Source: an uncultured Spartobacteria bacterium (GTDB lineage Bacteria; Verrucomicrobiota; Verrucomicrobiia; Chthoniobacterales; UBA6821). From it: 38,728 nucleotides of DNA. How positions within the stretch are numbered: position 1 is the stretch's first letter; each line of letters opens with the position of its first letter. The notes beneath the pieces are model-generated. The model did not search any database. It was not told where the DNA came from and saw only the letters and a list, made by a program, of their open reading frames with translations. The stretch spans positions 1 through 38,728 of the forward strand of contig CAIZIQ010000021.1 of NCBI GenBank assembly GCA_903933015.1. The letters run 5' to 3'. Both the position numbers and the translations under genes were made by a program. This document shows positions 1 to 38,728 of the stretch, piece after piece.

Positions 1-2565
1 CTTCACATCGGCTGCCTTCTCTCCGAAGATGGCGCGCAGGAGGCGCTCCTCCGGGGCAAGCTCGGTCTCGCTCTTCGGGGTGATCTTGCCGACGAGGATG
101 TCGCCGGGCTTCACCTCGGCACCGATGCGGATGACGCCGTCGGGCCCGAGATTTTGCAGGGCTTCCTCGCTGACATTCGGGATGTCGCGGGTGATTTCTT
201 CGGGTCCGAGCTTGGTGTCACGGGCTCCGATCTCGAATTCGTCGATATGGATGGAGGTGTAGATGTCCTCCTTGACGACGCGCTCGGATATGAGGATGGC
301 GTCCTCGAAGTTGTATCCGTTCCAGGGCATGAAGGCGACGAGCACGTTGCGGCCGAGCGCGAGCTCGCCGTTCTCGGTGTTCGGACCATCCGCAAGCACA
401 TCACCCTTCTTGATCACCTGGCCCTTCTTGACGATGGGCTTCTGGTTAATGCAGGTGCTGCTGTTGGAGCGCATGAACTTGCGCAGTTCGTAGACATAGA
501 TGCCGCTCTCGTGGTCATCCTTGATCTTCTTCTTGCCCTCGGGGAGCTCGCCGTCCTTGGTGACAATGATGCGCTGGGAGTCGACGGAAGCGATCTTGCC
601 GTTGGACTCGGAGACGATCACCGCGCGGGAATCGCGGGCGACGCGGCCCTCCATTCCGGTGCCGATGATCGGCGCGTCGGAGATTAGGAGAGGCACACCC
701 TGGCGCTGCATGTTCGAACCCATGAGCGCACGGTTGGCGTCATCGTGCTCGAGGAACGGGATGAGCCCTGCTGCCACGGAGACGAGCTGCTTGGGCGAGA
801 CATCCATGTACTGGACCTTCTCGGGCTCGATCTCGACGAAGTCGCCGCGGAAACGCGAGGAGACGGTCTCGCCGAGGAGCTTGCCCTTGGCATCGACGGT
901 GGAATTCGCCTGGGCGACGTAGAAGTTCTCGTCACGGTCGCCGGTGAGATACTCGATCTCGTCGGTGACGCGGCCGTTGACCACCTTCCGGTACGGGGTC
1001 TCGATGAAGCCGAAGTCGTTGACGCGGGCGTAGGTCGAGAGGGAGCTGATCAGACCGATGTTCGGACCTTCCGGTGTCTCGATCGGGCAGATTCGGCCGT
1101 AGTGCGAAGGATGGACGTCGCGGACCTCGAAGCCTGCGCGCTCACGTGAGAGACCCCCGGGTCCAAGGGCCGAAAGACGGCGCTTGTGGGTGAGCTCGGA
1201 GAGCGGGTTCGTCTGATCCATGAACTGGCTCAGCTGCGAACGGCCGAAGAAATCACGCACAACGGCGCTCAGCGACTTGGGGTTGATGAGCTTCTGCGGG
1301 GTGATGTGATCGACGGAAGGATCATAGAGGGCCATGCGCTCGCGGACGAGTCGCTCGGTGCGGGAGAGACCCACGCGGCACTGGTTGGCGAGAAGCTCGC
1401 CGACGGTACGGACGCGGCGGCTGCCGAGGTGGTCGATATCGTCAAGCATCCCGTCGCCCTTACGGAGCTTAAGGAGATAACGCATCGACTCAACGATGTC
1501 TTCCTTGCGGAGGATGCGGTCGTCGATCTTGGGATCGAGGCCGAGCTTCTGCTGGATCTTGTGACGGCCGACACGACCAAGGTCATAGCGCTTGGCGTCA
1601 AAGAAGAGGCGCTTGAGCATCCCTCGGGCATTCTGCACGGTTGGGGGATCGCCAGGGCGGAGCTTGCGGTAGATATCCTTGAGAGCCTCCTCCTCGTTGT
1701 GTGCAGGATCACGCTTGAGGGACTTGACGATGGTATCGTCTTCCTTGGTATCGATCACCTTGACGGTGGTATGACCGGCACGGATGAGGTCACGTATAAC
1801 GGCGGGAGTCAGTGGCTCGTAGGCACGGGCAATAATGGCATCACCCTCGCGGACATCCGCGAGCAGCACCTTGGTGCTGATCTCCTCCTCGTCGAGCTTG
1901 TCGGAGAGTTTCAGGTTCTCGATCTTGTAGAAAAGCGAGGCAATCTCCTCGTCGGTCGGGAATCCGAGTGCGCGGAGGAAGGTGGTGGCAAGGAACTTGC
2001 GACGGCGCTTACGACGGTCGAGGTAGACGTAAAGGAGGTCGTTCGTGTCGAACTGGACTTCGGTCCAGGAACCGCGGTCGGGGATGATGCGGAAACCATG
2101 CAGGAGCTTGCCATTGAGATGGACATCGGACTCGAAGCAGATACCGGGCGAACGGTGCAACTGGCTGACGACGACACGCTCGGCACCGTTGACGATGAAG
2201 GTTCCAGCACGGGTCATGAGTGGAATCTCACCCATGTAGACCTTCTCTTCCTTCGTGGATTTCTCGTCCTTATAACGGAAGGTGACGTAAAGAGGGGCGC
2301 TGTAGGTCTGCCCGTCGATCTGGCACTCCACGGGTCCCACCTTGGGCTCCTCGAGGGTGTAGTTGACGAAATCCAGGGAGGACTTCTCCTCAAACCCGAA
2401 GATCGGGAAGAACTCGCGGAACACGGCCTGTAGGCCAACGTTCTTACGCTTGGAGGGATCAACCCCGGTCTGGAAAAATTCCTCGTACGACTTGATCTGC
2501 AGTTCGATGAGGTTCGGGGGCTGGATGGCCTCGTGGAGTTTGCCGAAGGAGATGCGTTCAGACAT
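1..2565 (-). CDS. rpoB: DNA-directed RNA polymerase beta subunit (5' part; runs off the window edge)
   Basis: Manual minus-strand translation starts [32 protein letters not shown] at the ATG at 2565. It contains RpoB motifs ([39 protein letters not shown]) and reaches [18 protein letters not shown] at base 1. It is absent from the ORF track because there is no stop codon in the window. Confidence 0.99.
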
Positions 2566-2821
2566 GGTGCAGGATCTTTGGTGGCGCGTGGGTGACGATA
2601 CGATGTGCCGGTGTGGCGACTCTTCCTCTCAGGCTAGCGCCGGAAAGAAAGAGAAAGGGTTTGGGACTCCGGGGAGAGACAGGAAAATCGGTAGGCAAAA
2701 GAGCCGCCTGCTGCTGAATCCTTGATGGGATTCGCGCGGGCGGCAACAATTTCAGAGAGACTAAAGGTCGTGGTGCCGTGTTGCAGAGCTCGGGACAGGT
2801 GGAACTTTTTCTTTTACACCC

Positions 2822-2872
2822 TGCCGGCCATCCTGTCAACAGGGCAACCCCTGAAGTCAGCGATGACCGGCA
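2822..2872 (-). promoter_or_regulatory. Long stem-loop in the rplL-rpoB spacer (possible attenuator or RNase III site)
   Basis: Minus strand TGCCGGTCATC...GATGGCCGGCA forms an 11-bp stem (one G-U) about 20 nt after the rplL stop. The role is inferred by analogy with the E. coli rplL-rpoB spacer. Confidence 0.5.
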
Positions 2873-2892
2873 TTGAATGGCGTAATCGGTGA

Positions 2893-3279
2893 TTACTTGA
2901 TCTCGACCTTGGCGCCTGCGGCCTCGATCTTCTTCTTGATCTCCTCGGCCTCCTCCTTGGTGGCGCCTTCCTTGATGGCCTTGGGAGCGCTCTCGACGAG
3001 GGCCTTGGCCTCTGCGAGACCGAGTCCTGGGACTGCGGCGCGCACTTCCTTGATGACGCCGATCTTGTTGGATCCGGCTTCCTTGAGGATGACATCAAAT
3101 GCTGTCTTCTCCTCGGCGGCAGCGGCAGGTGCACCGGCAGCGGCACCACCGGCGGCGGCGACGGCGACGGGAGCGGCGGCGCTCACGCCCCACTTCTCTT
3201 CGAGAGCCTTCACGAGATCTGCGATCTGAAGGACGGTGAGGTTGCTGAGCTGATCGACTAGTGCTGTGTTATCGGACAT
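2893..3279 (-). CDS. rplL: 50S ribosomal protein L7/L12
   Basis: [28 protein letters not shown]...[10 protein letters not shown]...[18 protein letters not shown]. Confidence 0.99.
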
Positions 3280-3300
3280 GGTGTTGTTTGGATTTTGATG

Positions 3301-3355
3301 CTGTCGCGTCCCGAAGCCTCAGGACATTTGAGTCCGGCAGCCGCCGGCCCGACAG
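3301..3355 (-). promoter_or_regulatory. Candidate structured RNA (three-way junction) in the long rplJ-rplL spacer
   Basis: CTGTCG/CGACAG closing stem encloses two hairpins, CCGGC-GGCT-GCCGG and GTCCTGA-GGCT-TCGGGAC; it ends 21 nt before the rplL ATG. Confidence 0.5.
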
Positions 3356-3457
3356 GTCATCGTGTTGTGTTTCCTTCACCCGTCGTGGCTTCGTACGCCG
3401 GGAGAAATTTTTTGTAAAAGGGTTTTGTTGCTTGGTGTTATCGAAATGATCGTACAG

Positions 3458-4063
3458 CTACTCGGCGGCTGGCGATTCTTCAGCGGGGGCTGCCTCGACC
3501 GGAGCGGCGGGAGCTTCCACGACCACCTCGGCAACCGGCGCTGCGGGAGCGGCGGGAGCTTTCTCGGCAATGGCTGCAAGGACGCGGGCCAAGCTGGCGC
3601 CAGGCTCATTGAGCGTACGAACAAGCTTGGTGGCGGGACTGAGCAGGAGCCCAAGGAGCTGGGCCTGAAGGACTTCCTTGGAGGGAAGGTCGGCCAGCGC
3701 GATCACTTGGGCTGTATCGAGGACGGAATTATCCAGGATACCTGCACGGATCTTAGGCTTCTCGAACTCGGCGGAGAAGGTCTTGAGGACCTTGGCTGCG
3801 GCGCAGATATCCTTTTCACCGACCACAAAGGCGGTCTGGCCGTTCAGGTGAGCATCAAGCTCAGGAAGGCCGGCATCCTTGATGGAGCGGCGGAGGAAGG
3901 TGTTCTTGACGACGGTCAGGCCTGCTCCCACGCCACCGAGGCGTGTGCGGAGTTCTGCAAAATGCTCGACGTTCATCCCGCCGTATTCGACGACGATGAG
4001 GAAGGGAGAGTCTGCGAGGCGTTTCTGAAGGTCCTCTACGATCGTGGGTTTCTCGGGGCGCAT
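3458..4063 (-). CDS. rplJ: 50S ribosomal protein L10 with Ala/Pro/Glu-rich C-terminal tail
   Basis: MRPEK..IVEDL...VVKNTFLRR...LADLPSKEVLQAQLLGLL; lies between rplA and rplL. Confidence 0.98.
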   Translation of the reverse strand: MRPEKPTIVEDLQKRLADSPFLIVVEYGGMNVEHFAELRTRLGGVGAGLTVVKNTFLRRSIKDAGLPELDAHLNGQTAFVVGEKDICAAAKVLKTFSAEFEKPKIRAGILDNSVLDTAQVIALADLPSKEVLQAQLLGLLLSPATKLVRTLNEPGASLARVLAAIAEKAPAAPAAPVAEVVVEAPAAPVEAAPAEESPAAE

Positions 4064-4087
4064 GGTGGTGTTCCTTGTTCCTGGGCG

Positions 4088-4789
4088 TTAGTTTTTGAGG
4101 AAGGGGGCTGCATCCACAAGGATGCCCGGGAGCATCGTGGCCGCAAGGGTCACGGACTCGACGAAGGCACCCTTTGCTGTGGCTGGGCGGGACTTGACCA
4201 CCGCATCGATCACGGCGCGGCCGTTGTCGAGCAACTGGGCCTCGCTGAAGGAAAACTTGCCCACAGGAACGGCGATGTTGGCATTCTTATCGAGCTTGAA
4301 TTCGACGCGCCCGGCCTTCACTTCCTGGACGGCCTTGGCAGTGTCGTCGCTAACGGTTCCGGTCTTCGGATTGGGCATCAGGCCGCGGGGACCGAGAACC
4401 TTACCGAGCTTGCGGACCTCGACCATGGCAGCCGGGGTGGCGATGGCGACGTCGAAATCAGAGAATCCACCCTGAACCTTCTTGAGCAGGTCTTCAAAAC
4501 CGACGAACTCTGCTCCAGCTTCCTGGGCGGCCGTGGCGGCTGCTCCGGAGGCAAAAACCAGGACTCGTACATTTTTTCCACTTCCATGGGGAAGGGGGCA
4601 GGTTCCACGGACCATCTGGTCACTCTGTTTGGGATCCACTCCGAGACGGATCGAGACGGTAACCGTCTGATCAAACTTGGTGGGAGGCATTTTTTTGAGG
4701 ACGGCGAGGGCGTCGCTCAGAGGATACTTGCGGCCCTGCTCAACGAGTTCGTTGGCGGCGCGGTAGCGTTTGCTGCGTTTGTGTTGCAT
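4088..4789 (-). CDS. rplA: 50S ribosomal protein L1
   Basis: KFDQTV...LGVDPKQSDQMVRGTCPLPHGSGK...LGKVLGPRGLMPNPKTGTV. Confidence 0.99.
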   Translation of the reverse strand: MQHKRSKRYRAANELVEQGRKYPLSDALAVLKKMPPTKFDQTVTVSIRLGVDPKQSDQMVRGTCPLPHGSGKNVRVLVFASGAAATAAQEAGAEFVGFEDLLKKVQGGFSDFDVAIATPAAMVEVRKLGKVLGPRGLMPNPKTGTVSDDTAKAVQEVKAGRVEFKLDKNANIAVPVGKFSFSEAQLLDNGRAVIDAVVKSRPATAKGAFVESVTLAATMLPGILVDAAPFLKN

Positions 4790-4796
4790 AGGAGTT

Positions 4797-4835
4797 GCAG
4801 TTCAAGCGGCTCTCAAGGTGATGAGAGCCTCCTGC
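4797..4835 (-). promoter_or_regulatory. Probable L1-binding autogenous operator upstream of rplA
   Basis: Minus strand GCAG-GAG-GCTCTCA-TCACCT-TGAGAGC-CGCTTGAA-CTGC forms two stems with an asymmetric internal loop (GGAG opposite ...UGAA), matching the L1 target architecture, 7 nt before the rplA ATG. Confidence 0.7.
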
Positions 4836-4856
4836 GGTTGGTTTTGGGTGAATTGC

Positions 4857-5282
4857 TTAAGCTTCGATCTCAATGCCCATCTGACGAGCGGTTCCGCAGA
4901 GGGTGCGGAAGGCTGCCTCTTCGCTGCGGGCATTCATATCCTTCATTTTGATTTTCACGAGGTCCATGACCTGCTTCTTGCTAAGCTTGGCAACCTTGAC
5001 CTTGTTCGGCTCCTTGGAGCCCGAAGCAATACCTGCTGCCTTTTTAAGAAGCACTCCGGCCGGCGGTTGCTTGGTGATGAAAGTGAATGTCTTGTCCTTG
5101 TAGACGGTAATAACGACGGGAAGGATATCTCCGGCCTGCTTCTGGGTGGCGGCGTTGAATTCCTTGCAGAAGGCCATGATGTTGACGCCCTGCTGACCGA
5201 GCGCTGGACCCACCGGAGGGGCGGGATTGGCCTGTCCGGCCGGAATCTGAAGCTTGATCTGTCCTGTGATTTCTTTGGCCAT
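4857..5282 (-). CDS. rplK: 50S ribosomal protein L11
   Basis: [38 protein letters not shown]. Confidence 0.99.
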
Positions 5283-5473
5283 GGTTCTAGTTTGGAAAAG
5301 GGATTCGAAAAGAGTTTCTGCGCCTGTTTTGGCGAAAAAGGGTGGTAATAAAAGCTGAACCGAGCCTCGGGAGCAAGATGTTTCTTGATTTTTTATTATA
5401 GTATTCGTCCGCCCTCGATCCCTTCAACCAAGTTCCGATTGATCGAACCTCCGGAACGGATCAAAATGCCCGA

Positions 5474-6064
5474 GTGCGTTTTCAGCAACCCAATCAGATC
5501 AATCACACTGGTTTCCTGCTCGTGGCGCTACCCACCCTATTGGACCCGAATTTCCGCCGCTCCATCCTTTTCTTGACCCATCATGATCCGACGGAGGGCG
5601 CGATGGGCTTCATCATGAATCGACCCCGGCAAGAAAGTCTGGGAGATCTGACCGAAGCACCGGGAGGGCTTTCTGGAGTCCCGGTATTCGAGGGAGGTCC
5701 TGTGGAGCCCCAGAACCTGATCCTCACTCGACTGCTCTGGAAGGAAAGCGGAATTCGTTTCCAGTCGCTTGGCGTCGAGGATTTTTTGCCGCGGGAGCCT
5801 CAAGGAGATTCCGATCCCGAGAGTCACCATCAAAACTTAGGTAATAACCTCAGGGCTTTCACCGGGTATGCCGGATGGTCGGCCGGACAACTAGAGAGGG
5901 AAATCACTGAAAAGTCATGGCACCTCCTCAAGCCCACCGAGGCAATGCTGCTTCCGGTGACAACCCAGGAGGAGGGCGTAAATCGCTGGAAATCGGTGAT
6001 GAAAGATCTTGGCCCTTGGCACCACCTGCTTGCCCAGGCCCCGGATGATCTCTCCTTGAATTAA
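5474..6064 (+). CDS. yqgE: YqgE/AlgH family protein (DUF179)
   Basis: LLVA.P.L.DPNFRRSI...GAMGFIMNRP...VFEGGPV...RAFTGYAGWSAGQLEREI...W...P.D.SLN; GTG start uncertain. Confidence 0.92.
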   Translation: MRFQQPNQINHTGFLLVALPTLLDPNFRRSILFLTHHDPTEGAMGFIMNRPRQESLGDLTEAPGGLSGVPVFEGGPVEPQNLILTRLLWKESGIRFQSLGVEDFLPREPQGDSDPESHHQNLGNNLRAFTGYAGWSAGQLEREITEKSWHLLKPTEAMLLPVTTQEEGVNRWKSVMKDLGPWHHLLAQAPDDLSLN

Positions 6065-6072
6065 ATTCCGCG

Positions 6073-7068
6073 TCAGATTTTTCCTTGCTGGCGCAACCAG
6101 TCAGCGGTTGCGGCAAGGGTCTGCCTGAGTTTTTTGGAAGGTTTCCAGCCGAAGTGCTGGGAAAAGGGGGTCTCATCGCAGACCCACCGATCAGGCAGGA
6201 TTTCCCTGACGCGATCCCGGCCGAGGCTGGGAGCCGATGCACGCCAAGAAGGCACGGCGTCGATCAGCAGGGATGCCAACCTGACGGCAACTTGCGGAAC
6301 CGAGAGAGTGAATCCCCTCGCCCCGATGACCTCGGCTGCCGTGGAAATGAGTTCCGAATCCGTGATCGTGTCCTCCGACCCAAGGTAAAAGGGGCCATAC
6401 TGACCTGTTCTATCCCAGTCGGTGGATAGCACCGCAAGGATAGCCCGACAGAGATCGTCGACATCGATCCAGCTGTAGTGCTTTGCAGCGAAGCCTGGCT
6501 TGATCCGGACGGCGCCTTTGGCCATCTGGAACAAGGGAACGGTAGCGCTATCCCTCGGCCCCAGAACCATTGGGGGACGAAGTATCATGAGACGACGTCC
6601 CAGACGGTTTCGGAGTTCTCTCTCCATCGCCAGCTTGGATGCTCCATAGAAAGACACCGGCCGGTTATCATGATCAGACGTGCGTGCCACGGCACGCTTG
6701 GGTGTGGGCCCACCTGCTGCAAGCGATGAGAGAACGATGACCCGCGCAGTCCGTGGCAGTTGCGCCACCAGGCGAAGAGTTCCCTCCACATTGGTCTGAA
6801 AATAATCCTCCCTGCGCCTGCCGAAGAGAAGACCGGCGGCATGGATGACAACATCGGGCGCGGCATCCCGGGGAAGTTCCCAGAAATCACCTCTCACGCT
6901 GGTGATCACCATTCTTTCGTCGGCAATCCCCTCATCCTCCAATTGGGCACGGAGTTTTTCAGGGTTACGGACAGGAAGAAGAATACGGCTCCAGCGAGGA
7001 TGCCGCCGGAGATGAAGCAGGAGATTCCTCCCCACAAATCCTGTGGAACCGGTGATCAGCAGTTCCAT
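6073..7068 (-). CDS. NAD-dependent epimerase/dehydratase (extended SDR); candidate ceramide/3-keto-sphingoid reductase (CerR-like)
   Basis: ITGSTGFVG Rossmann motif, HAAG, SSLAA, YGASK catalytic motif; third gene after spt and the GNAT. ATG 7068 chosen over TTG 7113. Confidence 0.8.
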   Translation of the reverse strand: MELLITGSTGFVGRNLLLHLRRHPRWSRILLPVRNPEKLRAQLEDEGIADERMVITSVRGDFWELPRDAAPDVVIHAAGLLFGRRREDYFQTNVEGTLRLVAQLPRTARVIVLSSLAAGGPTPKRAVARTSDHDNRPVSFYGASKLAMERELRNRLGRRLMILRPPMVLGPRDSATVPLFQMAKGAVRIKPGFAAKHYSWIDVDDLCRAILAVLSTDWDRTGQYGPFYLGSEDTITDSELISTAAEVIGARGFTLSVPQVAVRLASLLIDAVPSWRASAPSLGRDRVREILPDRWVCDETPFSQHFGWKPSKKLRQTLAATADWLRQQGKI

Positions 7069-7119
7069 AAAGGGATGTCGCGATTCCGGGTGATCGTAAC
7101 GATCAAACGCCAAACTCTG

Positions 7120-8274
7120 CTACGACAGAGGCTTCTCGTAGAGTTCGTACGTGCGGGATCGATGGCCTCCCATCAGTTCCGCCGCCTCAAGAATCTCGGT
7201 GTTGTTGGCCTCGACCCAAGAGACTTCGGAAAGTTCATACTTGGCCTTTGCAATGCGGAAGCTCTCGAAAAAGAGCAGGGCACTGAGTCCCTTGTCACGG
7301 TAAGCGGGCTCAACGCCGAGAACCGTCAGACGGTCCGTCTTGATCTTCTGGAACTGGAGGCGCAGGGCCATTTCAAGGAAGCGGAAGATCCCTTTGCGGC
7401 CACGCGCTGCATGGAAGACCTCGTTCACATTGGGCAGAGCGAGCGTGAAGCCGACCTCACGGCCATCAACACAGACAAAGACGATGATGCTGGGGTCCGC
7501 AATCGCCTTGAGGTCATCGGCCGCATGCAGCAAATCCTCAAGGGCAATCGGATAAAATCCCCAGTTCCGGTCCAGACACTGGTTGTAAAGGCGGTGAATC
7601 GTCTCCAACTCCTTGTTCAGGTTCTTCATATCGATCGTTCGGATCGACACCTTGTTCCTCTTCTGCAGCCAGTTGACAATCTTGGTAACGCGGGCGGCGG
7701 GCTCCCTGTGCAGCGGGATATCCCATGCATACAAAGTACGGATATTCGTCAGGCCGGCGGCCTTGTAGACACCGTCATAATAGGAAGGATTCCATGGCAT
7801 GGAGATGAAGGTGGGCCTGTCATTACCCTCCGTCAGGACTCCGCAGTCATCGTTGATCGAGGGGTTGTAAGGCCCGCGCATCACCGTCAGCCCCCTTTCC
7901 TTAAGGATCGCAGCGGCAGCATCGGCCAGAGCTCTGGCAACGGAGACATCATCGATGAAGTCAAAAAAGCCAAAGAAGCCAATCGAATCTTTATTGTAGG
8001 CGTTGTGGGAGCGGTTGACGATCGCTGCAATGCGACCGACAGGCTTGCCGTCACGATAAGCGATCAGCGGCGTGATCTCGCCGTGTTTCTTCAGAAAGAC
8101 GGATTTCGGCCCGATCAGGCCGACAACACTACCTGGAAACGGCGGAGTGAATGCCGGATCCGTTCCGTGAAGAATCTCCGGAATCTGCTCGAACTTCCTG
8201 AGCTCCGCCGCGGTGCGGCAGGGCAAAATCGAAAACGTTCCGGCGGCGGCCTGGTTCTGTGTATGCTGGGTCAT
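7120..8274 (-). CDS. Double-GNAT YghO-like protein; candidate bacterial ceramide synthase (bCerS-like)
   Basis: GRIAA.VN...GFFGFFDFIDD...MRGPYNPSINDDCGVL.EG...MPWNPSYY...LGV.P.YR..G...SWV.ANN; directly downstream of spt. Confidence 0.78.
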   Translation of the reverse strand: MTQHTQNQAAAGTFSILPCRTAAELRKFEQIPEILHGTDPAFTPPFPGSVVGLIGPKSVFLKKHGEITPLIAYRDGKPVGRIAAIVNRSHNAYNKDSIGFFGFFDFIDDVSVARALADAAAAILKERGLTVMRGPYNPSINDDCGVLTEGNDRPTFISMPWNPSYYDGVYKAAGLTNIRTLYAWDIPLHREPAARVTKIVNWLQKRNKVSIRTIDMKNLNKELETIHRLYNQCLDRNWGFYPIALEDLLHAADDLKAIADPSIIVFVCVDGREVGFTLALPNVNEVFHAARGRKGIFRFLEMALRLQFQKIKTDRLTVLGVEPAYRDKGLSALLFFESFRIAKAKYELSEVSWVEANNTEILEAAELMGGHRSRTYELYEKPLS

Positions 8275-9460
8275 CGAAAGTTCCTAGTTCTCTCGCAATT
8301 CTGGCGAAAATGTCGAGCACCTTGTCGAGGTCCTCATCGGTATGGGTCGACATGAAGCTGGTACGGACGATCGCCTCTCCGTAGCGGACGGCCGGATAAA
8401 TGGCCGGAATAGCAAAAACCCCCTCCTCAAAGAGACGCTGTGCAAAGGCGAAGGCCTTGGCTTCGCTGCCGATGAGGATCGGAACGATAGGGCTCTGGGT
8501 GGATCCGATCTTGAAACCTATCGACTTGAAGCCCTCGTGCATCTTGCGGGTGTTCTTCCAGAGCATCTCGATACGCTCCGGCTCGGACTGCATGATTTGG
8601 AGAGCCTTGAGAACTCCACCGGTCACGGCTGGAGCAAGCGAGGCAGTAAAGATGAAGCAGCGGGCCTTGTGCTTCACGAACTCTATTAGTTCGTTTGATC
8701 CGGAGATGAACCCGCCCATGGAGCCGAAGGACTTGGAAAAGGTTCCCATGACGATCTCGACATCGTCATTGACTCCGAAATGATGAGCCACACCGCGTCC
8801 CTGAGGACCGACCACACCGAGTGAATGAGCCTCGTCGACATACATGACGGCACCGTATTCCTTGGCAGCCTTTACCATCGGAGGCAGATCAGCCATATCG
8901 CCAGACATACTGAAGACACCATCCATGATGATCAGACGTCCGGACTCCTCGGGGATTCGTTTGAGGCGATTGCGGAGGGCATCCACCGAGTTGTGACGGT
9001 AGGGAACCAGCTTGGCTGGAGCGACCTGGCATCCCTCAATGATCGATGCATGGTTCTCACGGTCGCAGAGAATAAAGTCATCGGCTTCGGTCAGTGCTGC
9101 AAGAGCCCCCTGGTTGGCAAAGAAACCGGTGGAGAACAGAAGGGCGCTTTCACGACCAAGGAACGCGGCCAACGCCTCCTCCAACTCATTATGGAGAGAG
9201 ATCGTGCCATTCAGGAGACGGGAACCGGTGCATCCGGCTCCGAACTTGCGGGTCGCATCGATGGCCGCCTCGACAACCCGGGGATCCTGAGCCAAGCCGA
9301 GGTAGTTGTTCGAGCCGATCATGATCTTCTCCTCGCCGCCGCAAACGACATGATTCCCGTAGCTCTGCTCGATGCAACGGAAATAGGGGTAGAATCCCTG
9401 GGCGCGCGCGTCCGCGGAATCTCTATACTCTCGGCACTTCTGGAATAGGTCTCTGGCCAT
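8129..9460 (-). CDS. spt: Serine palmitoyltransferase-like alpha-oxoamine synthase (PLP-dependent)
   Basis: YPYFR..., MIGSNNYLGL, GCTGSRLLNGT, DRENHASI, DGVFSMSGD, DEAH, GTFSKSF (PLP lysine). The YPYFR N-terminus, the GTFSKS motif and the gene context favour SPT over BioF/Kbl. The last ~45 aa overlap the next gene. Confidence 0.85.
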   Translation of the reverse strand: MARDLFQKCREYRDSADARAQGFYPYFRCIEQSYGNHVVCGGEEKIMIGSNNYLGLAQDPRVVEAAIDATRKFGAGCTGSRLLNGTISLHNELEEALAAFLGRESALLFSTGFFANQGALAALTEADDFILCDRENHASIIEGCQVAPAKLVPYRHNSVDALRNRLKRIPEESGRLIIMDGVFSMSGDMADLPPMVKAAKEYGAVMYVDEAHSLGVVGPQGRGVAHHFGVNDDVEIVMGTFSKSFGSMGGFISGSNELIEFVKHKARCFIFTASLAPAVTGGVLKALQIMQSEPERIEMLWKNTRKMHEGFKSIGFKIGSTQSPIVPILIGSEAKAFAFAQRLFEEGVFAIPAIYPAVRYGEAIVRTSFMSTHTDEDLDKVLDIFARIARELGTFDDPAYTEPGRRRNVFDFALPHRGGAQEVRADSGDSSRNGSGIHSAVSR

Positions 9461-9556
9461 GAAGAATTGTGGGTAAAATTCGCAGGAATCGGCGGGCGTG
9501 TAAACCCTTTCATTCTCCGTTAATGTGAGACAGTTCAGGGAACTGTCATGAGAAAA

Positions 9557-9630
9557 TCGGGGCGACAGGATTCGAACCTGCGACTTCTTGGTCCCAAACC
9601 AAGCGCTCTACCAAGCTGAGCTACGCCCCG
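9557..9630 (-). tRNA. tRNA-Pro (TGG), CCA not encoded
   Basis: Minus strand CGGGGCGTAGCTCAGCTTGGTAGAGCG-CTTGG-TT-TGG-GA-CCAAG-AAGTCGCAGGTTCGAATCCTGTCGCCCCGA cloverleaf. Confidence 0.97.
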
Positions 9631-9690
9631 GAAAGCGTCGAACCTATCTGCTTAGCGCAGGAATGTGCAAGAAGCGTCTTGAGGCTCGCC

Positions 9691-10020
9691 TCAGAGTTTT
9701 TCGATGGTGACGGCTGTCCCGTAACAGAGAACTTCGGTTGCGGAAAGGTTAGCCCCGAGATCTGAGGCATCATAGCGCACCCCGACGATGGCGTTCGCCC
9801 CGAGTTCCGTGGCGTGAGAAACCATCGCGTCATAAGCATGCTGGCGGCCCTGCTCACACATCTCCGTATAGGCCCCGATGCGACCGCCGATGATGCTCTT
9901 GAGGCCGCCGAGGATTCCCTGGGCGATGGTCGGCGAGCGGACGATGATGCCGCGCACCATCCCCTTGAGGGCAGTTATCCGGTATCCGGGAATGTCAAAC
10001 GTCGTGGAGACGAGCATCAT
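9691..10020 (-). CDS. ybjQ: YbjQ / UPF0145 family protein
   Basis: MLVSTT.DIPGYRI...G.V.G..VRS...GGLKSIIGG.I..Y...R..A...M...A.ELGANAIVGVRYD...EVLCYGTAV; ATGA overlap with the upstream mutase stop. Confidence 0.93.
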   Translation of the reverse strand: MMLVSTTFDIPGYRITALKGMVRGIIVRSPTIAQGILGGLKSIIGGRIGAYTEMCEQGRQHAYDAMVSHATELGANAIVGVRYDASDLGANLSATEVLCYGTAVTIEKL

Positions 10021-11972
10021 TCCGCCCTCTGTGCGGCATCGGCCTTGAGCCACTGCCAGAGTTTTTCGAGTCCCTCGGCCACGCGTACTTTGGTGGAGGC
10101 AAGTTCTTCGGGCGAGAAGTTACCGGAAGCCGGCTTCTCGGTGGCGTAGAGATAGTATTTGATCTTGGGCTCGGTCCCGGAGGGGCGGACGGCGACTTTC
10201 CAGCCACCATCAATCTCAAAGACGATCATTGCCTCCTTGGGAATGAGTTCACCCTCGGAGTCATGAAGATCCTGGGTGGCGTAATTCAGGACGGAGAGCA
10301 CCTTGGCCCCCTCAATCTCCTTGGGCGGATTTCCGGCGTAGGAATCGACGAGTTTTTTGATCTTTGCGGCTCCCTCGGCCCCCTCGAAGGTGAGCGACTC
10401 ACCGCGCTCAAGGTAGAAGCCGTATTCGGAGTAGATCCGGTCGAGAAGGGTCACGACCGTGATTCCAAGGCTCGCGGCATAAGCCGCCACCTCGGCGAAG
10501 CAGATGACGGCGGCGTTACCATCCTTGTCCCGGACGAAGTCGCCGGTGTTGTAACCGTAGCTCTCTTCGCCGCCGAAGACGAAGAAGAGGGAGTTCTTCA
10601 ACCGTGCCTCGCGGGTCTCTTCCTCCGAGAGGTTGCGGTAATTAGCCTGGGTCTCCGCAGGGAGTTTCTCCTCGTAGGCCCGCTGTTTGGAGCCGATGTA
10701 CTTGAATCCGGTGAGTGTCTCGACGCACTTCACGCCGAATCCGAGGGCGATCTCCTTCTGAAGATCCGTGGTGACCAGGCTCTTGATCACGACTGCATGG
10801 TCGCGGTTGGCATCATTCAGGATTCCTTTTTCAAAGAGCCTCTTCAGGCGGTACCAGACCATCACGGATCCAATCTGATTACCCGTCAGCAGAACAAGCT
10901 TGCCCGAGGCATCACGCGCCGCCACGCCCATACGGTCATCATCGGGATCGGTGGCCTGAACAAGATCCGCCTTCTCGATCTCGGCCAGTTCCATGCCGAG
11001 TTTCAGTGCCTCGGGATACTCGGGATTGGGCGACTTGACCGTTGGGAAAAGACCATCGGGCACCATCTGGGAGGGAACAGGCCAGCACTCGACGCCGAGG
11101 CGGTGGAGCATCGGGACGATGATCACGCCTCCAACCCCGTGGAGAGGGGTGAAGACGGTCTTGAGCGGGGGGGTCCGGCGAAAGAGTTCCGGATCAACGA
11201 TCAGCTTCTCGAGACGAGCCATGTACGCCTCGTCGATTTCTCGGCCGATCTTGATCACCTTCCCCCTCTTGCCTTCCGGAAGGGGCTCGTAGGAATCATC
11301 GCCCGCGTTGACCAGATCGATGATTCCCTGGTCATGGGGAGCCACCACCTGGCCGCCGTCATCGAAGTAGACCTTATAGCCGTTGTAGCCCGGAGGATTA
11401 TGACTGGCGGTAATATTGATGCCTGCTGCGGCATTCTTGTAACGGACGGCAAAGGAGAGTTCGGGCGTGGAGCGCGGTCCTTCAAAAAGGAGCGCATCAC
11501 AGCCGAGATCAGTCATGACCTTGGCGGCCAGGTCAGCGAACTCCCGGGAGAAGAATCGCGTATCATAGCTGATCGCAATGGAGGGACGCCCTGGACGATT
11601 CTCACGCTCATGCCACTGGCGCACATAGGTGGCGAGCCCACGGGTGGCGCGGGCGATATTGTAGTCGTTCATTGCATTCGTGCCGATGCAGGCGTGCTCC
11701 GGGCGGCCGTCGGGACGCCCTAGTCCCGCCTCGGTTTTCGTGACAACCTCACCGATCGTCTTGCCACGGAGCCCTCCAGTACCAAACGCCATGGCACGGA
11801 AAAAGCGGTTGTTCAGCTCGTCCCAGCGTCCGGCTTGAGCCAACTCCCCGATCACCGCTTCAGCCAGGGGAGAGGTGCCTCGGGCAAGCATCTTGCGGAT
11901 GTTCTCCGCTGAGGAATCGAGAAGGGTTCCCGCGGCCTCGGCCGTGGCGATGGAATCGAGGAGTGTCGACAT
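10017..11972 (-). CDS. pgm: Phosphoglucomutase/phosphomannomutase family phospho-sugar mutase
   Basis: FGTGGLRG, ITASHNP (phosphoserine), DPDDDR (metal loop), GGEESYG, RPSGTEPKIKYY; ATG 11972 chosen. Confidence 0.95.
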   Translation of the reverse strand: MSTLLDSIATAEAAGTLLDSSAENIRKMLARGTSPLAEAVIGELAQAGRWDELNNRFFRAMAFGTGGLRGKTIGEVVTKTEAGLGRPDGRPEHACIGTNAMNDYNIARATRGLATYVRQWHERENRPGRPSIAISYDTRFFSREFADLAAKVMTDLGCDALLFEGPRSTPELSFAVRYKNAAAGINITASHNPPGYNGYKVYFDDGGQVVAPHDQGIIDLVNAGDDSYEPLPEGKRGKVIKIGREIDEAYMARLEKLIVDPELFRRTPPLKTVFTPLHGVGGVIIVPMLHRLGVECWPVPSQMVPDGLFPTVKSPNPEYPEALKLGMELAEIEKADLVQATDPDDDRMGVAARDASGKLVLLTGNQIGSVMVWYRLKRLFEKGILNDANRDHAVVIKSLVTTDLQKEIALGFGVKCVETLTGFKYIGSKQRAYEEKLPAETQANYRNLSEEETREARLKNSLFFVFGGEESYGYNTGDFVRDKDGNAAVICFAEVAAYAASLGITVVTLLDRIYSEYGFYLERGESLTFEGAEGAAKIKKLVDSYAGNPPKEIEGAKVLSVLNYATQDLHDSEGELIPKEAMIVFEIDGGWKVAVRPSGTEPKIKYYLYATEKPASGNFSPEELASTKVRVAEGLEKLWQWLKADAAQRAE

Positions 11973-12026
11973 GAGGGAAGGTTTAAGCGTGAATGACCTC
12001 CGTTTCAAAGCGTTTCAAAGCACAAG

Positions 12027-12845
12027 ATGCAGTTTCATCAGATATTCGGCAAATATAGGGCCATCTTCTCGATCGGCCTTCAGAACACTTTTGTCTACCG
12101 CTGGAACTTTTTGCTCCGTTCGCTCTTTGCCCTAGTCCCGCTTTTTGGAACGGTCTTTGTCTGGCGCGCCATCTACGGGGGTACCTCGGGAACGATCGCC
12201 GGATACGACTTTGGTCAGATGGTCTTCTATTTTCTCGTGATCCTGCTGGTGGACAACCTGATCACTCCCACCGAGGACGAATGGCAGATCGCCGCGGAAA
12301 TCCGAGAGGGCCAGTTGAGCTCCTTCCTGCTGAAGCCGTTTGATTTTCTCGCCTACCGGTCCTGTATTTTTGTCGGCTCCCGCCTGCTTTACACCATGGT
12401 CACCCTCCTCCCGGTGTTAGCCGTCTTCTGGTGGTACCGACAGTATCTCGAGTGGCCCTCCCATGCCTCCACCTGGGGATTATTCGCGATCAGCCTCGTC
12501 ATGGCGGGGGCGATCCAGTTCCTGATCGCCTACGCCCTCGCGATGCTGGCCTTCTGGATTCTCGAGATCTCGACCGTGGTATTCATTCTCTACTCCTTCG
12601 AATATTTCCTGAGCGGAAAACTTTTCCCTCTCGACACGGTTCCCGGAGTCGCAGGAACGATCCTTCGTCTGCTCCCCTTCCCCTACGAAGTCTATTTTCC
12701 CGTGGCAGTGCTCATGGAAAAAATCCAAGGACCCCGGCTCTGGCATGGGCTGATCATCCAGGCGACCTGGGTGCTACTCTGTTTCCTGCTGGCCCGGGGC
12801 CTCTGGCGCTCGGGTGTGAGACGCTACGAGGCCGTGGGGATTTAG
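12027..12845 (+). CDS. ABC-2 family transporter permease (DUF990-like)
   Basis: YRWNF...IYG...IAGYDF..M..Y...I..EIREG.LS.FLLKP...LSG.LFPL...LPF.Y..YFP...W..G..RYEAVG; several hydrophobic helices. Confidence 0.88.
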   Translation: MQFHQIFGKYRAIFSIGLQNTFVYRWNFLLRSLFALVPLFGTVFVWRAIYGGTSGTIAGYDFGQMVFYFLVILLVDNLITPTEDEWQIAAEIREGQLSSFLLKPFDFLAYRSCIFVGSRLLYTMVTLLPVLAVFWWYRQYLEWPSHASTWGLFAISLVMAGAIQFLIAYALAMLAFWILEISTVVFILYSFEYFLSGKLFPLDTVPGVAGTILRLLPFPYEVYFPVAVLMEKIQGPRLWHGLIIQATWVLLCFLLARGLWRSGVRRYEAVGI

Positions 12846-13424
12846 CAGACTCCCGAGGAAGGATTCGTGCACCGGCAGATGCTCGGGAATGATCTGTACC
12901 ATGGCACCGGTGGAAACCCGGTCGCAGAGCGCCGCCACATCGGTGGAGCGCATCCGGATGCAGCCGAAGCTGGCAGGGCGACCTAGAAGCTTTTCCTGCG
13001 GCGTCCCATGAATATAGATGCCCCGGTTGAAGGCATTCCTATTGCCGGGTTCCGCACCCTCAAGCCACAGGATACGGGTCACGATGGGATCGCGTCCCGG
13101 GGCGTTGGGGCGGAGCACCTCACCGGTGGGCACCCGGGAGTGAAAAACCGCGCCAAGCGGTTGTCCCATTCCAATCTTCATCCGAACAAAAAACTTACCG
13201 ATCGGCGTGGCATAGCTTCCAAAGCGGTCGCCAATGCCGAAACGTGAGGTGGAGACGGGATAAACCGCCTCGGTTTTCCCATTGGTCTTCAGCAGCAGCT
13301 GCTGGTCCCTAACGCTCACGATGATTTCGTGCCGAGGATCTCCGGTAACATCCGCCGCTGAAAGATTTCCGATAAGAATCGGAAGCATCACCAACAGAAG
13401 CGTTACTCTGTAGAAATTAGACAT
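12774..13424 (-). CDS. L,D-transpeptidase (YkuD family), signal peptide
   Basis: YPVSTSRFG.G...TP.G...TRILWL.G...IYIHGT...GRPASFGCIRM (catalytic His/Cys). Confidence 0.93.
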   Translation of the reverse strand: MSNFYRVTLLLVMLPILIGNLSAADVTGDPRHEIIVSVRDQQLLLKTNGKTEAVYPVSTSRFGIGDRFGSYATPIGKFFVRMKIGMGQPLGAVFHSRVPTGEVLRPNAPGRDPIVTRILWLEGAEPGNRNAFNRGIYIHGTPQEKLLGRPASFGCIRMRSTDVAALCDRVSTGAMVQIIPEHLPVHESFLGSLLNPHGLVASHTRAPEAPGQQETE

Positions 13425-13472
13425 CAAGTTGATAAGTTGGCCTTATAAGGTCAGCCCGTCAACCCCGGCGGA

Positions 13473-14042
13473 TCACTGTGACAGACTTGTAACTTTGAGC
13501 CGGCAGTTCGTAATCTCCACCTGCGCCCCGTTACCAACCACTTCGTAGAGCTTCAGGACATCTGCCGAGCGCATCCGGATACAGCCGTAGCTGACCGGAG
13601 TGCCAAGCAGCGCTTCCTGCGGCGTTCCATGGATGTAAATGCAGCGGCTGAATGCATTGCGATTGTGAGGTTCGAGACCATCGAGCCAGAGAATCCTCGT
13701 GACGATCGGATCGCGTCCCGGAGCATCAGGCGGCAGAACCTCACCGGTTGGCTTCCGGGATTTAAAAACCTCGCCGAGTGGAAAACCGTCTCCGATTTTC
13801 TTGCGAACGCAGAGATGGCCTAGGGGCGTGGCGTAACTCCCTTCTCGGTCACCCGTTCCAAACTTCGAGGTCGAGACCTTGTAGAGTGCAACCGGCTTCC
13901 CGTCATTCAGGACCAGCATCCGTTGATCCGGCACACTGACAATCAGCCGATGATGAGTATCCCCCGCACAACCGGCGAGAAAGAGCATCAGGCCGGCAAG
14001 CAGCGCCACCACTCCGCCCGTTGCCATTTTTTTGATCATCAC
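13473..14042 (-). CDS. L,D-transpeptidase (YkuD family) lipoprotein
   Basis: Lipobox LAGC; IYIHGTPQE..LG.PVSYGCIRM; paralog of the adjacent gene. Confidence 0.93.
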   Translation of the reverse strand: MMIKKMATGGVVALLAGLMLFLAGCAGDTHHRLIVSVPDQRMLVLNDGKPVALYKVSTSKFGTGDREGSYATPLGHLCVRKKIGDGFPLGEVFKSRKPTGEVLPPDAPGRDPIVTRILWLDGLEPHNRNAFSRCIYIHGTPQEALLGTPVSYGCIRMRSADVLKLYEVVGNGAQVEITNCRLKVTSLSQ

Positions 14043-15046
14043 AGCGAGGTCGCGACCTCCGCGGCAAAATAAGTCAGGATCATGTCGGCGCCGGCCCGCT
14101 TGATCGCCAGCAAGGACTCGTCACGCGTCGCTTCATAATCAAGCCACCCGAGACGCGAAGCAGCGTGAATCTGAGCATATTCACCCGAGACCTGATAGGC
14201 CGCCACGGGAAGCAACGTATGCCCGCGCACTGCACGGATGATATCAAGATAGGCCCCGGCGGGCTTCACCATCACCATGTCGGCTCCTTCCTCCTCATCG
14301 AGCGTCACCTCATGCAGGGCCTCCCGGACATTGCCGGGATCCATCTGGTAACCTCGTTTGTCGAGCTTACGCGACGATTGGCCAGAGCCGCTTTTTACCG
14401 CATCCCGGAATGGACCGTAGTAAGCCGAGGCATACTTTGCCGCGTACGCCAGAATGCCTGTCTGCTGCAGGCCCGCGGCATCGAGTGCCAAGCGGATTGC
14501 CTTCACCCGCCCATCCATCATGTCCGAGGGAGCCACGATATCGGCACCGGCCTCAGCCTGTGCGAGGGCCAATCTCTTCAATGCATCGACTGTGGAGTCA
14601 TTTTCCACATCACCACGTGCATCCAGCAATCCGTCATGCCCATGACTCGTGTAGGGATCAAGAGCTACATCCGCGATTATCGCAAGCCCGGGCGTGGCGG
14701 TTTTCACAGAGCGGATCGCCTCAAAAAGAATATTCCCGGGATCATGGGCATGGGATCCCACGCCATCCTTCCTGGAGCTTTCAATGCAGGGAAAAATTGC
14801 GATCGCACGGATCCCATTCTGCTCCAGTTTACGGCATTCCTCGGTCAGCGTGGTCACGGAGTGGCGCACCACACCAGGCATCGAGTCAACCTCTTCAGGT
14901 TTCCCGTCACCAGCGCGCACGAAAAGCGGTTGAATCAGATCATCCACCTTCAGAACCGTCTCCCGGACCAGAGAACGCACGGCGGGCGTCGCACGGTTAC
15001 GCCGCATTCTGCGGAGAAGATCCAGGGCGGTTCTTTGTTCACTCAT
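14039..15046 (-). CDS. hemB: Porphobilinogen synthase (ALA dehydratase), Asp-rich non-Zn type
   Basis: DVALDPYTSHGHDG (no Cys triad), APSDMMDGRV, YGPFRDA, MVMVKP, AAYQVSGEYA. Confidence 0.98.
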   Translation of the reverse strand: MSEQRTALDLLRRMRRNRATPAVRSLVRETVLKVDDLIQPLFVRAGDGKPEEVDSMPGVVRHSVTTLTEECRKLEQNGIRAIAIFPCIESSRKDGVGSHAHDPGNILFEAIRSVKTATPGLAIIADVALDPYTSHGHDGLLDARGDVENDSTVDALKRLALAQAEAGADIVAPSDMMDGRVKAIRLALDAAGLQQTGILAYAAKYASAYYGPFRDAVKSGSGQSSRKLDKRGYQMDPGNVREALHEVTLDEEEGADMVMVKPAGAYLDIIRAVRGHTLLPVAAYQVSGEYAQIHAASRLGWLDYEATRDESLLAIKRAGADMILTYFAAEVATSL

Positions 15047-15168
15047 CAAGGTATCTTCACCGATGAAAGTCTTGAGTCAAGGAAGGGCACTTGGGGCTAA
15101 TTGGCCTAAAAAGCTGAACTTTGCTTGAATTATCATGCGCTTAGGGCATTTTCTTCCCTCCCACTCAC

Positions 15169-15244
15169 GACCCTATCGTCCAGTGGCCTAGGACACTCCC
15201 CTTTCACGGGAGTAACACGGGTTCGAATCCCGTTAGGGTCGCCA
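15169..15244 (+). tRNA. tRNA-Glu (TTC)
   Basis: GACCCTATCGTCCAGTGGCCTAGGACA-CTCCC-CT-TTC-AC-GGGAG-TAACACGGGTTCGAATCCCGTTAGGGTCGCCA. Confidence 0.97.
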
Positions 15245-15504
15245 CGTCAGTGTCGATTGCCTTTAGGCGAATTTGAACCCGTAGGGTTTGACTGCCATGC
15301 CGCGATCAGCGGCATTTTTTTTCCGAAGGGAATCTGCAGAGCCTGCCAAAGGCAGTATCATCCCGTTAGGGTCGCCAACATTGTTGGCGAGTCCGCAGGA
15401 CATTCGAACGTAGTTCGAGCCGAGCGAAGCGAGTCAGATCATGCGTAGCATGACCCGTTAGGGCGAAGACCGAAGGTCGAAGTCAATCCCTTTAGGGTCG
15501 CCAC
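15227..15504 (+). repeat. Tandem copies of the tRNA-Glu 3' end separated by palindrome-rich spacers
   Basis: ATCCCGTTAGGGTCGCCA at 15227-15244 (the tRNA itself) and 15360-15377 (exact); ATCCCTTTAGGGTCGCCA at 15486-15503 (1 mismatch). Confidence 0.9.
15297..15322 (+). terminator. Rho-independent terminator downstream of tRNA-Glu
   Basis: ATGCCGC-GATCA-GCGGCAT followed by a T run. Confidence 0.7.
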
Positions 15505-15609
15505 TTCCGTGGTGATCGCCGAGCAGCGCGATCATCAATCCCGTATTCCCGGGCCAGGGCGCTTTCTGCCATCGTCACAGAGCCCGCCGGAGACGCAATG
15601 ATAACCCCT

Positions 15610-17001
15610 TCAAGGAGTCTTTGTACCGGTTTGGATGCAGGAGTTGGTCTGCACCTCCGCATCTTCCGCCACGAGCCATGGCCTGGCATCGGGTTGGGCA
15701 ACGGAGACAACCACATGATCCAGAATCACGTTTGTGGCATGGCGGACATACAGGACGGAGGCCGGCGGGTCCCCGACGATATTGGACTGGGGGTAGTCCT
15801 TCTCATGCTCGGGAGGTGACGGGGGAATGCTCGCCATGCCCCCGGGCATCTGAAGATAACAGTTGCGCAGGGTCACATTCCCCATCTTGGCCTCCGGAAT
15901 ACCAGTGATGGAACTGGAGGGACGGGTTTCATTGCCCGGCTCGGTCACCCGCACATTTTCGATGAGAATCCCGTCCATGGATCCCGGCAGATTACTGCGA
16001 TGGGCCAGTCGCAGGAACAGTGGCTGGGAGACACTTTTCATCTCCAGACCATCAACGGTGATGTCCTTCACGATAGAGCCGTCCACCGATTCAAGGCAGA
16101 GCCCCCCGTACTTCGCACCGCTCACCACGTTGTTGCGGAACACAATTCCCGAAACCGGACCGGCCGAGGCGGTGCCTAGCTTGATCGCGTTCGCACGGTA
16201 GGAGCGGATGGCATTGTTCTCCACGAGGATGTTTCTCAATCCCCGACCGCCGTGTGATTTCAGGCAGATGGCGTCGTCCTCGGAGTTGATGACGCAGTCG
16301 CGGATCACGACTTCTCCACAGTCGCAGATGTCGATGCCGTCGAGATTCGGACAATCAGGGGGAGCCTCCACTTTCACCCTTTCCATAAGCAGATGGGAAC
16401 ATTCGCTGTAGACCTGGGTCCACATCCTGGGATTGCGCAGGGTGATGTCACGGACCGTCACGTTCGTGCTCTGGAAAATCCTGAGCAACGAGGGACGCTC
16501 GCTCTCCACGCCCGACATCTGAACTTCCTTGCACCGTCCGTCAATCTCGCCCTCCCCGTCGATGGTCAGGTTGTTGGCAACGGCCGCGTAAAGAAGGCTC
16601 CTTTTGTTCGCACCTGCGGAGGATCCCGAGGGAAAGAGGACCGGGTAATCCGCAGCATTGGTCCCGCCGACTAGAACAGCTCCTTTGCCTAGATGAAACG
16701 TCATCCCTCCTTTCAGGGTTAGTTCGGCCGTAAGGTAACGTCCTGGTGAAAAAACCACACTGCCACCGCTCCCGCCACAGGCATCGATGGCCTTCTGGAT
16801 GGCCTCCGTGTCATAGGTCATCCCGTCTCCCTTCGCCCCGTAGGAACGTGGGTCGTGAATGGGCGCGGGAGGAAGAACGATCGGCGACGTGGAATTGGTC
16901 AACCGCGCGACCGGCTGCTCCCACCATCGGGAATTTTCAATTTGATCGGCAGGGGTGGAGGTACCCAGCAGGAAGGCGGCAAGAATCAGGGGGGGAATCA
17001 T
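15610..17001 (-). CDS. Glycoside hydrolase family 28 (polygalacturonase-like beta-helix), secreted
   Basis: Signal peptide; YGAKGDG..YDT.AIQKAID; G.GEIDG; NLDGIDI; SEDDAICLKS; IKLGT. Confidence 0.88.
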   Translation of the reverse strand: MIPPLILAAFLLGTSTPADQIENSRWWEQPVARLTNSTSPIVLPPAPIHDPRSYGAKGDGMTYDTEAIQKAIDACGGSGGSVVFSPGRYLTAELTLKGGMTFHLGKGAVLVGGTNAADYPVLFPSGSSAGANKRSLLYAAVANNLTIDGEGEIDGRCKEVQMSGVESERPSLLRIFQSTNVTVRDITLRNPRMWTQVYSECSHLLMERVKVEAPPDCPNLDGIDICDCGEVVIRDCVINSEDDAICLKSHGGRGLRNILVENNAIRSYRANAIKLGTASAGPVSGIVFRNNVVSGAKYGGLCLESVDGSIVKDITVDGLEMKSVSQPLFLRLAHRSNLPGSMDGILIENVRVTEPGNETRPSSSITGIPEAKMGNVTLRNCYLQMPGGMASIPPSPPEHEKDYPQSNIVGDPPASVLYVRHATNVILDHVVVSVAQPDARPWLVAEDAEVQTNSCIQTGTKTP

Positions 17002-17116
17002 GGAGATATGTTCTGTGGGCTGTTAATTGAAAGTTACCTTGCTGTCAAAAGGATGAACTTCCCTAAAACCGCGATCTCGCCCCTGTGCCTGTGGGGTATG
17101 CGATCATCAAATCCGG

Positions 17117-18277
17117 TTAGGGGAGCCACTTCCTGATATCTGGTTTTTCCGACATCAGGATCATGCAGAGCATGTTGACCGAATCCGAGTAGTAGTCTTC
17201 GTGCTTCTTCTCCCCGTAGGAGAAAACGGCCTCTTCCCAGCCCGTGTTCCCCAGTGCCTTCGCCGCGACACCCGTCGGTGCAATGAAACAGGCGGTTTCG
17301 AAGTCACTGTTCCGCACGGGAGATCCATCCAGGTGATACCCGGCCCGGAACTCTTCCGGCGCATGGAGGACTCCGCCTATCCACCCCACCAACGGTTTCA
17401 GAACTTTTCCGGCACGTCCATCCTTCAGGGCCAGTTCCGCCCAACCGATGCGCCAGGGCACCCGGCAGGCATTGTAGTAGTAGTCCCCGTCGCTATGACC
17501 CTCCAGAAAACCGGACTGCACCGGAACCCACCGCCCCTCTTTTTGCACCGCAAAATCGGGAACAAGCCCCGTCCGGGGTGCTGCACCCTCCTGTAGCTCC
17601 CCGAGGATCGCATAGCACCGGCTCTCCACCTTCTCCCAGACCGGATCACCGGTCGCGACACCGAATGCCCGGAAGTGCGTCGGCATGAAGTCCGAGGGTC
17701 GCGTCTGACCAGGCATCTCATTCCAATCGCCGAGCCGGAGCGATCCATCGGGACGCACCAGGGAGACGGCAATGTTCCCGATCAAGGTTTTGGCCTCCGA
17801 TAGATAATGTTCCTCTCCCCAGCGATGATGAGCCAGGAGAAGGGCATAGGCCATATCGAGATCGCCGTCGGTGGCGCTGTCATCCCGAGGCGGCTTCTCA
17901 TTTGCCGGGATCTTCCAGCACATGAAGGCGTGATTGATACTCGAGGGAAATTGCTTCCGGAATGCATCAAGCCCATCGAAATACTTTTTTGCATCCGGAT
18001 CCCTGTCGGCCATGAAGACCGTGATGAGCATGCCGTATCCCATCGCCTCGGAGACGGTCGCCCCCTTGCCGTTGTAGTCGACCTTCCACGCTCCGGGAAA
18101 GCGCACCGAGGGAATCAGGTATTTACCCTTCCAGAAGGAATAATAGCTCTCCACGGCCCCCTCCCTGGCACTCGTGTTGGGATCGTGGGTGACCTCCGCC
18201 GCCTGCAGCGGGAGCGGCAAAGCCGTGAGTGCCGCCAACGGCAGGCTGAGGAGCAAAGCCACCCGAGTTCCCTTCAT
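17117..18277 (-). CDS. Glycoside hydrolase family 8 (endoglucanase/chitosanase/lichenase-like), secreted
   Basis: TVSEAMGYGM, DSATDGDLDMAYALL, TRPSDFM, TGLVPDF, YYYNACRVPWR, YYSDS. The start is ATG 18277 (MKGTRVALLL signal peptide, ATGA overlap with the recO stop). Confidence 0.92.
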   Translation of the reverse strand: MKGTRVALLLSLPLAALTALPLPLQAAEVTHDPNTSAREGAVESYYSFWKGKYLIPSVRFPGAWKVDYNGKGATVSEAMGYGMLITVFMADRDPDAKKYFDGLDAFRKQFPSSINHAFMCWKIPANEKPPRDDSATDGDLDMAYALLLAHHRWGEEHYLSEAKTLIGNIAVSLVRPDGSLRLGDWNEMPGQTRPSDFMPTHFRAFGVATGDPVWEKVESRCYAILGELQEGAAPRTGLVPDFAVQKEGRWVPVQSGFLEGHSDGDYYYNACRVPWRIGWAELALKDGRAGKVLKPLVGWIGGVLHAPEEFRAGYHLDGSPVRNSDFETACFIAPTGVAAKALGNTGWEEAVFSYGEKKHEDYYSDSVNMLCMILMSEKPDIRKWLP

Positions 18278-18801
18278 GAGATCTGGGCCAGAAGGCGTGA
18301 ACGGTTTTCTGGAAGCTTGTGGGCCACGGAGGCCAGGGAGCGGTATGCGGGGATCGAGGGATCGTGGATCCCGAGGGCCTTGGCGAGTTCCGCTTCGAAA
18401 TGCTCGACGGCCCGTTTCACCGGCTGATTGCCACGCAGGAAGCCCCACGCCCGTTCCAGCAATCCGAAGATTTCTGGGACGGGATGCATCGGCTCGGTGA
18501 AGAGATCGCAGAGTTCGGCGAAGTAGGAAGCGGAGAGGATCGTGGCATACGTCGCAGGAAGGGCCTCGTCCATGCAGACCGCCACCTCGCTGAGCGAGTG
18601 CAGATCGCCGCTCCTCGGCGGCTTAAAGGAAATCTCCGCCATAGTGAACAGCTCAAGCCTTCCAGCAAAGGGACTCCCCGGCTTCATGGCGCTCCGTACT
18701 GCCGTTTTCACCTTGCCGTGGCGGTCGGTCAGCCAAACAACCACCAGACTGTTCTCCGAGAAACGGTACCGACGCAGCAGGATGGCCCGCGCCTCGTTCA
18801 T
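18274..18801 (-). CDS. recO: DNA repair protein RecO (short form)
   Basis: AILLRRYRFSENSLVV.WLT..HGKV...VRSA.KP.S.FAG.LELF...SYFAEL...FE..L...LG. Confidence 0.9.
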   Translation of the reverse strand: MNEARAILLRRYRFSENSLVVVWLTDRHGKVKTAVRSAMKPGSPFAGRLELFTMAEISFKPPRSGDLHSLSEVAVCMDEALPATYATILSASYFAELCDLFTEPMHPVPEIFGLLERAWGFLRGNQPVKRAVEHFEAELAKALGIHDPSIPAYRSLASVAHKLPENRSRLLAQIS

Positions 18802-19322
18802 GAATCCCCTTCGCCCCCTTCACCATCTAAGCAGCGCACCAGACACTCCTGGATGAAGGCGTAGAAATTCACCTGCATCAGAGCGATCCCTCGTGCATCG
18901 GAAAGATCGGGAAACGATTCATGGGAGAGATCCGCCTCGGTGAATCGATGCTCACCGACTAGGGCGAGTCGCAGCGCATTCAGCGTGGTGAGCCACGCGT
19001 CGGCATGTCCGAGGGGAATCTCCAGGGAGGCCCCCTTCTCCTCGCCTACCTTTTCATCCTGTTCCATGGGCTCCGTCATCCTCTCCAGATCAGCCGCCAC
19101 CATCGAACGCTCCGTCTCGAAATGCCTCCGCAACTCCGGCTGCACATGGTCCTCCCAATCGAGGCGAAGATCCTCATCCTCGCCGGGCGAAGGAAGTAGC
19201 CTTTCACTCCCCTCCGGACAGCGCTCCCAAGGATCGACCGCCACCGCGCGTAGCAACTCCACCAGCAGAGGATGAATCCCCGTGAACAAGGGGTTCCCGT
19301 GATCGTTGATCTCGAAAATCAT
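18798..19322 (-). CDS. DUF2017-like protein
   Basis: RLLPSP...DW...V.PEL...ADAWL..LN.LRL.L...FY..IQE.LV; directly downstream of clpS as in the actinobacterial clpS-DUF2017 pair. Confidence 0.72.
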   Translation of the reverse strand: MIFEINDHGNPLFTGIHPLLVELLRAVAVDPWERCPEGSERLLPSPGEDEDLRLDWEDHVQPELRRHFETERSMVAADLERMTEPMEQDEKVGEEKGASLEIPLGHADAWLTTLNALRLALVGEHRFTEADLSHESFPDLSDARGIALMQVNFYAFIQECLVRCLDGEGGEGDS

Positions 19323-19334
19323 GCGTCCAGTTCC

Positions 19335-19622
19335 CTAGGAAGATTTCTCAAGAGTCGCCAGCAGGAGGTAGGTATGGAGCTGCTGCACATAGAGCTCAGC
19401 CTGCTCGCGCCCCCCGCTCCAGACCACCGAACGTCCCTTCACATGGACCTCCATCATGTGCTGCTCAGCGCGTTCACGCGTCCAGCCGAAGATCCTGCGG
19501 AAAACCATCGAGACATAGCTCATCAGATTGACCGGGTCATTGTGAACCACGACAAGCCAAGGGAGATCCAACGCCTCCGCAAGATCCGTCTCGGGTGATT
19601 CCAGAAGATCGGGATTCGCCAT
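19335..19622 (-). CDS. clpS: ATP-dependent Clp protease adaptor ClpS
   Basis: PWLVVVHNDPVNLMSYV..VFR.IFG...A...M.EVH.KGRSVV..G.RE.AE.YV.QLH. Confidence 0.96.
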   Translation of the reverse strand: MANPDLLESPETDLAEALDLPWLVVVHNDPVNLMSYVSMVFRRIFGWTRERAEQHMMEVHVKGRSVVWSGGREQAELYVQQLHTYLLLATLEKSS

Positions 19623-19624
19623 GA

Positions 19625-20215
19625 TCAGACGACTGAGATGGGGGCCGAAAAATCTTCCCGCCCGAGAATGCCTAGGATCAGGAAACGCGAGATGTCTCGC
19701 CCGTCGAGCCCTGAACCCATTCCCTCCTGCAGAAGATAAGCCCCCTCCATGACACGCGGAGGAAGGCTGAAAAGTGCGGCCCGGAGAGCATGGATCACGG
19801 CCAGGTGTCCCGGGGCATCTCCGGCGAGCACCATCGCGCGATAGCGTTCCAACATCCGGTCACCACGCGGTGGTAGAAGCCCGCCAATGAGACGCTTTCC
19901 CTCGGTGCGGCTCTGTAGGGAGAGAGACTTTGGGAGGAACGCCTCCAGCCGACAATCAATCCCGGCGATCTCCAGATTCCCTCCCTGGGAATACTCTCGG
20001 CGCACATCGGCCATGGCGGAGCGGATCGCAGGGGAAAAGAGTGCGGCATTCCAATTCACTACCGAGGCCGCCACGGGGCCACGGACTTCGAGGGTCACCT
20101 CACCCACGGCATCGAGGAAGGGATTGCACAACTCCGCCGCACGCACGATCACCCCGAGATCACTCCCGGAGTCGACCTGCTCCTGCTGGATGGCGACTTG
20201 GCTCCCTGAACTCAT
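19625..20215 (-). CDS. Hypothetical protein, possibly UreF-like fold
   Basis: Operon-spaced ORF; ID..L.A......SR..GKRL and PGHLAVIHALRAA segments resemble UreF-family patterns. Confidence 0.5.
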   Translation of the reverse strand: MSSGSQVAIQQEQVDSGSDLGVIVRAAELCNPFLDAVGEVTLEVRGPVAASVVNWNAALFSPAIRSAMADVRREYSQGGNLEIAGIDCRLEAFLPKSLSLQSRTEGKRLIGGLLPPRGDRMLERYRAMVLAGDAPGHLAVIHALRAALFSLPPRVMEGAYLLQEGMGSGLDGRDISRFLILGILGREDFSAPISVV

Positions 20216-20228
20216 GAGCCGAAAGCTA

Positions 20229-20660
20229 TCACAGACCGCGAAGCGCGGCCTTTAAAATCTCCTCCTGCCGGGCATGCATGATCACCCTCTCTTTTTTGCT
20301 CAGGTCATCGTAGCCGAGCAGATGGAGCAGACCATGGATCGCACAGAGGGCCACCTCGTGGTCGGCGGGATGACGAAACTTCTTGGCATTAGCCGCCGCG
20401 ATCGGAACCCCAATCAGGATCTCACCATGCTCGAAGGTGATCACATCGGTCGGCGTCGGATCCTCCAGGAACTCCCCGTGCACCTTGGCGATCGCCGCCT
20501 CACCCAGCAGCGTGATCTCAACCTCGGATGGAAGCTCCAGCCCCTTCTTCCTCGGCTTCTCCAGACACATAGGCAACGCCACTTCCACAATCCGCCGGAT
20601 CTTCGGCAGATCGACCTTCACCGCCCGCTGACGGTTGGCCCAAGTGAGAATGGGGAGCAT
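20229..20660 (-). CDS. ybeY: rRNA maturation endoribonuclease YbeY
   Basis: PTDVITF..GEI.I...HGLLHLLGYDD...M..RQE. Confidence 0.96.
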   Translation of the reverse strand: MLPILTWANRQRAVKVDLPKIRRIVEVALPMCLEKPRKKGLELPSEVEITLLGEAAIAKVHGEFLEDPTPTDVITFEHGEILIGVPIAAANAKKFRHPADHEVALCAIHGLLHLLGYDDLSKKERVIMHARQEEILKAALRGL

Positions 20661-20686
20661 TAGAGGATTTGAATATGGAACTCAGG

Positions 20687-21071
20687 AACTCAGGAAGGGG
20701 AAAAAAGAAGAATATCGCGCAGAGGCGCAGGGGCGCAGAGAAGAATTCCAAGGAGAAGGCTGTTAAGGCTGAAGACAACCAAGCTTGTGGGTACAAGCGC
20801 GGAAGACTGACGAAGTCAGCCCCGAAGGGGTGGCACTGTCCGCCGAGAGGCGGATGCCATCAATTAGGCTGTTAGGAAGGCAAGAACCAAGCGATTGGGA
20901 CCGCCGAGTGCTGGGAGGCACGGCGTAGCCTGTGCGATAGCACAGCCCGGTAGGGCGAGGTGAGCGGGAGCGAACGAGGCAAGTCGCTCGGAAGACCGTG
21001 ACAGAGTCGCAACCCGCGGGGCGGCACCGCTTGCCGGGAGGCAAGTGCCGTCAACTCAGGAAGGGGAAAAA
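20687..21071. repeat. Hairpin-rich non-coding element bounded by a 19-bp direct repeat
   Basis: AACTCAGGAAGGGGAAAAA at 20687-20705 and 21053-21071; internal palindromes CTGAC-GAA-GTCAG, CCCC-GAA-GGGG, TCCGCC-GAGA-GGCGGA, GTGC-GATA-GCAC, GCCC-GGTA-GGGC, CGGCAC..CTTGCC-GGGA-GGCAAGTGCCG. Confidence 0.7.
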
Positions 21072-21171
21072 GTATCTCGATCAGCCAACTCGTGAGCCCT
21101 TTGGTGAGAGAATCTAACCTACAGCGAGATTGTTTTAGGAGATTGGGCCTCTTTTACCTACTTTGGATTGA

Positions 21172-21501
21172 TTGAAGGATGCGATCATACTTTTCTCGGC
21201 CATCTCATTTTTGGCTTACGGGTTGGGCTGTTTTACTTCCCAGCACCTTAAAAAGGAGTTTGTGCGCTTCGGATTCTCCGCTCAGCGCGGGCTGATCGGT
21301 TTGCTTCAGATCTGCGGAGCCCTCGGAGTGATTGCAGGGCTATGGTTTCCCCTTCTTGGGAAGGCGGGGGCAGGAGGACTTGCCGTGATGATGTTTGTCG
21401 GGATCCTGGTGCGCATCAAAATCCGCGACAGCCTGCTTAAGACCATGCCGGCGGTTCTCTACTTTCTGGTGAACACCTACCTGGCGCTCTTCGCCTACTA
21501 G
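21172..21501 (+). CDS. DoxX-like family small membrane protein
   Basis: EFVRFG...IGLLQICGALG...GLWFP...GLAVMM..GI.VRIKIRD...K..PA; TTG start. Confidence 0.8.
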   Translation: MKDAIILFSAISFLAYGLGCFTSQHLKKEFVRFGFSAQRGLIGLLQICGALGVIAGLWFPLLGKAGAGGLAVMMFVGILVRIKIRDSLLKTMPAVLYFLVNTYLALFAY

Positions 21502-21507
21502 GTTCCC

Positions 21508-21870
21508 CTACAGCGCCGCGATCAGCAGAGACAACCCAAGCATTGCCAAGGAGGGCCATGTTTTCTTGAAAGGGTCTTTGACCTTCAAATGCATGGTGAA
21601 GGCTCCCGCCATCAGCACTGCCAACCCGAAAGCTCCAGGGATCACTAGGATGGGAAACCAAATGCCAACCAGCAGTGCCAGTGCGCAGGCGATCTTCAAG
21701 ATCCCCACCAGGTAGAAGAACCAGACAGGCAGCCCATAAGTGGCAAACTCCTCCTTCAGACTCTTGGCTTCACCACCGCGGTAGCCAGTCGACTGGTTGG
21801 CCCGGAGGAGCCACACATTGAGAATCCCAAGACCCACCACGACCTGTAAAACGATGCGAAGGAGTTCCAT
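21508..21870 (-). CDS. DoxX-like family small membrane protein
   Basis: NVWLLR...YRGG.AKSLKEEFATYGLP.W...LVG.LK...LAVLMAGAF.MHLKVKDP.KK..PS; ATG 21870 chosen. Confidence 0.85.
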   Translation of the reverse strand: MELLRIVLQVVVGLGILNVWLLRANQSTGYRGGEAKSLKEEFATYGLPVWFFYLVGILKIACALALLVGIWFPILVIPGAFGLAVLMAGAFTMHLKVKDPFKKTWPSLAMLGLSLLIAAL

Positions 21871-22041
21871 AACTGCAACTAACGCCACACACCCTGAAAA
21901 GGAAAGGGGAAACGACGAAAGATCTCGCGCGGAGGGGCAGAGAACGCAGAGGATAGAATGAACGATCCGGAAGGAATTACTTGATTCTGCACTTATCCAG
22001 ACCAAGCCTGAACAGCTGACTATTACACCATTAACCGCATC

Positions 22042-22740
22042 ATGATCCGCTGGCGCTGCCTCTTTCTGGTCTATTCAAGAATTGATGTTTCATTGTCACG
22101 AAACCCTTTCTTCCGAAAAAGGTTTGTTCATGAACTGCCAGACGAAGAAGTTAACAATGCAGTTGATTCATTTAAGTCTTTCCCGGCACTTGTCTCTGAT
22201 GTGACGGAACAACAGGCGGGAATTGACTTCGAAGTCATCCACAGCAAGAGGCCCCTCTCAAGCCTCACAAAGATAGGCAAAGACTGTTGGTGGCCATCTC
22301 CAGTAGATGTAGCTGAAGAGCTAAATGATTTTTCCAAACCAGGAAAACACCATTCTATATTTGTCTTCTGGCCTCAAAATAACCTTCAAATAAATAAGTC
22401 CATAAGATCTGCAGGTTGGGGACTCGGCATGGGCGGATCTGCATCTTCAATGGGTGCTACGTATGCTTCAGTTGCCAATACTCATTCTCATGTATGGAAA
22501 ATTCCTTTAGCTGGAGAAGTTTGGCTGCATGAGTGGCTACATGGGGTTTGTTACTATTTCACCCAGTTAGGCTTTAAAATGCCTGATGGCGATGCAGATG
22601 GAGGAGGGCGGCATGGTTACATTCAATCCCCTGAAACTGGTTGGACTGATTACTATCGGGATCTCATGAACGGTAGGGTTTTGGAAGATGGTGAATTAAC
22701 TGGTATACCCAAGCATGCTTGGAGACTCCCGATACAATGA
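22042..22740 (+). CDS. Hypothetical protein with HExxH zinc-metallopeptidase-like motif (low GC)
   Basis: 232-aa ORF containing GEVWLHEWLHGV; codons visibly more AT-rich than neighbouring genes. Confidence 0.7.
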   Translation: MIRWRCLFLVYSRIDVSLSRNPFFRKRFVHELPDEEVNNAVDSFKSFPALVSDVTEQQAGIDFEVIHSKRPLSSLTKIGKDCWWPSPVDVAEELNDFSKPGKHHSIFVFWPQNNLQINKSIRSAGWGLGMGGSASSMGATYASVANTHSHVWKIPLAGEVWLHEWLHGVCYYFTQLGFKMPDGDADGGGRHGYIQSPETGWTDYYRDLMNGRVLEDGELTGIPKHAWRLPIQ

Positions 22741-22748
22741 GATCCCAT

Positions 22749-22849
22749 AGGCTCGCAAGCTTGGATGGAGAGCAAGGCGGGCAAGCGAAGCTGTGTGAAT
22801 CACACTGCGAGCGCAGACCAACGAAGCTATCCGCCAAGATCGCGAGCCT
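22749..22849. repeat. ~100-bp element with terminal inverted repeats (MITE/REP-like or bidirectional terminator)
   Basis: AGGCTCGC-AAG-CTTGG-A-TGGA-G-AGC ... GCT-A-TCCG-CCAAG-ATC-GCGAGCCT between convergent genes; internal GTGTGA-A-TCACAC palindrome. Confidence 0.65.
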
Positions 22850-22852
22850 CCT

Positions 22853-26611
<3,759 letters not shown>

Positions 26612-26673
26612 AGTCAGAAAAGGAACGAATCAGGGAGATTGGAGAAAGGGGTGCCACATGATACGGATTTGGC

Positions 26674-27345
26674 ATGCGGGACGCCACAGAAACGATCGAG
26701 ATCGGGGGAAAGAAGCTCACCATGTCCCTACCGCCTTCCTATAGCAGGGAACCCGCGAGCCGCCGCTTTCCCTGCGTTCTGGTACTGACTCCCGGCCTGA
26801 AGGCTGACACAGCAGTTGCCTCCCTTCATGCCGAAGGAGTGCTGCCGGAAATGCTGGTGGCGGAAATCACGGAAAGCGATCCCGCCGCTCCCATCATCAA
26901 TCCGGTCGCTATGATGACGGAGTTGGCGGAGAGATTCCGCCTGCTCAATACCCCCGTGGCACGCTGGATCGGCGGAACGGGACATGATGCCATCACGGCT
27001 CTGCGCGGCATTCTGGATCACCCCGAAATCTTCGGCGCAGCCCTCTGCCTTTCAACCTCTTTCGAGGGAGTGGAGGGGGCGCCCCCCCCTCATTCCCCGA
27101 TGCTTTTGAACCTTGAGACAAAAACGACCCTCCCAACGGGAGTCCGTCTCTACCTCGACTACGGAACGGTCGGATTAGACGAATGCTACGAACCGTACCA
27201 CCGGGATCTCGGCGCCATCCTACGCGAGAAGGGATGGAAGGAGGGCCGCGAATTCCAGATCAACCGTCATCCCGGAGGCTCGCAGGATATAGCCTCCTGG
27301 CAGCAGAGAATTATCCCCGCTCTCCGTTGGCTGGCAAAGCGCTGA
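26674..27345 (+). CDS. Putative esterase-family (Fes/IroE-like) alpha/beta-fold protein, catalytically degenerate
   Basis: LPPSY...RRFP.VL, HPEIFG.A.CLS.SF, R.YLD.GT.G.D, PGG..D..SW..R...AL.WL; no GxSxG motif. Confidence 0.7.
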   Translation: MRDATETIEIGGKKLTMSLPPSYSREPASRRFPCVLVLTPGLKADTAVASLHAEGVLPEMLVAEITESDPAAPIINPVAMMTELAERFRLLNTPVARWIGGTGHDAITALRGILDHPEIFGAALCLSTSFEGVEGAPPPHSPMLLNLETKTTLPTGVRLYLDYGTVGLDECYEPYHRDLGAILREKGWKEGREFQINRHPGGSQDIASWQQRIIPALRWLAKR

Positions 27346-27363
27346 AGAAGATACTCCCGCTGA

Positions 27364-27951
27364 TCAGGCGACGACCCGAACAGCCATCCGTTGACTGGGA
27401 ACACTCCTCTCCAGAAGTACAAAGCAGGCGGCGAAGAGAAGGTCTCCCAAGAGGCTGTTCCGGAAGAAGGTCCAGGTCGGAGGGAAGCCGGGAAGCCCGC
27501 TCGTCATCGCCTGAGCCCACCCAGAGAAAGTCTGCGGGTAGCCTGCAAGACCGAGCCAACTGCCGGTATTGGTCACCAGATAAAAAACCACCGAGGCCGC
27601 AAGCGTGGAGCCAACAACTGGAAGCAAACCGTGAACTTTGCCGCGCAGGTTCCACCCGAGTCCCACGGCCATCAGGTAGCAGGGGAGCGTCCAAAGGAGC
27701 TGTGAGGAGAGGAGAGGTTCACCCAGATGCAGGTTCAGCATCGCGTCGGAAACAAGGAGAGCGGAGAGCGGAACGATCAACCCGATCCAACCCGGGAGAT
27801 AGAGCGCTCCGCACAGAGCCGCCGCCATGAGGGGGGAGAAATTCGGCAGTGTCTCGGGAGCCAGATCGGCCCGGATCACCCGGAAAAAAGTCCCGAACAG
27901 CAGGAGACAAAGGGCCAGAATGCTGGAGGAGGGACTGCGGAGGGAGATCAT
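27364..27951 (-). CDS. DUF6580-like putative transport membrane protein
   Basis: FR.......PNFSPLMAAALCGA...PL.ALLVSD...S.VFYLVTN...W....YP.T..G......GLP...FFRNSLLGDL.F; ATG 27951 chosen. Confidence 0.78.
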   Translation of the reverse strand: MISLRSPSSSILALCLLLFGTFFRVIRADLAPETLPNFSPLMAAALCGALYLPGWIGLIVPLSALLVSDAMLNLHLGEPLLSSQLLWTLPCYLMAVGLGWNLRGKVHGLLPVVGSTLAASVVFYLVTNTGSWLGLAGYPQTFSGWAQAMTSGLPGFPPTWTFFRNSLLGDLLFAACFVLLERSVPSQRMAVRVVA

Positions 27952-27981
27952 GATAAGTGGTGCTGAAGGATGAATGAAGAA

Positions 27982-28068
27982 CGGTAGCGATGTTGGCATC
28001 ACCCGACATTTGGTCAAGTCGGGTCGGCTTGGGAATGCCCGCCAAGGAGACCAGCGCCCCTCGACTGA
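27982..28068 (-). ncRNA. Candidate cis-regulatory structured RNA with pseudoknot potential (manA-motif-like) upstream of the DUF6580-like gene
   Basis: Minus strand CAGTCGAGGGGCGCTGGTCTCCTTGGCGGGCATTCCCAAGCCGACCCGACTTGACCAAATGTCGGGTGATGCCAACATCGCTACCG. Stems CTTGG/CCAAG and ACCCGAC/GTCGGGT; CTTGAC at the second loop is complementary to the 5' GTCGAG; GGCGCTG/CATCGCT can form a closing stem. Confidence 0.5.
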
Positions 28069-28072
28069 ATCC

Positions 28073-28534
28073 TTAAGGAAGTTCCCGGTTCGGTTTGGTG
28101 ATGATCTCAATCGGTTTGAGTACCTCCGCGCGAACAGGAATAATCCCGTCGCCGATCATGTCGATTTTCTTCGCAGCAACCATGCTGAGGTCGAGGATTC
28201 TTCCCTTCGCATAGGGACCCCTGTTATTGATCCGGACAACCACGCTCTTCCCGTTCCTGAGATTGGTGACACGAACCATCGTATTGAAAGGCAGGCGCTT
28301 GTGCGCAGCCGTGCAATCCGAGGCATGGTAGTGCTCCCCGTTGGCCGTCAGGCGACCGATCCAGCGACCACCGTAGTAGGAGGCCTTGCCGGTCTCCACG
28401 GCAACGGGCTTCGACTCGTAGAGAGCCAGACCGGCTCCAGGGGAGAGCTCCGGAATCACTGAGGCGCAGCCGCTCATCAGCAAGACAATCAGGATGACTG
28501 CTGCAAGCAAGACCGGCGCGGGGGAAGAGCGCAT
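28073..28534 (-). CDS. rlpA: Septal ring lytic transglycosylase RlpA family lipoprotein
   Basis: Lipobox MSGC; GKASYYG...TANGE.Y...[40 protein letters not shown]; ATG 28534 chosen. Confidence 0.93.
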
Positions 28535-28702
28535 GGCTCCATTGAAGTCACGCAGGGCAGTCAACGGCAAGTCCCCATCGTAGCCAGACACCCTCCACGA
28601 CTTTCAAAAATTCCCACCCTACAGAGAGTTGATCCTTCCTTCGATGGCCTTCAGCGTGTAGCAACTCCCCACAGGGCGTCCCTGCGCACAAGTTCCCAAA
28701 GA

Positions 28703-29335
28703 ATGTCCGGTTCCAAAAAACATCACAGCCACCATCGCCACACCCTGGGCGATGCCCTGCACTTTGCCTCCCGGTTCATCTCACGCCCCGGATCGATCGG
28801 TTCGGTCTGGCCAAGCTCGCGCCAACTCGGGGAGGCAATGATTGAAAACGTTCCCCTGAAAACCGGGGATGTTGTCGTGGAGTATGGTCCCGGAACAGGT
28901 CCCTTCACCAGCGTGCTCAGGGAGCAGATGCCGCCCGGCGTCGAATACCTCGGCATCGAGCGCGATCCGGAACTCCACCGCAATTTGGTCCGCCGCTTCC
29001 CGGGCATGCGTTTTCACCTAGGGTCGGCCGAGGAGACCCATGAAATCCTGGATCATCACCGTCTGGGCAAAGCCCGCCTCGTTCTCTCGGGCCTCCCTTT
29101 TGCCAACATGCCGGCCGACCTGCAGGGGAGAATCCTCAACTCGACGCGCGAGGCCATGCACCATGACGGGGTCTTCCGAACCTTCACCTACCTGCTCTCG
29201 GCGATGAGTCCCCGAACCAAGCATTTCAAACGACTGGTCGGCGAACATTTCCATCACCACCACGGGGGAAAGACGGTGATGAAGAATTTCCCGCCGGCCA
29301 AGGTGATGAGCTACTCGAAACCGACGAACAAGTAG
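28703..29335 (+). CDS. Class I SAM-dependent methyltransferase, phospholipid/ornithine-lipid N-methyltransferase (PmtA/OlsG-like)
   Basis: F...P..IGSVWPSSR.L...M, VVEYGPGTGPFT, G.A....., VLSGLPF, G.F..FTY, N.PPA.V. Confidence 0.82.
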   Translation: MSGSKKHHSHHRHTLGDALHFASRFISRPGSIGSVWPSSRQLGEAMIENVPLKTGDVVVEYGPGTGPFTSVLREQMPPGVEYLGIERDPELHRNLVRRFPGMRFHLGSAEETHEILDHHRLGKARLVLSGLPFANMPADLQGRILNSTREAMHHDGVFRTFTYLLSAMSPRTKHFKRLVGEHFHHHHGGKTVMKNFPPAKVMSYSKPTNK

Positions 29336-29561
29336 GTGCTTGGCAATCGGTGGTGGGATCGCGGGAGTCGGATCGAATCAGATATTCTTGGGAATCTTTG
29401 GGGCCGATCTCCTACTGTATCCCTATTACTTATCTCCGATTCCCCAAAAAGTGGCTGCCTCGCATGGTTTCGAACCTTGTGTAGGGAACTTGTGGCGCAG
29501 TCGAATTACAATAAGCTTCTTACGAATTGACCGTAAACGGATGGTTGCTTATCTGTCACAT

Positions 29562-30182
29562 ATGAAAAATATACTGGCATGGATTGCAGTCATTTTTATG
29601 GTGCATGGTCTTCATGCTGAAAACTTTGCCACCAGAGATGGCGATATGTATACCAATGCCACGGTAAAGCGTGTTGAGCCTGATGGCATCGTTGTTGCTG
29701 ATGCGGATGGATTGAGAAAACTGAAGTTCTCAAATCTTTCTCCCGAGCTTCAGCAGAAATATGGCTACGATCCTCAAAAGGCCACACAGTTCAGCAACGC
29801 GATAGCTGCTTCTTCCATCGCCTCACAAACAGAAATGGTGAAGTTTCAAAATAGTCAGCAAGCCGAGAAAATCGCCGCACAACCCACACAAACAACTGCC
29901 GCATCCTCCTCTCCAAACGGATCATCGGCCGCAGCTCAAACTACGCCCCATCCGCACAAGGGAGTTGAAAGCTTTGAGTCTCACATTCACGGCTGCGGCG
30001 GCACTTACGAAGTTCTCTCATGTGATGACACGGGCCTAACGTGTAAACATAAAGAGCACTACAAGACCCGAACCGAATATAAAACGGACACTACAACGGA
30101 ACACATTCCCTACTACTACCTACCTCCCTCTGTTCGATCAGCATGTGGATTTCCACCTCCTTCAATCAACGATCCGATGTGA
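29562..30182 (+). CDS. Secreted hypothetical protein with a Verrucomicrobia-type small beta domain
   Basis: Signal peptide MKNILAWIAVIFMVHGLHA; F.TRDG..Y.NATVKRVEPDGIVV...G.RKLKFS.LSPELQQKYGYDP; Ser/Ala/Thr/Gln linker. Confidence 0.75.
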   Translation: MKNILAWIAVIFMVHGLHAENFATRDGDMYTNATVKRVEPDGIVVADADGLRKLKFSNLSPELQQKYGYDPQKATQFSNAIAASSIASQTEMVKFQNSQQAEKIAAQPTQTTAASSSPNGSSAAAQTTPHPHKGVESFESHIHGCGGTYEVLSCDDTGLTCKHKEHYKTRTEYKTDTTTEHIPYYYLPPSVRSACGFPPPSINDPM

Positions 30183-30268
30183 TCCTTAAAGGCTGAAAAC
30201 TGATTTGCCGCAATCTGTATTAACTAATACGGAATCAACCAGTTAGAAAGGGCGTCGGCGACTAATAC

Positions 30269-30697
30269 TCACGGAATCGATAAAACGAGTCCAATTGGCG
30301 GATTTTCTTCCTGAGAAACGGCAATTCTATTTTGCCCGTTCAAACGGAAAGCGATCACTAGCAGCTTAATTTTCCCAAATGCAGGATCTCCTCCTATTTC
30401 ACGGTATGGTTGCTTCCAGTCAACATGAAGAGAATCATTCTTTATTGACCTCTGAAGAATACCTGTAACATCACGCCAAGAACCGTTTGCACCACAATAT
30501 CCAGATAATATGTCCAAACGTGGCTGAATTATTGTGGCTGATTCAGCTTGCTTCTGCATTGCCTGCAAAAGCTGGTTAAGAGTCATCCCTGTTACGACGG
30601 AACTTGAGGAACCATATGATGTCTTCTGTGACCAATCATCGGCGTGAGCCAATGTTGCTATACAGCATATCCCTAGAAGGATTCGTAGTGTTCTCAT
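30269..30697 (-). CDS. Secreted protein with a SUEL-lectin/DUF3395-like domain
   Basis: Signal peptide; L.ILSGYCG....WRDVT..L...I.N..L......IGGDPAFG..K.L.I.F. Confidence 0.65.
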   Translation of the reverse strand: MRTLRILLGICCIATLAHADDWSQKTSYGSSSSVVTGMTLNQLLQAMQKQAESATIIQPRLDILSGYCGANGSWRDVTGILQRSIKNDSLHVDWKQPYREIGGDPAFGKIKLLVIAFRLNGQNRIAVSQEENPPIGLVLSIP

Positions 30698-31043
30698 GCG
30701 ATGATCTTTATTCTACCGCTTCCTTTCGCTATTAATACAAAATTTACTAGTTTTCCAGTGTTCACGTCAGAGAAGTCATCAAGGTATCTCTTTCCCGTTT
30801 CAGTGGGTGTTCGCATTTAGGGACCCTTTTACCGATATCTCTCTGATCGGAGGCAGAGGTCTCTCTTTTTCTGGTGATCAGGTTCAGATTTCTGCGTTGC
30901 TGCTCGGAGTGCCTCCACCTGCTTTATTGCATCCTTGTAAGAACAATATGGCTGCTTCGCTAGGCAAGCCCATTATGAGTTACCGTTATGACTCTGGTTT
31001 TTTTGAGTCATTAAAATGCCATAGACCCTTTATTTATAAGGGT

Positions 31044-31117
31044 TGGCTGCCTCGCATGGATTCGAACCATGACAAGCAGATCCAGAATCTGCTGTGCTAC
31101 CGTTACACCACAAGGCA
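31044..31117 (-). tRNA. tRNA-Gln (CTG)
   Basis: Minus strand TGCCTTGTGGTGTAACGGTAGCACA-GCAGA-TT-CTG-GA-TCTGC-TTGTCATGGTTCGAATCCATGCGAGGCAGCCA. Confidence 0.97.
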
Positions 31118-31164
31118 GTGGTAAAAAACTGAGCCGGCAAGAGTGCCGCAGTCGGGACCGCTGA

Positions 31165-31845
31165 TCAAGCCTTTGATTCCCTCGCCCCCTCCAAGAGCGA
31201 TGAAACATCGAGGGGGGCGGCTACCGAACCAAACTTCGGGTAGACGTAGCGTGAGGTCACGGTCTTGTCACGGGTGACGCCGGAAACCGATGCGAGACCG
31301 CGCTCCCGGAGCTCTGAAAGGGATGCATGCAGGAGCCGGGAACCAATGCCTCGGTTGCGGTATTCCATCAGCACGGAAGGCCCGCTAACGAGATGGTTCG
31401 GGGCTTCGGGAAGGGGATCGAGCAGCGATGCGGCGATGAACCTGTTCCCTTTGGGAATGACAAGGCAGAGCGGTTCCTCGGCATTGAAGATCCTGGCGAC
31501 TGCGGCCTTCACGTATTCCTCGGCCACTTGAAGGGAGTCATTCCACCCGGAATCCATGGAGAGTGAGAGAAGGATCACATGAAGCACATCCTCTCCCTCT
31601 TCGCGTGTGGCACGGCGGATCAGGTCACTTCCGGCAGCAGGCACCTGCAGGGAACCCAAGGCGTCCGTCTTCCAGACAAAACGGCTCCAGCGGGAAGAAT
31701 CCTTGCTCAGACGGGGACCGCCGAACGAACCTCCCGCAACGGCGGAGTCGGTTGATAGGGCTACCGGAAGCCTGGGTATGGCCGAAGAGGATGCGGTTTG
31801 GAATGCCATCGGGAAGGGCGTGAAGGGAACGTCAAAACTCTTCAC
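31165..31845 (-). CDS. GNAT family N-acetyltransferase
   Basis: V..EYRNRGIGSRLL acetyl-CoA-binding motif; YPKFG; start uncertain. Confidence 0.78.
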   Translation of the reverse strand: MKSFDVPFTPFPMAFQTASSSAIPRLPVALSTDSAVAGGSFGGPRLSKDSSRWSRFVWKTDALGSLQVPAAGSDLIRRATREEGEDVLHVILLSLSMDSGWNDSLQVAEEYVKAAVARIFNAEEPLCLVIPKGNRFIAASLLDPLPEAPNHLVSGPSVLMEYRNRGIGSRLLHASLSELRERGLASVSGVTRDKTVTSRYVYPKFGSVAAPLDVSSLLEGARESKA

Positions 31846-31991
31846 CGGTCAACGGATTTTTCGGCCAGGGGGGATTCCTTCCAACTCTTTTTCCAAATCA
31901 TGTTTGAAGGCGGGGGCAAAAGATGAAAACTTGGCCGTTGTCCGGAATTGTGTCCGGCATCCTTTTTTTGAAACCATCACTCACGCCCACC

Positions 31992-33449
31992 GTGTCAGAG
32001 TCCCATCGTCCCAAACATGAATGCGGCGTCTTCGCCGTCTACGGCCACAAGGATGCGGCACTGCTGACCTACTACGGTCTCTTCGCCCTGCAGCATCGCG
32101 GGCAGGAAAGCGCTGGCATCGCCTCCAGCACCGGGGATGGAAAGACCTTCTCCCTCCACAAGGGAATGGGACTGGTCTCCCAGGTCTTCAATCCGGATGA
32201 CCTTGAATCGCTCAAGGGATCGCGCGCCATCGGCCACGTGCGCTACTCGACCACCGGATCGAGCACGCTGCTTAATTCCCAACCACTCGGCGTCAACACG
32301 GCGCGCGGACAACTGGCAATCGCCCATAACGGCAACTTGGTCAACGCTTCCGCCCTGCGTGCCGAACTCGAGACACGCGGCTCGATCTTCCAGACCACCG
32401 TCGACAGCGAGATCATCCTGCATCTGCTGGCCCAACCTGATGAAACGATGGGAGGCCCCATCGGATCGCTCCGCAGGCTGGAGGGAGCATTCTCCGTTGT
32501 GATCATGGGGGAGAACGAGATCATCGGTGTGCGTGATCCCAGCGGCCTCCGTCCCCTCTCGCTCGGCAAGCTCGATGGAGGATGGATCCTTTCCTCGGAG
32601 ACCTGCGCCTTCGACCTGATCGGCGCCACCTTTGTCCGTGACGTCGAACCCGGCGAAGTCGTCATCATCAGCGATCAGGGGGTCCGTTCCGAGTTCCCAT
32701 TCACTCAGTCACGCGAGGCCTTCTGCATCTTCGAGTATGTCTATTTTTCCAGGCCTGACAGCCGTCTCCGCGGAGTCACGGTCAGCAAGGCCCGTGTCGA
32801 GATGGGCCGCGAACTCGCACGCCTCCACCCGGTCGAGGCCGATGTCGTCATCCCGGTTCCCGACTCCGGGATCTACGCCGCACTCGGTTTCGCCGAGGAG
32901 CTCGGCATTCCCTACGATCCGGCCTTCGTCCGCAATCACTACATCGGACGCACCTTCATCCAACCGACACAGCTGATCCGTGACTTCAACGTCCGCGTGA
33001 AACTGAACCTCATCGGCGAGGCCGTGAAGGGGAAGCGCGTCGTTGTTGTCGATGACTCCGTCGTCCGCGGGACGACCGCAAAAGCCCGCGTGGTGAATCT
33101 CCGTGAGGCCGGTGCCAAAGAGGTGCACCTCCGCATCAGCTGTCCTCCACACCGCCATGCCTGCTACTACGGCATCGACTTCCCCGATCCGGAAAAGCTC
33201 ATCGCTAACCAGCACTCTCACCAGGAGATTTGCGATTACCTGGGTGCCGACAGCATCGGTTACCTGGATGTCGACGGCATGGTGAGGGCCACAGGCCTGG
33301 AGAAGAACTCCTTCTGCATGGCCTGCTTCACGGGCGAGTATCCGGTCCCCTTTGATTCCGCCTTCGACAAACTCATCATGGAACGCCGCAAGGGGAGCGC
33401 CCAACTCCTACCCGACCAGAGCTCCCAACCCTCGTTGCTCACCCCCTGA
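31992..33449 (+). CDS. purF: Amidophosphoribosyltransferase (Fe-S, propeptide type)
   Basis: PKHE-CGVF, LQHRGQESAGI, GHVRYST, CIFEYVYF, VVVDDSVVRGTT, CPP..HACYYGID, CMACF; GTG 31992 is the likely start. Confidence 0.98.
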   Translation: MSESHRPKHECGVFAVYGHKDAALLTYYGLFALQHRGQESAGIASSTGDGKTFSLHKGMGLVSQVFNPDDLESLKGSRAIGHVRYSTTGSSTLLNSQPLGVNTARGQLAIAHNGNLVNASALRAELETRGSIFQTTVDSEIILHLLAQPDETMGGPIGSLRRLEGAFSVVIMGENEIIGVRDPSGLRPLSLGKLDGGWILSSETCAFDLIGATFVRDVEPGEVVIISDQGVRSEFPFTQSREAFCIFEYVYFSRPDSRLRGVTVSKARVEMGRELARLHPVEADVVIPVPDSGIYAALGFAEELGIPYDPAFVRNHYIGRTFIQPTQLIRDFNVRVKLNLIGEAVKGKRVVVVDDSVVRGTTAKARVVNLREAGAKEVHLRISCPPHRHACYYGIDFPDPEKLIANQHSHQEICDYLGADSIGYLDVDGMVRATGLEKNSFCMACFTGEYPVPFDSAFDKLIMERRKGSAQLLPDQSSQPSLLTP

Positions 33450-33467
33450 TCACGGAATTTTTAGCAC

Positions 33468-34574
33468 ATGACAACCAAGAAAAAAGCCACGAAAGCAGCC
33501 AAGGCCACGGTCAAACCCTCACTCAAAAAGGCATCGAAAAGCTCCTACGCCCAGGCCGGAGTCGATGTGAATCTCGGCAACCGGGTCAAGTCGGGCATCG
33601 GCGCCCTGGTACGACCCACGCACGGAGCCGAAGTCCTCGGAGGCATCGGGGGATTCGGAGGTCTCTTCCGTCCTGATTTCAAGAAGCGTGGCATCAAGGA
33701 CCCCGTCCTGGTCTCGAGTGTCGATGGTGTGGGCACGAAGCTGAAGATCGCTTTCGCCACCGACAAGCACGACACGATCGGCGCCGACCTGGTCAACCAC
33801 TGCGTCAACGACATCGCCGTCACCGGTGCCCGCCCTCTCTTCTTCCTCGACTACATCGCGGCGGCGAAGCTCGATCCCCGCGTCATGAAGGAGATCATCA
33901 CGGGTCTCTCCAAGGCCTGCAAGGAGTCCGGTTGCGCCCTCATCGGCGGTGAGACCGCCCAGATGCCCGGGCTCTATGGTGAAGGTGAATACGATCTCGC
34001 CGGCTCCATCACGGGCATTGTGGACCGCAAGGATCTCCTCGATGGCAGCCGGGTGAAGGTCGGCGACGCTCTTGTCGGACTCCCCTCCAACGGACTTCAC
34101 ACCAACGGCTACTCTCTGGCCCGCAAGGTGCTCTTCGACCTGCTCGGGCTGGAACTTTCCGATCGCCCCGCAGGGCTTGGCTCGACCATCCAAGCCGAGC
34201 TCCTCAAGGTCCATCGCAGCTATCTGCCGGCCTTTGAGACGCTTCACAAGATGAAAGGCAAGCCGCTCCATGCAGCAGCCCACATCACCGGGGGAGGCTT
34301 GATCGACAATCTCCCCCGCATTCTCCCCAAGGGATGCGACGCCGTGATCGATCCCCGCTCCTGGAAGGTCCCCGCGATCTTCGGCATCATTGGTCGGGGC
34401 GGGAATGTGGATCCGCTCGAGATGTACCAGGTCTTCAACATGGGTATCGGCATGGTGCTCGTGGTTCCCGGAAAGGAAGGCGCCGCCCTTGCCAAGAAAC
34501 TCGGAGGCAAAGTCATCGGCTCGGTCACCAAGGGAACCGGAATCGTCCGGTTCGATCCCCAACCGGGAAAGTAA
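33468..34574 (+). CDS. purM: Phosphoribosylformylglycinamidine cyclo-ligase (AIR synthetase)
   Basis: YAQAGVD, GGFGGLF, DGVGTKL, LFFLDY, GGETA.MPG, SNG.HTNGYSL, HITGGG, FNMG.G. Confidence 0.98.
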   Translation: MTTKKKATKAAKATVKPSLKKASKSSYAQAGVDVNLGNRVKSGIGALVRPTHGAEVLGGIGGFGGLFRPDFKKRGIKDPVLVSSVDGVGTKLKIAFATDKHDTIGADLVNHCVNDIAVTGARPLFFLDYIAAAKLDPRVMKEIITGLSKACKESGCALIGGETAQMPGLYGEGEYDLAGSITGIVDRKDLLDGSRVKVGDALVGLPSNGLHTNGYSLARKVLFDLLGLELSDRPAGLGSTIQAELLKVHRSYLPAFETLHKMKGKPLHAAAHITGGGLIDNLPRILPKGCDAVIDPRSWKVPAIFGIIGRGGNVDPLEMYQVFNMGIGMVLVVPGKEGAALAKKLGGKVIGSVTKGTGIVRFDPQPGK

Positions 34575-34610
34575 CGCTCCACGCACGCATCAAAATCCCG
34601 CAAGGCCTTC

Positions 34611-35609
34611 ATGAGCGAGGAACCCCAGAATCCCGCGGGACACCGGAAGGCGCTGGGCGTCGGCTTGGGTGCGGGATTGCTCGGGGCTCTTGCGTTGGCC
34701 GTTCGCTACGGATGGCGGAGTACTCTCCGCAGCATCATCCCGGACACGATCTCTCCGGCAGTCTTTGCGACACGCGTCGCCGACACCTCCGCGGGGGAGA
34801 TCGTCTACCATACGGCCGACAGCCAGACTCCGGGTCCTCCACTGCTGTTCCTGCACGGAGTCTTCCCGGGGGCATCCTCCTTCGAGTGGTCCAGAATCTA
34901 CCCGAAGTTTGCGGAAAGCTGGCGGGTTCTCGTCCCGGACATGATCGGATTCGGCGAATCCCAGCGACCCAATCCTCCCGCCACCGCCGAGGAGCAGGTG
35001 CGCTCTCTCGCCGAATTCCTCGATGAGACCGTGCCCGGCCAGGGAGCCGTGATCGTGGCCTCGGGACTGAGCTCCAATATCGCCCTGCTCTTCGCCTCCC
35101 GGTATCCGGAGAAGGCGCTGAAAGTGATTCTCTGGATGCCCGACATCGCGCTCGGCAAGGCGAACCCGTCGCGCGGGTGGCACCGGCTCGGATGGTTTCC
35201 CCGCCTTGCACGGTTGGTCTACCGCTACCAACTCTCCACAGAATCCTTTCTCCGTGCCTGGCTTCTCCGTTCAGGCTTCGTCACCGAGGGACCCGGCCTT
35301 GAGGAATGCCTCACGGTCATCTCCTCCACCGCAACCCAGTACGGCGCGGAGCATTCCTTCCTCGCCCAATGCTCCAAGAGCTACTGGCGGAGCCTGCGCA
35401 CGGGTCTGAGAAATCTCGCCTCACCCGTTTCCGTGATCCTCGCCATCGGCTCTGATAAGGACTCCTCGGCGGCAATCCATGATCTCCGCCCACTGGTGAG
35501 CCGCTTCTCCATCGTGGAGATCACGGCGCAGGGCCAGCTCGCCCCGCTGGCGGAACCGGAATCCGTCGCCGCCGCGATCGAGATCGAACTGCTGACGCCG
35601 AATCCCTGA
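34611..35609 (+). CDS. Membrane-anchored alpha/beta hydrolase-fold protein, likely non-catalytic
   Basis: N-terminal TM helix; PPLLFLHGV..GASS.EW; VPDMIGFGES.RP; the nucleophile elbow reads VASGLSS. Confidence 0.8.
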   Translation: MSEEPQNPAGHRKALGVGLGAGLLGALALAVRYGWRSTLRSIIPDTISPAVFATRVADTSAGEIVYHTADSQTPGPPLLFLHGVFPGASSFEWSRIYPKFAESWRVLVPDMIGFGESQRPNPPATAEEQVRSLAEFLDETVPGQGAVIVASGLSSNIALLFASRYPEKALKVILWMPDIALGKANPSRGWHRLGWFPRLARLVYRYQLSTESFLRAWLLRSGFVTEGPGLEECLTVISSTATQYGAEHSFLAQCSKSYWRSLRTGLRNLASPVSVILAIGSDKDSSAAIHDLRPLVSRFSIVEITAQGQLAPLAEPESVAAAIEIELLTPNP

Positions 35610-35669
35610 CTAGGCACATGATAAATTGATTGCGCCACCCAGAGCACCCGTCACACCATCCGATATTCC

Positions 35670-36965
35670 GTGAACGTTTCCGACCTCAGAGAAATCCTCC
35701 AGTATGTTCCCCGCTTCCGCGAGCGGATCTTCGTGATCGCCGTGGACGGTGCGGTGGCCGCCTCGGAGAACTTCCCCAACATCCTGCTGGATCTGGCCGT
35801 CCTGCGCTCACTCAGCGTGCGGGTCGTTCTGGTCCACGGCGCAAGCCACCAGATCGAGGAGCTTGCAAAAAAGCGTGGCATCTCGGTGACCAACAGCGAC
35901 GGGACGGGCATCACCAACGATGCGACCCTCGAACTGGCGATCGATGCAGCAATACGGCTCACCAACGGGATCATGGAGGGGCTCTCCGCGGTCGATCTGC
36001 GCGCCGCCTACGCCAACGCGATCATCGCCCATCCGGCCGGCATTCTCGGCGGAACCGACCAACTCTTCACCGGGCGGGTGGAGCGCGTCGACAACCATGC
36101 GCTGGAACTCCTCCTCAAGGAGGGGATCATTCCTGTCATCCCTCCCCTGGGATTCGACGGGGAGGGGCGCACCTACCGCGTCAACTCGGATGGAATCGCC
36201 CTTGAGGTGGCCGAGGCGCTGCATGCGGCAAAGATCATTTTTCTGGGAGCAGACGAGGTCGTGGGCGGAACCCATCCACTGCCGCGTCAGCTCTCGATCG
36301 ATGAGTCCGAGGATCTGATCAAGAAGCTCCGTGCCTCGGGAGGCCCCACCGGACTGATTTCCAAAATCGAATGCGCCGCCCGTGCCTGCCGCGGCGGCGT
36401 GCCACGCGCCCACCTGCTTGATGGTCGCATCAACGAGGCGTTACTCACCGAGATCTTCAGCCACGAGGGGTCGGGAACAATGGTCTATTCCAACGAATAC
36501 CAGCAGATCCGCCGCATCTTCAAAAAGGATGTCCGTTCCGTGATGACCCTGATCCGCCAGTCGGTAGAGGACGAAGAGATCGCCCGGAGGACCCGTGCCG
36601 ACATCCTATCCCGGATCGAGGATTACTGGATCCTGGAGGTCGACAGGACTCCGATCGCCTGTGTCGCACTCCATGTCGACCAAGAGCACTCCCTTGCGGA
36701 GATGGCATGCCTCTACGTGAGCAAGGCCCATGAAAACAAGGGTTACGGACGCAAGTTGATGGCCTTCGCAGAGAATCTGGCCAAGGAAAAAGGCGTTGAA
36801 AAAATCTATGCCCTTTCGACCCGGGCGGTGAATTACCTGCAGCAGAAAGGCGGCTACACCGAGGCCGACGCAGGGATCCTCCCCGAGCAGCGTCGCCTGC
36901 GTTACGAGGGAAGCGGCCGGAACTCCAAAATTCTGGTGAAGGAACTTCGTCCGAAGCTTTCCTGA
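35670..36965 (+). CDS. argA: Amino-acid N-acetyltransferase (N-acetylglutamate synthase, AAK+GNAT)
   Basis: LR....Y...FR..IFVIA.DG; LVHGA; TG.V..VD; LL.E.FS.EG.GT; AE.ACLYV; GYG..L; RNSKIL. Confidence 0.95.
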   Translation: MNVSDLREILQYVPRFRERIFVIAVDGAVAASENFPNILLDLAVLRSLSVRVVLVHGASHQIEELAKKRGISVTNSDGTGITNDATLELAIDAAIRLTNGIMEGLSAVDLRAAYANAIIAHPAGILGGTDQLFTGRVERVDNHALELLLKEGIIPVIPPLGFDGEGRTYRVNSDGIALEVAEALHAAKIIFLGADEVVGGTHPLPRQLSIDESEDLIKKLRASGGPTGLISKIECAARACRGGVPRAHLLDGRINEALLTEIFSHEGSGTMVYSNEYQQIRRIFKKDVRSVMTLIRQSVEDEEIARRTRADILSRIEDYWILEVDRTPIACVALHVDQEHSLAEMACLYVSKAHENKGYGRKLMAFAENLAKEKGVEKIYALSTRAVNYLQQKGGYTEADAGILPEQRRLRYEGSGRNSKILVKELRPKLS

Positions 36966-36993
36966 GCAGGGAAGTTCAGGACGCTTCAGACCG

Positions 36994-38577
36994 ATGCCCT
37001 CGCTCCTCCACCGGGGATTCTGGATCGATGCAGCCGTCATCCTCGCCTACTTCGCCCTGATCGTCTGGGTTGGCCTGCGTGCCGGACGAGGTAACACCAC
37101 GCTGAAGGAGTTCGCCCTCGGCGGGCGATCAATCCCATGGTGGGCGGTTCTGGCCTCGATTGTGGCGGCGGAGACAAGTGCGGCAACTTTTCTCGGGACA
37201 CCCGCCGAGGGGTACAAGACCCGTGCTTTTTTCTACGGCCAACTCGCGATCGGCACCGTGATCGCACGCGTTGTCATCGCCTTCACGTTCATCGGCCCTT
37301 ACTACAAGTATGGCGTCGAGAGCATCTATGAGTTCCTGACCGTGCGCTTCGGCCCACGCACCAAGAATGCTGCCAGCGGGATCTTCCTCTTCACCCGTGT
37401 CCTGGGAATCGGAGTGAGGCTCTATCTGGGAGGGGCGTTCCTGGGGGTTGTCTGGCGTCATCTGCACCCCGGAGCACCGGTGCCCCTCACCGTCTATTTC
37501 TGGGGCATCCTCTTCGTGACGCTCGTCACCACCGCCTACACGATCGTTGGAGGAATCAAGGCCGTCGTCTGGACCGACCTGATCCAGGCAACCCTGATGC
37601 TAGGCTCCGTGGCATTTGTCATTTGCTTTCTCGTTGGACATCTGGGCGGGGTGGGCGCTGTCGGTACCGCTCTGGGAGGCTGGAATAGCCTGCAGTGGAT
37701 CCAGGTGGGTTGGGACGGATCACTGCCCTTCGGAAAGGCGCTCTCGGCAATGCTTTCCGAACCCTACACGATCTTTGCGGCCATCATCGGCTCGACCTTC
37801 TTCACCATGGCGACCCATGGCACGGATCAGGATATGGTCCAGAGACTCCTCACCGCTCCCGACATCAGGCGTTCCCGCCTATCCCTTATTCTGAGCGGAC
37901 TGGCTGACATCCCCATCGCCCTGGCCTTTCTGTCGATCGGGATCCTGCTCTGGCTCTATTACCGCGGAACTCACGGAGCACTGCCGGATATCCCGGACAA
38001 CGAGATCTTGCCGGAGTTCATCGTCGCCCACATGCCCGTGGGTCTCCGGGGACTGATCGTGGCGGGTGTCTTCGCCACGATGATGGGATCCACCTCCGCC
38101 GCCCTGAACGCCCTGGCCACAAGCTTCACCGCCGACTTTTACCTCCCCTATATCAACCCCGGGGCAGACGATCGCACCTCGGTCCGCACCGCAAGGATCG
38201 CCACCTTGGTCTTTGGCCTCCTGATGGTGGGTGTCGGCACGTTGGCAGCCTATTCGGTCCTCAAGGATCCTCACCTCACGATCATCCCGATTGCGATCGG
38301 CATCCTCGGCTACACCTACGGCTCTCTGCTCGGCATCTTCCTGCTCGGCATGCTTTCGACGCGGAGGGGAAATGATCGGACAAATGTCGCCGCGATGCTC
38401 TGCGGCATTCTTGCGGTATTCTTCCTAGGTAAGGTTCATTTGCCCGGCATTGTCGACTTCGGGCACTGGATGCCCACCTGGTGGCCAGAGATTGCTTGGC
38501 CCTGGTATGTTCTCATCGGCTGCACCACGACCCTGCTGTTTGCCGCGCCATTCCGGAGCCCCAAGCTAGCGGAGTAG
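36994..38577 (+). CDS. Sodium:solute symporter (SSS) family transporter
   Basis: F.LGGRSIPWWAV..SIVA.ETSA.TFLG.P, SIYEFL..RFG, GG.KAVVWTD..Q, HGTDQDMVQR.L, G.RGL..AG.FA..M. Confidence 0.95.
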   Translation: MPSLLHRGFWIDAAVILAYFALIVWVGLRAGRGNTTLKEFALGGRSIPWWAVLASIVAAETSAATFLGTPAEGYKTRAFFYGQLAIGTVIARVVIAFTFIGPYYKYGVESIYEFLTVRFGPRTKNAASGIFLFTRVLGIGVRLYLGGAFLGVVWRHLHPGAPVPLTVYFWGILFVTLVTTAYTIVGGIKAVVWTDLIQATLMLGSVAFVICFLVGHLGGVGAVGTALGGWNSLQWIQVGWDGSLPFGKALSAMLSEPYTIFAAIIGSTFFTMATHGTDQDMVQRLLTAPDIRRSRLSLILSGLADIPIALAFLSIGILLWLYYRGTHGALPDIPDNEILPEFIVAHMPVGLRGLIVAGVFATMMGSTSAALNALATSFTADFYLPYINPGADDRTSVRTARIATLVFGLLMVGVGTLAAYSVLKDPHLTIIPIAIGILGYTYGSLLGIFLLGMLSTRRGNDRTNVAAMLCGILAVFFLGKVHLPGIVDFGHWMPTWWPEIAWPWYVLIGCTTTLLFAAPFRSPKLAE

Positions 38578-38728
38578 GAGTCTGACATAAAATTCCGATG
38601 GCTGGGTCAAGAGTTTTCGGGAATCCCAGGTGAAATAAAAAGGGGGGCAGTCGGCAATTCTGCTTGAGGAAGGAATCGGCCATTTTTTATTCTGTTCCTC
38701 CCCCAAAAGTCTCCAGCCTCTTGAAATC

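Follow-up and report, generated by a model that had tools for sequence, protein, structure and literature searches.

Introduction

The ceramide pathway of Caulobacter crescentus was reportedly the subject of the work of Stankeviciute et al. in 2022. In this organism the pathway comprises Spt (CC_1162), bCerS, also called CerS (CC_1154), and CerR (CC_1164) (PMC11087976, PMC11324152, PMC9386255), the gene names cerS for CC_1154 and cerR for CC_1164 being those used in the available text of PMC11324152. Escherichia coli homologues are given in the available text of PMC9386255, namely yghO (ECD_02850) for CC_1154 and 'epi' for CC_1164, the function of the genes of the E. coli spt cluster being only suggested there; the same source ties a dedicated AcpR/AasR pair to the serine palmitoyltransferases (SPTs) of alpha-, beta- and gammaproteobacteria. 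A 'Spt-like clade B' with co-localised bCerS and CerR was reported for MAGs of 38 phyla (Ding et al., ISME J 2024; PMC11334938), and in isolates of the Bacteroidota the genes are reported in the accessible part of that paper as unclustered. Here we present a set of features for a cluster of three genes that was found in a stretch of 38,728 nucleotides (hereafter the window) and which, judging from sequence comparisons, very probably forms a transcription unit for the synthesis of the (dihydro)ceramide backbone in a bacterium of the order Chthoniobacterales (Verrucomicrobiota).

Host and distribution

The host is represented by a Chthoniobacterales MAG, i.e., an uncultured verrucomicrobium of the soil and freshwater type. 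An earlier note on this DNA, made from the letters alone, had proposed a probable verrucomicrobium, and the loci nearest to that of the window are indeed from Chthoniobacterales MAGs. A match to the GNAT protein of the cluster (E ≤ 1e-20) was found in 41 of 401 sampled genomes of the phylum. Within the sample of Chthoniobacterales, a common group in soil and freshwater, the pathway occurs in about half of the genomes, as judged by the presence of the GNAT (21 of 41), and it was not found in two genomes of the order of approximately 0.9 Mb. The trait had been described as not commonly characterised in Verrucomicrobiota, but it is less unexpected than claimed, as Spt-like proteins were already listed in 2024 for 22 Verrucomicrobiota MAGs (PMC11334938, available text). 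No paper linking Chthoniobacter with ceramide was found in the literature searched, which makes the cultured relatives a concrete target for lipidomics.

Organization of the locus

The cluster consists of three ORFs on the minus strand, which extend from 9460 to 6073 in the ORF listing, exactly the limits first described (Table 1). The genes had been called co-directional and tightly packed, and the packing is even tighter than claimed: the first two genes overlap, and the GNAT and SDR genes are separated by 6 nt (TTG start) or 51 nt (ATG start). The start of the SDR gene is ambiguous because of an internal ATG at 7068, which yields MELLITGSTGFVG, and because the alignment of several relatives begins only at residue 16.

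Table 1. Features of the three-gene cluster and its upstream boundary (positions in the window)
Feature	Position	Strand	Description
spt	8129..9460	(-)	443 aa; SPT-type alpha-oxoamine synthase (AOS); catalytic domain, residues 1 to ~395
Spt C-terminal extension	residues 396-443		~48 aa; clade-specific
spt/GNAT overlap	8129..8274	(-)	146 nt in two reading frames; Spt residues 396-443 and GNAT residues 1-48
bcerS-like	7120..8274	(-)	384 aa; putative YghO-family tandem-GNAT N-acyltransferase
cerR-like	6073..7113	(-)	346 aa (TTG 7113) or 331 aa (ATG 7068); extended SDR, epimerase/dehydratase type
tRNA-Pro (TGG)	9557..9630	(-)	ARAGORN; upstream boundary of the cluster

Only 96 nt separate the tRNA-Pro gene from the ATG of spt, so that any promoter must sit there. 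No sigma-70-like site was found within this interval, and no promoter- or terminator-like signal around the three-gene unit exceeded the shuffled expectation. A Pfam scan of the neighbours from 5474 to 18448 revealed no gene for an ACP or an acyl-CoA ligase. The earlier observation that these genes are lacking from the cluster was thereby extended to the neighbourhood, but their absence does not amount to a gap in the pathway, because the AcpR/AasR pair is tied to proteobacterial SPTs and the Spt of the window is nearest to the CFB-type model; for an Spt of the CFB type a dedicated ACP is not expected.

The Spt-type synthase

The product of the first gene matches Aminotran_1_2 in Pfam (E 4.6e-61), and its best NCBIfam match is NF047600 SerpalmtaseCFB with 495.7 bits, compared with 386.6 bits for BioF and 381.4 bits for Kbl. 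The score lies under the curated cut-off in every NCBIfam SPT model (NF047600, 495.7/640; NF047599, 399.2/500; NF047603, 353.4/670), these models representing CFB, beta- and alphaproteobacterial lineages, and the protein was therefore classed as 'Spt-like', following the usage of PMC11334938 for its clade B, rather than as an equivalog. The best matches in the PDB were the SPTs 8guh and 3a2b (407.8 bits, E 4.6e-121, residues 5-390), compared with about 260 bits for Kbl and about 193 bits for BioF. The SPT-type motifs YPYFR and GTFSKS, by which the protein had been recognised as a PLP-dependent AOS, were both found in the ORF, and in full-length alignments GTFSKS (with the PLP lysine K243), NHASI and DEAHS align with the solved SPTs 8guh, 3a2b and 2x8u.

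In a maximum-likelihood tree of 36 rows, which holds just five non-Spt reference rows, all of them long-branched, the AOS of the window, the Spt of E. coli BL21 and 30 GNAT-adjacent AOSs formed one clade with a support of 97/96, whereas Kbl, two BioFs and a third AOS of the same genome, which is PKS-adjacent on contig C16, were placed outside. The separation from BioF and Kbl that the earlier note had led us to expect is thus found in the tree. Another paralogue in this genome, on contig C282, is BioF-like (422 bits to bioF), so that the AOS of the window is not needed for biotin synthesis. These comparisons support the view that the first gene encodes a putative serine palmitoyltransferase-type AOS, with the CFB-type model as the nearest.

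The substrate choice of an AOS is not safely readable from its sequence, and the cluster might instead make a different N-acyl amino lipid, in which case the AOS would use alanine or glycine (yielding 1-deoxy or nor-bases) or cysteate (yielding capnine-type sulfonolipids) and no true ceramide would be formed. The failure of the AOS to reach the cut-off in any SPT equivalog model would fit this reading, as would the presence of the cysteate-C-fatty acyltransferase 28eh among the PDB relatives of the AOS (233.8 bits) and the report that Spt also condenses other amino acids, e.g., alanine (PMC10191378, available text). We nevertheless regard such a product as improbable: the solved SPTs score far above the cysteate enzyme, and the AOS belongs to the clade of the E. 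coli Spt, the members of which are coupled to GNAT and SDR genes across phyla.

The tandem-GNAT and SDR proteins

The second gene yielded a weak Pfam match (PF00583, E 6.7e-06), a model that was matched in 36 of 40 aligned members of the family; a model specific to the YghO/bCerS family was not found in Pfam or NCBIfam. The closest folds to the AlphaFold2 model of the protein (pLDDT 91.7) were the tandem GNATs 2wpw, 5kf1 and 7q3a (Foldseek E 1e-14 to 3e-12). With YghO of E. coli BL21 the protein shows an identity of 30% over 369 of 384 aa (E 2e-47); YghO is its sole match on the BL21 chromosome, and it is in turn the sole match of YghO in its own genome. Both the predicted fold and this pair of exclusive matches agree with the earlier description as a YghO-like double-GNAT protein, and they support the second gene as a putative N-acyltransferase gene of the bCerS/YghO family, the link to Caulobacter running via the YghO of E. 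coli BL21.

Regarding the third gene, the match to the Epimerase/extended SDR model PF01370 (E 9.4e-23) confirmed the extended SDR proposed before. The motifs ITGSTGFVG (the TGxxGxxG nucleotide motif) and YGASK (YxxxK) both align with the enzyme of the E. coli cluster. The overall similarity to this epimerase of the BL21 spt cluster is weak (identity of 25% over 325 aa, E 6e-18), and it is the sole match of the SDR at E ≤ 0.01 in a search of the BL21 genome (E 3.2e-11, 43.5 bits). In the reverse search with the E. coli epimerase, the SDR of the window was the best of five matches (a full-length match with E 2e-11, versus 1.4e-5 for a partial one), and the two proteins are thus reciprocal best matches. 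These results support the third gene as a likely member of the CerR family of extended SDRs, the link to CC_1164 running via the E. coli 'epi' (PMC9386255, available text).

Gene context and co-occurrence

Among 80 loci with relatives of the GNAT gene, 59 contain an Spt relative, and in 57, drawn from many phyla, spt is located directly upstream on the same strand. An SDR relative is present in 43 of the 80 loci and adjacent in 41 (immediately downstream of GNAT in 19, and beside spt in divergent orientation in 22). Two natural Spt-GNAT fusions are of full length, P0169 (780 aa) and P0197 (777 aa); three more 780-aa copies of P0169 occur in JGI/IMG, ENA and MetaClust records, and a further fusion, P0249 (648 aa), is truncated at its N-terminus. 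Regarding the Chthoniobacterales-type loci with spt and GNAT, the SDR is absent from the fetched flanks in 8 of 18 (L010, L011, L013-L015, L017, L022 and L025).

In the sample of 41 genomes from the same order, which are related and hence not independent, an SDR was found in 19, all of which also possess the GNAT, and in none of the 20 GNAT-negative genomes. The two genes are located on separate contigs in 7 of the 19 genomes having both, and the GNAT relative of two other genomes, G048 and G300, is not accompanied by an SDR match. The three families are coupled in their genomic arrangement and co-occur phyletically.

These data bear on the possibility that the adjacency is without meaning, the AOS being a housekeeping enzyme of the Kbl/BioF type and the GNAT and SDR acting on unrelated substrates. 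Compared with E. coli alone, the AOS scores 267 bits to Spt and a nearby 256 bits to Kbl, and the SDR shows a weak generic similarity to sugar epimerases, both of which speak for such a coincidence. We strongly disfavour it and consider it extremely unlikely, given the position of Kbl and BioF outside the Spt clade, the separate BioF-like gene in the genome, the recurrence of the spt-then-GNAT order in many phyla, the existence of fusions, and the strict co-occurrence of GNAT and SDR in the sample of the order.

The overlap of spt and the GNAT gene

The two reading frames overlap by 86-158 nt in 18 of 19 Chthoniobacterales-type loci, including that of the window, and a C-terminal extension of Spt that is encoded across the start of the GNAT gene is a feature of this clade. 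The Spt tail is conserved in its proximal part (GTFDDPAYxxPGRRxNVFDFxL), which is read over the variable GNAT residues 1-13, and variable in its distal part, which is read over conserved GNAT residues. The overlap probably couples the translation of the two genes, and the overlap or the extension may help the two enzymes to cooperate.

A more specific and rather unlikely reading is that the conserved Chthoniobacterales motif is a docking peptide, read in a second frame across the first 13 codons of bcerS, which are unconstrained. If so, it would anchor Spt either at the ceramide synthase or at the membrane, with a direct transfer of the reactive 3-ketosphinganine; the arrangement would correspond, without the covalent link, to the Spt-bCerS fusions of other lineages, and the long overlap would in addition keep the translation of both enzymes coupled and equimolar. 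The conserved overlap and the natural fusions together offer a handle on whether the first two enzymes form a complex.

Proposed pathway

Of the earlier claim of a likely complete ceramide pathway on one operon, the three family assignments stood, whereas completeness and operon status, as well as the substrates, the order of the steps and the product, are inferred. Spt, the PLP enzyme, would form 3-ketosphinganine by condensation of a long-chain acyl thioester with L-serine; acyl-CoA is the most likely acyl donor, given that the enzyme is CFB-type and that no dedicated ACP accompanies it. The tandem GNAT of the bCerS/YghO family would N-acylate the long-chain base, and the extended SDR of the CerR family would use NAD(P)H to reduce the keto group at C3.

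The same families could also act in a eukaryote-like order, in which the SDR reduces 3-ketosphinganine to sphinganine, which is then N-acylated by the GNAT. This is the original proposal, that of Olea-Ozuna (PMC11324152, PMC9386255), and it resembles the Bacteroides route, for which a true 3-KDS reductase has been demonstrated (PMC9278070). By inspection of the sequence, the SDR of the window shows no signal-like segment at its N-terminus, where the Rossmann motif follows either immediately or after 15 residues, so that the enzyme could act in the cytoplasm beside Spt. In Caulobacter, however, a cerR mutant accumulates oxidised ceramide and CerR is periplasmic (PMC11087976), which favours acylation first for the CerR family. 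The Bacteroides reductase, BT_0972, was chosen among partial homologues of yeast and human 3-KDS reductases, according to the available text of PMC9278070, and the natural Spt-GNAT fusions fit a route in which Spt passes its product straight to the acyltransferase. We somewhat favour acylation before reduction, the Caulobacter order, and consider the eukaryote-like order quite possible.

Comparison with known systems

The cluster appears to be a well-supported and unsurprising addition to the bacterial ceramide pathway already described, the known picture of which it leaves unchanged. It provides a well-tested case of Spt, bCerS and CerR as a compact unit in the Verrucomicrobiota, and the reciprocal matches connect the poorly understood YghO family of E. 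coli to the ceramide pathway.

Among solved structures, 8guh and 3a2b, which we take to be the SPT of Sphingobacterium multivorum, are identical to the Spt of the window in the PLP lysine and its flanking motifs; as in the latter, they are without the Arg that SPTs of the 2x8u/2jg2 type have in the 'RPPATP' loop. The Spt of the window differs from them in about 48 additional C-terminal residues. With Bacteroides thetaiotaomicron the cluster shares a CFB-type Spt and, as predicted, a dihydroceramide end product (PMC9278070, available text), whereas the SDR of the window matches the epimerase-type 'epi'/CerR gene. The 'clade B' assignments of Ding et al. are likewise genomic predictions that follow the logic of co-localisation, but those MAGs were from the Black Sea (PMC11334938, available text).

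The cluster of E. coli BL21(DE3) has the order yghO, acyl-AMP ligase, epimerase/dehydratase, ACP and spt (NC_012971.2, 2989282-2994885). YghO and the epimerase-type gene are the reciprocal best matches of the GNAT and SDR of the window, and Spt belongs to the same clade, but the identities are low (GNAT, 30%; SDR, 25%; Spt, 36%), the E. coli cluster includes an ACP and a ligase, and its yghO is divergently oriented. Compared with Caulobacter, the window is without the dedicated AcpR (ACP) and AasR (acyl-ACP synthetase); its genes are contiguous and overlapping, whereas the cerS of Caulobacter is several genes away from spt; and its Spt is nearest to the CFB-type model and not to the alphaproteobacterial one (353.4 bits), and bears the clade-specific C-terminal extension. 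The three families are nevertheless the same in both, i.e., an AOS-type Spt, a GNAT-type N-acyltransferase of about 380 aa and an epimerase-type extended SDR, and the chemistry is likely to be the same as well.

Organization of the gene cluster

The earlier note had described three co-directional, tightly packed genes at 6073-9460, namely an spt-like gene for an alpha-oxoamine synthase (AOS), a bcerS-like tandem-GNAT gene and a cerR-like gene for an extended SDR, and open reading frames (ORFs) were found exactly at these limits, all on the same strand and with both AOS motifs in the first (see the table). The packing is indeed tight: the spt and GNAT frames share 146 nt, and the gap between the GNAT and SDR genes is 6 nt from the TTG start of the latter or 51 nt from an alternative ATG start at 7068, with which the protein begins MELLITGSTGFVG. 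Downstream, a plus-strand AlgH-like gene lies between the cluster and rplK-rplA-rplJ-rplL. Neither an ACP nor an acyl-CoA ligase occurs among the Pfam-scanned neighbours from 5474 to 18448, in agreement with the earlier claim for the cluster; this fits PMC9386255, according to which both genes go with the SPTs of alpha-, beta- and gamma-proteobacteria. A simple scan for promoter and terminator signals of the cluster yielded none exceeding the shuffled expectation. The genome assembly (G000) comprises 2.33 Mb in 335 contigs, with a completeness of 95% and a contamination of 6%.

Features of the cluster and its upstream flank
Feature	Position	Strand	Source or remark
spt-like AOS ORF, 443 aa, YPYFR and GTFSKS present	9460..8129	minus	ORF listing
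tandem-GNAT ORF, 384 aa	8274..7120	minus	ORF listing
extended-SDR ORF, 346 aa from TTG start	7113..6073	minus	ORF listing
spt/GNAT overlap	8129-8274	minus	counterparts among loci L008-L028
tRNA-Pro (TGG)	9557-9630	minus	96 nt ahead of the spt start; YbjQ-family gene on its other side

Classification of the PLP enzyme

Pfam assigns the window AOS to Aminotran_1_2 (E 4.6e-61). Its top NCBIfam match is an SPT model, NF047600 SerpalmtaseCFB (495.7 bits, cut-off 640), ahead of the beta-type SPT model NF047599 (399.2 bits, cut-off 500), BioF (386.6 bits), Kbl (381.4 bits) and the alpha-type SPT model NF047603 (353.4 bits, cut-off 670), yet the protein stays below every equivalog cut-off. Regarding solved structures, the SPT entries 8guh and 3a2b gave 407.8 bits (E 4.6e-121), the window AOS aligning full-length with solved SPTs and retaining the PLP lysine and neighbouring motifs; other solved relatives were Kbl (about 260 bits), cysteate-C-fatty acyltransferase (233.8 bits) and BioF (about 193 bits). 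Within E. coli alone, Spt leads Kbl narrowly (267 versus 256 bits).

G000 holds two further AOS genes, on contigs C282 and C16, the former scoring 422 bits to bioF. A tree was inferred with IQ-TREE from 36 rows, comprising the window AOS, these two paralogues, Spt, Kbl and BioF of E. coli BL21, and 30 GNAT-adjacent AOSs picked out of 59 so as to span phyla. The window AOS grouped with E. coli Spt and the full set of 30 GNAT-adjacent AOSs in a single clade (support 97/96) that excludes Kbl, the two BioFs and the AOS from C16, these outgroup rows being few and long-branched. The SPT-type assignment proposed in the earlier note, as opposed to BioF or Kbl, thus holds in the phylogeny.

The C16 AOS (locus L002, contig C16, 1-3753) measures 457 aa, including an N-terminal extension of about 90 aa, and is placed outside the Kbl/BioF group as well. 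Its gene comes immediately after a type I PKS KR-ACP module, which is broken by the contig end, and is followed by a formyltransferase-like gene; the product may be a PKS-derived amino lipid.

The GNAT protein and its family

The window GNAT yielded only a weak match to PF00583 in Pfam, no match in NCBIfam and nothing below E 0.5 in a PDB sequence search; no NCBIfam or Pfam model specific for its family was found, and a search of the ESM Atlas returned generic GNAT clusters only. The closest structures to its AlphaFold2 model (pLDDT 91.7, pTM 0.88) are the tandem GNATs 2wpw, 5kf1, 7q3a and MshD (query-normalised TM about 0.57-0.61), so that the predicted model bears out the earlier double-GNAT description.

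This large family numbers 5607 cluster representatives under a threshold of E<=0.001 and 814 under E<=1e-30. In some of them, about 780 aa long and from metagenomes, an SPT-type AOS is naturally fused to the GNAT: P0169 (780 aa; representative on an 819-kb contig, with three more 780-aa copies in JGI/IMG, ENA and MetaClust records), P0197 (777 aa) and P0249, a 648-aa fragment lacking its N-terminal part. Rejected as fusions were genome G200, whose GNAT match has an open frame of 887 aa but an ORF of 689 aa without an AOS domain, and locus L075, where in-frame stops show two separate genes. Duplications of the GNAT unit were also seen: representative P0121 (784 aa, no NCBIfam match) carries it twice in tandem, and of three GNAT-family matches in the Verrucomicrobiota genome G085, two stand in tandem on contig C64 (21124-22242 and 22383-23471).

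Gene context and distribution

Species-representative genomes were scanned with a 14-row GNAT alignment, and the best 80 of 560 confirmed matches served as the locus set. Among these 80, the nearest loci belong to MAGs of Chthoniobacterales and Terrimicrobiaceae (L008 at 90% identity), the remainder to Ignavibacteriota, Bacteroidota, Chlorobiota, Gemmatimonadota, Acidobacteriota, Planctomycetota, Elusimicrobiota, Zixiibacteriota, Cloacimonadota and others. An Spt relative is present in 59 of the 80 loci, in 57 of them directly upstream of the GNAT gene on the same strand. An SDR relative occurs in 43, placed immediately after the GNAT gene in 19, divergent beside spt in 22 and elsewhere in the locus in 2. 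The spt and GNAT genes of the cluster are also carried by L022, a MAG of an uncultured Chthoniobacter sp. Neither relative was found in 19 of the 80, some of which are cut by contig ends.

In a sample of 401 Verrucomicrobiota genomes, G000 included, the GNAT profile matched 41 at E<=1e-20 and 22 of these at E<=1e-100. Regarding 41 genomes of the order Chthoniobacterales, the GNAT was found in 21 and the SDR in 19; all 19 SDR-positive genomes are also GNAT-positive, and the SDR occurs in none of the 20 GNAT-negative ones, the genomes being related and hence not independent samples. Because GNAT and SDR lie on separate contigs in 7 of the 19 genomes, their co-occurrence is not mere adjacency. 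Two single-contig genomes of the order (G090 and G114; about 0.9 Mb, 99% complete) had no GNAT or SDR match, and a 2.5-Mb genome with the same genus code has both; the absence looks like loss in reduced genomes.

Overlap of spt and GNAT genes

Spt measures 423-445 aa in the Chthoniobacterales-type loci (423-427 aa in L010, L011, L023 and L025) and 395-408 aa in the remaining 41 loci that hold an Spt relative. In 18 of the 19 Chthoniobacterales-type loci, window included, the last 86-158 nt of spt are shared with the start of the GNAT gene; L020 has no overlap, and its Spt is still 445 aa long. Constraint along the overlap is split between the two frames in these loci. Hardly any variation is seen in the proximal Spt tail, GTFDDPAYxxPGRRxNVFDFxL, which sits over the variable first 13 or so GNAT codons (residues 1-10 of the GNAT are disordered in the AlphaFold2 model). 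The distal tail is variable, is shortened by stops in four loci and sits over the conserved GNAT residues FSI..C...FE..PE..H..DP.F.PPFPGSV. Because of this division of constraint and the near invariance of the proximal tail, the extension looks, from the sequence comparison, like a real and selected part of Spt. A complex prediction for Spt and GNAT (scores 0.00 and 0.00) speaks neither for nor against binding.

Two MAG contigs labelled Proteobacteria (L009) and Pseudomonadota (L028) carry a cluster of the verrucomicrobial type in which both the overlap and the Spt tail recur. Their identities are 87% and 43% for the GNAT and 82% and 63% for Spt, respectively, and the L028 Spt falls within the verrucomicrobial Spt clade of the tree. 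The phylum labels may reflect a binning or naming error, or gene transfer.

Proposed pathway

Beyond the family assignments, gene coupling and co-occurrence reported here, we infer the following mechanism. Spt would condense serine and acyl-CoA to 3-ketosphinganine, the GNAT would N-acylate the long-chain base, and the SDR would reduce the 3-keto group to yield dihydroceramide. Acylation before reduction is narrowly favoured in our analysis because of the Caulobacter analogy (PMC11087976) and the Spt-GNAT fusions. The same paper reports the Caulobacter CerR step as periplasmic; since no signal peptide is visible in the sequence of the window SDR, a periplasmic step of this type is not evident in the window organism.

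Comparison with known systems

The earlier view of the trait as not commonly characterised in Verrucomicrobiota has to be toned down: PMC11334938 records Spt-like proteins in 1271 MAGs from 38 phyla, 22 Verrucomicrobiota MAGs among them, with bCerS and CerR often co-localised with the Spt-like genes. In a searched literature outside of which most subscription journals lie, no other relevant paper on Verrucomicrobia(ota) and sphingolipids and none on Chthoniobacter and ceramide was found.

The tie of the window GNAT and SDR to the Caulobacter enzymes is indirect and runs, by sequence similarity, through E. coli BL21. In PMC9386255, yghO (ECD_02850) and ECD_02852 of this strain are listed with their Caulobacter homologues, CC_1154 ('aca') and CC_1164 ('epi'), which PMC11324152 calls cerS and cerR, respectively; bCerS and CerR are described in PMC11087976. 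The E. coli BL21(DE3) cluster comprises yghO, an acyl-AMP ligase, an epimerase/dehydratase, an ACP and spt. The window GNAT and YghO (369 aa aligned at 30% identity, E 2e-47) are each other's sole match in the BL21 chromosome and in G000, as expected from the YghO-like character claimed earlier. The window SDR and the cluster epimerase align over 325 aa at 25% identity (E 6e-18), their TGxTGFxG and YxxxK motifs included; the epimerase is the sole match of the SDR in the BL21 chromosome at E<=0.01, and in G000 the SDR is the best of five matches to the epimerase and the sole full-length one. A reading of the SDR as the hopanoid-associated epimerase HpnA was rejected (61.9 bits, cut-off 367.65).

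Second copies of lptF and lptG lie directly beside spt in E. coli BL21(DE3) (2989282-2997066; loci L089/L090), recalling the Caulobacter sphingolipid-transport genes LptF2/LptG2 described in PMC11324152; the Pfam-scanned ORFs beside the window cluster include no genes of the lptF/lptG type.

The window cluster is a well-supported new member of an already known ceramide pathway, and its sole architectural variant, a minor one, is the spt/GNAT overlap with the Spt tail.
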